Assembly (NCBI GenBank): GCA_022865525.1
Contig: JALHSV010000526.1
Location: 1 to 42,259 of the forward strand
Length of the DNA stretch: 42,259 nucleotides
Origin: Thermodesulfovibrionales bacterium
GTDB lineage: Bacteria > Nitrospirota > Thermodesulfovibrionia > Thermodesulfovibrionales > SM23-35
Direction of reading: 5' to 3'
Within the stretch, counting starts at the first letter, position 1. Each line of letters opens with the position of its first letter. A program made the position numbers and the translations under genes. Positions 1 to 42,259 of this stretch are shown here, one piece after another. The notes beneath the pieces are model-generated. The model worked only from the letters and a program-made list of their open reading frames with translations, ran no database searches and was not told the origin of the DNA.

Positions 1-141
1 AGCGTTCTGATAAATCTTTTCTGCGCCTTCTCGCAATGCCTCCGGGCTTGGTGTTCGTGGCAAACTGAGGAAGCCGCCCTGCCTGGCCTTCTCTACCTTT
101 GGAGCTACTGCCCTCTGGAACGGAGCTATGGCTTTTTTAAT
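1..141. repeat. Terminal direct repeat identical to 42119-42259 (circular-contig overlap or terminal redundancy)
   Basis: Base-by-base comparison of both window ends shows 141/141 identity. Confidence 0.95.
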
Positions 142-2094
142 AGCTTCAGACGGGGCTTGGGGGGGCTGGGCTAAATCATAAACTTCTTTTGGTATCGTTC
201 TTAATTTCTTCCCATCTAATTTAACAATATATTCTTTAGTTGTTTCGCCCAAAGGTCTCGACGGGTCTATTGGTTTTTCTTCAATGTCAACTGATAATTC
301 TTTATCTTTTTGTATGACATCAACCATTTCGCGATAAGTGATTCTATTAGATGTTCCAAAGTCACCTTTCCTATCTTTAAGAAACGCCGCTATGTTATTT
401 CTATCGCGTGATATTGTTTCGTCTAACACCTTCCCCTTCTCGGCAGGCTGGGCTGCTCTAATGCGCAAGTTATGCTCTAAATGTCTGGCTGTGTTAATCA
501 GGTCGAATTGTTCTTCATATTGCAGTTTTTGGCCCCTTGAAGTTATGCTTGGTGGTTTGCCTGCAAATGCGTGAGCAATCTCCGGCCTATCCTTAATATC
601 GTTAATGATACTGGTAATGGTGTCTAAATCGTTGTCCGCAAACGCTTTGTCCAGAGCAGCGGATACTTGCATGACCTCGTTGTCCTTATCTCGTATTGCT
701 TTTAATTTATCAAGTTTGGCTTTGTTGTATGAATTTACTCTGTCAATATCTGATTGTGTAATACCTTGTTCCTCAAGCAGTTTTAGTGCGCCGGGCCTTA
801 ATGGTTGGAGTTCTTCTTCAAGTTCTTCGATTGTAGAACCTAATTCTTTTTCGGCCTTGATTAGTTCTGCCAATTTCTCTGCCTTCCCCTTCTCGGCAGG
901 CTGGGCTACTGGCCTCTCTATCATGCCAGAATCGACAATCGGGGCCTCTTTCGTGGATTTGCCCTTAGCAGGCACTTCGGCCACTGGCGAGGCTACTGTG
1001 GCCTCCTCGTAGGCTTGCCTGGTTGTTGTTAATGCTGTTTCGGGTATCGCTTCGGGCGGGGCGGTAACTAAAGGCTTAATCCCGAACTTGGTCTGAGAGA
1101 TCATCTGGTCAACCTGCTCGATGGATTCTCCGGCCTCAAGTCTTTTCAGTGCGTTCTGAGCTACATCCTTAGATACGCCCATCTGCTGTTGGATGTTATT
1201 AACGAAGTTACGCTTACTACCGGCCTTAATGACGTTGCCGGCGTCCATATTCCTAAGAGTATCCCTTGCGTTTATAACCTTATCGAAGCTGTTCCTCATT
1301 CCCTTAACTTTGTCGGGATGAAATTTCCGGGCCTGAATACGGGCGGCGGCGTTAATCTCGTCTAATGTCGCACCTTTTTTAAGGCCGAGAGTCTTTAGCG
1401 CTCTCGATTGTTCTGTCGGCTTGAGTTTCGACCATATAGCACCTGCACCAGAAGATGCAAAGCTGAGTATTGCCCCCATCGCAAAACTCTCAAGAAAGAC
1501 CTCGCCACCCCTTGAACCGAAGTCCTCGTTGTAGATAGCCTCGGCAGTTCTCTTGCGAGCTTCATCCGTAGCTGTGTGCGCAACAAATAACCCTCCTGTT
1601 TCAAGTGCTTTCATCCCTGCCGCTTCTAATTTAGTGGAATTTTTAAGAAGCGATGTCGTAGTTAAGCCAGCGCCCCGCATGAGACTTCCTAACCCGATAA
1701 GCTCGGTAACGGCCTCGGACATCTGGCCTGCCGCCCGGCCTATCTTTCCTGCTGTCGTTTTGGGTGGTGTAAACTTCTTACCTGCTAAAGCGGGTGCTCT
1801 GGTCTGTTCTAACCATCCCGCCCCAAATTCGCCTGTAAACTCAGCACCCGGACTCTTCCAAATAGCTGAATCAGGAGGCGAAGCCCATACGTCAAAAGCA
1901 CCGGAAATGCCGGGGTCTTGTTCTTGCGGTTCAGGCTTTACAGACTTTAGAAACTCATCGCCAGGGCCGTGTGAGTATTGCAAAGGCTGTAACGACTTTT
2001 CGTATTCCTGTCGGGACGGCCTCTGGACATTCGGTGTAGGCGTACTGAATGTTATCTTCTCATATTCTTTTCTGGTAGGTGCAGCAACCGTCAT
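1..2094 (-). CDS. N-terminal 698 codons of a ~1655-aa giant virion (internal/ejection-type) protein; the ORF leaves the window at base 1 and continues at 42118->39245
   Basis: The ATG at 2094-2092 overlaps the TGA of the upstream gene (ATGA). My hand translation of 2094->1 has no stop codon. The frame is continuous with ORF 39245..42181 through the 141-bp overlap (..FLSLPRTPSPEALREGAEKIYQNA..). Plus-strand ORFs here are low-complexity shadows. Confidence 0.8.
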   Translation of the reverse strand, partial: MTVAAPTRKEYEKITFSTPTPNVQRPSRQEYEKSLQPLQYSHGPGDEFLKSVKPEPQEQDPGISGAFDVWASPPDSAIWKSPGAEFTGEFGAGWLEQTRAPALAGKKFTPPKTTAGKIGRAAGQMSEAVTELIGLGSLMRGAGLTTTSLLKNSTKLEAAGMKALETGGLFVAHTATDEARKRTAEAIYNEDFGSRGGEVFLESFAMGAILSFASSGAGAIWSKLKPTEQSRALKTLGLKKGATLDEINAAARIQARKFHPDKVKGMRNSFDKVINARDTLRNMDAGNVIKAGSKRNFVNNIQQQMGVSKDVAQNALKRLEAGESIEQVDQMISQTKFGIKPLVTAPPEAIPETALTTTRQAYEEATVASPVAEVPAKGKSTKEAPIVDSGMIERPVAQPAEKGKAEKLAELIKAEKELGSTIEELEEELQPLRPGALKLLEEQGITQSDIDRVNSYNKAKLDKLKAIRDKDNEVMQVSAALDKAFADNDLDTITSIINDIKDRPEIAHAFAGKPPSITSRGQKLQYEEQFDLINTARHLEHNLRIRAAQPAEKGKVLDETISRDRNNIAAFLKDRKGDFGTSNRITYREMVDVIQKDKELSVDIEEKPIDPSRPLGETTKEYIVKLDGKKLRTIPKEVYDLAQPPQAPSEAIKKAIAPFQRAVAPKVEKARQGGFLSLPRTPSPEALREGAEKIYQNA
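429..454. repeat. 26-nt perfect direct repeat (copy 1) within the giant ORF, encoding AQPAEKGK
   Basis: ccttccccttctcggcaggctgggct is identical to 882-907. Confidence 0.9.
882..907. repeat. 26-nt perfect direct repeat (copy 2) within the giant ORF
   Basis: Identical to 429-454. Confidence 0.9.
1237..1419 (-). other. J-domain-like segment (HPD tripeptide encoded at 1320-1312) inside the giant ORF
   Basis: Hand translation gives PTEQSRALKTLGLKKGATLDEINAAARIQARKFHPDKVKGMRNSFDKVINARDTLRNMDAG. This fits the DnaJ J-domain layout: LG..kgA..dEI..A.r....k.HPDK, then F..i..A...L. Confidence 0.65.
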
Positions 2095-3035
2095 TTCTGT
2101 TTCCCGTACTCCGGCTTGTAATGCAGTTCAAACCATCGGTCTTTTTCTTCCTCAGACGATATATGGGCGAGAATGTCGTCAAACTCCGCCTTATTCTTAG
2201 GTGGCGGGTAACTATCGACACCATATACTCTTTTCTGTTGTTTTTCTGGTTGTGCGGTTTTTGGTTGTGTAGCTGGCGGTGGTTGACTCCCTGCTTTTTC
2301 AATTTCTGCGTCTATTTTCTTTGCCTTACCAACCCCCATCTTCTTACGGATTTCAGCTAATCTATCATTGGCAAGCTGTTCGCCTTCTACGTCCCTTGTT
2401 ATTGGCAGGCTTTGGCCTGTCGCTTGTGCGAGTATCTGGGACTGAACAGTGGCCGTATCAGAACCGGTTGCCCTTCTTTTAGCTTCCTGCCAATATCGGT
2501 ACTGGTCCTCTAATGAATCCGGCTCTTTTAACGTACCGCCTTCGGCCTCTATTCGTCCTTGAAATTCTCCATATTGTTCTTCAGGAACAAGTGCCTGCCG
2601 CTTCTTGCCGTCTTTGTCAAACCATGATGTTTGATATGAACGGCCTTTTGTCGGATTTAACCTTTTATCAGTCAGCGCCTTAGTAGATTCTATCCGGGCC
2701 TGTTTGTATTCCCTGTCAAGCGGGTCCTGAAATGCCTGCTGCATTAGCCCCTGGCCGACCTGTGCCTGCATCTGGGAAGGTGGGGCAAAGCTACTGGCTA
2801 TCTTCTGCAGGAAGCCTACTGAGCCCGTTGAGTATTGAGGCTGGTTCTGGGAGAGTGCCTGTGCTATTTCCTGCGGCCCGCCGCCTTGAGAGACTATATT
2901 TATCACCTTAGCGTTCAAAGACCGTTCCTGCCTTAATCCCTCGACCTTACCGATAGTTTCGAGAATATCGGCAATGGCATTGAACGAGCCTCCGTACTTT
3001 CCCTGAGGATTGGTCAAATCGACTATCTGCGGCAT
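2091..3035 (-). CDS. Internal-virion/ejection-type protein (hypothetical), 314 aa
   Basis: Long ORF, Q/G/A-rich and charged. It sits between another internal-type protein and the giant protein at the end of the structural operon, and its stop overlaps the next start (ATGA). Confidence 0.5.
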   Translation of the reverse strand: MPQIVDLTNPQGKYGGSFNAIADILETIGKVEGLRQERSLNAKVINIVSQGGGPQEIAQALSQNQPQYSTGSVGFLQKIASSFAPPSQMQAQVGQGLMQQAFQDPLDREYKQARIESTKALTDKRLNPTKGRSYQTSWFDKDGKKRQALVPEEQYGEFQGRIEAEGGTLKEPDSLEDQYRYWQEAKRRATGSDTATVQSQILAQATGQSLPITRDVEGEQLANDRLAEIRKKMGVGKAKKIDAEIEKAGSQPPPATQPKTAQPEKQQKRVYGVDSYPPPKNKAEFDDILAHISSEEEKDRWFELHYKPEYGKQK

Positions 3036-3043
3036 TATTTCAC

Positions 3044-3919
3044 CTAATTTTCGTAATAATATGGATTAGCTTGTGCGTTCATTACATCGCCTGTGGTAGT
3101 ACCTTTATTGCCCCCGGCATTTATGGCCGCAGTCAAAAGCGAACCTATCAACGGGGATGCCTGAGCGAACATAGACGGCTCACCACCCTCAACACTACCT
3201 ACCGAGTTACCCATTATCGAGGATAGTATCTGGGGCTGGGTATTGAATCTGAAGTTAATATCGTTCATCGCCTTACCGTATTGAGCGTCCTCTATCTGTT
3301 GGGATATACTCCGGGTCAGAGAACCTAAATCGACGGCAGTCCCTATCTTCTTTAGTTTGGAAGTCTCTTTGGCCGCCCCTGTCCTTTCGAGGCCGCCGGC
3401 CGCGCCCATTCTTCTGTTCTCGGCGGCGTTCAGGTACTCAGACAACGCCCCGGCAATTCTTTCCTGAATAGCTGTAACGCCCCGGCCTAAAACGTCCCTG
3501 CCGGTATTAGAGCCGAAGTTGCCCTGTGTAACCATCCCCCTGCCGAGCCTGTTCAGCATCAGGTTCCCTTCCTCGGTAGCTTTTGCGGTTATGCCCCTTA
3601 CTTCCGGCCTATCGAGAATATCGCCCGGGGCCGCTATATCCCTGTACGTCTGGGAAGCGTAGTTTATATCAGCCGATTCGGGGCTGTCGATAAACTGCTG
3701 GCCCATACTAATCGCTTGATTCTGCATACCACTCAACGGGGCAACGCCCTGCGTAGGCATATTTACGTCTTCCTTGCCCCTTGCGAGTAGTTCGTCCATA
3801 GAAGCGTAATACTGAGGGGGGAGCTTGACCTTCTTACTCTTAGAGCCGCCGAACATACTGCCTGCCGTTAAGCCTAATCCACCACCTATTAACGCCCCGG
3901 TCAATGCTGTCATAGCCAT
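3044..3919 (-). CDS. Internal-virion-type protein with a Gly-rich hydrophobic N-terminus, 291 aa
   Basis: N-terminus MAMTALTGALIGGGLGLTAGSMFGG. The rest is Gly/Asn/Gln-rich. Function inferred from position in the structural operon. Confidence 0.5.
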   Translation of the reverse strand: MAMTALTGALIGGGLGLTAGSMFGGSKSKKVKLPPQYYASMDELLARGKEDVNMPTQGVAPLSGMQNQAISMGQQFIDSPESADINYASQTYRDIAAPGDILDRPEVRGITAKATEEGNLMLNRLGRGMVTQGNFGSNTGRDVLGRGVTAIQERIAGALSEYLNAAENRRMGAAGGLERTGAAKETSKLKKIGTAVDLGSLTRSISQQIEDAQYGKAMNDINFRFNTQPQILSSIMGNSVGSVEGGEPSMFAQASPLIGSLLTAAINAGGNKGTTTGDVMNAQANPYYYEN

Positions 3920-3959
3920 AATTTATACCTCTATATATTGTATTGTTTACATTCCCACA

Positions 3960-4421
3960 TTACGCCCCTGCCGAATTATCAACGCTTACATCTACGAATC
4001 CCATCAGCCGCCATACCGAGGTTGTCGTCCCTCCCGTTTCGCATACCCAGACCGTAACATCCCCGGAAGCGGTAGTTATATCCACCGAACTGCCGATTAG
4101 TCTGGTTGCTGCGGAGGTGTCAAAAACAATAGCGCCTTTCGAGATAATAGTAATCCTCTGCCCCGCCACTCCATCGTCAAAGCGGGTAATGGTTAGGCCA
4201 GTGGTATTCGTTAAAAACAGCTTACCCCACTTAACGCTTGGCGTAGCGTCTGAGTCGATGAATGTTATTACCACAGGCGCAATATTTATATCGTTATGTA
4301 TTTGCTTGTGCTGTTTCTCTAATGCCGTGTGGAGTTTGTGCAGGTAGTCCTTCATCGGGCCGTCCGGCACTTTCGTTAAATCAGGTAATGCTAAAGTCCT
4401 TCCTAATTGCATTAAAGCCAT
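3960..4421 (-). CDS. Small virion structural protein (hypothetical), 153 aa
   Basis: ORF coupled to the upstream gene by a 10-nt overlap, lying within the tail module. Confidence 0.5.
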   Translation of the reverse strand: MALMQLGRTLALPDLTKVPDGPMKDYLHKLHTALEKQHKQIHNDINIAPVVITFIDSDATPSVKWGKLFLTNTTGLTITRFDDGVAGQRITIISKGAIVFDTSAATRLIGSSVDITTASGDVTVWVCETGGTTTSVWRLMGFVDVSVDNSAGA

Positions 4422-6031
4422 CCATCGTATTCGTAAGTAAAGATACAGCCGAGAAATTCAAAGGCTGTAGCCGCCTCTATTTTCATAAGTCCCGTTCTGA
4501 AACGTATGTCTATACCGCCCATATCGACTATTACTATGGCCGGATTATTCGAGTTTGTCATATCAATCGTACCGAGAGATTCCCAGCTTGACTCTTCATC
4601 TTCCTTAAAATATATCGTAGCCGAGCCTGTCGATTTACGGTTAAAGAAGAACCTTATCTCCTGACATCGCTTAAATTCTCCCAACGCCCCTTTATTGGCA
4701 AGGTCGGTACTGAGTACGAGCGAGGCTGTAAAGGCCGCCTGATTGTCCAGTCCAGCCGCGTGGTAGTCATAGGTATATCCGGAGTAATCCGAGCATAAGT
4801 CAAGCGAGAAGCCCGCTATGGCCTCTGTCGAGTCGATAGTTGTCCATCCGATACCGTCAATAGTGGAATATGGAATCGTATCGATAGTCCATGAGTTCTG
4901 CCGGGTATAGTTACCCCAGCAGCAGACGGTGAAATTATCAATCTCCCATATCCCCCTGTCCAAATTGAATCGTATGACCTTATCGTTTCCCGTCGAGCCC
5001 GGATCACCGGGTATCGTCCATGCAATCTGATTGTATTCGCTCAGGTACGCGGCGTCGATGTAATCTTGGTAAGTCTGGTTAATCTTCCTTATCGATACGT
5101 CTATGGCCTCGGATATTGCACCGAACCTTAATTTCCTGACAGCGTAGTCTGCACCGATATAATATAAATTCCCCTCAACGTCATTAGCCACCGAATGAGT
5201 CGCTAACAAGCCGCCGGTATTCGAGATTCTTTCGGTATTGAATACCGCATCGGCTTCGACCGTCCACATGAAATAATGCGAACTTCTAATATCGTCCTTA
5301 AAGACTACCAGAAGATTGGCGTCATTAGAGAGATAATGCCCGAACCCCTTGATATGGCCCGAGCCTTCAGAGAAGTCTTTAATATACGAATCGCCCGTCC
5401 CGCCGGTAGTCTGCCAGTCGGTCTCATCGTTCAGTGAGCAGGCCCGTACCCTTCTGGGGAATGTTGTTCCACCCTCCTGTGTGAATCCTATTATGAGTTT
5501 ATTATCGAAGGTTGTCAGATACTTTGCCTTAGTTACATAAGTCACTCCGCCGTCAGTATCGAGGCCGCTTACCGAGTCCAGCGGAGCAAAAGCGGTACCG
5601 GGAGTCGTTTCGTCCCATGCCTGAATCATATCGACCCAATTAGTCGCTACTACCAGACCCTTGAAACTCACGATGTCCCAAAGTACACAATCGCCCGAAC
5701 AAGTGAACATCGCCGTAAATGTTCCAGCCGACTGAGACCATAAATATATATGGGCTTTAGTTGCGCAAAAGAGATATTCCGTACCGTCGGAAGAATAGTG
5801 CCGGTGATACCTGATAATGGGATTAGCGTCAGTTACCTGAACCCTGTCATTCGAGCCGTCCAGAAGCTCTCTGAGCCGTCCCTGTATGCGCTGGGCGCGT
5901 CCGTAACGCAGCATGACATTCGTGGATTCCGCAGAATACGCTTTGTTCAGTTTTATCCTTGGCACATCTTCGCGCACACCTTGTATATCGTCGAATATGG
6001 CAAAGGAACGTTCCGTCATAGTATTTGGCAC
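4412..6031 (-). CDS. Large virion structural protein, possible beta-propeller tail nozzle/tubular-B-like, 539 aa
   Basis: 539-aa ORF with repeated beta-strand-rich W/G/D segments. Function inferred from size and position only. Confidence 0.45.
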   Translation of the reverse strand: MPNTMTERSFAIFDDIQGVREDVPRIKLNKAYSAESTNVMLRYGRAQRIQGRLRELLDGSNDRVQVTDANPIIRYHRHYSSDGTEYLFCATKAHIYLWSQSAGTFTAMFTCSGDCVLWDIVSFKGLVVATNWVDMIQAWDETTPGTAFAPLDSVSGLDTDGGVTYVTKAKYLTTFDNKLIIGFTQEGGTTFPRRVRACSLNDETDWQTTGGTGDSYIKDFSEGSGHIKGFGHYLSNDANLLVVFKDDIRSSHYFMWTVEADAVFNTERISNTGGLLATHSVANDVEGNLYYIGADYAVRKLRFGAISEAIDVSIRKINQTYQDYIDAAYLSEYNQIAWTIPGDPGSTGNDKVIRFNLDRGIWEIDNFTVCCWGNYTRQNSWTIDTIPYSTIDGIGWTTIDSTEAIAGFSLDLCSDYSGYTYDYHAAGLDNQAAFTASLVLSTDLANKGALGEFKRCQEIRFFFNRKSTGSATIYFKEDEESSWESLGTIDMTNSNNPAIVIVDMGGIDIRFRTGLMKIEAATAFEFLGCIFTYEYDGWL

Positions 6032-6059
6032 TTGACAGCCCCCCTTCCTTCGCTATAAT
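6032..6059 (+). promoter_or_regulatory. Consensus sigma70-type promoter (TTGACA-N16-TATAAT) driving the plus-strand HNH gene
   Basis: TTGACA at 6032-6037 and TATAAT at 6054-6059, about 70 nt upstream of the only plus-strand gene. Confidence 0.6.
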
Positions 6060-6129
6060 AAGACAAGCCAGAGACCGGTATGTAGCCGGAAACTGGCTCT
6101 AACCGCAACCAACTAATTAGGAGTTGATT

Positions 6130-6627
6130 ATGGCTGAACAAATCATAACAAAAACCTGCCGAACTTGCAAAGAAACAAAACCTCTTTCTGAGTTTTACAA
6201 ACACTCTACAAGCCGCGATGGATATAGAAGTGATTGTATAAAATGTAATTTGCAATACAAAAAACACTATGCCCAAACTCCAAACGGCAGAGTTAATCAC
6301 CTTAAAGCCAAAAGAAGATATAGCAAGACAGATAAATGTAAAGTAGCAAGAAAGCGATATAACAACAGCGAAAAAGGCAAATTGAATGCTCGATACCATG
6401 CCAAAAGATATTGTAAACAGCATCCTAATCGGGCCAAAGCCACTCATGTTGTAAATCATTCTGTCGAAAGAGGAGAACTTCCCCGGCCTAAGACCCTGCA
6501 ATGCCATTATGGAAATCATCCAGCCAGAGAATATCACCATTGGCACGGCTATGCGCCTGAGCATTGGCTTGACGTTGTTCCTATTTGCAAAAAATGCCAT
6601 GCTAAAACCTATAGCAAAAGTGCTTAA
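6130..6627 (+). CDS. HNH-type (homing) endonuclease; the only plus-strand gene
   Basis: AGGAG at 6119-6123 lies 6 nt before the ATG at 6130. N-terminal CxxC...CxxC Zn motifs and a C-terminal EYHHWHGY..HWLDVVPICKKCH HNH signature. AT-richer than its neighbours. Confidence 0.7.
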   Translation: MAEQIITKTCRTCKETKPLSEFYKHSTSRDGYRSDCIKCNLQYKKHYAQTPNGRVNHLKAKRRYSKTDKCKVARKRYNNSEKGKLNARYHAKRYCKQHPNRAKATHVVNHSVERGELPRPKTLQCHYGNHPAREYHHWHGYAPEHWLDVVPICKKCHAKTYSKSA

Positions 6628-6668
6628 TATAGCAAATTTCTGTTCTGTCGCTACTGGCATTTAATACC

Positions 6669-7463
6669 CTATTGCTTTACACAACCTCCAGTGCCTATTG
6701 GCAACCAATAAATAGTGTTTGTTGTTGTTATTTTCCAATAGTCATTCTTGCGGACGGGCATTGTTAGATTAGTCTTTGTAGCACTGGAGAGTTGTCTTAT
6801 TGTTGTTGGTGGATTACTGCCATCGGTAAGACCAGAAATCTCTGCTGAAACAGCGTAAGCACAAATAATACCATCACATTGTGCTCGATAAACACTATTG
6901 CCGGTAAATGCAGCCGATGCGGTATCCAGAGTTGTCCATGCCCCGAAAATACCAGCCGTTGCCTGAGTAACAAGAGTAGCTTCTTTTGTACCCACTTGGT
7001 CGTCAATATACTTCTTATTAGCAAGCATCGCATCAGTAGTCGGGGCCGCCGAGGTAGCCAACAAAGACCCGTCTCCGACAGTTGCTATTCCGGTAACTCC
7101 GAGCGTCCCTGCTACCAGCGTATTGCCCGTTGCCGCCGTTACGGTAAACTTGTTCGTATTGATAGCTACATTGCCCGAGCCTGTAATAGTCGTTCCTGAC
7201 AACGCCCCTGTCGATGTAAGTGACGTGCAGGTAATGGCCGAATGTTTGCCCGTATTCGCCCCGGAAACCTCCGAGCCGGTCAGTGCGAAAACGTGCTCGA
7301 TAGCAAGGCGCTCCTGTATAGCGTCCTTGACTTCCCTGATCCGGTCGTCTATTACAGAGGGCGCATCGGTACCTGCCGGCGTGTCGGTGTCGTAGGTGTA
7401 CGTCCAGCCGAGACCAATAAACAATAATAGGAGTATGCTGTTTATAATTGTCAGTTTTTTCAT
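6669..7463 (-). CDS. Tail-fibre-like protein with an N-terminal Sec-type signal peptide, 264 aa
   Basis: N-terminus MKKLTIINSILLLLFIGLGW, followed by PAGTDAPSVIDDRIREVKDAIQERLAIEHVF, a motif common at phage fibre N-termini. Also G/T/A-rich repeats and NKKYIDD. Confidence 0.6.
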   Translation of the reverse strand: MKKLTIINSILLLLFIGLGWTYTYDTDTPAGTDAPSVIDDRIREVKDAIQERLAIEHVFALTGSEVSGANTGKHSAITCTSLTSTGALSGTTITGSGNVAINTNKFTVTAATGNTLVAGTLGVTGIATVGDGSLLATSAAPTTDAMLANKKYIDDQVGTKEATLVTQATAGIFGAWTTLDTASAAFTGNSVYRAQCDGIICAYAVSAEISGLTDGSNPPTTIRQLSSATKTNLTMPVRKNDYWKITTTNTIYWLPIGTGGCVKQ

Positions 7464-7711
7464 GGCTTGTCCTTTTTCAATGTTACTTGTTTTTTAGCCG
7501 TCAATCTTCCCCACATGGCAAGAGCACCGCCTACGAGAACACCAATTTGAGTTAGTGCTTCGACAAGCGTTTCTTTCTCAGTGGTCATTGCGTCTATGGA
7601 AACCGGGCCAACCTCACCTATATTAAGAGATTGCATTATTCCGATTGCCATAACAATCAATGAGGCCCATATCGTCTTACTCTGATACCAAGGTTCAGTT
7701 TTTTCATTCAT
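7460..7711 (-). CDS. Holin-like small membrane protein (2 TM), 83 aa
   Basis: PWYQSKTIWASLIVMAIGIMQSL, a second TM segment IGVLVGGALAMWGRL, and a basic C-terminal tail KKQVTLKKDKP. Confidence 0.6.
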   Translation of the reverse strand: MNEKTEPWYQSKTIWASLIVMAIGIMQSLNIGEVGPVSIDAMTTEKETLVEALTQIGVLVGGALAMWGRLTAKKQVTLKKDKP

Positions 7712-7714
7712 AAT

Positions 7715-8320
7715 TTACCCCTTTACCACTCCGGGTTCTGTGTTCTGCGTTAATCTTCTCGTTTGTTTTTCACGTTCATACATTCCCTGCCACATCGAGG
7801 CGTACTTCATATTGCCCTGCATAGCGGATTTGAAATAGACCGTTCCGTACTTAATGGCATTTCTGAACTCATCGGAAAATTCTATTGCACTTACGTCCTG
7901 GGCGTGATACTTCCAGAACCAGATAGTTGTCGTATATGCCGCCCCTGGTGGTGTGTATAGATAAAACAACTTATTCTGCTCTGCGTACTGTCTCGGAACG
8001 CTTCTTAATCCCGAATTGAAGCTGACCATGAACTCTCGATATTCCCGCCAGGAAATTCTTGTCAGAGGGTTAAGGTCGTAGCTTCCGTCGTTCAGGATTA
8101 TCCCGCCGTCCATAAGACTTTTGAATAGTGCCGGGTACGCCAGTGTCGTACTCGTACTCGTAAGGGTCTGGGTAGTATCGGACGATTTCAGGAAGTTGTG
8201 ATTAGATAGATCGTCCAGACAGACCTGGAGGGCCTCGTCCAAGTCGGTAGCGCCAGCAGCTAAGGCGCTTTTACGGCATTGATTATAGAACTCAATGATT
8301 TCTGCTTTAGTTATTGCCAT
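7715..8320 (-). CDS. Virion structural protein (adaptor or tail-tubular-A-like candidate), 201 aa
   Basis: ORF in the tail module, about 200 aa. No diagnostic motif recognised. Confidence 0.4.
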
Positions 8321-8921
8321 TTTCTAATACCTTTACTCTTTTATTTAACTGGCTTAACTGTTCAAGGACAATCGACCAATCATTAGCCGCTACGCCTGGC
8401 TTACCCTGCGGTCCGGGCGGCCCTGGAATACCTTGACCAAGTTCACCCTTATCGCCCTTTTGTCCTTGTGGTCCCTCTGGTCCCTGTAGGCCTGTTTCCC
8501 CCTGTGGTCCTTGTGGGCCTGTTTCCCCGGCCAACCCTTGTTGTCCGGTTTCACCAACCGGCCCTTTTTCTCCCATCGGCCCCTGCGTTCCCCGTAAACC
8601 TGTCGGCCCTATCTCTCCGGTCGGTCCCGGTTCACCCTGTAATCCCTGTGGTCCTATCAGTCCAGCCGAACCTTGCTTACCGACCGGGCCTGCAACGCCT
8701 ATATTTCCCTTCGGTCCCTGTTCACCCTGCGGACCCTCTGGTCCCCGTTCTCCCTGTGGTCCTATCTCGCCTTTTTCGCCCTTCGGTCCTTGAGGCCCCA
8801 TCGGGCCGGAATCACCTTTGCGGGCTATAGTCAATTCCTTATCGCCCCAAAAGAGCTTCCCACCCTTAACGAGTAGCGTATTGAGTATTTCTTCTTTTTT
8901 AATTTTGCGGTTTTGTTTCAT
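8307..8921 (-). CDS. Collagen-like (G-X-Y repeat) fibre protein
   Basis: About 50 uninterrupted G-X-Y triplets ([30 protein letters not shown]...). I moved the start to the ATG at 8921 ([11 protein letters not shown]), just after the upstream stop at 8923-8925. Confidence 0.8.
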
Positions 8922-8922
8922 T

Positions 8923-9582
8923 TTACCCACCCGGCACGAAGCCTCTGCGTGTTCTGTGTTCGATTGAAAACTCGGCAATGACTAAATCCAGCGTCTGACC
9001 GAATATTACTACGTCTTTTCTGATAACTGTGTAATCGCTCTTTTTTGAATAGAACGTATTTGCGCTCAAATCTATTTCTACTTTGTGCTTTCCTGTTATC
9101 GAATCAAAGTCAAGGGTTTCGGTAACTCCTGTCGGGACGGTAACTTCACTTGTATTGCCGTCTTTATAGACTCTTATCGAACCTCCGGAAGCCGTAATCA
9201 TCCCCGACTCCCATGTGAAAGACAGAGTATCGTTTACTTTGAAATCTCCTATATATCCTCTGCCGGTCGCAAGCTGTTTCGTGTTTTCTTCCCGGCTCGA
9301 ACCATTCCACTCAAGGCCCTGAATACCAGCGAATACACCGCCAATTAAAAGGATTACGTCATACATTAGAGGATCGGTAATGTCGGCGTCAAAGTCTCCC
9401 ACATACCAATCTCCGCCTTTATCCACAAGCGCTATATCATAGTCGGCGTTTGTTCTGGCCCCTGTGCCGAAAGCCTCCCATACATTAGCAGCAGGATACC
9501 AGACAAAAAAATCGGACTTTCTGCGTATCACCGCTGTTAAGGTATTCCCGCTTGTAAATCCTGTTCTTATTTCATTACTCAT
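8923..9582 (-). CDS. Hypothetical structural protein, 219 aa
   Basis: ORF in the fibre cluster. No motif recognised. Confidence 0.45.
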
Positions 9583-9589
9583 ATTTATC

Positions 9590-10822
9590 TCAATTCATAT
9601 TTATCATTATTACTTGCCCTGTCGGCGCACCACCACTAGGCGTATAAGTACAGAATATATCTACTTCGTAATTCGCCAAATCGCCTGTCTTTGCGTAAGG
9701 ATTAGCCCCGACTGCCGTTGCTGAATATGCAACAGTGTCATACGCCCCTGTCTGTCCTCCGGCATCATAATATAGACCCAGAATGTTATTCCCGTTCTTA
9801 TTCCAAGCGAGCCAATAAGAATTAGCACTCAAAACCGCAAGCGCACTATCCAGATTAAAGACATGCTCGCCATCGGCGGAAATCGTTTCCCCTGCTCCGT
9901 CTTTGAGTAATGCCCCACCATCAATACCGGTGTTATCGGCGTAGATTCCTGTAATAAAATCCACATTCTCGGTGGTGTGGTTAAAATTTATCGTTATAGA
10001 TGTCGCATTGCCATTAAAAGTAGGGCTATATGGCCCAGCAACTCGGCATTGACCCCCATTATGAGTACCATTAGTCGCTCCTGCATAAATCGAACCAAAC
10101 ACATCATTAACGATAACCGGATAAATAGCAGTATCGAGGAACTTTTGAGAAATAGTAACAGTATATACACCATTTGTAATATCAAGGTCTGCCCATTCTG
10201 TCTTACCTATAGCATCAGTAGCTTTAGGCGTATAAATGTGCATCGCCTTACCTGTTTTGTATTGCTTGCCGCCTACATAATCACCCCTCTTAGTTTTGTG
10301 CCTGACAGAATAAGAACCTTCAACCTTCCTCGCCCGCTGAACCACATTCCAATCGTTGTAATTATATTTACGCTGCCATTCTTCGCCGTTCTCATAAAAA
10401 GTCTCGACAGGGGCTGGCCAAACTTCCTGCTTCCAGAAATTAAAGTCCTGCCAATTACCGCCAAGTTTGAGTGAGTAACTATTTTTGAGCGGCTTGCTTT
10501 TTAGTATAAACAACCACTTTAAGCTATCCCCATCCTTAAACCAGTCATATTTAACTGTTGGTAAATCCAGAGATATTTTGTCATTTGCAAGAGTTGGGAT
10601 ACCCTTAGCATTTGGCATTTCAAGCCATATATCATCCTCGTCCCAGAACCGCATCTTGGCCTGAGCCTGAAACTCAGTAGAGACTTTATCATTGCCAATC
10701 GTAACTTTGGCATGGCCTATCTGCTCAGTGAAAGTCTTGTTAGATTTTACTTCAATTATCTGACCGAAGGCCACCGAACATAAGAACAAAGATATAACAA
10801 GTTTTTTAAGCTGCTGGTTCAT
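9590..10822 (-). CDS. Fibre/receptor-binding-like protein with a Sec-type signal peptide
   Basis: Start moved to the ATG at 10822 (MNQQLKKLVISLFLCSVAFGQ). About 410 aa, beta-rich. Confidence 0.5.
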   Translation of the reverse strand: MNQQLKKLVISLFLCSVAFGQIIEVKSNKTFTEQIGHAKVTIGNDKVSTEFQAQAKMRFWDEDDIWLEMPNAKGIPTLANDKISLDLPTVKYDWFKDGDSLKWLFILKSKPLKNSYSLKLGGNWQDFNFWKQEVWPAPVETFYENGEEWQRKYNYNDWNVVQRARKVEGSYSVRHKTKRGDYVGGKQYKTGKAMHIYTPKATDAIGKTEWADLDITNGVYTVTISQKFLDTAIYPVIVNDVFGSIYAGATNGTHNGGQCRVAGPYSPTFNGNATSITINFNHTTENVDFITGIYADNTGIDGGALLKDGAGETISADGEHVFNLDSALAVLSANSYWLAWNKNGNNILGLYYDAGGQTGAYDTVAYSATAVGANPYAKTGDLANYEVDIFCTYTPSGGAPTGQVIMINMN

Positions 10823-12413
10823 AGTAATAAATTTCAAAATGTATCCAATCGACATCCGTTACAGGGATACTTATCATAATAATCTGGCCCGCCGCTATCG
10901 TTGCGTATGTTGGCGTCGAGTCAATAATCTCTCCTGTAGTATCAGCCGTATAAGTAACCGCATCGATAGTCGGATTAGCCCCGTTGATAGTATCGAAGTC
11001 GTCAAAGTTCTGCACTGTCAGGACGTAAGTCGTATCGGAAGCTATGCCAAGATAAACCGCCGTAATAACTACGCCATGCGGAAACTCAATCGAGTTAATC
11101 GCCTTGACTGTGATAACGTCATTCACTCCGTCCGGGGCGAATATTGTACCTGAAAAAGACTTTATCAGTCCTGTCAATGCCACATCAGTAGAACCGGCCA
11201 ATTCCGCATGGTCTGAGCTATGCTGGATAACCAACTTGCCATCAGCCATATCATATTCAATTTCACCATCGGCATCAGGAGTTGCCGGAGTCGTTTGTGG
11301 TATCTCTAAATCAGCACCGCCAAAATCGTGATTACCCAGCCAAGCTGCACCGTCTGCGGTATTAACTAAAGTCTTATCCGCTATCTGAGTATCAAGTTCC
11401 GTAAAAGTATTTAATGCCGCTACATACTGTATTGCTGCCGTATCTGACAAATCGGTTGAAGCCGCTGCCCAGTTTAATGTTCCAGCGCCAATAGAAAGTC
11501 CAGTACCTTCAATATCTGTAACTGCGGTAGCATCCGTTACAATTATCCCCGCCAAACCATCCAACCGGTCTAATTCTGCTACTGTTAAGGTAGTTGGCGT
11601 ATTTGTCGTTAAACTGGTTGTAATTGTTGGTGTAGTAAGGTTCCAACTCGTAACAGCTATACTATCAGCTATTGTTGCCGCATTTCCTACGCTTGTTACT
11701 TCACCGGAAAGATTAGCGTTAGTAGTTACTGTATCCGCATTGCCCGTCAGCGTCCCCGTCAACGCCCCCGATACCGTTACTGCATGGCTAAAGGTCATCA
11801 GGCCATTACCAGCGGTCATTGTGTGGTCTGTGCCTGAGACATCGAACGTCCAGATATTCGCAGCGTTAGCATTGTCCGACCATGTAGTAGCGTCAACTGT
11901 AGTAGAATTAAAAGAACCTGCCGTTTCCCATGTCAATACACCGGAACCATTTGATTGTAATTGTTCGCCGGCATCGCCGTCATCGGGAGGGAGTGAATAT
12001 GTAATATCCCCCGCCTGTGCTACGGTCTGAATCTTCGTGAAATTCGTGCCATCATCGCTGTCCTCGTATATGGTGATATAGCCTGCGGCTGTAGCCCCGT
12101 TCTTGAATATCGCACTTGCGTCGAATGTTTCCGTACCTGTGAACGGAATCGAGCCGTCGGCCAATATATCGCCGGAACCTGCCGGAGTTACCCATGTAGG
12201 AGCAACAGCAGCACCGTTAGACTTTAGATAAGTACCATCAGCCCCTAAAGCCAATTCAGTCACATCGCCATTCGTATCGGAATAAAAGACTCTCCATGCG
12301 GTCTGATTAACAAACTGCGTAAGGTTAGTGAGTGAAACTTTAAGCGGACCAGGCTGCGCATAGAGCAAGCCCACAAGGCCTATCAGGACTATGGCAATTA
12401 CCAGCTTTTTCAT
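10806..12413 (-). CDS. Fibre-like protein with a Sec-type signal peptide, 535 aa
   Basis: N-terminus MKKLVIAIVLIGLVGLLYAQP, then a T/G/A/D-rich repetitive fibre-like sequence. Confidence 0.55.
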   Translation of the reverse strand: MKKLVIAIVLIGLVGLLYAQPGPLKVSLTNLTQFVNQTAWRVFYSDTNGDVTELALGADGTYLKSNGAAVAPTWVTPAGSGDILADGSIPFTGTETFDASAIFKNGATAAGYITIYEDSDDGTNFTKIQTVAQAGDITYSLPPDDGDAGEQLQSNGSGVLTWETAGSFNSTTVDATTWSDNANAANIWTFDVSGTDHTMTAGNGLMTFSHAVTVSGALTGTLTGNADTVTTNANLSGEVTSVGNAATIADSIAVTSWNLTTPTITTSLTTNTPTTLTVAELDRLDGLAGIIVTDATAVTDIEGTGLSIGAGTLNWAAASTDLSDTAAIQYVAALNTFTELDTQIADKTLVNTADGAAWLGNHDFGGADLEIPQTTPATPDADGEIEYDMADGKLVIQHSSDHAELAGSTDVALTGLIKSFSGTIFAPDGVNDVITVKAINSIEFPHGVVITAVYLGIASDTTYVLTVQNFDDFDTINGANPTIDAVTYTADTTGEIIDSTPTYATIAAGQIIMISIPVTDVDWIHFEIYYYEPAA

Positions 12414-12997
12414 TACGAGAACCTTCGAGCATCGATGTAGAGTATTCCTGCCGGGATTGTGACCGGCGCGAATACGATACTTACAGCACCATGAACATTG
12501 AAAAGATACGAACCGATATAATTAGCCTGGGCAACCGCAGGAACGTCTGTAGGATCGGTCAGCCATGCCTCGTTAGTTCCAACTACTGCATCGTGGAAAT
12601 AACCGGCTGTAGCCGCCTGCTGGCCCTGTGCGCCTGTGATTGTCGCTCTCCGGGTGTAATGCTCTGTTGCTATCGGATTACAAGCCGTCAGAATATCGAC
12701 TACATGGCTGTCATTTTCGGCCCCGGTCGAACGTAATCTTATCTCATAACTAATCGCCCCGTTAGGCTCTGTAATTATCGTTTTGCCGTCAAATTCGTTA
12801 TTAGGCGGGATAAGTTCAAGGACTGTCCCTGCCGTTATGAGTGCGGCTATAGTAGTCCTGTCTCTTGCCCCTACCGCCGGGGTTGCAGCTAAAGCCGCCG
12901 TCAAAGAGCCGAGATTAACCCAGGGGTAGGGATAGTCGTATTGTTCGCCCGGATTGGCTGCAATGCCCCTTCTGTCTGCCTGTTGGAATCTATCCAT
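12413..12997 (-). CDS. Hypothetical structural protein, 194 aa
   Basis: ORF directly after a terminator, with RBS AAGGAAC upstream of the ATG at 12997. Confidence 0.45.
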   Translation of the reverse strand: MDRFQQADRRGIAANPGEQYDYPYPWVNLGSLTAALAATPAVGARDRTTIAALITAGTVLELIPPNNEFDGKTIITEPNGAISYEIRLRSTGAENDSHVVDILTACNPIATEHYTRRATITGAQGQQAATAGYFHDAVVGTNEAWLTDPTDVPAVAQANYIGSYLFNVHGAVSIVFAPVTIPAGILYIDARRFS

Positions 12998-13009
12998 TTT
13001 ATTGTTCCT

Positions 13010-13041
13010 TAAAAGAGGCGGGCCTGTTAAAGCCCGCCCCC
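13010..13041 (-). terminator. Rho-independent terminator
   Basis: Minus strand: GGCGGGC-uuuaacag-GCCCGCC followed by UCUUUU, 14 nt after the stop of 13055..14986. Confidence 0.6.
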
Positions 13042-13054
13042 TGATTAAATTAAA

Positions 13055-14986
13055 TTACAATCCAAGTTCAGCCGTTGTGTGCAGTCTGTAATAGACAATC
13101 ACGACAAGCGGGCTATCACCTGTTATCCAGTCGGCTCCCGTATTGTGCAAAACAAGGGCCTGGTCGGTACTGGCCGCTTCCGTAACAGCAACCGAAGCCA
13201 CTGCCGCACCTGCGGCAGAGGCCACTGTCGGACCAACGAATACTATGGAATCCGCTGTAGCAGTCGCAAAACCCGTAGCGTCAACTAACCCGGAAACTAT
13301 CGCACCGCTGCCGTCCGTGTACCTGAAAACCAAATCGTCAGGAGCGGACGCTTCCGCATAAGCCGCAGTACCGTAATCAAGCGCGATAGTCGCCCTGACG
13401 AACTCAATCGTTAAGTCCGTTCCTGCAGGAGAGGCAATTATCGACTTGGGTGTATCGGCAAGGTCAAGCACTTCTGCCGATGAAACAGCAACAACCGCCC
13501 GAAGGAGGATGTCGTTAGGCAGTACCATCGCACCTGTAATAGTAAAAGTAAGGTCTCCGGCGGCGGTGATAGTCATATCATCGCCTGCGTTAATGCCAAT
13601 ATCGCCGTCAGTTCCGCCGACAGCCTCGATATCGACCGAGCCTGCCGCTGCGTTAAGCGTAATTCCACCTGCCGTTGCCGCCAAGTAGATAGCGTCATCC
13701 GCAGTACCGTTCGAGTTGAGAAGATAAATCTGGTCACCGGCGGCGGTAGCAGTCGTCAATGTAATATCATCCGTGCTTACTAATGCTATGTCGCCTGTCC
13801 CTGAAGTTATATCAACTCCACCGGCAGTGCCGGAGGCATAAATATAAATTGCGTCCCCGGTCTCTTCTGACGATGTGATATGGGTGCTTAATGCGGAATC
13901 CAAATCGATACCGCCGACAGTCGATGTAACAACAATAGAAGAAGTGGAAGTACCCTTTGTGTTAATGACAGAGATTACGTCTCCTGTGCCTGTATTGGCC
14001 TCAAGGAAAATGTCATCCCCGCTGTCCAGAGTAATATCGCCGGTTCCAGAGTCGATATGAACGCCGCCCGCAGTACCATCAGCCGTAATCAAGACAGCAT
14101 CCGCCGCTTCCTCTGTACCTCGGATAATCACAGAACTATCTGTGCCATCAATGGTAATATCACCGCCTGTCGCGGCAATACCGATTGTTCCGGCGGACAC
14201 TGTAACGGCAATAGAATCGTCGGCATTGATAGTGCCTGTAGATGTGCCGTCTATTAACCACGCGCCGGATGTGGAACTTCCGATACTTACCGCCCCGGTA
14301 GAAGTGCCGGTATTGATACTGGTATCATAGTTCGAAGACGCATTGATACTGGTCGTAAGACCTGTAATGCCGAGCGTATTCGCACTTTCACTAATCAATA
14401 AACCGACCCCTGAGGCCGTGTACCACTGCAAGTCCGCACTTTTCGTTCCCGCTGACAGACCAACCCTGAAAACAGCGCCGTCGGTAGCGGGAGTAAACGT
14501 GAGCAGGTCATCCGTAGTTCCGGCATTGATAACCCAATCTGCTCCTGTACCAAGCGTTATAGTCTGGGCATCCGTGTACGTTGTCGAGCTAATCGACTGA
14601 AGGAACGAAGGGAACATAATCCGGCCTTCGGAGTTTGTCCTGTCCCTATGGCCTGAATTAGTATGAGTATTCGTACCGTCCGTAATGCTGAAATCGTAGT
14701 TGCCCGGACCCCACCAAGACATATAGCCATTCGATAATGTGGTATTGGTCGAGGAGGTCGTTACCGGATTCGTCATTGCTAAAGTCTTGTTACGGCCTGC
14801 GTAGATAGTCGATTCTGTAGTTCCGCCTGCACCATAGATAGCAACAGAAGTAATATCCGTAACATTTTCACCCATTTCGTCCACGATTTGTATTTCGTGG
14901 TAAGCCGTGCCGATGTTAGGCTGCCCCAAAGATACCGAACAGACTAAGGCCAGTACCATTAAACTTGTAAGTATTTTCTTAAACAT
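13055..14986 (-). CDS. Beta-helix repeat protein with a Sec-type signal peptide (head fibre/decoration or tail spike candidate), 643 aa
   Basis: Start moved to the ATG at 14986 (GAAAGGGG RBS; MFKKILTSLMVLALVCSVSLGQP); the longer track ORF would overlap the capsid gene. Repeats of the type GGVxIxSGTGDIxLxSxDDIxL. Confidence 0.6.
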   Translation of the reverse strand: MFKKILTSLMVLALVCSVSLGQPNIGTAYHEIQIVDEMGENVTDITSVAIYGAGGTTESTIYAGRNKTLAMTNPVTTSSTNTTLSNGYMSWWGPGNYDFSITDGTNTHTNSGHRDRTNSEGRIMFPSFLQSISSTTYTDAQTITLGTGADWVINAGTTDDLLTFTPATDGAVFRVGLSAGTKSADLQWYTASGVGLLISESANTLGITGLTTSINASSNYDTSINTGTSTGAVSIGSSTSGAWLIDGTSTGTINADDSIAVTVSAGTIGIAATGGDITIDGTDSSVIIRGTEEAADAVLITADGTAGGVHIDSGTGDITLDSGDDIFLEANTGTGDVISVINTKGTSTSSIVVTSTVGGIDLDSALSTHITSSEETGDAIYIYASGTAGGVDITSGTGDIALVSTDDITLTTATAAGDQIYLLNSNGTADDAIYLAATAGGITLNAAAGSVDIEAVGGTDGDIGINAGDDMTITAAGDLTFTITGAMVLPNDILLRAVVAVSSAEVLDLADTPKSIIASPAGTDLTIEFVRATIALDYGTAAYAEASAPDDLVFRYTDGSGAIVSGLVDATGFATATADSIVFVGPTVASAAGAAVASVAVTEAASTDQALVLHNTGADWITGDSPLVVIVYYRLHTTAELGL

Positions 14987-14999
14987 AATAGCCCCTTTC

Positions 15000-16217
15000 T
15001 TAGTCTGACAGGACTTCGGTGTCCATGCAGTAAATTGCTTCTGTGCTTCCGGCGGTCGAAGTACCATGAGCGTTAAACTGAGTACGCTTGACTCCGTAGA
15101 TCGAGTCAACTTTGACCTTGGGTTTGTTATTGTCAACATAGTCTTCCGACCATTCGAGCTTCTGTGCCCAGCCGAAACAAAGGGCTTGAGCGCCCATCAT
15201 TAAGGCCCGGGCAACTATGTCGCCGCTTGCTACGGGATCGGAAGTTATTGCACGCGCTGTATCGAGCAGGTATCCTTCTGCGAGGGTTGTTCCACCGGCT
15301 CCTGTCCGTGTCGGGATACGGTCATACTCGTAACAGAGTACGCCGTCCCATAGGAACGAAGCGCCGGAGAACATCGGATTCTGATTACCATGCCTGTCGG
15401 CTGCGGCTACCATTGCCTTCCAGCCTATCGTTCCCGACTCAGCCTTAATCGACTTGATTTGAAGCGGGTTCAGGAAAGCGATAAGGTAACGGCCTACGAG
15501 CGGCCCTACTATCCCGCCGCGTGCATCGTCCTGGTTGTACTTGGAAAGGTCGTATATCTTGACCCTGCGGAACCTCGGCGTTGCCGCCATACATTTACGC
15601 CGAATCTTCTCTAACAGCAGAGTACCCATGTAATTCTGTGATGTGGTCCCTGCCGTTAAGAGGGCATCGGTCGTATAAGTCCCTGAATTTTCCAGTACAC
15701 CTGCCAGCGTCTGACCGCCGTAATTTATGCGGTCACTCGAAGGGTAAGCCTCGTTGATAGTCTCAATGGCCGAACCGGACGAGTTCTCGTTATACCCGCC
15801 GTATGCTGCTGTAATCAGGTCGTTTTCAAGAGCCTCTGCGAACCATGAACCTAAGTCCTTTTTACCATCTTCTCGGACATTCGTAGATGTCCGCTGCTCG
15901 GAGATTTTACCTGCCGAAACGTAACTGTGCGCTCTTTCGTGAACTACGAGCGACATATTACGCCTCTTCAGTCCTTCTTCTTTCCCTGTCGTATTGCCGT
16001 CATCTCCCTGACCGGCTCCCGACATCGGGGAACTGCTCTCGAATATGATGGTGACACCCTTGCGCTTCTCAAGTCCGTTATCGACCTGGATAAGAGCGTC
16101 ATCAGTATCTCCCATCATCATCGTGAGGCCCATGTTCTGCAACGCGTATTTGAAAACCTTCGTACTCCACATTGTTTGGGTACGAGGGTCCGCTGTTGCG
16201 AATGCTGATGCTGTCAT
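15000..16217 (-). CDS. Major capsid protein (HK97-fold; possibly N4 gp56-type family)
   Basis: 405 aa, immediately downstream of an acidic scaffold-like gene and downstream of the portal. The N-terminal layout recalls the N4-gp56 capsid family from memory only. Confidence 0.7.
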   Translation of the reverse strand: MTASAFATADPRTQTMWSTKVFKYALQNMGLTMMMGDTDDALIQVDNGLEKRKGVTIIFESSSPMSGAGQGDDGNTTGKEEGLKRRNMSLVVHERAHSYVSAGKISEQRTSTNVREDGKKDLGSWFAEALENDLITAAYGGYNENSSGSAIETINEAYPSSDRINYGGQTLAGVLENSGTYTTDALLTAGTTSQNYMGTLLLEKIRRKCMAATPRFRRVKIYDLSKYNQDDARGGIVGPLVGRYLIAFLNPLQIKSIKAESGTIGWKAMVAAADRHGNQNPMFSGASFLWDGVLCYEYDRIPTRTGAGGTTLAEGYLLDTARAITSDPVASGDIVARALMMGAQALCFGWAQKLEWSEDYVDNNKPKVKVDSIYGVKRTQFNAHGTSTAGSTEAIYCMDTEVLSD

Positions 16218-16240
16218 TGTTTAGTCCCTTCAGGACGGGC

Positions 16241-16894
16241 CTATTTGAACAGCTTGAATGCCGCTTCGACCATAGGATCGAATTTCTCCTCGGTCTCATC
16301 GACGGATACTTCTTCTTTCTTCTTAGGCTCGTCTTTTTGTTTAATTACTGTTTTCGGTTTCGGTTGAAGACCAGCCTCTTGGATTCTGTGTTGTAGCGAA
16401 CGAACCAGTTCCTTGCCTGAGTTCTTGCCGGCGTCCCATGCGTTCCGCTTATCGCCTTCGGTGAGTAAATGACCACCGATATTGACAAGTTTATCAAGTT
16501 CAGCTTGTGGAACAGAAGAAAGCCCGGCGTCATATTCTCGCTTTTGCTGGGCATAAGTCTGTTCCTGCGTCTGAGCCTGAACACGTCGATTCTGGAACTC
16601 CTGCTCTGCCCGAAAGACTTTGCCGGTAACTTCGACATCGTCTATCGAAACGCCCTGTGCTTCCGCCGCCAGTTCTAAAGGCGACTTCTCGACAGGCTTA
16701 TTGGCAATCTTCATCTGGTCAAGCTCGTGCCTGGTTTCCCTTAGTTCCCGTCTGAATTGACCTATAACGGCGTCTTTAGGGTCCGGCTCAACTACCGCCG
16801 GTACTTCGGGAGTGGTTTCTTCGGTAGCAGCTAAAGCCTCTGCGGCTATTTCTACTTCCTCATTCACTTCGAGTTGTACTGTTTCTTCAACCAT
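16241..16894 (-). CDS. Scaffolding protein candidate
   Basis: Start moved to the ATG at 16894 (AAGGAG RBS; MVEETVQLEVNEE). Acidic, helical, coiled-coil-like, and directly upstream of the capsid gene. Confidence 0.55.
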   Translation of the reverse strand: MVEETVQLEVNEEVEIAAEALAATEETTPEVPAVVEPDPKDAVIGQFRRELRETRHELDQMKIANKPVEKSPLELAAEAQGVSIDDVEVTGKVFRAEQEFQNRRVQAQTQEQTYAQQKREYDAGLSSVPQAELDKLVNIGGHLLTEGDKRNAWDAGKNSGKELVRSLQHRIQEAGLQPKPKTVIKQKDEPKKKEEVSVDETEEKFDPMVEAAFKLFK

Positions 16895-17083
16895 AATATT
16901 ATTCTCCTTTTTACCGGCAGAGTGAGCCGTATCCGATTTCATTCAAATCGTCAGAAAGCAGTTGATTACCGCTCAACTGCCAAAACGTATCCTGCTTATT
17001 CTGAAGCAGTCACAGAGTGGATTTTGCCCATCACCACTAATAGGTAGCCCGGTTTGCCACTGTCCGGTGCAGCTCAGATGTAA

Positions 17084-17129
17084 TAAAAAAACCCCCGACT
17101 TCAGGAATCAATCCTGATGAGTCGAGGGT
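17084..17129 (-). terminator. Strong rho-independent terminator closing the small-gene island
   Basis: Minus strand: CCCUCGACUCAUCAGGA-uugau-UCCUGAAGUCGGGGG followed by UUUUUUU. Confidence 0.75.
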
Positions 17130-17159
17130 CGTATGTCTTGATACCTCTTTAGTTAGTTT

Positions 17160-17447
17160 TTATATGTAGTTTATTAGTTTCCTTTGCAAAAATTCACCAT
17201 AACAATCTTCTTCTATTTCCCAGATAGAATGCTCACAGGCAACTATACATCTTCCTCTAAATTCCGTGATTGCAACAACCTTTTCAGGTGAAAAGTCAAA
17301 AAACCGACAACCTTCTTTAGTCTTAAATCCAGCCATTGACGAACCTTTAGGCGGCTTTTCCAATTCCTTGCCATTGTCTTTAGATAAACCGACCACGCCA
17401 ATTCCCACCACTCCCAATATCCGTTGTATAAATGTTCTTCGTTTCAT
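17160..17447 (-). CDS. Small protein with a Tat-like signal (KRRTFIQ + hydrophobic stretch), 95 aa
   Basis: N-terminus MKRRTFIQRILGVVGIGVVGLS. Confidence 0.5.
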   Translation of the reverse strand: MKRRTFIQRILGVVGIGVVGLSKDNGKELEKPPKGSSMAGFKTKEGCRFFDFSPEKVVAITEFRGRCIVACEHSIWEIEEDCYGEFLQRKLINYI

Positions 17448-17449
17448 AT

Positions 17450-17608
17450 TTACTTACTCTTTGTGTTCAGGCACAAAACCATCTTTGCCTTATTAGTGTA
17501 CTTACCGTTTTGGAAGTTAAACGATAGAGAACCATGCAGGTTTGGATACATTCTCTCCATATCCTTACCCATCTCATTCAGTCTTGCTAATTTCTCGTTT
17601 TCAGTCAT
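17450..17608 (-). CDS. Small hypothetical protein, 52 aa (absent from the ORF track)
   Basis: Hand translation gives MTENEKLARLNEMGKDMERMYPNLHG... It fills an otherwise empty gap, and its start overlaps the upstream stop (ATGACTGA). Confidence 0.4.
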   Translation of the reverse strand: MTENEKLARLNEMGKDMERMYPNLHGSLSFNFQNGKYTNKAKMVLCLNTKSK

Positions 17609-17975
17609 TCGGGTCTTTCAGTAGTTTCTCAGGTAATAACTTTAAGAATCCATCGTAATATTCCTCACTCATACTTGATAAGGCACTCATCGCACTTATA
17701 TATAATGCGAAGTCTCTCAATTCATCCTTTGTCAATAACGGAACATTCTTTGTGTAAATAACAGTGTCGTTTACAGTTATTGTATCGGTTCGTTCTATTG
17801 TCCAATCAATAGATAAACTTGCATCGCCTGTCCAAGAAAGTAAAATTGGGTCATTGACATCATAAGTTATACTTTCAGGCTCATTGCCGTTAGCTGTAAA
17901 TAAGACAGAGTAAAGCAATGCCGAAATCGCTAATAATATTACTACTGCCGGTATTGTTTTTATATTGGGCTTCAT
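17601..17975 (-). CDS. Small exported or membrane-anchored protein, 124 aa
   Basis: N-terminal hydrophobic segment IPAVVILLAISALLYSVLF. ATGA coupling. Confidence 0.5.
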   Translation of the reverse strand: MKPNIKTIPAVVILLAISALLYSVLFTANGNEPESITYDVNDPILLSWTGDASLSIDWTIERTDTITVNDTVIYTKNVPLLTKDELRDFALYISAMSALSSMSEEYYDGFLKLLPEKLLKDPND

Positions 17976-18274
17976 TTTACAACCTCAAGTTTCGGTAAGT
18001 TTTGGTCGAAGAAATTGCATACCAGTGTCATTGCACATTTCTTACAGTATATTTTCCGTATCTCGTCAACCTCTATCGTTAAGGTAGCGTCAGATACTAT
18101 GCCGTGTATGGGGCATTTGCATACCGCAGGTACCGGGATAGCTTTCGGCATCACTATCTGGCGTACCCCGTTAGGGTCCTGGACTTCGTTAGGGTCCATC
18201 TGGGCGGCAAGATTGTGAGCAAACACACATATCAAGGTTGATACACATACAAAAAAGATAATTCTTTTAATCAT
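17972..18274 (-). CDS. Small secreted Cys-containing protein, 100 aa
   Basis: Signal-like N-terminus MIKRIIFFVCVSTLICVFAHNLAAQ. ATGA coupling. Confidence 0.5.
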   Translation of the reverse strand: MIKRIIFFVCVSTLICVFAHNLAAQMDPNEVQDPNGVRQIVMPKAIPVPAVCKCPIHGIVSDATLTIEVDEIRKIYCKKCAMTLVCNFFDQNLPKLEVVK

Positions 18275-18735
18275 AATTCTCTCCGTTTCGTCAGGTCTGC
18301 CAGTCTCTCATCGTCCGGCAGGCCGCTTCTGTTAGTGCTGTCTATCGGCGCACCTTCCGCCTTTAACGCTAATTCGTCAAGCTCCCTCTGCTCTATTATC
18401 GACAAAGGGGTAATCTCCTTGCGGAGTCGAAGTATCCGCAAGTCCTTCATCTGGTCAAGGTCCGGGGATCGGCCACTCCTTGCCATTGACTCCAACTCGG
18501 CAAGGTAAGCCTTATCAGCTTCGGTCAGTGGCACTGAGGCCGCTTCCCTGTCCCGATCAAGTTGGTTCAGCCGCTTAGTGTTCTCACTTGGGCCGGGCGG
18601 CTTAACTTCTTCTTTGGTTCCGGATAGAAACTTTATAATATCGGCCTTCTTCGTAGTCCCTTCGGGAATAACCTTATCTATCTTGGCGGCAAATTCCTTT
18701 AACTCGGCTACTGTCATTTCTTCGACTTTCTTCAT
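18271..18735 (-). CDS. Hypothetical protein with an N-terminal SAP/HeH-like motif, 154 aa
   Basis: TVAELKEFAAKIDKVIPEGTTKKADIIKFL resembles Rho-N/HeH helix-extension-helix motifs. Confidence 0.45.
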   Translation of the reverse strand: MKKVEEMTVAELKEFAAKIDKVIPEGTTKKADIIKFLSGTKEEVKPPGPSENTKRLNQLDRDREAASVPLTEADKAYLAELESMARSGRSPDLDQMKDLRILRLRKEITPLSIIEQRELDELALKAEGAPIDSTNRSGLPDDERLADLTKRREL

Positions 18736-19280
18736 GTTATTATCCTTTTATTCGGCGTTAATATTTTCTTTTTCGGCGGCGGCAGCATTACACTCCAGTC
18801 CTGCTTGGTATTGTTCCAAATGAATACCGGATGCTGGTCATCAGGGAAACTTTCAAGGGCCTCTTTCTTTATCGAAATCATCGGGTCCCTTTTAGTTATG
18901 TTCCCCAGGGTTATTAAGAGTACGGCTATAAAGGCGTCCCTGTAATCATCTGTTATTTTCGGAAATGGTTTCTTCGTTCCGTTTCTTGGTTTATATTCTT
19001 TACATACGCTTTTTTTATCACAAGATATCGTTTCCTCACTTCCCTGGGTTGACCCAGCCCAAGGAATACCTTCAGCATCGTCGGGATGTTCCTCGCCAAA
19101 CATTTCCGGATATTGCACCAAATGACAACTACCACATATAAAATGCTTACATTCAGTTTTCTTTTCGAGTTGACCTTGAAGCCTTAGTATTTTTGTGCAA
19201 GCACCGCATAAATGCCCTTCTTGACAATTTTCACCATGACCTAATATTTTACCACATGGTATTTCTGGTTCATAACTCAT
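18732..19280 (-). CDS. Cys-rich (multi-CxxC) hypothetical protein
   Basis: Start moved to the ATG at 19280 (GGAG RBS). Motifs CGK..C..GHLCGAC...CKHFICGSC. Confidence 0.45.
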   Translation of the reverse strand: MSYEPEIPCGKILGHGENCQEGHLCGACTKILRLQGQLEKKTECKHFICGSCHLVQYPEMFGEEHPDDAEGIPWAGSTQGSEETISCDKKSVCKEYKPRNGTKKPFPKITDDYRDAFIAVLLITLGNITKRDPMISIKKEALESFPDDQHPVFIWNNTKQDWSVMLPPPKKKILTPNKRIIT

Positions 19281-19305
19281 ATCTGCTCCATAAGCTGTTA
19301 TTAAT

Positions 19306-19485
19306 CTATTTTGCATCAAATAATATACATCCAAATTCAGGGCTTATATTCATGTAATCGCCACAACCGTCATAGCCGCCGTACTCAACTAACATATTAT
19401 CAGGATTATTTTGAGAACCAGACGCTATCTGTTCATTGGTGCATTCTCGGCCTTCGTAATATTTACAATCCTTGCACTTATTCAT
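19306..19485 (-). CDS. Small Cys-rich protein, 59 aa (MNKCKDCKYYEGRECT...)
   Basis: The internal ATG at 19485 forms an ATGA overlap with the upstream stop. Confidence 0.45.
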   Translation of the reverse strand: MNKCKDCKYYEGRECTNEQIASGSQNNPDNMLVEYGGYDGCGDYMNISPEFGCILFDAK

Positions 19486-19748
19486 TTCGCACAAACTTTC
19501 CTTTCGCAATGGCTTCCGTCCACAGTCTTGACATTCTCCGGGACGTAATGCTCGCAAGTCTTACATAAACCCTTCATTCGAGCTATGTTCTTTGCGTACC
19601 GGGCCAGACCCGTATATGTACCGTTGGGACTCTTGAATAGTTCCTTACCTTCGTATTTCTGCTGATAGGCAGGCTCGAGACCCACGTTGGTCTTGTCCCG
19701 TATCTTAGCCATGCTTATATTGTAGCGTTTATGTATTGCAAATGTCAT
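19482..19748 (-). CDS. Small hypothetical protein, 88 aa, with a C-terminal CxxC..C..C motif
   Basis: ORF with ATGA coupling at both ends. Confidence 0.45.
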   Translation of the reverse strand: MTFAIHKRYNISMAKIRDKTNVGLEPAYQQKYEGKELFKSPNGTYTGLARYAKNIARMKGLCKTCEHYVPENVKTVDGSHCERKVCAK

Positions 19749-19945
19749 TTATAAGCCTCTAATTTCCGCATTATTCTCTCTTTTATTTTAAGATATAATT
19801 CGTGAAATTCACACTCATAAACCGCTTCACATGAAGATTGACCTAACTTTGCACCGACTATGTCTTCTATCACCTTTAATTCCTCCTCTATTTCGGCTTT
19901 GCTGTCCACTCCCCTTTGGGCACTTAGGGTTATCTTGCATTTCAT
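19745..19945 (-). CDS. Small hypothetical protein, 66 aa
   Basis: ORF with ATGA coupling. Confidence 0.4.
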   Translation of the reverse strand: MKCKITLSAQRGVDSKAEIEEELKVIEDIVGAKLGQSSCEAVYECEFHELYLKIKERIMRKLEAYK

Positions 19946-20073
19946 TTTATCTTCTGGCTTTCCATAAATATCGTACTATCAGTCTCTATCTTTTTAGTAT
20001 ATGGCCTTTTTTCTTCTTTGCACAACCATTTCATCCAGAAACTCGACAGAACTATTATTATTTTGTGTTTCAT
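19942..20073 (-). CDS. Tiny hypothetical protein, 43 aa (absent from the ORF track)
   Basis: Hand translation gives MKHKIIIVLSSFWMKWLCKEEKRPY... The ATG follows the portal stop directly (TAAATG), and its stop overlaps the next ATG. Confidence 0.3.
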   Translation of the reverse strand: MKHKIIIVLSSFWMKWLCKEEKRPYTKKIETDSTIFMESQKIK

Positions 20074-22110
20074 TTATCCCGCCTTCCTCTGCTGCTGCAT
20101 AGCGGCCATCTGCTGTTCACCTTCGGCTATAATCTCGTCCTTATCGACTAAAGCCGTATTCTTCAGGAGGAACCTGCGGCCTATCGGTAACTGGCCGTTC
20201 TCCATCAGCATCTTATTTATCCCTTCAAGCTCCATCTGCCTTGCAAACTTGGCGGTATGAGCGGCCGGTGATAAGATTACTTTCGTATTGTACTTGCCCT
20301 TCTTCATCTGCCGTATATCGTCAATCAGCATCTGTTCGGCTATCGGTCTTGCTATCATATCAATCTGGGCCTGTATCTGCTGCATCAGGGCCACATCTTC
20401 CTGATATTGGTTTATTGTTGCCTGTTGAATTTCAGGGGCCAACAGCTCCATATTCTCGACCTCCGGAGGCGGGGCCCGGTCAGGTATCTTTACACCCTGC
20501 TCTGCCAGTAAATTCGTTGCAATCTGACGGGCATTTTCCATATAACCCTTATCAATCAGGTCGTCTGCATCGACTATCTCCCGTATCTCATCTTCGGAGT
20601 ATATGCTGTTATACCTGATTATCTCAATTATCAGGTTCCCGGCTATCGACTGGGTATAGTTCCAGTTTTCGTGTATAATCGCCTGGTCACGGTTTGCAGC
20701 GTTCTGCTTCAGAGCTATTGCACTTGCTACCCTGTCCTTATCGGTCGTCGGGTCTTCGGTCCTGATTCCTGTTATCGCTTTAGCGTGTTCCATGCCCTGC
20801 TCGGTGATTACATTGTAACCGACATGGAAGGGATTGGGCGTTATCTTCTCGATGTAGCCGCCGGCCTTCTCTTTATTCACGACGATACCGTCCTTACCGC
20901 CGAAATCTTCCAGGAACCGTGTATATTCACCACTTACGTCACTTTCGATAATCCAGCCCGAATTAGGCATCTGCTTCAATGCGTTTATCTGGCCGGAGTA
21001 CGAATAGTTTATCATTTCCTGTGTCCCGATTAGCTTCTCGCTTATACCGGAAGCGTAGCCATTGTCGAAATACGGATGATAACGCACTATCGGGTACATC
21101 TGGCAGCCCTTTAACTCATCGACTCTATCCTCGAGGAATATATCGCCGCAACTTATCGTGTGGTGCATTACATAACTTACAACATCAATAGCCTCGAATA
21201 AGTCAGGGAACTTCTTAGCGGCTTCTTTCGCCAGCTTTATATCCTTTTCCTCGATAATCAGTACAGCCTCGAGCTCCGACTTCTTAGCATCATAGAACAT
21301 TACGCAATTACGCGGCCAACGCCACCAGGTATGAGTCATCTGGTAGCGGTAATTGCTTATCATTTCGGAATCTTCTCTTGCCCTGCCGCCGAAGATACTC
21401 GCTACCCGCTTACCGGCACTTGCCATGAAATTAACTATCGAACCTAAAGCGCCCATTACAAGGCCGCCCCTTTGACCACCGCCGCCCTGTGCGGCAAGCT
21501 CCTCTTTCTTATCTTTGTACTCGGCGTTTACAAGGTCTTTATCAACCCATGGCTCCCAGATACAGAACTTAGCACCGGCTTTAATATGATTAGGGTCGTA
21601 AGTTATGCAGGTCGGATCCCACAATACCGAATGCTCACTTAACTTCTCGATGTGCAGGTCTGCGTGCTTGGGGTCCTTACTCCAGTCCAAAGAGAACAGC
21701 ATATCGCCCTCGCAAGAACTAACGCCACTCTTGAACTGCTGAGATTCCTGGAACTTGTAATGCTCCGAATCTGTGGCGTGTTTTGCTAATGAAGTCAATA
21801 ACTGTGCTATCGTGGCCGAACCGTCCCTCAATGGCAGGACCTTGAAGTCCTGTGGATTCTGAATGTGATTGCCTGTAACTGAATTAACCTGCGGACCGAT
21901 GATGGGAACCGTTAAAGAAAACTTACCCTTGAGCCTGTTGGCCTCCTCAACTACTGGGTCCCACTGATTGACACCAATGGCAAAGTCTTCGTTCCTTCGC
22001 ATACGCTCGTATTTATCAGACGAACCCATAATGCCATCGTCACGGAACTTGCGGCACTTAGCCATTATCTCATCGCCTGTCTTTGGTTCGATGTAGTCTT
22101 CTTCAGACAT
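20074..22110 (-). CDS. Portal protein
   Basis: 678-aa ORF downstream of TerL. Size, position and acidic C-terminal region are typical of portals. Confidence 0.7.
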   Translation of the reverse strand: MSEEDYIEPKTGDEIMAKCRKFRDDGIMGSSDKYERMRRNEDFAIGVNQWDPVVEEANRLKGKFSLTVPIIGPQVNSVTGNHIQNPQDFKVLPLRDGSATIAQLLTSLAKHATDSEHYKFQESQQFKSGVSSCEGDMLFSLDWSKDPKHADLHIEKLSEHSVLWDPTCITYDPNHIKAGAKFCIWEPWVDKDLVNAEYKDKKEELAAQGGGGQRGGLVMGALGSIVNFMASAGKRVASIFGGRAREDSEMISNYRYQMTHTWWRWPRNCVMFYDAKKSELEAVLIIEEKDIKLAKEAAKKFPDLFEAIDVVSYVMHHTISCGDIFLEDRVDELKGCQMYPIVRYHPYFDNGYASGISEKLIGTQEMINYSYSGQINALKQMPNSGWIIESDVSGEYTRFLEDFGGKDGIVVNKEKAGGYIEKITPNPFHVGYNVITEQGMEHAKAITGIRTEDPTTDKDRVASAIALKQNAANRDQAIIHENWNYTQSIAGNLIIEIIRYNSIYSEDEIREIVDADDLIDKGYMENARQIATNLLAEQGVKIPDRAPPPEVENMELLAPEIQQATINQYQEDVALMQQIQAQIDMIARPIAEQMLIDDIRQMKKGKYNTKVILSPAAHTAKFARQMELEGINKMLMENGQLPIGRRFLLKNTALVDKDEIIAEGEQQMAAMQQQRKAG

Positions 22111-22292
22111 TAGTCACGTCCTTCATCGGCTTTAAGGGCTTGCCAGGCGACAGCATTGTAACTGATCCGCGTCTGAGTGCAAGCCACAACGACATTACTT
22201 ACCTCAAAAATGCATATCATACTTTATATCATGACGATAAGCTATTAAACTCCATATTCTATTGAATAGCCAGATATTATTTATTAACCAGT

Positions 22293-22481
22293 TCATCCTA
22301 TACCTATTGTAACATAACCTTTACTATCAAATACAACCTTGCCGGGCGATAACGAGTACATATTACTTTGTTTCCCATGAGTCACAACAGAAAGTTTTTT
22401 TAGTGCTTCCGGCTTATCCTTCGAAGCACTCGGCGCCACTACGGCCGCTATTGCTAATTTTAGTAAGTCTCTTCGTTTCAT
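22293..22481 (-). CDS. Small protein with a Tat-like signal (KRRDLLK), 62 aa
   Basis: N-terminus MKRRDLLKLAIAAVVAPSAS. Confidence 0.45.
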   Translation of the reverse strand: MKRRDLLKLAIAAVVAPSASKDKPEALKKLSVVTHGKQSNMYSLSPGKVVFDSKGYVTIGIG

Positions 22482-22729
22482 TTCTCAAGAATATCCTCCA
22501 TTTGCTGATTGAATAAATCTCCGTCCGTCATCGGAAATCCCCTACTCCAGTCCTCAAGCATTACACTATTATTAGCAAAAATGATTTGGATACTGCCGCA
22601 TAAACCACTTTTCCAGAGTATTCTTGCAAGTGTCTGCATCGAAAGAATGCCCCTGTGACATCCGAAAACGCTTTGCCAGCAATGCCTGTCGTTTTTGAGG
22701 TTCCATTTCAATATAATCAAATCATCCAT
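22478..22729 (-). CDS. Hypothetical protein, 83 aa
   Basis: ORF with ATGA coupling. Confidence 0.4.
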   Translation of the reverse strand: MDDLIILKWNLKNDRHCWQSVFGCHRGILSMQTLARILWKSGLCGSIQIIFANNSVMLEDWSRGFPMTDGDLFNQQMEDILEK

Positions 22730-22741
22730 TAGAACGCCGAC

Positions 22742-23017
22742 TTAATCCAAATCCATTTCTATAACAAAATCATCACAACAACAGTGTTTATAAAGCCATT
22801 CATTAAAAGTATCTAACATTAACACCTTCATTTTATCCTGATTATTAAGACCTACTTCAAGCTGTGCCTTTAATTCTTCCGCAGAATCAGCATTTATTAT
22901 TGAAATCCCGCCATCTGGAATACAATAGAATTTCCAGCCTGAATCAAGCGTAAATCTCTTAGATAACAATTCCTTATCATTACACGCAACACATTTTATA
23001 TACATTCTTTCAGACAT
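22742..23017 (-). CDS. Hypothetical protein, 91 aa
   Basis: ORF directly downstream of TerL. Confidence 0.4.
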   Translation of the reverse strand: MSERMYIKCVACNDKELLSKRFTLDSGWKFYCIPDGGISIINADSAEELKAQLEVGLNNQDKMKVLMLDTFNEWLYKHCCCDDFVIEMDLD

Positions 23018-23018
23018 T

Positions 23019-24503
23019 TTAGAACGCCATAGGGCTTGCGGCCCTTTGCCTCTTTGTATTTCGCCTTGAATATACTGTTTCAGTTGGTCTTGTGTTAATC
23101 CTACGCCATGCCCATAATGCCATTACATAAGCATCGCCCCGGTCAGGTGATTTGCCTGTCCGCTTCTTAATGTCAGCCTTAGACTCTATTAAAGTCTTGC
23201 CGCCTCTAAACTTGTACTCCGGTACACACAACTGATTTCTCGTCTTATCATCCATGTTATTAACACAAACAGGACAATGGGTTACATCGTCAAACGTGCC
23301 TCTCTGTAATATCTTCGCAGCCATAGACCAAGCCTCCGCCCTTACGTTATAGTACGTCTCAGGCTTCATCGACTTACCCTGTGGGGTATAGTTTATTACA
23401 TGCCTCTTTTCCTCCAGTAGATAATCATAGACAGCCGAACCAATATCAGAGCCTATAGTCTCAATGACTATGGTACAATCATCGTTCTGGCTCGATAACC
23501 TCGCTAATGTCCGAGTAATCTCTGGTGCTGTGCAATATGGCATTATGACCTGCTCTGTAATCTCAGCATTGTTCATTAGGAATATAGCAGTCTCATCGTC
23601 ACCAAACCTCGCTGTATCACATACTATAAAGACCTTTTCGACCGGCTGCTTGGCTATCCGGGCGATTGCTGCCCTAATCCATGAATCCTTTATTATCTGT
23701 TCATCGCCCTCGAAACTGTCCCAATCACCGTGTAAATAAGCCTGCAATAGCTCAGGTCTATGCTCAAATGCCTCTATTAAGGTCTGAACGTAGCTACTCG
23801 GTAGGTATGGATTGTCCGATGGTAACGCCGGTATGAACGTGGCATTGTCCTTCGGCTTGATAATAAAATCCTCTTTTAGCCAACATTGACGAGGATTAGC
23901 TGTGTAAAGCTCTTTATATGGCCAATGGTCGTATGGCTCGCCCGTTAATGGGTCAATGATGATATGGCCTTTATTATCTTTCGGGACAACAGGCTTGCCA
24001 TCTGAGTATTTCAAGATCATTCGAAGCGATCCACGCAGGACACTTACATCGTCCTTACTGACTTCCTCGGCTTGGTCTATGGCTATTAGGATGTATTCGG
24101 CACTATTAAACTTGTTGATGTTCTCCTGCTTATCCAGTCCACCGTAGTCAAGGCCTATTCGGTCGGCTATCAGGATATGCTTAGGGTCTCGCTCAGTGCC
24201 ACCTCTTAGCTCATAATACTCCTCTGGGATAACTTCACGCCAGGTCTGCAACGTCGTCCCTGTAAGGTCTGTGGCCTGCTTACGGCCAAACCATCCTACA
24301 TGGGGTGGGTTCTTGCTCGGCTTCAGTTGAGCCTGGACCATAATAGTCCACACCATAGTAAATAGCCATGTACAAAGAAAGAAGCTCTTACCGCCGCCTT
24401 TGGCTCCACCATAAAGCAATCGCCTGATTATTGGTAGGGCCAACGCTTCCCATGCCTTACGCTGTTGGTCTGTTCTCTTAACTTGTAGTTGGATGTCTTT
24501 CAT
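23019..24503 (-). CDS. terL: Terminase large subunit
   Basis: Walker A LYGGAKGGGKS near the N-terminus. 494 aa. Coupled (ATGA) to the small-subunit gene upstream. Confidence 0.85.
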   Translation of the reverse strand: MKDIQLQVKRTDQQRKAWEALALPIIRRLLYGGAKGGGKSFFLCTWLFTMVWTIMVQAQLKPSKNPPHVGWFGRKQATDLTGTTLQTWREVIPEEYYELRGGTERDPKHILIADRIGLDYGGLDKQENINKFNSAEYILIAIDQAEEVSKDDVSVLRGSLRMILKYSDGKPVVPKDNKGHIIIDPLTGEPYDHWPYKELYTANPRQCWLKEDFIIKPKDNATFIPALPSDNPYLPSSYVQTLIEAFEHRPELLQAYLHGDWDSFEGDEQIIKDSWIRAAIARIAKQPVEKVFIVCDTARFGDDETAIFLMNNAEITEQVIMPYCTAPEITRTLARLSSQNDDCTIVIETIGSDIGSAVYDYLLEEKRHVINYTPQGKSMKPETYYNVRAEAWSMAAKILQRGTFDDVTHCPVCVNNMDDKTRNQLCVPEYKFRGGKTLIESKADIKKRTGKSPDRGDAYVMALWAWRRINTRPTETVYSRRNTKRQRAASPMAF

Positions 24504-24952
24504 GTTATTATGGGTGGTTTAAGGCTTATCTCCCCGGAATGCTCGTATAGTTGCTTATCCTTCCATCCGGCTCGGTTCTTTAGCCAGATGAACGCTGCTG
24601 CCGTGTCGGGAGGATAATGCTTAGTTATGTCTATTACTGTGATTTTGCCTTGAAAATTGCTTATATGTACGTCAGGATGTGAATATCCACAAGCTCTACG
24701 GAATAGTGCTTTCGCTACTTCAGCGTCCGCTTGGACTTTGCCCTTTTTTAAGGACTCCAGAAATAGTGGGTGTTTTTTCTTCCAGGTGTTGAGCGTGGCC
24801 TCTGAGACCTCGAAGACCTCAGCCATCATAGCGTCGGTCACGCCGAGCAGGCACAGTTTATACGCCATCTCAGGAAATGTCGCCCGGTAGATTGACTTCC
24901 GCCCCGCTCGACTCAGGACTCTAACCTTCTTCTTTTTCTTCTTCTTAGCCAT
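24500..24952 (-). CDS. terS: Terminase small subunit (HTH type)
   Basis: TDAMMAEVFEVSEATLNTWKKKHPLFLESLKKGK..ACGYSHPDVHI...TKHYPPDTAAAFIWLKNR matches the widespread TerS motif set. Confidence 0.8.
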   Translation of the reverse strand: MAKKKKKKKVRVLSRAGRKSIYRATFPEMAYKLCLLGVTDAMMAEVFEVSEATLNTWKKKHPLFLESLKKGKVQADAEVAKALFRRACGYSHPDVHISNFQGKITVIDITKHYPPDTAAAFIWLKNRAGWKDKQLYEHSGEISLKPPIIT

Positions 24953-24955
24953 AGC

Positions 24956-25408
24956 CTATCTCGTAAATATCGGCTTCCTGTTCCACTTCCGGACATCAAC
25001 CAGGACCGTTCTAACATCTCTCATTGCAGCGTAGTTTACACCGTTCGGGTCATCTGTGAAAGTAAATTCCAGATAAATAATACGCTCAACGGTTCCCGGC
25101 CTGATCGAGCAAGCGTACTCGTGGATCCGAGAAATGCCATTCGGGTCATCGGGATCGATTGTCGTTACTGCCTGTGGAATCACTACCATCGGGTCATTAC
25201 AGGTCAGCGTCCCATACTCACCATCGAGCTCAGTCACCTGCCTGTGCAGCGTTACGACCGCATTGCTTGGCCGGACCTCGTAGAATGTCAGGATATCACT
25301 TGTCACCAGGTTCGGATCATACGCAAAAGGGACACCGGCAGGTGTTAGAGCTGGTGGCCGCAGTGGTGGGAATAATGCAAGTATCAGTGTTAAGATTATT
25401 TTATTCAT
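24956..25408 (-). CDS. Secreted hypothetical protein
   Basis: Start moved to the ATG at 25408 (AAGGAG RBS). N-terminus MNKIILTLILALFPPL. Confidence 0.5.
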   Translation of the reverse strand: MNKIILTLILALFPPLRPPALTPAGVPFAYDPNLVTSDILTFYEVRPSNAVVTLHRQVTELDGEYGTLTCNDPMVVIPQAVTTIDPDDPNGISRIHEYACSIRPGTVERIIYLEFTFTDDPNGVNYAAMRDVRTVLVDVRKWNRKPIFTR

Positions 25409-25420
25409 AACTTTACTCCT

Positions 25421-25460
25421 TAAAATTGAGCCGGGCAGGATGCGGCACACCGCCCGGCTC
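25421..25460 (-). terminator. Rho-independent terminator just upstream of the packaging/late genes
   Basis: Minus strand: GAGCCGGGC-N15-GCCCGGCUC followed by AAUUUU. Confidence 0.6.
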
Positions 25461-25578
25461 CCACATTTTTACTGAAAACAATATTCTCTCTCGCCGATTT
25501 ATTAGTTCACATGGCAGTACCCTCCTCTCTGTGTATTGTATATTGTTGACAATGTAACAGTAACGTTTCATAGCCCAT

Positions 25579-25607
25579 ATTGTGTAACTCCGTTTAAGGC
25601 TTGTCAA
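25579..25607 (-). promoter_or_regulatory. Candidate sigma70-type promoter (TTGACA-N17-CACAAT)
   Basis: TTGACA at 25607->25602 overlaps the stop of the upstream gene. CACAAT is at 25584->25579. Confidence 0.35.
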
Positions 25608-25927
25608 CCATTTTCTTTTTCCGCCCAACTCAGGGCAGTTAGAAACAGCCGCCACACCAGCCATCGCTGGGATGCCACCAGGGCCGCATTCCCCACATTC
25701 AACGCCTTCAAAACATCGAGCTGCCGATTCTGTTCGAGATCACGATCTGCCGGAGTCATAGCCCCATACATCTTCTTCATCGCTGCATCATAATCGCCGG
25801 CCATGAACTCATTGAGCCACTCAATGGCCTCGTTTTCTCCCCATCCCAACAGCACCGGCAAAAAAACTCGGGCAATCGCTTCGAGGTCCGACGGCAACTT
25901 CAAGAGAATCTTTTCAATCGCTGTCAC
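25604..25927 (-). CDS. Hypothetical protein, 107 aa (GTG start)
   Basis: GGAAGGAG RBS 7 nt before the GTG at 25927. Confidence 0.4.
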   Translation of the reverse strand: MTAIEKILLKLPSDLEAIARVFLPVLLGWGENEAIEWLNEFMAGDYDAAMKKMYGAMTPADRDLEQNRQLDVLKALNVGNAALVASQRWLVWRLFLTALSWAEKENG

Positions 25928-26159
25928 TGTCTGACTCCTTCCCGTCAATCGCATTGACAATCTCTCTCAGCATCTTCGTGGTGTAGTATGAATTTTGCCG
26001 CCACTCGTCAGGGTTCGTCGCACCAGCAGCATCACGAACCTCGGCCATTGCGGCAGCTTGACGAATGACTGCATCGTAATGCCGATTGACCATTACCTGC
26101 GAGCAGCCTGCAACGAGCAGGACGCACACAAGCGTTAAACAAACAATTACTTTTCTCAT
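25914..26159 (-). CDS. Lipoprotein, 81 aa
   Basis: Signal peptide plus lipobox: MRKVIVCLTLVCVLLVAGC. Confidence 0.6.
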   Translation of the reverse strand: MRKVIVCLTLVCVLLVAGCSQVMVNRHYDAVIRQAAAMAEVRDAAGATNPDEWRQNSYYTTKMLREIVNAIDGKESDSDSD

Positions 26160-26194
26160 AATTTTCTCCTTGCTTTCAAAATATTAACTCTTAA

Positions 26195-27406
26195 CTATTT
26201 ATTAATGACTCCTTTCAGGGCTTGCGTTTCTTTTTTTAGAAGTCTCGTATCTTGCGAACCACAGAAACGGCAAAGTACGCCCGGAGTTACCAATTCTCGG
26301 TGTATTTGTGATTTTCCGCAATTCCGGCATTTGCGCCAACAACAATCAGGGCTTGCTAAAATAAGTTCTTTATTCTCGGCCTTCAGGTCGGCTATTTGCT
26401 GATTTATATTTACGTTTGCAAGTTCAAGTTCATCTTCTTTCGAGTGTAAGGCCGCACACACTTTTTCGTATGCTTGTGCAGTCGGGTATGGTTGCCTGTC
26501 GTGTGCGATTGCTAAATCTCGTTCTGCCTCTGCCGCTTCGAGCTTGGCTTGGGTTGCAAGATATATTTTGTTTACACTTTCGGCTTGAATGCAGACTTCT
26601 TCTATTCTCGCTTCTGCGGCTTCGAGCTTGGCCTCTGCCGCCTCTGCTCTGGCGATGAGCGCATCGATTGTTTCGTAAGCTATTCTGACTTGACCCTCTA
26701 AATGCTTGTTCTCTGCGTTTGCGGTGTCGAGGCGGTCGCAGACGGTATATATCATTGGGGTTATGTAGCCGATGGTCACAGATAATTTTTGTGGCTCTTT
26801 TTGCATAATTTGGTATGGCATTTCCATCACCATCTTTATTCTGCTGATTAACTCTGCATCGCCAGGCTCGACCTTTTTGTTATCTGTAACAATATGGTCA
26901 GGTATGCTGCTCACAGGATAAAACCTAATGTTTTTATCCCACTCAACTTTCCGCTCATCAGCAAGACGAGTAAAGCATTGCAGACAGATAATGTCATTTA
27001 TTTGAGACTTATGAACAGATAGCCGCCATATATAATTTGGCACCCAGAATCCAACCCTATTTACTTCATGGCACAAGGAACATATCTCTCTGTGAGCATG
27101 TCGAGTGGGCTCGACCTTTTTCTTAACGTCGGGAATATGGTTTGTGCAGTCGGGGCAGTTGTTGCAATCAGTCCCATTTTTAGCATAACGCTTACATTTG
27201 ATGCACTGCCATCCGTCTAATTTTAACACCAGTGTTGCGGCACAACAACTCGATACGAGTCTGCTTCCCCCGCAGGTCGGGCAAGGCTCTTCGAGCAGGA
27301 TTATCACCTTACTTATAGCCCAGAAAGTTGCCGCCCAATCATTTTCTTGATGAGCCTTTAACGCATTATTTAATCCTGCTTTTATTTGTTTTTCTTTTTC
27401 GGTCAT
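26195..27406 (-). CDS. Multi-zinc-ribbon plus coiled-coil protein, 403 aa (function unknown)
   Basis: CPTCGG..CIKC..CNNCPDC; CSLC...CLQC; a central KLEAAEA repeat coiled coil; C-terminal CRNCG...CRFCG. Confidence 0.5.
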   Translation of the reverse strand: MTEKEKQIKAGLNNALKAHQENDWAATFWAISKVIILLEEPCPTCGGSRLVSSCCAATLVLKLDGWQCIKCKRYAKNGTDCNNCPDCTNHIPDVKKKVEPTRHAHREICSLCHEVNRVGFWVPNYIWRLSVHKSQINDIICLQCFTRLADERKVEWDKNIRFYPVSSIPDHIVTDNKKVEPGDAELISRIKMVMEMPYQIMQKEPQKLSVTIGYITPMIYTVCDRLDTANAENKHLEGQVRIAYETIDALIARAEAAEAKLEAAEARIEEVCIQAESVNKIYLATQAKLEAAEAERDLAIAHDRQPYPTAQAYEKVCAALHSKEDELELANVNINQQIADLKAENKELILASPDCCWRKCRNCGKSQIHRELVTPGVLCRFCGSQDTRLLKKETQALKGVINK

Positions 27407-27570
27407 TTTGTCTCCTTTGGGTATTGCTTCAAAATATTATTTATTCTTTCATGCCAGCCCAGAGCCGTTGCGCCCTCCTCTGAGTCCCACTTCTCATAGG
27501 CTTCCATCATCTGAGTTTGTAATTCTTCAAACTCTGTTTTTGCTTGTTCCGTCCATTCTATCTTTGTCAT
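27403..27570 (-). CDS. Small hypothetical protein, 55 aa (absent from the ORF track)
   Basis: Hand translation gives MTKIEWTEQAKTEFEELQTQMMEAYEKW... AAGGA RBS; its stop overlaps the next ATG. Confidence 0.45.
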   Translation of the reverse strand: MTKIEWTEQAKTEFEELQTQMMEAYEKWDSEEGATALGWHERINNILKQYPKETK

Positions 27571-27583
27571 AATCCTAATCCTT

Positions 27584-27862
27584 TCAACTGCCTGTTGGTG
27601 GTGTTAAATTTTGTTTTCTGAGAACCTTTATTAGTTCAAAAATAGCAGCATTGCGTTCGATTTCTTGTATGCCACCACCGCCGGGGCCGAATGCGTTTTC
27701 CATAGCCTCTCTGCCGATGTAGCCTCTGGCGAACTTTACTTCATCGGGGTCATTCATATTTATAGTCATAATAGGCTCTGGTTCTTTCTTGGCCTTTTCT
27801 AATTCAATTTTGCATTGATTACAGCCTTCCCCGCAACACCATTTACAACCTTCGTATTTCAT
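27584..27862 (-). CDS. Small Cys-rich protein, 92 aa (MKYEGCKWCCGEGCNQC...)
   Basis: Start moved to the ATG at 27862, preceded by the same AAAGGATTGGGATT leader seen before 27570. Confidence 0.45.
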   Translation of the reverse strand: MKYEGCKWCCGEGCNQCKIELEKAKKEPEPIMTINMNDPDEVKFARGYIGREAMENAFGPGGGGIQEIERNAAIFELIKVLRKQNLTPPTGS

Positions 27863-27914
27863 AATCCCAATCCTTTCACCTGCCCGTTTTGCTCGTTCGT
27901 CCATTCGATTTTGC

Positions 27915-28349
27915 TCATCTTGCCTCCTGCAATTCTTTATACATCTGCTGGTATTTTTCGTATATTTCCTGCATTTCCGCTGCATTGTATTTAAGGTTTG
28001 AATATTTAGCCTGTTTTTCTTCCTCAGTTATGAAGATTCCATACTTATCCTTCATTTCTCGCTCATATTCTACCCAATTCCCCCGAAGAGTCTGGTTGCA
28101 ATTAAAGCATTGAAAATGCACTCCCTTTTCCCTGAATAATAACGCATGAGTCCTGCCCGGGACAAAGTGCCCGGCCTGGCCGCATCCTAATCCAAAGGCG
28201 GAATATGGCTTCTTGCAGGTAAAACATAATGCGCTGGTTTTCGTTCCAGTCGTATTTATAGCATCCCTGATCCTCACATATTTAGAAAATTCATCCCATG
28301 CTTTTTTCTTCCAGTATTTGAGTCCTTTTGTTTTTGCCTTCCGTGCCAT
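27915..28349 (-). CDS. ninG: NinG-like recombination protein
   Basis: Start moved to the ATG at 28349. KKAWDEFSKYVRIRD...CFTC......GCGQAGHF..........NVHFQCFNCN...GN resembles the lambda NinG family. Confidence 0.65.
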   Translation of the reverse strand: MARKAKTKGLKYWKKKAWDEFSKYVRIRDAINTTGTKTSALCFTCKKPYSAFGLGCGQAGHFVPGRTHALLFREKGVHFQCFNCNQTLRGNWVEYEREMKDKYGIFITEEEKQAKYSNLKYNAAEMQEIYEKYQQMYKELQEAR

Positions 28350-28372
28350 TATGCTTTCCTTTCCTAACTCGT

Positions 28373-29044
28373 TTAACTGCCTGTTACGCTCGGTATGCCC
28401 CCTCTGCATCTCGTGCAATAACCTTCATAGGCATAGGTATTGCATATTTTGCAGATAAAGTATTTTCGACCAGCTTGTAATGGCCATAATAAAGCATGTG
28501 CAATTTTGTCAAGTTGTTCACTTGTAAGAATTTTAATTAATGGCCTTTTTTTCTCCGTCAAACCTGACCCGTAAGTCTCTAATAAGCCCCAGAAATCAGG
28601 GAGTTCATCTGGTCCGCAAACACCTTTATTTGCGACGCACCAATGTAAACTACCTATCGGAAAGCGCCGGTTAAGATGTTTTTCCTTGTCATTAAATGTA
28701 CTCAAAAAATCAGACCTGCTCGCTTTGGCCTCAAATATGCAAGCATAATAATTATCAATCTTATCACCCCTGACGATTGTGTCAATTTTTCCCGTCTCTC
28801 GGTTATAGGTACGATTCATAATTGCCGGTTTATATCCCGAGTGCTCAATATACATACTGTTGTAAGTATATTGCAACGAACAGATGGCGACTGCATCCGC
28901 CACATATCCCTGAGATAAACAAACCTCAGTAGTCCCTCTCATCCCCTTACCTGTTACTTTGTTTGATAACCAAGTAAGCGCCATAATAGCCAATTCGTCA
29001 TGTTTATCGCTCATTTGTATAAATCCTTTACTTGCCTTCAACAT
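28373..29044 (-). CDS. PD-(D/E)XK-type nuclease (MmcB-like)
   Basis: GYVADAVAI ... IFEAKASRSDF resembles a D..(D/E)xK core. The start could instead be the ATG at 29014. Confidence 0.5.
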   Translation of the reverse strand: MLKASKGFIQMSDKHDELAIMALTWLSNKVTGKGMRGTTEVCLSQGYVADAVAICSLQYTYNSMYIEHSGYKPAIMNRTYNRETGKIDTIVRGDKIDNYYACIFEAKASRSDFLSTFNDKEKHLNRRFPIGSLHWCVANKGVCGPDELPDFWGLLETYGSGLTEKKRPLIKILTSEQLDKIAHALLWPLQAGRKYFICKICNTYAYEGYCTRCRGGIPSVTGS

Positions 29045-29045
29045 C

Positions 29046-29711
29046 TCATTGATTAGCCAACTTTTTAATTTGCTCGTTTCGCCGATTACTCACATTAACC
29101 CTTGCCGATGGAACGGATTTCATATCAGGCAGCATCTTAGCGGTGTATTGTTTTTCTAAATACTTCTCAAGCCACCGCCTCGTTGTGCTGTCGGGGCCAT
29201 TGAGTATATCGGCAAAAGCCTTATCTCTGGCCTGCTCGCCCCTTAGCCCACTATTCGGCTCTTGCTTTGGTGCGTGAACAATTATCCAAACCCCTCCATA
29301 TAATTCCTGATGTTTGATTTTCATCACTTCCGCACATCTTAAAAGATAATCATAGTCATCCTGCCCTTGTTTATCTGCTGCAAAAACCCCCTTCTTTGCT
29401 CCCTTGAGGTTTAGATTGCGTTCCGGTGCCTCAATACATTCGACAAAAAGATTCGTCTGTATGAGCGGCACATCTTTAACGGCTACCTTTGTCGTGCTTT
29501 TGATAATAGCCATTACCTTACCAGCCGGCGGCTCAATGGTTCGGACTTTACTCTCGAAAAATAAACTTTCCACAGCCTTCCTTGCCTGCTCATAATCATA
29601 ATAAACTAACCGCCTTACCCAACCCTCGAACTCTTCGTCTTTGGGATTCCATCGGGGATAGTACGCCTTCAAGACTTTTTCGATAAATAAATCAGCTTCC
29701 ACGTGAGTCAT
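29046..29711 (-). CDS. Hypothetical replication-module protein, 221 aa
   Basis: ORF overlapping the replisome-organiser stop. No motif recognised. Confidence 0.4.
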   Translation of the reverse strand: MTHVEADLFIEKVLKAYYPRWNPKDEEFEGWVRRLVYYDYEQARKAVESLFFESKVRTIEPPAGKVMAIIKSTTKVAVKDVPLIQTNLFVECIEAPERNLNLKGAKKGVFAADKQGQDDYDYLLRCAEVMKIKHQELYGGVWIIVHAPKQEPNSGLRGEQARDKAFADILNGPDSTTRRWLEKYLEKQYTAKMLPDMKSVPSARVNVSNRRNEQIKKLANQ

Positions 29712-30438
29712 TTGATTCTCTCCTGAGTCGGGCGCCTTGTTCCATTGCAGTTTCTTTTGTGTTCCCGCTTCTGGTCTTGCCCTCTTTCAAATCTTTCCGA
29801 TGCCATGCCCGGATTGTGAAGTAGTGAGATTTAGGCCGCTTGCCTTTCGATCCCATCCAATTATTCAAGTCCTCGATGTAAGTGTTCATCAGATCTTCGC
29901 CCATCAGGTCGGTTAGCTTTTGGATTTCCTCTTTGGTTAGATATACAAATTCGAGAAATTTGATTTTTTCGTCTTCTTTACTTATACCTTTACCTTTACC
30001 TTTACCTTTACCTATACCTATACTTAAGGGGCTTATAAGCCCCTTGGTAGCTCCTTTTTCTGAATCTTTTAATAATTGGTTTTCTGTTTCTTCTAAAACA
30101 TTAGGGAATATGGACTTAAACTCATCGATGACTTTGAGAATACCCCTATGCGAAGGGTTATTTTCGTTCAAAGGCAAGTTTCGTTGGTGATATAAGAATT
30201 TTCGTATCCAAACGTAGTCGCCATTAGCCAAAAAGCCCCTTGCAAGCTCCTTGTAAGCTCCTTCTATGCCCCTTTGGGGAATCTTTGTGTGGAACAAAGC
30301 CCCTTCTAAATCTACCTCCCAGAAGCCTGCGATATTGCACTTATCCCAGATGTACCAATAAAGAACCTTGGCGTTTGGTGAAAGTTGGCGAAACCATTTA
30401 TCATCCCATTTTTCCGTCTGAGTAAACCTACTTGCCAT
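29692..30438 (-). CDS. Replisome-organiser/DnaD-like replication initiation protein
   Basis: Start moved to the ATG at 30438. MASRFTQTEKWDDKWFRQLSPNAKVLYWYIWDKCNIAGFWEV is typical of phage replisome-organiser N-termini. Central (GK)n linker. Confidence 0.55.
   Translation of the reverse strand: MASRFTQTEKWDDKWFRQLSPNAKVLYWYIWDKCNIAGFWEVDLEGALFHTKIPQRGIEGAYKELARGFLANGDYVWIRKFLYHQRNLPLNENNPSHRGILKVIDEFKSIFPNVLEETENQLLKDSEKGATKGLISPLSIGIGKGKGKGKGISKEDEKIKFLEFVYLTKEEIQKLTDLMGEDLMNTYIEDLNNWMGSKGKRPKSHYFTIRAWHRKDLKEGKTRSGNTKETAMEQGARLRRESNDSRGS
29984..30045. repeat. Tandem hexamer (ACCTTT/ACCTAT x6-7) followed by a perfect 20-bp palindrome AAGGGGCTTATAAGCCCCTT (30026-30045)
   Basis: Read directly from the sequence. 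It lies inside the replisome-organiser gene. Confidence 0.85.
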
Positions 30439-30605
30439 AATCTCATCCCTGAAATAGAAAAAAGCCCCTAAACGGCTGACCACAAACACTACAGAGTAGG
30501 CTTGAACCGCTTTCGGGGCCTGTTGAAGCTAATAGAATATCCTATAATGTTTATGGTCATACCGCCACCATAACCCATCTCTCGTATAATGCAACACTTA
30601 AATAA

Positions 30606-30788
30606 TTATTTATTTTCCGCCTGCCAATTCTTGTGGCGCTCCTGGACTTTCTGGATTAGCCGATCCTCTGCCTCTACCGATAGATTGTTAGCCGTATGCG
30701 CTTCCAGCGAATAGGCCGCAGTAGCCGAGCCTAACGCACAACCCGATACAATCAGGCTTAAACATAGACAAATTAGAATAGTTTTCAT
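30606..30788 (-). CDS. Small lipoprotein, 60 aa
   Basis: MKTILICLCLSLIVSGC (lipobox VSGC). Confidence 0.55.
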   Translation of the reverse strand: MKTILICLCLSLIVSGCALGSATAAYSLEAHTANNLSVEAEDRLIQKVQERHKNWQAENK

Positions 30789-30823
30789 TTCATTCTCCTT
30801 ATTTAGGTTTCATTTTATCCATC

Positions 30824-31039
30824 TCACTTTTTACCCCACTTAAACCACCCTTCGATAGCCAGAATAAAGAATATCACATCTCTAACGAGGAGGCTGTAAA
30901 TGCCCAAGTAAGCGTGTATCCCCGCCGTTAGCGCATTACTTACCATCCAAAGCAGGAAACACACCCTGAGCTTCCTATTGTTCGTCAGGACGCCAGCCAC
31001 GGCAAGGGCCGTTGTTACTATTCCGATTATTTCTATCAT
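30824..31039 (-). CDS. Small 3-TM membrane protein (PnuC-fragment-like), 71 aa
   Basis: Three hydrophobic helices, ending in GWFKWGKK. Confidence 0.45.
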   Translation of the reverse strand: MIEIIGIVTTALAVAGVLTNNRKLRVCFLLWMVSNALTAGIHAYLGIYSLLVRDVIFFILAIEGWFKWGKK

Positions 31040-31147
31040 TCAAGTCCCTTAAAAAAGCGGACAGCCGGGGTGAAAAAGATACGAAAGCCCGGCCGCCGTC
31101 CTTCTTTAGCTTAAACAGATTCATTCTTTGCCTTCCCGCCCGTTGGT

Positions 31148-31291
31148 TTATTCATCAGTAGAAAACGTTATAGGTATTCGAGCCTCAACTATTAACTCTT
31201 CTATCTCCCCTCGGTCAAAATCCGCCCGAGGGTCTCCCTCTATCGTATCTAATAATTCACACAATCTTTCTATCAAATCTTCCTTTATCAT
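31148..31291 (-). CDS. Small acidic hypothetical protein, 47 aa (absent from the ORF track)
   Basis: TAGGAG RBS. Hand translation gives MIKEDLIERLCELLDTIEGDPRADFDRGEIEELIVEARIPITFSTDE. Confidence 0.35.
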   Translation of the reverse strand: MIKEDLIERLCELLDTIEGDPRADFDRGEIEELIVEARIPITFSTDE

Positions 31292-31437
31292 TTTGCTCCT
31301 AAAAATATAAAGGCGGTGGAAATCCGTAATTTACTGTTTCACTTTACTGGTCAATTAAAGTCTCTTTTTCGATGAGGTTAATCTTCAGTTTGGCCTATCC
31401 CTGCCTATCGACCACCGCCCGTTGTTCCCGTACTCAG

Positions 31438-31737
31438 CTATTTCGGGTATATAGATTTGCCGCCATCATACGCTTGGATGGCCTTACCCATTCTCATTCG
31501 GGCATCTTCAAGATGCCGATAGCAGAGCATAACATTTGCCTTCATTTCGCCATGCTGATTCTTACTGGTCTGCTCATTCCTAAAGTCAGGGTGTTCCATA
31601 AGAGACATTACAAATCTTTTGTTATTTTCGAGTATTGCCCTCATAGATTGGCAATTCTCTTTGAAATTCTTGAGATATTCTGGTGATTCTCTTGTTTCGA
31701 TTCTTCCTTGTTCTTCATTTCTTTCGTCCATCTTCAT
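31438..31737 (-). CDS. Hypothetical protein, 99 aa
   Basis: Start moved to the ATG at 31737 (AAGGAG RBS; ATGA overlap with the upstream stop). Confidence 0.45.
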   Translation of the reverse strand: MKMDERNEEQGRIETRESPEYLKNFKENCQSMRAILENNKRFVMSLMEHPDFRNEQTSKNQHGEMKANVMLCYRHLEDARMRMGKAIQAYDGGKSIYPK

Positions 31738-32063
31738 TTCTCCTTTGTATTTATATTGTCGGCTAATTTCTGGGCTATCCACGCCGAGTCCGTCAGGCCG
31801 CCCTTGAGAGTCGCACAGCTCGATACCCAGACGATAATCAGCAGCAGGGCTATCGCAGCCATAACCGTCAATCTGGCCTTGCCGTACATGGGCTTTTTCT
31901 CTCTCTTCTCCATCTGGTCGTTGGCGATTTCGTGGTCGCAATTCTCAATTAGGCACTCCAAACAAGCCGCGTCAATCTTAACGTCCTCGATAATTTGCCG
32001 TGCCTTTGTTAATTCCTGCATCGCCTGTTGTTTTGTCATTTTCCAGTATTCTAAGTTGTTCAT
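31734..32063 (-). CDS. Membrane-anchored hypothetical protein, 109 aa
   Basis: Start moved to the ATG at 32063 (GAGGAA RBS). TM segment LTVMAAIALLLIIVWVSSC. Confidence 0.45.
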   Translation of the reverse strand: MNNLEYWKMTKQQAMQELTKARQIIEDVKIDAACLECLIENCDHEIANDQMEKREKKPMYGKARLTVMAAIALLLIIVWVSSCATLKGGLTDSAWIAQKLADNINTKEK

Positions 32064-32091
32064 AATCGTTTCCTCTCTAAATATTTCCACT

Positions 32092-32520
32092 TTATTTGTT
32101 CACCCTACGGTTCTTCATGTTTTCTGCGTGTGTTATAAATCGGATATTCCCTCTTTCATAATGGCCATTTGTATCTACACGGTCAATATCAAGCCCCCTT
32201 GTCTCTGTTTTTAGTTCATTCAATATATGGGTTAGAAAATCCTCAAAAGAATCGAAATTGACCTTTATGCCTCTTTCGCCATAGTATTTATAATCTTTTC
32301 GCCTGGGATTACTGCATCGCTGTAGCATCTGCTTCCAAATAACACGCAAACGACCTTTAATGCTTTTGCTCTGCTCTTTATACATTTTATTTACAACTTC
32401 TCTCTTACACGTTTTACATTGCCGTGTCATTCCATCTATGCGACTCCGGTCTCTGTAAAAATACTCCACTGTTGCAGGATACGGCTTTTTACATTTTCCA
32501 CATCTTTTGTTATCTTGCAT
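32092..32520 (-). CDS. HNH-family homing endonuclease, 142 aa
   Basis: CGKCKK...CKTCK Zn motif; W..M..RC.NP....YKYYGERGI.V; LDIDRVDTNGHYERGNIRFITHAENMKN. Confidence 0.7.
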   Translation of the reverse strand: MQDNKRCGKCKKPYPATVEYFYRDRSRIDGMTRQCKTCKREVVNKMYKEQSKSIKGRLRVIWKQMLQRCSNPRRKDYKYYGERGIKVNFDSFEDFLTHILNELKTETRGLDIDRVDTNGHYERGNIRFITHAENMKNRRVNK

Positions 32521-32545
32521 ATTCCTTCCCTTTCCCCTCGCTGGG

Positions 32546-32836
32546 TTAGCATTCAGTTACAATAATTATCCGTTTTTCCTCTGGTATCAATTCCATTATC
32601 TCTTGTAATGTCGGAGGTTCTGCTTCGCCAATCAATTCCTTCTCTAAGCCTTCGCGATTCAAGCCAAATTCGTGAGTATAAACAGGTCTGCCCAATGCTT
32701 CTTCAATAGCTTGATGGAATACACCAAACGGCATACAGAGCTTATCTTCAAATAGTTGGAATTTGGCAATTTCCTCTGATGTTAGGTGTTCCCAAAATCC
32801 TGATCCCGCCAATGTTATTGCTTCTTCTTTGGTCAT
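32546..32836 (-). CDS. Hypothetical protein, 96 aa
   Basis: ORF with the RBS-like sequence GGGAAG upstream. Confidence 0.45.
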   Translation of the reverse strand: MTKEEAITLAGSGFWEHLTSEEIAKFQLFEDKLCMPFGVFHQAIEEALGRPVYTHEFGLNREGLEKELIGEAEPPTLQEIMELIPEEKRIIIVTEC

Positions 32837-32876
32837 AATACTTCCCTATCGTCTTAAACTGTTACCTACTTTAGTT

Positions 32877-32901
32877 AAAAAAATGCTCGTTCTCTCCGAG
32901 C
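32877..32901 (-). terminator. Candidate rho-independent terminator downstream of the tRNA-like RNA
   Basis: Minus strand: GCUCG-gagagaa-CGAGC followed by AUUUUUUU. Confidence 0.5.
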
Positions 32902-33006
32902 TGTCGCGCCTTGTGACCCCGCGTACGGGACTGGCTGCGATATTCGACATAGATAGATTTCACCAGCATACTCTCTACCCTCATTTTTTAACGTCGTTAA
33001 TCGCAA

Positions 33007-33117
33007 CGGCCGAGGCAGGAGTCGAACCTACTGGTGACACCCTACGATTTCAGTCGCCCAGACAAGCAGTACACCTTGGCTTGCTTTAGGGCTGCGTTTC
33101 CCACACGCCGCTCGGCC
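33007..33117 (-). ncRNA. Non-canonical tRNA-like RNA (~110 nt): acceptor, D and T arms present, with an oversized central domain
   Basis: Acceptor GGCCGAG/CUCGGCC (7 bp); D arm GCGU-GUGGGAA-ACGC; T arm GUAGG-UUCGACU-CCUGC; discriminator G. There are 61 nt between the D and T arms and no clean 7-nt anticodon loop. Confidence 0.5.
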
Positions 33118-33486
33118 GTAATTGGGGCAGGCTATGAAAAATTAGCGGATTTTAAGGAGGAGGCCCGCCCCAGTGGTTCAAAAAGGCAGGTGTGGCAGTT
33201 GACCCTTCAAACAGGTTGCCGGTCGCAAGTAAGCTATGTTTGAAGTAGGCTACTCACCTGATTTTATTCGCGATTATTATTCAGGCCGCTTTCTCTGCGC
33301 CGAGCAACTACACACCTGCTTTAGTTTGAAGACTGGCGGGCAGTTTATGTCTCGGTTCAATCTTTTAGCCTTCTGTCTTGCAAAAACATAGAGCGCCCGG
33401 TCAAGATGGCCGAGACTACCTCGCCGGTTTTCTGGATACTGCCGCCGCCAGTCCGATATTCAATCTTTTCAAAGAGCGGTACTGCC

Positions 33487-33984
33487 TTACTTCTTGAGTC
33501 CGGCTTCCATACGCCGGAGGTTGAGAATGAAGTCGGAAAGATTCTCGCGAGACACAAGAATATAGTTACAAGCGTCGTCGTTTTCGTATATATGCAGAAA
33601 CTTGCCGTCTCCACTCCAACTTGCCGAATTACATTCCATCTCAAACTCTTTTATCGGCTTGCCAAGGGCTTCGAGGTCGTCGAAGATGTTGCCTTTTATG
33701 GGTTCGCCTTGATAGGTTGAGCCTATGTTGGTAATAATAAAGTCATTGAGGGCTACGCAGTCTCGGTTTGGGTTATTGTATTCTTTCATAAAAATCTTAA
33801 CTTTCTTGCCATCAAGCCACCAGTCCCCATGCTCTAATGGCTTCGGCTTCTCAGACTCGGCGAGTCGAGATTGAAGACCTGTTCGTAATGATTCCATTAT
33901 TTTTATACTGGCTTTTTGGTCTTCTATTAAATTAGTTGCGGTATTTATACATTCTTTCATTATTTCCAGTTCTTTATTGTCCAT
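33487..33984 (-). CDS. Hypothetical protein, 165 aa
   Basis: Start moved to the ATG at 33984 (AAAGGAAA RBS). Confidence 0.45.
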   Translation of the reverse strand: MDNKELEIMKECINTATNLIEDQKASIKIMESLRTGLQSRLAESEKPKPLEHGDWWLDGKKVKIFMKEYNNPNRDCVALNDFIITNIGSTYQGEPIKGNIFDDLEALGKPIKEFEMECNSASWSGDGKFLHIYENDDACNYILVSRENLSDFILNLRRMEAGLKK

Positions 33985-34175
33985 TCTATTTCCTTTCTTT
34001 AGTCTGAGATAAAAACCGAAGACCGGCTGAGACACGCTTCTGAGGAGGAGAACGTACCGGCCTCCGGTAGTTGTTCTAAGTTGGATAGTTTTGCATGTCT
34101 CATTTGCGTCCTCTATTTACTTGTCTTAATCTTCTTAAATCGTAACAAACATATCGGTTTTTGCAACATAAATCT

Positions 34176-34274
34176 TTAGCCTGTTGAAGCGACCATTTTA
34201 GAAGGGTACAGGTCGGCATTCAGGTCGGCTATTTGCTTGTCATATTTCTGTATTAAGTCGTCTATGTGACTCAT
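34176..34274 (-). CDS. Tiny hypothetical protein, 32 aa (absent from the ORF track)
   Basis: AAGGAG RBS; the ATG overlaps the upstream TGA. Translation MSHIDDLIQKYDKQIADLNADLYPSKMVASTG. Confidence 0.35.
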   Translation of the reverse strand: MSHIDDLIQKYDKQIADLNADLYPSKMVASTG

Positions 34275-34741
34275 TTTAGTGACTCCTTTGGCTTATCCCA
34301 ATTCGGGTCCGGTTCACTTATATAAACTCCCCACTGCGAAGCCATAAAGTTGCGAATTGCCGTAAAGAAGTCGGCTGCGCATTTAGTCGTGCAGTCCTTG
34401 TGCGATAGTGTGATGCGTTTGCCGTCTTCACTATAAATAGGACAGACAGAGTATAGGTACTCCTTCATCATTCCTTTGCTTATAGGGTTGCCTGTAGGTA
34501 TTGAGAGTCCGAGTAGTTCATCAGTACCTATACCCCTGTCCTCAAAGTCGTCAAGTATCGTCTGTATCGCAAGGCCGAATATCGTCCTTACCTGCTTGTG
34601 GGTCTTGCTCTTCCTTATCGGCTTTATCTCTTCGGAAATCTGCGTATTGTCTTTCAATTCGCACAAGTATCGCCTTCTGAGCGTACTTTGCGATACGCTT
34701 AACGTCAACTTCCCTTGCTGCATAACGCCAACAAACTCCAT
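34271..34741 (-). CDS. Hypothetical protein (weak NinB/Orf-like resemblance), 156 aa
   Basis: KSKTHKQVRTIFGLAIQTI loosely resembles the RSxxQNxxxW motif of NinB-type proteins. Unverified. Confidence 0.3.
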   Translation of the reverse strand: MEFVGVMQQGKLTLSVSQSTLRRRYLCELKDNTQISEEIKPIRKSKTHKQVRTIFGLAIQTILDDFEDRGIGTDELLGLSIPTGNPISKGMMKEYLYSVCPIYSEDGKRITLSHKDCTTKCAADFFTAIRNFMASQWGVYISEPDPNWDKPKESLK

Positions 34742-34753
34742 CGTTGTAATCTC

Positions 34754-35452
34754 CTAACGGATAAACTGCTCTGTAGGGCAAGTGCAATCGACCCTCAACT
34801 GCTGACAGCTTGTGCATACGTCATACGCTTGCGGTTCTTCTACTTGTGCGTTGCCGCTCTTTATCCACATTGAAAGCATATCGCTTAGCTGTAAGAGTTT
34901 GCTATCAATGCCGCTTTCGTCTGGAATTTGCCACTTCGCCATTAACATCGCCGCCACGACCCTGCTTGCCGCTTCGACGGCCACGCTCCTTGACATACGC
35001 TCTTGTGTCTCAGGTGTTACCGGGAAGGCGTAAACGTCTGGATACCTCATACCATTCCGACCGTCCGGTACTATCGACCGTGCTACGGGGTTTACTGGCG
35101 TTTGAGCGGTGCGTTGAGGGGCTTGCGCGATAACGGGGGCTTCCATCTCCCAGAAGCCGCCGTAATAAACGTTATTGGCCCACTTTCCACTTCCCCTCCG
35201 TGCAGACAGGTTGAATGTCAGACATTTTTTGAGGTTAATTTCGGCCAATGCCGTACCGTTCCGACCTTCCCAGATTTTGACCTTTTGCTGTTCCTGTCCG
35301 TCCGAAAGGCTGCACTCCTGATAACGATTGCCTTTCTGGTTGTGTAGTATCGGGCCGATTTCTTCTACTTTTAGGTCTATTTCGTGATTTTGCTCTAAAT
35401 TCAGGGCTAAGTCTCCGAAATTAGCGGCCTTCCGTAATGCTTGTTCTGTCAT
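34754..35452 (-). CDS. Hypothetical protein (possible OB-fold DNA-binding), 232 aa
   Basis: ORF in the recombination/replication neighbourhood. No firm motif. Confidence 0.35.
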   Translation of the reverse strand: MTEQALRKAANFGDLALNLEQNHEIDLKVEEIGPILHNQKGNRYQECSLSDGQEQQKVKIWEGRNGTALAEINLKKCLTFNLSARRGSGKWANNVYYGGFWEMEAPVIAQAPQRTAQTPVNPVARSIVPDGRNGMRYPDVYAFPVTPETQERMSRSVAVEAASRVVAAMLMAKWQIPDESGIDSKLLQLSDMLSMWIKSGNAQVEEPQAYDVCTSCQQLRVDCTCPTEQFIR

Positions 35453-35615
35453 TTTCTACTCCTTGTTCAATTTCTTGTTTTGCCTGCATTATTTGTTTCC
35501 TTCGATTACGGACGGCATACTGCTTCGAGCGAAAGTATTCGTCCATCTGTATATCCACAGCCTGGGCAGGGCTCAGAGCGTGGAGTTCGGCTAATTGTAG
35601 TGGTGAGGGTTTCAT
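35421..35615 (-). CDS. Hypothetical protein, 64 aa
   Basis: ORF with ATGA-type coupling. Confidence 0.4.
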   Translation of the reverse strand: MKPSPLQLAELHALSPAQAVDIQMDEYFRSKQYAVRNRRKQIMQAKQEIEQGVENDRTSITEGR

Positions 35616-35818
35616 TCATTCTCCTTACAACCTGCACATATACTCTGCCCGTCTTTATCCTTGCATATCAGGAAGTTAAATAAATGACATACCGGGCAGT
35701 ATGCACCGACCATAACGGGGAGGTTATACTTTGCTCGTATGCGGGCATCATCCTGTTGGCCGATACGGTTCGCTTCATCATTTCTGCTTTCGCCTACTCG
35801 GTTCATAAACACCTCCAC
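35612..35818 (-). CDS. Small zinc-ribbon protein, 68 aa
   Basis: CPVCH...CAGC motif. Confidence 0.4.
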   Translation of the reverse strand: MEVFMNRVGESRNDEANRIGQQDDARIRAKYNLPVMVGAYCPVCHLFNFLICKDKDGQSICAGCKENE

Positions 35819-35888
35819 AGGAACAGAATCAACAGTAAAACACCCGCTTCTGTTATCAGTAAGTATGCGATGAATCCCTTTAGATTAG

Positions 35889-36266
35889 TCATTTCACCCC
35901 CTGATGTATGTTGCCGATTACTTCAACAAATATTGAAGAAAATAGCCTGAAGCCATAGCTTACTTCTTCTTTAGTAGTGGGCGTTTCTATGACTTTTCCA
36001 TCTTTGAAAGAGATATTGTACCATTGCACCCTATCCCCCTCATAAATCTCCACGCCGTTCTTGTCCTTCAGGCCGGTGTACTCCTCAAATATAAATCTGC
36101 CTTGTTCTGGTTCATCGCTATTTATCTGGCTCGGACGTTGCGTTTTATTAAAACCGATATAATCAACAAACGCATAGAATATTTTGCAATAATGGTCACA
36201 TTCCGAAAGCATACCCATTTCTTTGCACAAATTATCCCAAACTCTAAATTTTATCTCTCTACTCAT
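35889..36266 (-). CDS. YopX-family protein
   Basis: IKFRVWD...; EEYTGLKDKNGVEIYEGD; EVIGNIHQ. These are the classic YopX motifs. Confidence 0.75.
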   Translation of the reverse strand: MSREIKFRVWDNLCKEMGMLSECDHYCKIFYAFVDYIGFNKTQRPSQINSDEPEQGRFIFEEYTGLKDKNGVEIYEGDRVQWYNISFKDGKVIETPTTKEEVSYGFRLFSSIFVEVIGNIHQGVK

Positions 36267-36546
36267 TCTTTACCTCCTCTGCGGCGAGAAGCTTTAATAA
36301 TTTAGTATATGCTCGGAAACATTCAGACCTTATATCGTGAGGGGTAAACGTCTTGATAAACTCGTTCCCTGCCTCCACCAGCTCGTCCCAGCCGTTACAG
36401 CACTTGACGATACGGAGGGCGTTGGCCTTATCCTCAGTGCCAGAGCCGCATCGAGCAATGGTGTGGTCTATGTTCCCATTTCGCACTACTACCCTATTGT
36501 CTCCACACATATTTTTGCATTCCCATGTTCCTTTTGTATGTTCCAT
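36259..36546 (-). CDS. Hypothetical protein, 95 aa
   Basis: ORF overlapping its neighbours by a few nucleotides. Confidence 0.4.
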   Translation of the reverse strand: MEHTKGTWECKNMCGDNRVVVRNGNIDHTIARCGSGTEDKANALRIVKCCNGWDELVEAGNEFIKTFTPHDIRSECFRAYTKLLKLLAAEEVKNE

Positions 36547-36547
36547 T

Positions 36548-36859
36548 TCAGTCTCCTAAATTGAGTTCCAGATATTCTTTGACTTTCAGCCAGTATTCTT
36601 TCGTGCTTTCCCTGTATCGCTCAGTTGGGCACTTATGCGACCTTGCCATAGTCTCAATATCGCTATTGCCGTAATGCTGTATGACTATCGAGGTCATTTC
36701 TCGGCTCTTGGCTCTGTCCCGCCTGTCGATATAGTCGAATTTGTGCCATCCGAGTATCCTATTGGCGTCTCGGACGTAGATTTCATGTATCTGGTAAGCA
36801 CCCAATGCTAAACCGCCGTCACCGATAGAATTGTCAGGGTCGGCTTCTCCCCTGCTTTC
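36548..36859 (-). CDS. SLT-type lytic transglycosylase catalytic domain; the open frame has no ATG/GTG start
   Basis: The frame opens right after an in-frame TGA (36862-36860) with ESRGEADPDNSIGDGGLALGAYQIHEIYVRDANRILG...STKEYWLKVK (ES...G..G.xQI...Y pattern). The first TTG is at 36805, after the putative catalytic Glu. Confidence 0.55.
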   Translation of the reverse strand, partial: ESRGEADPDNSIGDGGLALGAYQIHEIYVRDANRILGWHKFDYIDRRDRAKSREMTSIVIQHYGNSDIETMARSHKCPTERYRESTKEYWLKVKEYLELNLGD

Positions 36860-36978
36860 TCAGGGGCCGGTTCGTACCACGCTGCCATAGCACAAAGTAA
36901 GCCTATGCCTATGCCTGTAAACAAAGACATTGTCCACGATATATATAATGTTGTATTATCTATTGTTATTTCTTTCAT
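36808..36978 (-). CDS. 56-aa signal-anchor ORF, probably the N-terminal part of the SLT lysozyme, in another frame
   Basis: The ATG at 36978 overlaps the upstream TGA. Translation MKEITIDNTTLYISWTMSLFTGIGIGLLCAMAAWYEPAPEK.. It overlaps the SLT frame by 52 nt. Confidence 0.45.
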   Translation of the reverse strand: MKEITIDNTTLYISWTMSLFTGIGIGLLCAMAAWYEPAPEKAGEKPTLTILSVTAV

Positions 36979-37223
36979 ATCTTCTCCGCTTCTGCGAGGG
37001 ATTGCTCTAATTCGTTGTGTAAATCACTGTGCTTGTCATTCATTTTAAGCCTAATCAAAAAGTCCTCTAATTCGTCGTGATAATTAAATGCTTTTTTACA
37101 AACATTCTTTAGTTTGTCGTGGCTGGCTTTCAGGGCGGCGTACTCGCTTTTGTTAACTATAATCGTATTATCCACTCTTCTGGTTTTTTTAAGTTGTCCC
37201 GCCAATTCTTCGTATTTGTTCAT
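36975..37223 (-). CDS. Early paralog family member 4 (LKASHDKL ... LAEAEKI), 82 aa
   Basis: Shares the YAALKASHDKL core and the C-terminal LAEAEKI with three upstream genes. Start at the ATG at 37223, behind GGAGAATGAGATT. Confidence 0.55.
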   Translation of the reverse strand: MNKYEELAGQLKKTRRVDNTIIVNKSEYAALKASHDKLKNVCKKAFNYHDELEDFLIRLKMNDKHSDLHNELEQSLAEAEKI

Positions 37224-37227
37224 AATC

Positions 37228-37476
37228 TCATTCTCCAATCTTCTTAGCTTCCGCGAGGGCTTGTTCTAAGCCACAAGTGCATTTGTTTGTATTATCAAAA
37301 AAGCCGTGACCATTTAGCAATATCCATTTCCCGCAATTCATGTATTTATGGTCGGCATATTCCACCAGCTTATCGTGGCTTGCCTTGAGCTTGTCAAATC
37401 GCTTGCATTGCTCGATATACATATTGTCTAATATCTCGTACTTGGCTATCAGCCTCTTTACATCAGTCATTCTCAT
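37228..37476 (-). CDS. Early paralog family member 3 (LKASHDKL ... ALAEAKKIGE), 82 aa
   Basis: Start moved to the ATG at 37476 (ATGA overlap with the upstream stop). Confidence 0.55.
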   Translation of the reverse strand: MRMTDVKRLIAKYEILDNMYIEQCKRFDKLKASHDKLVEYADHKYMNCGKWILLNGHGFFDNTNKCTCGLEQALAEAKKIGE

Positions 37477-37826
37477 AGTTTCTCCGCTTCTGCGAGGGCT
37501 TGATTGATTTGTATCATAGTTATTGCAATCGCCTCTGGTTCCGGTAATGGCCCCCTGCCTAATAAATGCTTTGCGCATTCTTCCAGACTTAAATCCGCAG
37601 CCTCTAACGCTTCCACCAGCCTGTCGTGGCTTGCCTTGAGCTGGCCTAAATAACAACCTTCTGTGCATCCAGCTTCATCATTTGAAAAACATATCGGGCA
37701 TCCGCCGTTTTGATAAAACTCTGTGGCGTGCTTCATCCAGTCATCGGATTCGAACTCAGCCTTAATACGGTCGTAATCTTTGCATTTTTCGACCATTCTA
37801 TTGAAATCTGTTATTCCGTCACTCAT
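37473..37826 (-). CDS. Early paralog family member 2 (LKASHDRL ... ALAEAEKL), 117 aa
   Basis: Shared motifs. The N-terminal part is Cys-rich (CPICF..GCTEGC). Confidence 0.55.
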   Translation of the reverse strand: MSDGITDFNRMVEKCKDYDRIKAEFESDDWMKHATEFYQNGGCPICFSNDEAGCTEGCYLGQLKASHDRLVEALEAADLSLEECAKHLLGRGPLPEPEAIAITMIQINQALAEAEKL

Positions 37827-37830
37827 AATC

Positions 37831-38160
37831 TCATTCTCCTATCTTCTTAGCCTCTTTGAGGGCTTGCTTATTGAAGTTTATTTGTATTTCTACTGATAAC
37901 CTATAATCGTCAGGCAAAACTGCCAAAACTGTTTTGAGCCGGTTAGTTGATGCCCTTACTTCCGTTTTTAGCCTATCGTGGCTTGCCTTGAGAGCGGCGT
38001 ATTCGGCTAATTGCACGGATTCCGCCATTCTTTTTCCTTTTAGAACAGCTTGGCCTATTTCACAATTTGGGCATATCTGGTCAGGAAGTTTATCGCCGGG
38101 AACTACTTCTGTGCCTTTGATAATTCCTGTATCTTTACAATAAAAACATTCATTACTCAT
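37831..38160 (-). CDS. Early paralog family member 1 (YAALKASHDRL ... ALKEAKKIGE), 109 aa
   Basis: Shared motifs. N-terminal CFYCKD...CPNC zinc-ribbon-like motif. Confidence 0.55.
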   Translation of the reverse strand: MSNECFYCKDTGIIKGTEVVPGDKLPDQICPNCEIGQAVLKGKRMAESVQLAEYAALKASHDRLKTEVRASTNRLKTVLAVLPDDYRLSVEIQINFNKQALKEAKKIGE

Positions 38161-38273
38161 AATCTCATTCTCCTATCTTCTAAAAAGGCCGACGCCGGCT
38201 TCCTTGCACGGCTTCCTTTGCCTCTGGCGTCAACCTGGGCGTCCTTGCCATTTTCATTCTCCTTGTTTACTTG

Positions 38274-38522
38274 CTATTCTTTATTTTCGGCTTTGGGAAA
38301 CCCTAACATTAATTGGGCCGTATTTGTTTCCTCTTGGTGTTCAAAGTTGCAACAAATCTGGCAGTCATAGACAATACAGGCGTGGTGGATAATAACTTTA
38401 GCATCATCGGAGAAGTGTGCGAGGTACTTTTTTAAGTTGCCTACAGTCTGGTTGTTGAGACAAATATCATCGTTGAATATCGGGGTGGCTACATAATTAG
38501 TTTTGGTTTGTTTGGTTTTCAT
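38274..38522 (-). CDS. First early gene, hypothetical, 82 aa
   Basis: Start moved to the ATG at 38522 (AAGGAG RBS). Confidence 0.45.
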   Translation of the reverse strand: MKTKQTKTNYVATPIFNDDICLNNQTVGNLKKYLAHFSDDAKVIIHHACIVYDCQICCNFEHQEETNTAQLMLGFPKAENKE

Positions 38523-38548
38523 TTCATTCTCCTTATCTAACAAACAAG

Positions 38549-38615
38549 CAGCCGACAGGTTGGATCGCACAGCATCCGCGATGGAGACTTACGCAGAGAA
38601 ATGCCCTGTCGGCTG
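38549..38615 (-). promoter_or_regulatory. Structured early leader: 11-bp perfect inverted repeat CAGCCGACAGG-N45-CCTGTCGGCTG
   Basis: Read directly. It ends 26 nt before the first early ATG and is followed by CUUGUUUGUU. Confidence 0.5.
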
Positions 38616-38661
38616 ATTGAAAGTTAGTTTGATTATTGACTACTGTACGATCCATGACAGT

Positions 38662-38691
38662 ATTATCGGTTATCGGCATGGGGATTGTCCA
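38662..38691 (-). promoter_or_regulatory. Candidate early sigma70-type promoter (TGGACA-N18-GATAAT)
   Basis: Motifs at 38691->38686 and 38667->38662, in the only sizeable gap after the late terminator. Confidence 0.35.
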
Positions 38692-38730
38692 GATAATTCC
38701 TGCTCGGACATTACGGTAATTCAGACTAAC

Positions 38731-38773
38731 GGCAAAAAGGGAAGGCTCCGGACCGTGTGGCCAGCCCGGAGCC
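38731..38773 (-). terminator. Rho-independent terminator ending the late operon
   Basis: Minus strand: GGCUCCGG-N14-CCGGAGCC followed by UUCCCUUUUU, 15 nt after the stop at 38788. Confidence 0.7.
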
Positions 38774-38787
38774 AGTGAAAGGAGCGA

Positions 38788-38979
38788 TTATTTTGGGTCT
38801 CCTTCGAGTAATATTCGTAAATTGTGAAGCGATCCGGTCTGGATCGCATTGAACTCATCAAGTGCCTCTTCCTTGGCAGTCGCCTCAAGAGGATATCGGG
38901 GCTTAATTTCCATCAGCCTGGTAACCGCTGTCTGGACCAAACCCTCGATGCAACTCAGATGGTACATATTCTTACTCAT
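38788..38979 (-). CDS. Hypothetical protein, 63 aa
   Basis: Last ORF of the late operon. Confidence 0.4.
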   Translation of the reverse strand: MSKNMYHLSCIEGLVQTAVTRLMEIKPRYPLEATAKEEALDEFNAIQTGSLHNLRILLEGDPK

Positions 38980-39232
38980 TATTTTTACGGACTTCCTTCA
39001 AAATCAAAGATATATTCTGTTCCATATTGTCGACTTTTTCCTCGAATTTTATCCGGTGCTCGGAGTTTCTACCGATTTCCGGCTTAATTTCCTTTATAGC
39101 ATCGGTGTTGTGTTGGACCTGCACCTTCGTTTCGCCCTGAAAGACGCCAACTGAGTTAATGGCGGCTAATGCCGTAATCACTACAGCAACTACCGTACCA
39201 ATAATCCACTTCCAAGTATTACCGTTTGTCAT
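38972..39232 (-). CDS. Membrane-anchored coiled-coil protein (spanin/holin-accessory candidate), 86 aa
   Basis: N-terminal TM segment WKWIIGTVVAVVITALAAINSVGVF, followed by a charged helical region. Confidence 0.45.
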   Translation of the reverse strand: MTNGNTWKWIIGTVVAVVITALAAINSVGVFQGETKVQVQHNTDAIKEIKPEIGRNSEHRIKFEEKVDNMEQNISLILKEVRKNNE

Positions 39233-39244
39233 TGTTGCTCTCCC

Positions 39245-42200
39245 TTATTTCATCTGTTTGTTTGCTTGCTGTGCCACTTTTAATCTCATCGAATCAACTT
39301 TTGCTAATCTTGCCCTTTTCTCTTTATCTGGTATATCCATTTTTATAATAGCCTCCGCTTGCTTATTCAATTTAGACAGGAGTTCGCGGGTCGTCTTCAT
39401 AATCGGCCCCTGTATTATCCCGGGATTTGCCTGCTTAAACTTTTCGGACTTAGCGTATTCCTGCTTTTCCTGTGGAGTCAAAGGCTTTACTGCCTGTTGT
39501 TCGGCGGTCGTTAAGGGTCTTTGCTCTTTTAGTTCCAACAACATATCCTGCTGTTGTTTTCTTGCTATAATGTCCTTATATATCTGGCTATATGTATCGT
39601 AGGCACTTATGACCTTACCGCTGTCCTCGTAGAAATCCTGAATCGACTGAGCCTGTGGGCCTGTAGGTGATCTGCCAACGAATGCTTTTACTACGGGTAT
39701 GTCAGCTAATTCTTTCGGCCTCGCAGGAGGTGCTTCGTCTTTCTTTATTGCGTTTATCAGCGCATCGGTTGCTTGTAAACCGTACCTGCCAGAACCGCCT
39801 GTCCATCCACTTATGAGATTCTCTATCTTTGCCGGACTGTAATTAAGCCATTCACCCATATACTTTGCCGATTCAGATGTGTAACGACTGTATTGGTATG
39901 CAGCGTCAAGGTCTTTCTTGCCTTCGGGAACGATTGGTCTTTCAAGGAAGAAATTGCGATTGCCCCAGTTTTCCATGATAGGCTTTAATGCGGTAGGCAA
40001 AAGGTTTCCTTCCGGCTCGCCACTGATAGGAGTCAGGCTTTCAATGATAGTATCGCCAAAGTCCTTAAATGCTTTCGGGTCCTTTGTAGCTAAATACTCC
40101 ATAAGTCTTTCAGGAAGTGAGCCGTATAACTGGCCCCAGAAAAACGGCTTTATTATATGGATAGGCGACTTGCCTTCTCGCATATACGTCCAGAACAAGT
40201 CTTTTCGCCATCGTGGTATTTCTTTATAATCCTTATTCTTGCGATTATGAAGGTATAAGAGTATTGAAGGAAGAGTAATTGCGGAAAAACCCTTAATGGC
40301 CGTCGATATAGGATGTCTATATGCAGTACGAACATTCTTATCAGCGCCCTGTATCCCCGCATTAAGAAAGGCCACCATACTATTAAGGTCCTTCATCTTT
40401 GCGCCACGCCGTTGAAAGTCAAGAGTACCCTCCCTGCTCTCGAATCCCGCCTCTATCGGGGTCTTGCCCGACTTAACCGCCCTCTTGAACATACCGACTC
40501 TCGTTGCCTGCTCCATTAGCTGAGACAAATCCTGCATAGTGGCTATTGGATTAAGCCTGGCTAACATTCTTCTGGCTCTTGTCGATGTGAGTTCTTTGGC
40601 CGCTTTTTTGAGTGATGGTCTGTTAAGCTCTACAAAGCCGGAATAAGCCCCGCCAGACCTCAGCCAATCATAATAAAGGTCTGTCCTGCCGAGAATATCC
40701 GCAATAGCACCCATCGAGTCATAGAACGGGATAAAGCCAAAAGAAGTCTGCATCAGTCCCGTCCACTGGTCACGGATAGGATTCCTTAATACAAACTCAG
40801 GCGTACTCGTAGCACCTATTCTCAGCCAGTGTGCAGGGTTAGACAGGATTTTTATAACCAGCGACGAACCTTCTTCGTTCAGTCCGGTCATTGCATCGTA
40901 AAGGTTTGGGCTTACCTCGATGTACTTCCGCTTGCCCTTATCGAAATACTCTATGACTTTGCCTTTAGGTGCGAATTGGGACGGCCTGAATATGGTACTC
41001 TCAACAGGTTCCTGTGAAATGATTACATTTTGCGTTTCTTTAATGACTTGCCGGATAGTCTCCGTCGTCATTTCAGGCGTTTCCGCAGATTCACCTTTTC
41101 TTATCTGATTGATAAAACTATTGGCTTCGCCTTCGCTGTACCCTCTTTTAGTCAATGATTCCCTGACCACCTTTTCGAGTTTCTTTATCGGGCCGGATAC
41201 ATCTGCACCCTTACCGCCTTCGGTCTTTATATCCCTAAATTCCTTCATTACCTTCGCAGAGTTTGTTCTGAACTCTCTCGATATGGTAAGTATCTCTTTC
41301 GGGTCAACCTTAATTGGCATCATCTTCACCCGAATAGGTCTTATATCTTCGGGCAGGGCTTTACCAAGTTTCGCTACGTTCCGGGCTACTGTATTCCTGT
41401 CAGCGGCTTCCATTATCCTGAAGGTATTTTTAATAATGCTCTCGATGGGGTCGTGTATCTCTTTCTCTGAGCCTTTTATCTTCTTAACGGGGGCGCGGGC
41501 TTTAGTGAATCGTCCCTTAGATACAGGAACTCCGCCGGCCATCTCGTCACCTAATACCCTATCGAAAGGTATGTAATGCTGATTCTTTGAAAGAATGCCG
41601 TCATACTGCTTCTGGGACAGGTTGCCGCCGTCAACTAACGTATGGAGTACCCTTTTTTGAAATTCATATAGACGCTGTGCGGAATCTTCTAATACCTCCA
41701 TCCCGGCCGGGCCGTACTTTTTCTTTAGTCTCTCCAAGTCCATCTTAGACTTTTGGACCTGTTCGTTACTAACTATATTCTGTTTCGACCAGTCACTTGC
41801 CGGTCTTTGCAGGTCAAGGATAGTCCTCTGTGATTCGAGGTAGGTCTTTAAGTCGGCCTTTCTTTTCTTGCGGGTCTTCTCAAATGGTTTACCTGCCGTA
41901 TCGTAATCGTCCAGGATAGGCTTTAAGCCTTCGCCGGTAATTTTATAAGTACCTTCGGGCATTATCTCGTAGGTTTTGTCCTCTAATACCGACTCCACTT
42001 TACGGCCTAATCCGAGGTAACTTCTCGCCCTTAATCCGGGGTTCTCTCCGGGCTTAATCTCCATACCTAACTTCTGAGCTTTCTTCGTAGTGTTCTCGAT
42101 AGAGGCGAATCGGTTGATAGCGTTCTGATAAATCTTTTCTGCGCCTTCTCGCAATGCCTCCGGGCTTGGTGTTCGTGGCAAACTGAGGAAGCCGCCCTGC

Positions 42201-42259
42201 CTGGCCTTCTCTACCTTTGGAGCTACTGCCCTCTGGAACGGAGCTATGGCTTTTTTAAT
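39245..42259 (-). CDS. C-terminal ~957 codons of the giant virion protein (same gene as 1..2094; open to the window end)
   Basis: The track ORF 39245..42181 begins at a TTG only because no start codon lies further upstream in the window. The frame stays open to 42259 and continues at 2094..1. Confidence 0.8.
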   Translation of the reverse strand: MKKAIAPFQRAVAPKVEKARQGGFLSLPRTPSPEALREGAEKIYQNAINRFASIENTTKKAQKLGMEIKPGENPGLRARSYLGLGRKVESVLEDKTYEIMPEGTYKITGEGLKPILDDYDTAGKPFEKTRKKRKADLKTYLESQRTILDLQRPASDWSKQNIVSNEQVQKSKMDLERLKKKYGPAGMEVLEDSAQRLYEFQKRVLHTLVDGGNLSQKQYDGILSKNQHYIPFDRVLGDEMAGGVPVSKGRFTKARAPVKKIKGSEKEIHDPIESIIKNTFRIMEAADRNTVARNVAKLGKALPEDIRPIRVKMMPIKVDPKEILTISREFRTNSAKVMKEFRDIKTEGGKGADVSGPIKKLEKVVRESLTKRGYSEGEANSFINQIRKGESAETPEMTTETIRQVIKETQNVIISQEPVESTIFRPSQFAPKGKVIEYFDKGKRKYIEVSPNLYDAMTGLNEEGSSLVIKILSNPAHWLRIGATSTPEFVLRNPIRDQWTGLMQTSFGFIPFYDSMGAIADILGRTDLYYDWLRSGGAYSGFVELNRPSLKKAAKELTSTRARRMLARLNPIATMQDLSQLMEQATRVGMFKRAVKSGKTPIEAGFESREGTLDFQRRGAKMKDLNSMVAFLNAGIQGADKNVRTAYRHPISTAIKGFSAITLPSILLYLHNRKNKDYKEIPRWRKDLFWTYMREGKSPIHIIKPFFWGQLYGSLPERLMEYLATKDPKAFKDFGDTIIESLTPISGEPEGNLLPTALKPIMENWGNRNFFLERPIVPEGKKDLDAAYQYSRYTSESAKYMGEWLNYSPAKIENLISGWTGGSGRYGLQATDALINAIKKDEAPPARPKELADIPVVKAFVGRSPTGPQAQSIQDFYEDSGKVISAYDTYSQIYKDIIARKQQQDMLLELKEQRPLTTAEQQAVKPLTPQEKQEYAKSEKFKQANPGIIQGPIMKTTRELLSKLNKQAEAIIKMDIPDKEKRARLAKVDSMRLKVAQQANKQMK
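42119..42259. repeat. Terminal direct repeat identical to 1-141
   Basis: 141/141 identity. Confidence 0.95.

Follow-up and report, generated by a model that had tools for sequence, protein, structure and literature searches.

A predicted J-domain within a giant polyvalent protein of an uncultured podovirus suggests that host DnaK is enlisted at entry

It is poorly understood how very large encapsidated podovirus proteins pass a channel in which folded domains do not fit, and how they regain function in the cell. The locus analyzed here, a contig of 42,259 nucleotides (the window), raises the question of why a giant late phage protein should contain a J-domain, as a preliminary description of this DNA had proposed. 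A conserved, built-in domain that recruits Hsp70 would provide a concrete and testable host factor for the entry step, namely DnaK. To address this question, we reconstructed the gene, compared its modules with known families and predicted folds, and weighed the possible roles of the J-domain.

The giant gene and its genomic setting

The 61 residues that the preliminary description quoted are the exact translation of the minus strand at positions 1237-1419, and the reading frame that contains them is free of stops from 2094 down to position 1. The two ends of the window are identical over 141 nt, the last copy (42119-42259) duplicating positions 1-141 as an assembly overlap of a circular contig; therefore, the assembly is circular and its true length is 42,118 nt. 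Once the ends are joined, a single 1655-aa ORF emerges on the minus strand. Its first part, aa 1-698 (1-2094), starts with an ATG at 2094 that overlaps the stop codon of the upstream gene (ATGA), and its second part, aa 699-1655 (39245-42118), continues across the circular junction from 42118 to 39248 and ends with the stop codon at 39245-39247. In a relative that is 75% identical (P0001), the same junction is read straight through on its own 48.5-kb contig. Because this contig is uninterrupted, the junction is real, and the 1655-aa reconstruction given earlier is borne out.

Upstream of the giant gene, the same strand encodes the portal, the major head protein, the large terminase, and the SU10 adaptor, and the SU10-type podovirus adaptor marks the genome as podovirus-like. 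As previously proposed, the giant gene closes the structural block, in which no other large gene comes after it, here as well as in two related genomes (L001 and L003) and in Bacillus phage Palmer. In contrast, the label "internal-virion-like" for the two genes upstream is unsupported because neither Pfam nor PHROGs gave a match for them, and no internal-virion family was recognized. The adjacent one encodes 314 aa (2091-3035, minus strand), matches no family, and has a weak homologue at the same position beside another member of the giant family (P0002). Downstream, a strong terminator-like hairpin (12 bp, nine of them G-C, with a T-tail; 38744-38773, minus strand) closes the late block, as expected from the preliminary description, but does not follow the giant gene immediately, with two small ORFs in between. 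In Bacillus phage Palmer, antiholin and holin genes occupy the position equivalent to that of the small gene directly downstream of the giant gene. In the window, this gene (38972-39232, minus strand) encodes an 86-aa protein with an N-terminal hydrophobic helix. By position only, it is a candidate lysis or holin-like gene.

A search with 18 kb of the window DNA against 50,697 phage records gave no match, leaving the phage without a close cultured relative. For host assignment, no tRNA was found, and the 185,579 species genomes yielded only one member of the giant family, whose phage-sized contig had been binned with the MAG of an uncultured member of the Pirellulales; these clues are too weak for naming a host.

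Sequence, predicted fold, and conservation of the J-domain

The J-domain lies at aa 226-286 (1237-1419, minus strand), in agreement with the earlier placement about 230 aa into the protein. Its helices I, II, and III span aa 228-235, 244-258, and 267-282, respectively, and the HPD tripeptide occupies aa 259-261 (codons at 1312-1320, minus strand). In the full 1655-aa protein, the Pfam profile PF00226 scores 27.9 bits, which marginally reaches the curated gathering cut-off of 27.8, whereas the isolated 117 aa score 32.0 bits (E=1.4e-7); the match ends at profile position 55 of 63. The cut-off was independently passed by all five relatives tested (28.9-37.2 bits). Moreover, phmmer against PDB sequences retrieved J-domains exclusively (best E=9e-6), and the family profile reciprocally recovers canonical J proteins. 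NCBIfam matched the J part alone, far below the equivalog cut-offs.

The AF2 model shows an antiparallel hairpin of helix II, the HPD loop, and helix III at a pLDDT of 75-86. All 50 of the 50 best Foldseek matches in the PDB are J-domains; the best local superpositions have an rmsd of 1.1-1.9 Å over 51-57 columns, and the superposition on the DnaK-bound J-domain of DnaJ (5nro_B) gives 1.4 Å. For helix IV, which would complete the four-helix domain, the model gives no confident helix after helix III (pLDDT below 50 for model residues 193-206). Collectively, the significant PF00226 match and the predicted hairpin agree with the original call, and by sequence and predicted fold the segment is a genuine J-domain.

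The HPD is invariant in the window and its 18 close relatives (19/19). Across these sequences, which share 31-62% overall identity, the invariant columns comprise HPDK, the Phe of helix III, and A-R..L, and canonical J-domain positions are among them. Similarly, the 15 residues of helix II before the HPD carry a net charge of +1 in the window and of +1 to +3 in 17 of the 19 sequences. Among more distant members, 36 of 45 possess the HPD, and nine lineages keep the domain with a degenerate motif (APD, QPG, RPN, and others). These nine lineages indicate that the HPD is dispensable for the fold, and its retention in the other 36 argues for selection on the interaction with Hsp70.

Modules of the giant protein and its relatives

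The J-domain is preceded by a conserved N-terminal module at aa 95-225 (1420-1812, minus strand), which was delimited by alignment and for which a profile search returned giant proteins only; it matched no known family. Its model is helical, but at low confidence (below 60), and is uninformative on membrane insertion. The Gly/Ala/Ser-rich hydrophobic stretch that had been noted before the J-domain, GGEVFLESFAMGAILSFASSGAGAIW, was found at aa 196-221 (1432-1509, minus strand), where it forms a predicted helix directly upstream of the J-domain. Its best 19-residue Kyte-Doolittle mean (1.38, aa 199-217) is below the usual transmembrane threshold, and the equivalent helix in relatives bears charged residues; consequently, this borderline helix does not qualify as a clear membrane anchor. 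On the other side of the J-domain, a small helical segment at aa 287-340 (1075-1236, minus strand) is conserved only in the closest relatives. The linker motif AQPAEKGK marks a module boundary at aa 397-404 (883-906, minus strand) and recurs at aa 548-555 (430-453, minus strand), and the related linker AQPPQAPS at aa 642-649 (148-171, minus strand) lies just N-terminal to the conserved C-terminal body.

This body, aa 1083-1529 (39626-40966, minus strand), corresponds to phrog_9854 and is modeled as all-alpha. It includes an LPD38 domain (PF18857) at aa 1327-1508 (39689-40234, minus strand; Pfam E=1.1e-43), which is a signature of phage-type polyvalent proteins (Iyer et al. 2017, PMC5512222). 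The model of the LPD38 body has a pLDDT of 64.7, and a Foldseek search of the PDB gave no meaningful match (best prob 0.08), which leaves the body without a structural assignment or a connection to ejection proteins of the T7 or P22 type. In addition to the J-domain and LPD38, the giant protein contains at least three modules without assignment. No enzymatic domain was recognized in the 1655 aa; in particular, methylase, helicase, and lysozyme domains are absent, and there is neither a Pfam peptidase match nor an HEXXH motif that would point to zincin-like self-processing, a frequent but not universal trait of polyvalent proteins. No PHROGs family of annotated function matches the protein, and PADLOC gave no match. 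Relatives with the same N-terminal module bear polyvalent effector domains, namely GNAT in P0001 and ART-PolyVal in P0080. With its LPD38 domain and its place in the late block of a portal-terminase phage, the giant protein is classified by sequence as a phage-type polyvalent protein.

The LPD38 polyvalent proteins gp69 of Burkholderia phage JC1 ("DarB-like"), phi24B gp47, gp01 of Vibrio phage VvAW1, and gp20 of Bacillus phage Palmer share the giant multi-module build and the C-terminal LPD38. Like that of the window giant, their genes come last among the large genes of the morphogenesis block in a podovirus with a portal-terminase system. In contrast to the window giant, these described proteins, and the LPD38 giants of cultured phages in general, have no J-domain. 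JC1 gp69 has been detected in purified virions (PMC9144972), as has phi24B gp47, which was proposed to be an ejection protein (bioRxiv 10.64898/2026.04.10.717836). These homologues suggest that the window giant is also packaged. The earlier term "virion-type" is thus supported through homology only, the window protein itself being known from sequence.

The combination of the N-terminal module and the J-domain is rare, with 46 clusters found by profile search among 1.84 billion representatives, and tblastn of this combination against the 50,697 deposited phage records gave no match. It is joined to at least 10 different C-terminal bodies. When these were compared with the LPD38-type body by hhalign, type K alone was clearly related (99.9%) and type E was doubtful (39%); the idea that all bodies form one divergent family was dropped. 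Furthermore, about 20 related giants have the N-terminal module but no J-domain, and bear another helical insert between the same flanks. Together with the nine giants with a degenerate HPD, they indicate that the J-domain is accessory and not essential for the core role of the protein. Our literature searches found no paper linking a J-domain or DnaJ with ejection, internal virion, DarB, or polyvalent proteins, and the main text of the 2017 polyvalent survey has zero mentions of DnaJ, J domain, or Hsp70. The arrangement therefore appears to be undescribed, as first suspected.

Possible roles of the J-domain

The architecture suggests that the phage enlists host DnaK at entry. The hypothesis of the preliminary description, in which the protein engages DnaK at entry or depends on it for refolding, is plausible and competes with a role in assembly. 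We only infer that the protein is ejected, binds DnaK, and acts in cis at this stage, and we assign a probability of about 0.4 to the whole model, in which a packaged and ejected giant recruits DnaK in cis at entry for being pulled in or refolded. According to this model, the 1655-aa polyvalent protein of an uncultured podovirus would be synthesized late, encapsidated, and delivered to the cell along with the DNA, emerging largely unfolded from the narrow tail channel. Near its N-terminus, a functional type-III J-domain would dock on ATP-bound DnaK (Hsp70) through the HPD loop and the basic helix II and trigger ATP hydrolysis, and DnaK would then clamp neighboring segments of the same polypeptide in cis. 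Clamping would prevent back-sliding or aggregation, help to draw in the remainder, and refold the modules.

Alternatively, the J-domain might recruit DnaK late in infection so that the new 1655-aa protein stays soluble, or partly unfolded, and can be incorporated into the procapsid, with no function after ejection. We regard this as somewhat unlikely, and the sequence offers no cue for action at entry versus late in the producing cell. In its favor, the giant gene shares its expression with the structural genes, Hsp70 could plausibly have as a client a protein of this size that is mostly helical or of low complexity, and a J-domain in cis would suit assembly as well as entry; moreover, free-standing J proteins of jumbo phages are predicted to recruit host Hsp70 for folding and assembly (Iyer and co-workers, PMC7824862). 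However, many related giants of similar size lack a J-domain or the HPD, and the LPD38 giants of cultured phages have no J-domain, which indicates that a J-domain is not generally needed for assembling such proteins. In addition, the 2017 survey assigns the appended polyvalent domains an action in the cell that has just been infected (PMC5512222). If the domain should serve assembly, this would be the first case found of a structural-block phage protein with its own co-chaperone. The delivered J-domain might also work in trans and divert DnaK from its normal clients, the giant itself not being the target; for instance, the heat-shock sigma factor could be stabilized as by RB43 Rki, or phage replication or take-over could be supported. 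Such an effector is unlikely, since each virion would deliver only one or a few copies against many thousands of DnaK molecules, the J-domain is always fixed beside the N-terminal module instead of being shuffled like an effector cassette, and no recognizable substrate-binding region comparable to that of Rki is present. HopI1, a type-III effector of Pseudomonas syringae, is nonetheless a precedent for an injected J-domain protein. Its J-domain is likewise sent into the target cell by an injection machine and exploits the target's Hsp70, although HopI1 is a bacterial effector in plant chloroplasts, its J-domain is C-terminal, and its remainder is unrelated. Polyvalent domains, such as ART and GNAT, are typically host-directed effectors, and the phage J-protein RB43 Rki binds DnaK and stabilizes sigma-32 (PMC3486835).

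A third explanation is that the fold persists for packing or interaction and does not stimulate Hsp70, similar to the J-like Pam16. The marginal Pfam score, the retention of the domain with a degenerate HPD in nine lineages, and the different helical insert between the same flanks of the J-less relatives are consistent with it. We consider it improbable, since the window and 18 close relatives preserve the HPDK, the Phe of helix III, and the basic helix II, and the HPD is kept in 36/45 distant members despite a fold that tolerates its loss. Finally, the ORF becomes visible only once the window ends are joined, and the Pfam score of the full-length protein sits at the threshold, as might be expected of an accidental motif or an artefact of contig-end joining. 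The chance of this is negligible; chance resemblance and assembly artefact are refuted by the same architecture on independent contigs without the junction, by the occurrence of the module in 46 clusters, and by the agreement of the fold and reciprocal searches.

To place the entry model among known systems, we compared the giant protein with other J proteins and with ejection proteins. Rki (gene 057w) of the T4-like phage RB43 and the free-standing J proteins of phages and giant viruses likewise have a J-domain with an HPD, and their engagement of host DnaK or Hsp70 is presumed or shown; helix IV appears to be poorly conserved in both the Rki-type proteins and the window J-domain. However, Rki and the matches in BFVD are small and stand alone, with 91-474 aa (a range that excludes an 874-aa helicase, a 958-aa polyprotein fragment whose match is not to a J-domain, and nameless entries), and none is annotated as structural. 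The window J-domain is instead inside a 1655-aa late protein and starts at aa 226, a different architecture from the small Rki type with its N-terminal J-domain and specific C-terminal region. With regard to its presumed role, the giant resembles the T7 proteins gp14, gp15, and gp16 and the P22 proteins gp7, gp20, and gp16, which are encapsidated, released through the tail, and envelope-bridging, and its size is comparable to that of T7 gp16. No similarity to these ejection proteins was found by Pfam or PHROGs for the giant, and the C-terminal body gave no informative Foldseek match. To our knowledge, no ejection or core protein of T7 or P22 carries a J-domain.

Mitochondrial Pam18/Tim14, ER Sec63, and E. 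coli DjlA belong to the membrane-proximal type-III J proteins, which link Hsp70 with translocation. As in the window giant, their J-domain immediately follows a hydrophobic helix, and its loading of Hsp70 on a polypeptide that leaves a channel provides our working analogy for the proposed entry mechanism. In contrast, there is no sequence kinship beyond the J-domain, the window helix is not a clear transmembrane segment, and the window J-domain would sit on the translocating client, not on the channel. A stricter reading, in which host Hsp70 is an import motor and DnaK ratchets or pulls the unfolded giant from the tail channel and refolds it, is doubtful. If true, it would be the bacterial-virus counterpart of the mitochondrial Pam18-mtHsp70 and ER Sec63-BiP motors and would give a first molecular account of the way in which such large encapsidated proteins enter and refold. 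More generally, chaperone co-option would extend a polyvalent repertoire that includes anti-restriction, ADP-ribosylation, acetylation, peptidoglycan attack, and RNA polymerase. The N-terminal module followed by the J-domain is also a recognizable marker of this giant-protein family in uncultured phages of 40-52 kb.

A giant gene across the ends of a circular contig

The window begins and ends with the same 141 nt, an exact direct repeat (1-141 and 42119-42259) that indicates a circular assembly written with an overlap and a true length of 42,118 nt. On the minus strand, the frame of the giant gene contains no stop from 2094 to position 1. Once the ends are joined, it forms a single ORF from an ATG at 2094 to position 1 and then from 42118 to a stop at 39245-39247, in agreement with the 1655-aa protein of the preliminary description. 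Because the gene spans the contig ends, it is missed by ORF lists of the linear window. On an independent 48.5-kb contig, the frame of P0001, a related giant (1979 aa, 75% identical), continues across the same junction sequence; thus, the join is not an artefact. The ATG overlaps the stop codon of the upstream gene.

The minus strand also encodes a large terminase, a portal, a major head protein, an SU10-type adaptor, a collagen-like fibre and tail-fibre-like proteins, and by its sequence the genome around the giant looks podovirus-type. The adaptor family match (201 aa; 7715-8320, minus; PF24175, E=1.4e-10) supports a podovirus-type head-to-tail connector, and a 223-aa protein among the tail and fibre genes (8307-8978, minus) carries a long collagen-like G-X-Y repeat (Pfam Collagen, E=1.6e-23). 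The giant gene closes the structural block; after it come an 86-aa protein, a 63-aa ORF and, at 38773-38744, a strong terminator. The 86-aa ORF (38972-39232, minus) lies immediately downstream of the giant gene; it carries a hydrophobic helix in its N-terminal part (WKWIIGTVVAVVITALAAINSVGVF) and has no Pfam match. At the equivalent position, Bacillus phage Palmer has antiholin and holin genes. The two genes upstream of the giant had been called internal-virion-like, a designation we do not retain, as neither matched any family.

Several other ORFs of the window have unusual sequences. A 214-aa ORF between structural genes (6016-6660, minus) is extremely hydrophobic and rich in Phe, Ile and Ser, and a 167-aa ORF lies opposite on the plus strand; the former could encode a membrane protein or mark a non-coding gap. 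Three neighbouring small minus-strand ORFs (37228-37668, 37473-37826 and 37831-38160), two of which overlap, each in its own frame, have a common C-terminal motif, LKASHD(R/K)L … QALAEA(K/E)K(I/L)(GE); the likeness may come from tandem paralogues or from a DNA segment that is repeated. Additionally, a 403-aa protein (26195-27406, minus) has several CxxC pairs at both ends, an Ala/Glu-rich coiled-coil-like centre (AEAKLEAAEARIEE…) and no Pfam match.

The J-domain of the giant protein

The 61 residues on which the J-domain had been proposed are the exact translation of 1237-1419 on the minus strand and correspond to aa 226-286 of the giant, with the HPD (His-Pro-Asp) loop at aa 259-261 (1312-1320). 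In the full protein, PF00226 matches aa 234-282 with a marginal 27.9 bits (curated cut-off 27.8), while the isolated 117 residues score 32.0 bits (E=1.4e-7) and five relatives, each alone, pass the cut-off at 28.9-37.2 bits. A phmmer search of all PDB sequences returned J-domains only, the best being RabJ/DNAJC27 and human Hsp40 (E=9e-6 to 3e-5). Similarly, the family-built profile picks up canonical J proteins through its own J positions, and these proteins score 50-101 bits with Pfam. One relative is annotated in the database as 'curved DNA-binding protein CbpA', so the domain is already visible to automatic pipelines.

In an alignment of the window protein with 18 relatives (31-62% identical across the region), the HPD, the K after it, the Phe of helix III and the helix III A-R..L are among the invariant columns, a set that includes canonical J-domain positions, and 17 of the 19 sequences have a net basic helix II. 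The AlphaFold2 model from this alignment gives the J part a pLDDT of 75-86 and the N-terminal part low confidence; it places helix I at aa 228-235, helix II at aa 244-258 and, beyond the HPD loop, helix III at aa 267-282, with no helix IV evident. All 50 best Foldseek matches of the model in the PDB are J-domains, mostly matched locally (51-57 columns, rmsd 1.1-1.9 Å), including the DnaJ J-domain bound to DnaK (5nro_B, 1.4 Å). Collectively, the full-length Pfam score is marginal, but the isolated domain, the relatives and the predicted fold agree; the PF00226 match, the conserved HPD, the predicted helix II-HPD-helix III arrangement and the Foldseek matches make the assignment as a J-domain secure.

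The hydrophobic stretch reported ahead of the J-domain is real (aa 196-221, rich in Gly, Ala and Ser), but its Kyte-Doolittle mean of 1.38 is below the usual transmembrane threshold and the relatives have charged residues there; it is not relied on as an anchor.

Probable virion association and possible role of the J-domain

PF18857 (LPD38), a signature domain of phage-type polyvalent proteins, matches aa 1327-1508 of the giant (E=1e-43), and phrog_9854 matches aa 1083-1529 (E=4e-101). Polyvalent proteins of this type are giant and multi-domain, are encoded with virion genes; packaging, and injection along with the DNA, are predicted for them (Iyer et al.). By tblastn, the C-terminal body has matches in 155 deposited phages, among them Pelagibacter podophages, Bacillus Pagevirus, Vibrio phage VvAW1 ('DarB-like antirestriction') and coliphage Pondi; the 1678-aa homologue of Bacillus phage Palmer is likewise the last gene of the structural block, with holin genes next. 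Experimentally, two LPD38 giants are known from purified virions. One is JC1 gp69, detected by mass spectrometry, in which LPD38 spans aa 4195-4401 (PMC9144972); the other is phi24B gp47, which is abundant in the proteome, invisible in the reconstruction and proposed as an encapsidated ejection protein (bioRxiv 10.64898/2026.04.10.717836). From these homologues, the window protein can reasonably be expected to be virion-associated. Structure models of the LPD38 body and of the N-module, the conserved segment ahead of the J-domain (aa 95-225), were uninformative.

It is established that a J-domain docks on ATP-bound DnaK via its HPD and helix II and that the hydrolysis so triggered makes DnaK clamp down on a client segment close by. 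Within a very large polypeptide, a J-domain is best placed to load DnaK on that same polypeptide. For ejection via a podovirus tail, the giant would have to pass largely unfolded; its J-domain might then recruit host DnaK as the protein enters the cell, and the recruited DnaK could block back-sliding or aggregation and promote refolding of downstream modules. We favour this role at entry, with a probability of roughly 40%, because tail passage would demand a largely unfolded giant. Pam18-mtHsp70 and Sec63-BiP are analogues of such a mechanism.

Recruitment of DnaK during late assembly, in the producing cell, appears less probable. A trans-acting take-over function is somewhat more doubtful again; it would resemble that of RB43 Rki, which stabilises sigma-32 (PMC3486835). 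The least likely reading is a J-like domain of purely structural function. The HPD is replaced in nine distant members that match the whole module (N-module plus J-domain), by APD, QPG, YTD, RPD, KPS, RPN, SPD, NPT and NPD, and the fold therefore tolerates its loss; two of these nine were scanned and have no PF00226 match left. The HPD is kept by 36 other distant whole-module members; that most lineages and every close relative of the window protein retain it argues for selection on an Hsp70 interaction.

The preliminary description regarded the arrangement as undescribed, and our literature searches found no description of it: no relevant paper turned up when J-domain or DnaJ was paired with ejection proteins, internal virion protein, DarB or polyvalent proteins. 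DnaJ, J domain and Hsp70 are absent from the main text of the 2017 survey of polyvalent proteins, and a jumbo-phage survey from the same group reports only sporadic free-standing DnaJ co-chaperones (PMC7824862). Both categories are known; the module on a polyvalent phage protein, and this context for a type-III J protein, are new.

Distribution and modularity of the family

A word-indexed protein search yielded 18 giants of 1309-1979 aa with the N-module and J-domain, on phage-sized contigs of 40-52 kb; two of these contigs were inspected, and in both the giant is once more the final large gene in a run of co-oriented genes that includes fibre-like ones. Searched exhaustively with HMMER, 1.84 billion cluster representatives gave 46 clusters that match the module profile at E<=1e-30; their full-length-looking members have 1100-2060 aa, with the module always at approximately aa 90-430. 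The module had no match among 50,697 deposited phage records. It occurs in three IMG/VR contigs and once among 185,579 species genomes, on a 37.7-kb contig (CAZMWN010000002.1) binned with an uncultured Pirellulales (Planctomycetota) MAG. This contig and an LPD38 relative without a J-domain annotated in Prosthecobacter sp. are weak hints of PVC-group hosts. In a viral structure library, the named proteins whose fold matches the J part are either J-domain proteins (91-474 aa) or helicases of the large-T type.

The same HMMER search matched the N-module alone in about 20 further giants. In J-less giants (representatives P0100, P0101, P0103-P0105, P0107-P0109, P0116, P0151 and P0155), a different helical insert of ~90 aa lies between similar flanks (..EQ.A.LK.. 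upstream, ..PDIV.RG.. downstream); thus, the J-domain behaves like an accessory to an N-terminal scaffold that is itself conserved. In the J-less giants, the J-domain may have been lost, been replaced or diverged extremely. The insert consensus is ..FP...DTIRKNP...F.KQV....EQKAV.KHVAREAERRF..A.KNY..P.PDIV. For the rest of their length, the giants divide into at least 10 C-terminal types that BLAST separates, of which profile comparison clearly links just one to the LPD38 body. Polyvalent effector domains in relatives include ART-PolyVal in P0080 and GNAT in P0001 (aa 426-496), for which the precomputed Pfam listing also gives PF26092.

A central module (aa ~700-1000 in P0001) is common to P0001, P0009 and P0014 and is lacking in the window protein; a sequence noted there, 'VATDGRRMF', may resemble sliding-clamp motifs. 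An AQP(A/P)..(E)(A/K)(G/K) motif occurs three times in the window protein at apparent module boundaries, at aa 397, 548 and 642 (883-906, 430-453 and 148-171, minus), and AQP[PAT] was observed 11 times in 26 related giants against ~2 expected by composition; such motifs may serve as flexible linkers or mark places of proteolytic processing. Moreover, the J-less P0036 (2079 aa), otherwise unrelated, has a stretch 63% identical to aa ~400-470 of the window protein (~685-895, minus), …ELIKAE.E.GSTIEELE..L.PL..GA.KLLEEQG.TQ..ID.V…KLDKLKAIRDK, a likeness that points to module shuffling between polyvalent proteins.

Follow-up and report, generated by a model that had tools for sequence, protein, structure and literature searches.

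Phage tRNA genes are usually taken to be helpers in codon usage and, lately, agents of counter-defence. Larger tRNA-associated RNAs also occur in phages, namely GOLLD and ROOL, which lie near tRNAs, the GOLLD linker sometimes embedding tRNAs (PMC12286853, PMC5737381). Among the tRNAs themselves, tRNA-Leu is charged by an enzyme (LeuRS) that requires neither the anticodon nor the variable arm, and E. coli tRNA-Leu variants lacking both arms stay active in charging, a precedent for a tRNA frame that functions with no anticodon arm; G73 in the tRNA-Ser of E. coli and Haloferax blocks LeuRS recognition, and in human tRNA-Leu the change of A73 to G alone confers serine acceptance in vitro (PMC9976931). 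RNAs that mimic tRNA are known as a kind; the family presented here, a tRNA-shaped domain within a phage non-coding module, is undescribed in the resources searched.

The DNA analysed (the window, 42,259 nucleotides) holds a complete phage genome of 42 kb with a 141-nt terminal repeat, apparently that of a non-integrating tailed phage. Scans of the larger ORFs, some 40 in total, against Pfam or PHROGs brought up no integrase, and no aminoacyl-transferase is recognisable in the genome. Positions 32837-33486 form an island of 650 bases, which the original prediction had described as non-coding and as the largest gap; each of the six frames indeed has several stops, and no gap in the minus-strand ORF tiling is larger. 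Small ORFs inside the island (37 aa, 32 aa) run through its terminator and show no conservation in the related loci L028 or L104, and the relatives have no coding sequence there. The minus strand of the whole island folds with z = -3.6 (20 shuffles), the plus strand with z = -2.1 and the tRNA-like piece alone with a marginal z = -1.9. The orphan protein of 165 aa encoded upstream gave an AlphaFold model (mean pLDDT 56.5) too poor for a fold search. Homing endonuclease genes of the HNH type lie near the element and the region is mosaic.

The tRNA-shaped domain, identified by its anatomy, a chance test, its homologues and covariation, has the following parts.

33007-33117, minus strand: tRNA-shaped domain as a whole, 111 nt
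33117-33111, minus strand: acceptor 5' strand, GGCCGAG
Between acceptor 5' strand and D arm, minus strand: C8 G9
33108-33094, minus strand: D arm, GCGU-GUGGGAA-ACGC
Between D arm and long arm, minus strand: A26
33092-33056, minus strand: long arm, GCCC..GGGC, containing an inner hairpin
33092-33088 / 33043-33039, minus strand: complementary strands GCCCU / AGGGU
33084-33062, minus strand: inner hairpin, GCAAGC-N11-GCUUGU
33055-33032, minus strand: extra region, containing a small hairpin
33057-33044, minus strand: small hairpin, GCGA-CUGAAA-UCGU
33031-33015, minus strand: T arm, GUAGG-UUCGACU-CCUGC
33014-33008, minus strand: acceptor 3' strand, CUCGGCC
33007, minus strand: discriminator G, with CCA not encoded

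Every helix that the original prediction had placed on the minus strand was found again at the same position; the acceptor inverted repeat is in fact a perfect 9 bp (ACGGCCGAG/CUCGGCCGU), and the small hairpin GCGA-CUGAAA-UCGU is an addition. The combination of a canonical T arm (5-bp stem, UUCRANY loop and G53-C61) with a directly adjoining 7-nt strand, perfectly paired to a 7-mer that lies 45-125 nt upstream, has a single instance in the window; none of 100 shuffles contains it. The window and all homologues carry the tRNA hallmarks of a 7-bp acceptor, a D arm with G18G19, a UUCRANY T loop and G53-C61. In none of the six distinct sequences, however, did constrained or free folds yield a 5-bp anticodon stem with a 7-nt U33 loop and purine 37, so that the earlier statement that such a loop is lacking was right. 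Lineage-specific hairpins stand where a tRNA has its anticodon and variable arms, which would make presentation of an anticodon impossible. A search of the phage's own genome for antisense targets of these variable arms gave only two 12-nt matches, nothing notable.

At least five further distinct homologues were found on six metagenomic or viral contigs (L028, L104 = L135, L114, L143 and L285); the family, which has at least six distinct sequences, was recovered only after two T-stem positions were relaxed. Exact searches gave no instance of the 24-mer GTAGG..CTCGGCC in IMG/VR or the JGI metagenomes, and none of the 21-nt T-arm-plus-acceptor word in 185,579 species genomes (GTDB). The acceptor stem is identical in all homologues listed, the T arm differs at one position at most and the D arm is of tRNA-Leu type. 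The stretch between the D and T arms (22-85 nt) is not alignable among homologues, and stable extra hairpins of 60-85 nt are present in all but one of the six distinct sequences. Past the D arm, the first hairpin has a loop of 6 nt in L028, L104 and L114 and of 4 or 6 nt in L143; the window and L285 have a long arm there. Between the window and L028, all 31 acceptor and T-arm positions are identical, against 72% identity in the surrounding aligned columns. Neighbouring genes differ among members and no protein partner is common to them, which points to host factors.

Searches by synteny gave no copy of the island other than that in L028; they covered twenty IMG/VR loci with DUF7736 homologues, four with homologues of the 165-aa protein encoded upstream and nine with homologues of the gene downstream in L028. 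In GenBank phages and plasmids neither the island nor the L104 module had a counterpart; what matched was of T-arm size and lay in ordinary phage tRNAs. The pattern GGCCGAGYGGYGT..GGTTCGACTCC retrieved from IMG/VR ordinary tRNA-Leu genes alone, GGCCGAGTGG being their D arm. Translated as a fake ORF and compared with 1.8 billion proteins, the tRNA-like region had one match, a low-complexity repeat protein, which was dismissed as spurious.

The frame common to these sequences covaries, within a small family of at least six distinct sequences and in an alignment spliced by hand in which position 48 is the base just 5' of the T stem. In it, 96.5% of cells are paired and six pairs are changed on both sides, a result reached by none of 500 shuffles. 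The D-stem pair 11-24 changes from C-G to U-A; the tertiary pair 8-14 is U-A in seven sequences and C-G in the window, and 15-48 is A-U in six sequences, G-C in L143 and U-A in the window, which thus bears both tertiary swaps. Acceptor and T-arm pairs are invariant and therefore silent on structure by covariation; RNAalifold on three sequences recovers the tRNA frame. These changes argue that the shape of the tRNA frame is under clear selection, decoding having apparently been given up.

The element was also compared with known RNA classes. With default settings ARAGORN is negative on the window and calls L028 only with a '2-nt anticodon (aa)'; Rfam is likewise without a match in the window, be it at the gathering threshold or with the limit set to E<=10, in accord with the view that this is not a standard tRNA, and no tool found a plain canonical tRNA. 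Against the Rfam tRNA model (RF00005, cut-off 29 bits), L028 scores 42.8 bits and L104/L135 39.4 bits, but only through a local end that skips the anticodon region, and the window, L114, L143 and L285 fall below threshold; of the six distinct sequences, default tRNA finders pick up just one. The leucine identity set (A73, A15-U48, G18G19, U8-A14) is complete in L028, L104/L135, L114 and L285 and complete but for G15-C48 in L143, and the E. coli-type set is departed from in the window at G73, U15-A48 and C8-G14. A tmRNA was rejected, since ARAGORN is negative even in relaxed mode and pair 3-70 is C-G, not G3-U70.

An intron-bearing tRNA was likewise rejected, because in intron mode (-i) ARAGORN assigns each member an isotype and insert position of its own: the window is called Thr(tgt) or Ala(agc), depending on context, and the others Arg(gcg), Arg(cct), Thr(cgt) and Ile(aat), each at its own position. 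Neither Intron_gpI nor a group II intron matched in Rfam in the window (E<=10) or the homologues (E<=1), and the internal loops of the window copy (4 nt, 2 nt) form no bulge-helix-bulge. The ORFs of the phage are long and uninterrupted, so nothing indicates recoding of stop codons. Among the identities first suggested for the island, an intron-bearing or suppressor tRNA is therefore set aside, given the missing U33 arm, the inconsistent ARAGORN solutions and no sign of stop recoding. Nothing speaks for an origin region: there are no iterons and only short scattered repeats, the conserved features being RNA-type helices on the gene strand. A tRNA mimic or structured non-coding RNA gains from the covarying homologues and from the larger module in which the domain is embedded.

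There is good support for placing the tRNA-like domain within a larger non-coding module, about 600 nt long (33473-32864, minus strand), which lies between early genes and is ended by a terminator. The module runs in the order D1 helix, D2 helix, GC hairpin with a CUCCUCC loop, tRNA-like domain, 3' domain and terminator, and its elements outside the tRNA-like domain are as follows.

33456-33473, minus strand: motif UUUGAAAAGAUUGAAUAU, 13 nt beyond the upstream gene's stop codon; a possible 5' boundary or promoter of the module
33331-33453, minus strand: domain D1, long-range helix GACUGGCGG(CG)GCAGU (33453-33438) / ACUGCCCGCCAGUC (33344-33331), enclosing about 95 nt
33183-33322, minus strand: domain D2, helix AAAGCAGGUGUG (33322-33311) / CACACCUGCCUU (33194-33183), enclosing 116 nt
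33124-33171, minus strand: GC-rich hairpin P3, 9-bp helix GGGGCGGGC / GCCUGCCCC, 6 nt upstream of the 5' end of the tRNA-like domain; its 30-nt loop opens with CCUCCUCCUUA (33163-33153), which resembles an anti-Shine-Dalgarno sequence
32936-33005, minus strand: 3' domain, hairpin UGCGAUUAACGAC / GUCGAAUAUCGCA, enclosing 44 nt, from an inverted repeat and the MFE fold
32877-32901, minus strand: intrinsic terminator, GCUCG-GAGAGAA-CGAGC followed by AUUUUUUU, where the non-coding transcript probably ends
32864-32876, minus strand: motif AACUAAAGUAGGU, with a second copy, AACUAAAGCAGGU, at 33326-33314

The two copies of the last motif bracket the part of the module from D2 to the terminator. If up to two mismatches are allowed, the window contains it six times, always on the gene strand, where 1.7 occurrences would be expected, and it is present in L028 too; this 13-mer repeat is the sole part shared within the island, and an internal duplication was rejected. 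The motif TTAACTAAAGTAGNTAACA gave only five AT-rich chance matches in IMG/VR.

How much of the module is conserved depends on the relative. In nhmmer searches the island matched L104 (E 1e-13) and L135 (E 4e-13) over about 500 nt and L028 (E 6e-11) over about 350 nt, the stretch aligned with L104/L135 comprising both long-range helices, the CUCCUCC GC hairpin, the tRNA-like domain, the 3' domain and the terminator; L028 is without D1 and most of D2, and L114, L143 and L285 have the tRNA-like part alone in common with the island. Motifs resembling UUU(U/G)A(C/A)AAnUUAAUAU precede D1-like helices in L104, L023 and L114. The bulged D1 helix recurs in L104 (57-69 / 471-483), where its third inner pair is G-C as against A-U in the window and its loop holds a whole HNH endonuclease ORF. 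The closing helix of D2, around a GCAGG/CCUGC core, is found in L104 (495-508 / 671-682) and L028 (AGGCAGG/CCUGCCU). Hairpins at the position of P3 in L028, L104/L135 and L143 differ in stem sequence and share the CUCCUCC loop; pairing of this loop with a downstream GAGGG motif in the 3' domain was rejected, being above shuffled loops in none of four members. At the place of the 3' domain L028 and L104 resemble each other and not the window, and the modules of both close with a terminator made of a 9-bp GC helix and then AUUAUUU or AAUUUU.

These results lead us to propose, as a well supported reading of the sequences, that the element is a conserved, non-decoding, tRNA-shaped RNA domain descended from a class II tRNA-Leu gene. 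Descent from tRNA-Leu is suggested by the D arm of that type (GCGAAAUUGGUAAACGC in L104) and by canonical tRNA-Leu(UAA) and tRNA-Leu(CAA) genes of metagenomes (L065, L109) that have this acceptor and T arm; the 7-bp acceptor, the T arm with its canonical loop, the G18G19 D arm and the pairs 8-14 and 15-48 have been kept. As to function, we tentatively favour a non-decoding tRNA mimic within a phage non-coding RNA module that would work through its acceptor/T-arm half, the frame being a scaffold for processing and stability. The module would be transcribed with, or following, the upstream early gene; host enzymes that read tRNA shape only might then recognise the domain, RNase P cutting at G33117 and RNase Z or exonucleases trimming past 33007, after which CCA would be added. 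The product would be a stable tRNA-shaped RNA with its own variable arms, and the flanking structured RNAs would gain defined ends, the upstream piece ending in the CUCCUCC hairpin, so that the variable arms and flanks would be the working parts. Two observations sit badly with such a scaffold. Leader and trailer pair in the window, extending the acceptor helix to 9 bp, so that RNase P would not be favoured. The sequence identity of acceptor and T arm exceeds what shape-reading enzymes need, which hints at a sequence-specific partner outside the scaffold model.

A bolder and, we think, somewhat unlikely version is that the family is a new class of phage non-coding RNA, in which an invariant tRNA-Leu frame serves as a natural 'tRNA scaffold' showing interchangeable lineage-specific arms within a multi-domain RNA of 450-600 nt that has room in one domain for a homing-endonuclease gene. 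The arms would be effectors on targets of the host or rival phages, and the frame would provide for RNase P/Z maturation, CCA addition, stability or even charging.

Identity of the acceptor and T-arm sequence across diverged phages, the remainder being free, would also fit mimicry of one target. The element might thus be a decoy or sponge, an acceptor/T-arm mimic of a host tRNA (tRNA-Leu type) titrating a factor that attacks or senses tRNA ends or shape and so protecting translation during infection; 3'-end nucleotidyltransferase/pyrophosphokinase toxins, acceptor-stem nucleases and class II tRNA nucleases are candidate targets. Counter-defence by a phage tRNA is exemplified by T5 tRNA-Tyr, which acts against retron Ec78 (bioRxiv 10.1101/2023.03.15.532788), and the place of the element among early genes, with no conserved partner protein, is in keeping with such a role. 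We nevertheless regard it as unlikely, since the 21-nt word occurs in 0 of the 185,579 species genomes and hence copies no known host tRNA, and since a pure decoy would be expected to shrink, yet most members bear their extra hairpins. It also counts against a decoy that we know of no bacterial defence system that targets the acceptor/T-arm half of tRNA-Leu.

Conservation over about 500 nt with L104/L135 and 350 nt with L028, several long-range helices closing separate domains and the minus-strand folding score would suit a tRNA-like part that is never cut out, built instead into a large structured phage RNA (about 450-600 nt) acting as a unit, for which GOLLD and ROOL offer the precedent. This seems quite doubtful: neither these two nor any other Rfam family matched the window (E<=10) or the homologues (seven related loci, E<=1), the flanks differ between members to the point that three share the tRNA-like part only and L028 dispenses with D1 and most of D2, and the CUCCUCC loop shows no excess pairing with the 3' domain.

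The complete or, in L143, nearly complete leucine identity set of the relatives, together with the indifference of LeuRS to anticodon and variable arm, raises the improbable case of a chargeable, non-decoding carrier, loaded by an anticodon-blind synthetase (LeuRS for the A73 members, possibly SerRS for the G73 window, in line with the known effects of residue 73) and feeding non-ribosomal aminoacyl transfer or occupying LeuRS or EF-Tu. The window, however, alters three identity elements together with pairing kept, which suggests selection on the fold and not on leucine identity, and neither an aminoacyl-transferase nor an encoded CCA is found. A decaying tRNA-Leu pseudogene or attP remnant devoid of function is just as improbable, for although the anticodon region is broken differently in each member, default ARAGORN and Rfam are negative on the window copy and the region is mosaic with HNH genes nearby, decay should strike everywhere equally, yet acceptor and T arm do not vary, and every change in the D stem and in two tertiary pairs is a compensated one. 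An attP, for which the 3' part of a tRNA alone would suffice, is contradicted by the full 5' half, the complete genome with its terminal repeat, the missing integrase match and a 21-mer found in no species genome.

If the non-decoding mimic that we favour is real, a phage lineage preserves a selected tRNA shape, compensatory tertiary changes included, without decoding. A tRNA frame presenting variable arms would be a natural parallel to the engineered tRNA scaffold, and a small, tractable addition to the unexplained large tRNA-associated phage RNAs (GOLLD, ROOL). For annotation, intron-mode finders mislabel members as Thr, Ala, Arg or Ile tRNAs and default finders miss most of them.

Like the present domain, several described elements keep only the acceptor/T-arm half and elbow of a tRNA: the tRNA-like domain (TLD) of tmRNA, bacterial YrlA (Y RNA), mascRNA/MALAT1, the B. 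cereus pseudo-tRNA 'tRNA-Other' and engineered tRNA scaffolds; in them too the anticodon arm is missing or replaced and recognition is by shape-reading enzymes. Unlike tmRNA the present RNA has no G3-U70 and is negative in the ARAGORN tmRNA search, and its arms follow normal tRNA order, whereas those of YrlA are permuted, and it has no Rfam match; none of these families has the present sequence frame or flanking module. With class II tRNA-Leu of bacteria or phages, the minimal variants lacking anticodon and variable arms included, it shares the acceptor, U8/G9, the D arm GCGAAAUUGGUAAACGC (L104), G18G19 and a canonical T arm, and in most members A15-U48 and A73, in place of which the window has G73, C8-G14 and U15-A48; where tRNA-Leu has a 5-bp stem with a 7-nt U33 loop, every member has 22-85 nt of lineage-specific hairpins instead. 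Like GOLLD (RF01998) and ROOL (RF03087) the module is phage-borne, several hundred nucleotides long and made of many closed helical domains, but it matches neither covariance model and its conserved core is much smaller, the best conserved piece here being the tRNA-like part itself, a tRNA shape unable to decode.

The tRNA-like domain of the island (33007–33117, minus strand) belongs to a family in which the tRNA fold is under selection, the features required for decoding are absent and the middle is free to vary. All elements of the original prediction were located at their predicted positions, and no member has a 7-nt U33 loop closed by a 5-bp stem; the lack of such a loop had already been noted for the window copy. 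The combination of a canonical T arm and, directly after it, a strand pairing perfectly with an upstream 7-mer (45–125 nt away) is present a single time in the window and in 0/100 shuffles. Folding of the island against shuffles gave z = -3.6 for the minus strand and z = -2.1 for the plus strand. The non-canonical status was upheld: ARAGORN in default mode called no tRNA in the window, and Rfam gave no match in the window at the gathering threshold and none on the island at E<=10.

Nucleotides 1–141 and 42119–42259 of the window are identical, and the window is therefore taken as a complete phage genome of ~42.1 kb, circularly assembled or terminally redundant. The phage is tailed and carries nearly all of its genes on the minus strand, including those for the major head protein, portal, large terminase, YopX, an HNH endonuclease, a large LPD38-containing protein, a replisome-organiser-like protein and NinG; no integrase or tRNA-related enzyme was seen among the larger ORFs scanned (~40). 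Its capsid protein is only ~25% identical to any GenBank phage. Flanking the island, in the early/replication region, are a 165-aa orphan gene (33487–33984) and a DUF7736 gene (32546–32836); one homologue of the latter comes from a Treponema MAG. The island is closed in all six frames, and no gap between minus-strand ORFs is larger, in agreement with the prediction. Two exactly matching Logan unitigs (L021 and L022, SRR19116067) end either side of 32878–32975, so the assembly of that run breaks inside the island.

Synteny searches via the flanking genes were mostly unsuccessful at yielding relatives of the island. The NCBI metagenome contig L028 was reached through the closest homologue of the DUF7736 protein (83% identity). 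It has a 378-nt gap with homology to the last 350 nt (3' end) of the island (nhmmer E 9e-10), and in this gap lies a tRNA-like element of 76 nt. In acceptor stem and T arm the element agrees with the window at 31/31 positions, against 72% identity in the surrounding aligned columns; U8, A73 and the canonical D loop AACGGUA are present, and its 'anticodon arm' has a 6-nt loop on eight stacked pairs. Exact 24-mer and 21-mer searches found nothing in IMG/VR, JGI metagenomes or 185,579 species genomes. Relaxing two T-stem positions gave at least four more distinct members, every one with the T stem GCAGG/CCUGC.

Further members of the family
L104 and L135, 130 nt: tRNA-like sequence identical in both contigs, downstream genes different
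L114, 134 nt: from the relaxed T-stem scan
L143, 126 nt: from the relaxed T-stem scan
L285, 130 nt: on an IMG/VR viral contig

The family comprises at least six distinct sequences, with no cultured phage among the matches listed and no occurrence of the element in GenBank phages and plasmids; it appears to be rare. In the same scans, a GGCCGAG acceptor stem was also possible in cellular tRNA-Leu, tRNA-Cys and tRNA-Phe genes, and a metagenomic canonical tRNA-Leu(UAA) (L065) and tRNA-Leu(CAA) (L109) have exactly the acceptor stem and T arm of the family. A long variable arm is normal for bacterial tRNA-Leu; the tRNA-Leu(CAA), third in a cluster (minus orientation), is 75 nt long with a 5-nt variable loop and a class I shape.

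All members start with GGCCGAG-(U/C)G, followed in L104, L114, L143 and L285 by a tRNA-Leu-type D arm (GCGAAAUUGGUAAACGC in L104), and end with (G[U/C]AGG)-UUCGACU-CCUGC-CUCGGCC-(A/G). The stretch from D to T arm (22–85 nt) is unalignable and forms one to three hairpins of differing shape. With this middle spliced out, a hand-built alignment of eight sequences (with the base preceding the T stem taken as position 48) has 96.5% of cells paired, falling to 27–44% when partner columns are slid; six pairs are changed on both sides, a number reached by 0/500 shuffles. Covariation among relatives was found in the D stem, where four pairs are informative, and in the tertiary pairs 8–14 (C-G in the window, U-A in the seven other sequences) and 15–48 (U-A in the window, G-C in L143, A-U in six). 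The acceptor and T-stem pairs are neutral on structure because they never vary, save for one T-stem pair changed on one side. Two independent checks agree: the Rfam tRNA model scores 42.8 bits for L028 and 39.4 bits for L104/L135, jumping the anticodon region, and RNAalifold on three full-length sequences recovered the acceptor stem, D arm, T arm and base of the long arm. The window copy has G73 where other members have A73, and both of its tertiary pairs have changed in a compensating way; it is a diverged family member that is still under constraint.

In L028, L104, L114 and L143 the D arm is followed by a first hairpin with AA at the centre of its 6-nt loop (GUAAGU, UGAAAU, AUAAAC and UGAAUA; that of L143 can be drawn as 4 nt), a loop that looks like the tRNA-Leu(UAA) anticodon loop minus one base. 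CUGAAAU is present in both the window and L104.

The suggestion of an intron-bearing or suppressor tRNA had to be abandoned. ARAGORN in intron mode was inconsistent, calling Thr or Ala, Arg(gcg), Arg(cct), Thr(cgt) or Ile(aat) and placing 20–62-nt inserts at positions 33–38; neither tRNA-Thr(tgt) for the window (22-nt insert at 30/31, 8-bp acceptor) nor tRNA-Ala(agc), which arises with slightly different flanks, is credible. Group I and group II intron models gave no match, the internal loops of the window do not form a bulge–helix–bulge motif and the ORF map is without any hint of recoding.

Similarity extends beyond the tRNA-like domain: island positions 142–647 align with L104 (E 1e-13) and L135 (E 4e-13), and positions 293–643 with L028 (nhmmer), while L114, L143 and L285 have only the tRNA-like part in common with the island.

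Parts of the module, 5' to 3' (minus strand)
5' end: UUUGAAAA..UUAAUAU-type motif
D1, 33453–33438 / 33344–33331: bulged long-range helix
Between D1 and D2: AACUAAAGCAGGU
D2, 33322–33311 / 33194–33183: closing helix GCAGGUGUG / CACACCUGC
P3: GC hairpin, always with CUCCUCC in the loop, stem varying by member
A/U-rich spacer of 6–7 nt, then the tRNA-like domain
3' domain
Terminator
AACUAAAGUAGGU, followed by the next gene's ribosome-binding site

The P3 stems include GGGGCGGGC/GCCUGCCCC, GGGGGCUAUC/GAUAGCCCCC, GGGCAGG/CCUGCCC and GGGGG(U)/(G)CCCCC. The D1 helix of L104 (57–69 / 471–483) holds a complete HNH endonuclease ORF (101–463) in its loop, which spans only 95 nt in the window; here a homing endonuclease gene lies within a structured RNA that is no intron. 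Locus L023 carries a homologue of the 165-aa gene, with a D1-like helix and then a U run downstream of it. The 3' domain (~95 nt), common to L028 (3999–4079) and L104/L135 (about 905–985 in L104), shows two double compensatory changes (GUGCC/GGCAC versus GCACC/GGUGC), crosses a 9-bp GC helix in the manner of a pseudoknot and has a U-rich run after it; no Rfam family matches the domain, and AACGAGCAU is its only remnant in the window. The island is thus a mosaic of conserved RNA modules rather than spacer DNA.

A 13-mer, AACUAAAG(C/U)AGGU, occurs at 33326–33314 and 32876–32864, bracketing the part from D2 to the terminator, and at 4082–4094 in L028. Allowing <=2 mismatches, the window has six matches, all on the gene strand, versus 1.7 expected. 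Possible roles for this repeat are promoter, processing site and recombination boundary.

The tRNA-like element forms part of a non-coding unit that ends in a terminator, and the members have no protein partner in common. The retained parts, we infer, correspond exactly to what RNase P, RNase Z, the CCA-adding enzyme, T-loop modification enzymes, EF-Tu and anticodon-ignoring synthetases recognise. That the element is such a tRNA frame and also acts as a processing and stability scaffold is, taken jointly, our leading reading, held tentatively at a little short of even. The frame would be excised from the transcript as an RNA bearing lineage-specific arms, and its excision would give the flanking RNAs defined ends. 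Ranked next, but unlikely, is a decoy for a host factor directed at tRNA: the acceptor and T-arm sequence is invariant, as a decoy would have it, but no matching cellular tRNA exists in the 185,579 species genomes and the large inserts are retained. A permanent domain of a large GOLLD-like RNA is somewhat more doubtful still. We consider it improbable that the element is a chargeable, non-decoding carrier; LeuRS requires neither anticodon nor variable arm (PMC9976931), and the E. coli-type leucine identity set is kept in L028, L104/L135, L114 and L285, but L143 has G15–C48 instead of A15–U48 and the window copy lacks three elements of the set. Equally improbable is a pseudogene or attP remnant, which the constraint pattern contradicts and for which no integrase was found.

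Other tRNA-like loci were encountered in phage sequences. Phage Phass-1 (L027, OQ749652.1) has an unannotated class II tRNA-Tyr(GTA) at 1470–1556, upstream of an annotated tRNA-Gln, and, between this tRNA-Gln and a tRNA-Met (about 1850–1965), a 109-nt tRNA-like element without an ARAGORN call, in which a T arm and an encoded CCA accompany a 7–8-bp acceptor stem (CCCCGCGU/ACGUGGGG). Another degenerate tRNA-like element may lie in a related phage contig (L010, 7495–7580), where the strand after a T-loop-like GGTTCGAATCC pairs 6/7 with GGGTGTC 82 nt upstream; no D arm is visible. No Rfam family or literature match was found for the combination of a tRNA-Leu frame, a replaced anticodon and variable region, a CUCCUCC hairpin and a multi-domain module. 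In kind, both tRNA mimics and large phage RNAs encoded beside tRNAs are already known.

Follow-up and report, generated by a model that had tools for sequence, protein, structure and literature searches.

A tandem array of small mosaic proteins in a phage genome and probable module exchange at their constant segments

That phages evolve by exchanging modules at conserved boundary sequences is an idea of long standing. To our knowledge, clean cases of such exchange within very small proteins are few. In T4-type phages, PeSL cassettes, composed of a sigma-70-like early promoter and a stem-loop terminator, are located between ORFs (Arbiol et al. 2010, PMC2839356; PMC4122927). In the gp38 adhesin of T-even phages, conserved glycine-rich motifs part the hypervariable segments (Trojet et al. 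2011, PMC3157838). The whole stretch of DNA analysed here (the window, 42,259 nucleotides) carries an array of four small genes, M1-M4, whose products are members of a previously undescribed, rare family of small soluble phage proteins. It is probable that these proteins consist of a fixed frame with variable N- and mid-modules, and that cassettes are swapped at the short constant segments of this frame.

The genes follow one another on the minus strand as M1 (38160-37831, 109 aa), M2 (37826-37473, 117 aa), M3 (37476-37228, 82 aa) and M4 (37223-36975, 82 aa). Each contains the core LKASHD(K/R)L and the tail Q(A/S)L.EA.K(I/L), the columns LKASHD.L and Q.L.EA.K being constant in the alignment. 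The core reads LKASHDRL in M1 (37992-37969) and M2 (37640-37617) and LKASHDKL in M3 (37389-37366) and M4 (37133-37110), and the tails are QALKEAKKIGE, QALAEAEKL, QALAEAKKIGE and QSLAEAEKI, respectively. These ORFs and motif columns agree with a sequence-only reading of the window, which had described four small genes with a common core and C-terminus, differing N-terminal halves and CxxC motifs in two members. The N-modules of M1-M4 cannot be aligned with one another. CxxC...CxxC is present in that of M1 and CPIC...CTEGC in that of M2, while M3 has instead CxC plus H/C, located in a mid-module H..C...CxCG that is a putative zinc knuckle; its N-module is of the commonest type in the family. M4 is without the Cys pair. 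The mid-module of M1 belongs to a type also present in the family member P0031.

The junctions between the members are 0-4 nt wide or overlapping. In the type A junctions, after M1 and M3, the end of the upstream gene provides the initiation signal: at M1/M2 (37823-37845, minus strand) the terminal K I G E stop of M1 holds the Shine-Dalgarno GGAG, and M2 starts with an ATG 4 nt past the stop; the M3/M4 junction, AAGATTGGAGAATGAGATTATGA, occupies 37220-37242 of the same strand. In the type B junctions, GCAGAAGCGGAGAA(A/G)(C/A)TATGA after M2 and M4, the next start overlaps the stop. At M2/M3 (GCAGAAGCGGAGAAACTATGA, 37473-37493, minus strand) the Shine-Dalgarno sequence is within the codons A-E-K and the M3 start overlaps the M2 stop (ATGA); after M4 (GCAGAAGCGGAGAAGATATGA, 36975-36995, minus strand) the following gene has its start overlapping the M4 stop. 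Three copies of the 23-nt junction AAGATWGGAGAATGAGATTATGA are present, where 0.00 would be expected. The earlier proposals that C-terminal codons double as the Shine-Dalgarno sequence of the next gene, and that a coding and ribosome-binding cassette links the members, were thus borne out. Since the last codons of the members are the ribosome-binding site of the next gene, the array is translationally coupled in the window phage.

Searching a library of 1.84 billion protein representatives with the family profile gave 126 clusters at E <=1e-3, all of 59-184 aa. The frame has two motifs, K-Y-D-A-L-K-A-S-H-x-K-L-V-E-A-L and Q-A-L-x-E-A-E-K-(I/L), of which the second stops at, or a few residues before, the stop codon; in nearly all of the 126 clusters the family match ends at the C-terminus or a few residues short of it. 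Tandem arrays recur elsewhere, with 2 to at least 4 unlike copies: three full and one partial in L027, two in L009 and two in L025. P0070 is made of two fused units, and the core is duplicated in P0007; unequal crossing-over between constant segments would give such products.

The family is restricted to phage-like metagenomic contigs, and the source data are DNA runs of a sediment metagenome. The motif had been described as one with no known function, and searches of Pfam, PHROGs, NCBIfam, PADLOC and PDB likewise returned no family match: scans of M1-M4 and their neighbours against the first four gave nothing significant, and the family profile against PDB sequences gave coiled-coil noise only. 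Neither the region nor a hand-written, consensus-like family member nor a PF27050 protein had a blastn or tblastn match in GenBank phages. Scanning IMG/VR with the profile as guide and with two degenerate DNA patterns yielded just two chance matches (L007, L008), and no family member was found in GTDB genomes. About half of 26 metagenome pattern matches were chance ones, having no profile match. P0009 and P0132 are both located on a 52-kb Thermodesulfovibrionales MAG contig.

The family has a mosaic layout: a variable N-module, the constant core, a variable mid-module (often an H/C...CxC knuckle) and the constant C-terminus. N-modules and mid-modules assort almost independently. Over the family pairs, 183 were similar in the N-module, 139 in the mid-module and one in both, a scarcity of doubly similar pairs to which the clustering of the library at 50% identity contributes by construction. 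One N-cluster (n=18) is paired with 16 mid-clusters, and the H..C..CxCG mid-cluster (n=24) with 22 N-clusters. Three related contig pairs (M1 vs L005, M2 vs L006, L009 vs L014) show 75-100% identity up to the core, then an unalignable mid-module, with similarity back at the C-terminal motif. In L009 and L014, 99-100% identity over about 390 nt extends to the end of LKASHTKLV, drops to about 30-36% for about 110 nt and resumes past this divergent stretch over CTTGCGGAGGCAAAGATATGA. Because identity falls at the core and recovers at the C-terminal motif in all three pairs, the constant motifs are taken as the exchange breakpoints; breakpoints read from BLASTP alignment ends over all family pairs were not used, being circular by construction. 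Recombination has probably swapped cassettes at the core, the C-terminal motif and the shared initiation cassette. A gene for a recombination endonuclease, NinG/Rap, is present at 28418-27915.

Several other explanations of the likeness between M1-M4 have to be weighed against this account. That unrelated coiled-coil peptides resemble one another by chance or composition is hardly conceivable: Pfam does return just weak coiled-coil matches (HALZ and others), but pairwise BLASTP among the members gives E of 8e-7 to 3e-3 against >=0.29 for adjoining non-family ORFs, all four are retrieved by the profile from 1.84e9 proteins at E of 1e-15 to 1e-22, and the junctions are repeated exactly. At the level of sequence, the pairwise significance on which the earlier claim hinged is confirmed and chance resemblance is refuted by the pairwise and profile statistics. 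It is also very improbable that the conserved blocks are important solely at the level of DNA or RNA, for recombination or regulation, and that their peptide motifs are incidental. Codon identity between contigs in the motif blocks does exceed expectation (0.64 and 0.58 vs 0.36 and 0.39), an excess that common ancestry could account for in place of continuing exchange, and the C-terminal block is also a ribosome-binding site. Against this, most motif codons show synonymous changes while S (129/130), L (128/130) and H (122/130) are fixed, L006 keeps AEAEKL although it is not its ribosome-binding site there, and the region has neither an Rfam match nor a significant fold. As synonymous codons vary while the amino acids stay, the motifs are under protein-level selection.

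A further alternative, distinctly improbable, is the earlier one of a single gene duplicated in place to five copies, four of which diverged by arms-race point mutation while one decayed to a mini-ORF followed by KIGE*. The LKASHD codons are identical in M1-M3. Upstream of M1 lies the initiation cassette AAGATAGGAGAATGAGATTATGA (38157-38179, minus strand), the same sequence as the M1/M2 junction; the identity covers 27 nt, including AGAAGA and the in-frame K-I-G-E-stop, and exceeds the stretch that the cassette has in common with L005 and L006. The Arg-rich mini-ORF (38180-38257, minus strand, 23-25 aa) lies in a G+C-rich spacer, has its own initiation context, AAGGAGAATGAAAATG, and, as had been described, ends in TAG followed in frame by AAG ATA GGA GAA TGA. 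However, no similarity of the mini-ORF to the family was found, 38180-38270 contains no other family-like residues, and Rfam scanning and folding of the spacer gave no match and no significant fold. Moreover, GGAGAATGA is the general ribosome-binding context of the phage (seven minus-strand occurrences vs 0.47 expected, unrelated genes included), and in L005 and L006 the cassette (A)T(A/T)GGAGAAT(G)A(G/A)ATTATGAG precedes the first family gene and itself immediately follows non-coding DNA. The supposed fifth copy is thus better explained as the shared translation-initiation region of the family. The N- and mid-modules are unalignable among M1-M4, and each has nearer relatives on other contigs, differently combined. 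Of the proposed paralog array, the four true paralogs in tandem stand; they are mosaics of interchangeable N- and mid-modules, which also appear elsewhere in different combinations, rather than duplicates diverging in place. A distant fifth relative without the LKASH core is encoded two genes downstream of the array (36546-36259, minus strand, 95 aa): comparison with the family profile gave no significant match, and the C-terminal half (DELVEAGNEFIKTFTPHDIRSECFRAYTKLLKLLAAEE) is the mid-module of the family member P0009 (E = 1e-12), for which reason the protein is regarded as a mosaic relative.

Structure prediction, which the sequence-only reading had suggested, gave a helical hairpin for M1 (AlphaFold, pLDDT 78.5), with helix 34-79, a turn and helix 84-108, and a helix, beta-hairpin and helix for M3 (pLDDT 81). 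In the M1 model the core (57-64) and the tail motif (99-106) are at equal distance from the turn. They should therefore face each other, as deduced from the secondary-structure positions of this one model; in the M3 model their register would be off by about two helical turns. The mosaic and exchange account would accordingly picture a helical hairpin closed by a constant clasp, formed by the core and the C-terminal motif opposite it. The core His would occupy a heptad 'a' position with small residues on both sides, the tip of the hairpin would display the mid-module, and the N-module would be at the free end. A frame of this kind would tolerate any insert, and exchange at the motifs would therefore yield folded proteins. 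Foldseek searches with the M1 and M3 models against PDB and BFVD gave best E of 0.18-1.8, all to generic helices.

The genome is circular, and the array is located just downstream of a terminator-like hairpin (38773-38744, minus strand; 12 pairs, nine of them G-C, with a T-rich tail), which closes the preceding late or virion block and is stronger than any other such site on the genome's minus strand; the replication genes follow the array. The first gene past the terminator (38274-38522, minus strand) encodes a Cys-rich protein of 82 aa without a family match. The array had been placed among the first transcribed genes. Its layout agrees with this, while the promoter-like site past the terminator is no better than chance; "early" is thus used here in the sense of layout, and the array may plausibly open the early region. 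Translationally coupled to M4 is a gene (36808-36978, minus strand) for a 56-aa membrane anchor without a 3D domain, resembling the N-terminal anchor of the 3D-domain proteins next to the family elsewhere (BLASTP E = 3e-5, L010 protein). A reading of the frame upstream of ORF 36805-36548 as a lytic-transglycosylase motif was dropped, as it found support from none of the tools.

With regard to function, the products may be early-expressed binding proteins, with a different target for each copy, in host takeover or counter-defence. This proposal is tentative and somewhat doubtful, resting solely on the position and the diversification pattern. PADLOC returned only AbiLii for M4 (E = 0.0047, 15 bits), and among anti-defence folds Foldseek reached T4 Vs.4 at E = 1.5, which assigns the family to no known defence or anti-defence proteins. 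A quite unlikely alternative ties the family to the following envelope gene, the proteins serving in the cytoplasm to regulate, chaperone or inhibit a membrane-anchored protein that acts on peptidoglycan and is translationally coupled to the last copy. Of the 11 loci with sequence beyond the family gene, 10 have a following start codon that overlaps the family stop; the downstream protein is N-terminally anchored with a 3D domain in L010, L027 and L033 (PF06725, E 1e-11 to 1e-12), of this type by similarity in L028, anchored with a weak endolysin-family match in L025 (phrog_2649, E = 2.7e-4) and an anchor-only relative in the window. However, such coupling is general in these phages, other genes are downstream in L002 and L013, and the synteny may be inheritance within one phage lineage, where YopX and other neighbours are common too. 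Furthermore, the window's downstream protein has lost the enzymatic domain, yet four family copies are retained. A more far-reaching view, which we consider unlikely, is that core and tail are kept for a purpose, as a universal self-closing helical clasp whose coding DNA serves as recombination linker, giving a combinatorial library of binding modules against host defences or machinery; a homo- or hetero-dimerisation surface common to all paralogs is possibly a further part of it. If this were true, each genome would carry several modules (zinc knuckles, ribbons, small beta domains), as a recombination-driven counterpart of an immune repertoire.

Under the mosaic and exchange account, two motifs of 8-16 residues and a ribosome-binding cassette would bound the swappable units. 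The breakpoints between nearly identical genomes can be placed to within a few bases, and the family would be a clear natural case of cassette shuffling, its outcome being an array in which several copies, unlike one another, stand at the front of the early region. A frame acting as a generic fold-closing clasp would explain why exchange gives functional products and would be usable as a natural display scaffold. Should the copies act in counter-defence or takeover, the family would offer about 65 N-modules and about 65 mid-modules for testing against host targets.

Among known proteins, T4 Vs.4/Acb2 (7uq2) and the histidine-kinase DHp domain (4mtx) share the two-helix hairpin and similar size, and DHp also a conserved His on helix 1; they differ in having no sequence match, and the Foldseek E of 1.5-2.2 is at chance level for hairpins. 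Membership of HisKA/DHp was rejected (no H-box in the family, no Pfam match at E up to 1, Foldseek to 4mtx at E = 2.2), as was that of DksA/TraR (PF01258), which had no Pfam match and in which a C4 zinc finger follows the coiled-coil hairpin; the Cys modules of the family instead precede the hairpin or occupy its tip. Ead/Ea22-like (PF13935) and Phage_P22_Y8K6 (PF27050) proteins are likewise small, mosaic and coiled-coil-rich, in lambdoid early or accessory regions. PF13935 gave no match in hmmscan of M1-M4 and all 16 members of set A2 against Pfam-A at E up to 1. In L001 one gene block encodes both a PF27050 protein and a family member, and P0105 joins a PF27050-like N-domain to the LKASH core, this N-domain being all that it shares with the PF27050 protein. 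PF27050 is absent from the precomputed Pfam annotation of homologs P0003-P0016, and hhalign of the family profile with a single PF27050 protein (P0133) gave E = 0.18 and a probability of 0.3%.

The gp38 adhesin resembles the family in that short conserved motifs form the structural core and bound readily exchanged variable segments within one small protein. In contrast, gp38 is part of the virion, where it is known to act as a receptor-binding adhesin; it comes from a single gene and its motifs are glycine-rich, whereas the family proteins are soluble, predicted to be helical and encoded in tandem arrays in the early region. PeSLs share with the family short conserved cassettes repeated among small non-essential ORFs in hyperplastic, ORFan-rich regions, where recombination between cassettes inserts, deletes and replaces ORFs. 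Unlike PeSLs, which are intergenic, the family repeats are a ribosome-binding site with start/stop context and two intragenic coding motifs; no minus-strand promoter- or terminator-like site was found at any array junction, which places the junctions outside the PeSL definition. Family exchange would also swap protein parts and not just whole ORFs. The likeness is one of working rather than of membership: as with PeSLs, replacement between close relatives is seen, with sharp breakpoints at the repeats in three contig pairs.

Four consecutive minus-strand genes, numbered M1 to M4 in order of transcription, encode proteins of 109 aa (38160-37831), 117 aa (37826-37473), 82 aa (37476-37228) and 82 aa (37223-36975). 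In their alignment, the columns L-K-A-S-H-D-x-L (the core) and Q-x-L-x-E-A-x-K (the C-terminal tail) are invariant. Pairwise BLASTP gives E-values of 8e-7 to 3e-3 between members versus 0.29 or worse against neighbouring ORFs, so that the mutual similarity on which the sequence-only reading had made its claim depend is significant. The 23-nt junction AAGATWGGAGAATGAGATTATGA is present in three copies (0.00 expected), downstream of M1 and of M3 and once more upstream of M1. The 3' junction of M2 and M4 is GCAGAAGCGGAGAA(A/G)(C/A)TATGA, in which the A-E-K codons contain the Shine-Dalgarno sequence GGAG and the ATG that follows shares nucleotides with the stop. Hence the earlier description of four ORFs with common motifs and coding/ribosome-binding junctions was accurate.

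The window, derived from a sediment metagenome, has an exact 141-nt terminal overlap (1-141 and 42119-42259) and is therefore a complete phage genome, assembled as a circle of about 42.1 kb. The minus strand carries nearly all genes. Terminase, portal, major head and tail genes run from 25 kb down to 1 and on across the circular junction, where the structural block continues with a 978-aa protein (42181-39245, minus) whose only phage-database matches are large, mostly hypothetical proteins of Pelagibacter and Bacillus phages. Two small genes later, a 12-pair hairpin that has a T-rich tail (38773-38744, minus) forms the strongest terminator-like site of this strand genome-wide. Beyond it lie first an 82-aa gene, next a spacer rich in G+C and the array, and after these YopX, HNH, a replisome organiser and NinG/Rap. 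Judged by this layout, the array would head the non-structural (early/replication) block. The minus-strand genes of that block for NinG/Rap recombination endonuclease (27915-28418), HNH endonuclease, DUF7736 and YopX jointly occupy 27915-28418, 32092-32520, 32546-32836 and 35889-36266. No polymerase, integrase or endolysin was recognisable among the window ORFs scanned, and the promoter-like match after the terminator was no better than chance.

The earlier question of a well-characterised domain is answered in the negative by Pfam, PHROGs, NCBIfam and PADLOC, none of whose models matches M1-M4. Among 5.8e9 clustered proteins, the profile of M1-M4 picked up no more than 12 homologs besides the four themselves. 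A 16-member profile combining both sets recovered 126 clusters with E-values of at most 1e-3 from 1.84e9 representatives (HMMER). Their lengths are 59-184 aa, and in nearly all the match reaches the last residue or ends within a few residues of it. The consensus is K-Y-D-A-L-K-A-S-H-x-K-L-V-E-A-L ... Q-A-L-(A/K)-E-A-E-K-(I/L), with the core Ser conserved in 129/130, the second Leu in 128/130 and the His in 122/130. Members were absent from GenBank phages, the IMG/VR copy and GTDB species genomes; the contigs carrying them resemble phage accessory regions (YopX, ASCH, ParB_N, PAPS reductase, DNA methyltransferase, CsrA). The family is real and undescribed.

The sequence-only reading had treated the array as tandem paralogs. 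The four members stand, and their reading as diverged duplicates does not, since the modules are recombined in other combinations across the family. When 129 family proteins were cut at the core and tail motif, 183 pairs were similar in the N-terminal module, 139 in the middle module and only one in both; because the library had been clustered at 50% identity, some concordant pairs are missing from it, and the positive evidence for mosaicism is therefore the many combinations. The 18 proteins of the largest N-cluster, M3 among them, are combined with 16 different mid-clusters, and the 24 of the largest mid-cluster (H..C...CxCG, which also includes M3) with 22 N-clusters. The homolog P0003 joins the N-module of M1 to an M3-type mid-module, P0006 has the N-module of M2 with another mid-module, and P0031 carries the mid-module of M1 behind a different N-module.

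Breakpoints of identity coincide with the constant segments. M1 and its relative on contig L005 share 85-95% identity from the initiation cassette to the core, about 35-40% in the mid-module and again 80-86% at the tail and junction; M2 and its L006 relative show the same pattern. L009 and L014 provide the clearest case. For about 390 nt, as far as ...AAGCTGGTGG, where LKASHTKLV ends, they are 99-100% identical; identity then falls to about 30-36% over a stretch of about 110 nt, after which the two match exactly over CTTGCGGAGGCAAAGATATGA and differ thereafter. By these comparisons, the constant segments are sites of cassette exchange, in one case very recent. Unequal exchange between them explains the tandem arrays on other contigs, the two fused units of P0070 and the duplicated core of P0007. 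An array of three full and one partial member on L027 has the EKIG(D/E)-stop-ATTATG junction of the window array; L009 and L025 carry two copies each, and L001, L002, L006, L010, L028 and L033 a single one. A 70-aa non-family gene on L001 (2597-2809), lacking the LKASH core, ends in KEAEKL-stop with an overlapping ATGA, showing that the tail/junction block can occur outside the family.

The peptide motifs themselves are under selection, as synonymous codons differ among copies and contigs (CTC/CTG, AAG/AAA, GCA/GCC, CAC/CAT, GAT/GAC) and L006 retains the tail AEAEKL even though its protein extends further and the block does not act there as a ribosome-binding site. Identical codons in the blocks are nevertheless more frequent between contigs (0.64 and 0.58) than expected from the genes' own usage (0.36 and 0.39), which is compatible with homogenisation by exchange and also with shared descent. 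A structural rationale for the frame is offered, with moderate confidence, by an AlphaFold2 model of M1 built with the family alignment (mean pLDDT 78.5): a poorly defined N-module (1-33), a helix (34-79), a turn and a second helix (84-108). Core (57-64) and tail motif (99-106) are equidistant from the turn and should thus face each other in an antiparallel hairpin. Heptad a/d positions hold the core residues Y, L, H, L and L, which would set the invariant His in the seam beside small residues. The M3 model (pLDDT 81) has a helix (3-46), a beta-hairpin (50-61) bearing the H/C...CxC ligands and a helix (70-81). Foldseek with the models returned nothing beyond generic hairpins.

The decayed fifth copy proposed upstream of M1 is not sustained. 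The cassette there does read K-I-G-E-stop and matches the M1/M2 junction exactly for 27 nt, but the rest of 38180-38270 holds no family feature. Its GGAGAATGA is the usual initiation context of the phage (7 on the minus strand versus 0.47 expected), also found ahead of 38522, 35615 and 30788. On L005 and L006, non-coding DNA precedes a first family gene with the same cassette, which necessarily reads I-G-E-stop or G-E-stop. Most economically, the cassette is read as the family's own initiation region, either carried along in the copying of each unit or made uniform by conversion. The spacer (38180-38257, minus; 57% G+C versus about 40% regionally) contains an Arg-rich ORF of 23-25 aa with the canonical initiation context; its fold is not significant (z = -1.2), and the L005 and L006 spacers align with it only loosely. 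L006 begins (1-25) with AGATGTGTATAAGAGACAG, presumably a Nextera transposase adapter left in the public assembly. A distant fifth relative lies at 36546-36259 (minus), sharing its C-terminal half with P0009 (E = 1e-12), lacking the core and escaping the family profile. Its only outside homolog, P0132 (96% identity over half its length), is two locus-tag numbers from P0009 on a 52-kb contig of a Thermodesulfovibrionales MAG bin, a tentative pointer to a related phage or prophage and to a possible host lineage.

Our best guess on function, a tentative one, is that the family may supply a set of binding proteins, expressed early, that serve in taking over the host or countering its defences. It could instead be functionally linked to a downstream envelope-acting protein: in 10 of 11 contigs the start of the gene after the last member overlaps the family stop (ATGA), and the product of this gene is a 3D-domain protein with an N-terminal anchor in L010, L027, L033 and, by similarity, L028, and in L025 an anchored protein that weakly matches an endolysin family (phrog_2649, E = 2.7e-4). 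This order, however, may be just inherited. In the window, a 56-aa anchor protein (36808-36978, minus) matches the L010 anchor (E = 3e-5) and ends …TLTILSVTAV-stop where the related 3D-domain proteins of other contigs go on with …RVTAYC…, just at the point at which a 3D domain would start. An overlapping frame (36548-36870, minus) reads ESRGEADPDNSIGDGGLALGAYQI… into ORF 36805-36548 and resembles a lytic-transglycosylase motif, with no tool match; truncation or a frameshift of an envelope gene may account for the region, as may a fault in the assembly. A 29-aa hydrophobic ORF (35803-35892, minus), matching the membrane anchor of a 109-aa L001 protein (2806-3135; E = 4e-8, 57% identity), is a second anchor-only remnant. 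Upstream of the family, several contigs encode a protein that begins with a coiled coil, has a single membrane helix and carries the segment CQT(V/A/F)KG..GD..W at its C-terminus (L001 1629-1958; L009 762-1124, oriented; L005 3-110), which we take to resemble entericidin-type lipoproteins.

With good confidence, the family is a clear example of shuffled cassettes, bounded by two invariant helix motifs and by a junction that is both coding sequence and ribosome-binding site. Of the known systems, it comes closest to the shuffling that PeSLs mediate in T4-type phages (PMC2839356) and to gp38 adhesins, in which conserved motifs are combined with hypervariable segments (PMC3157838); the family works alike and is a member of neither.
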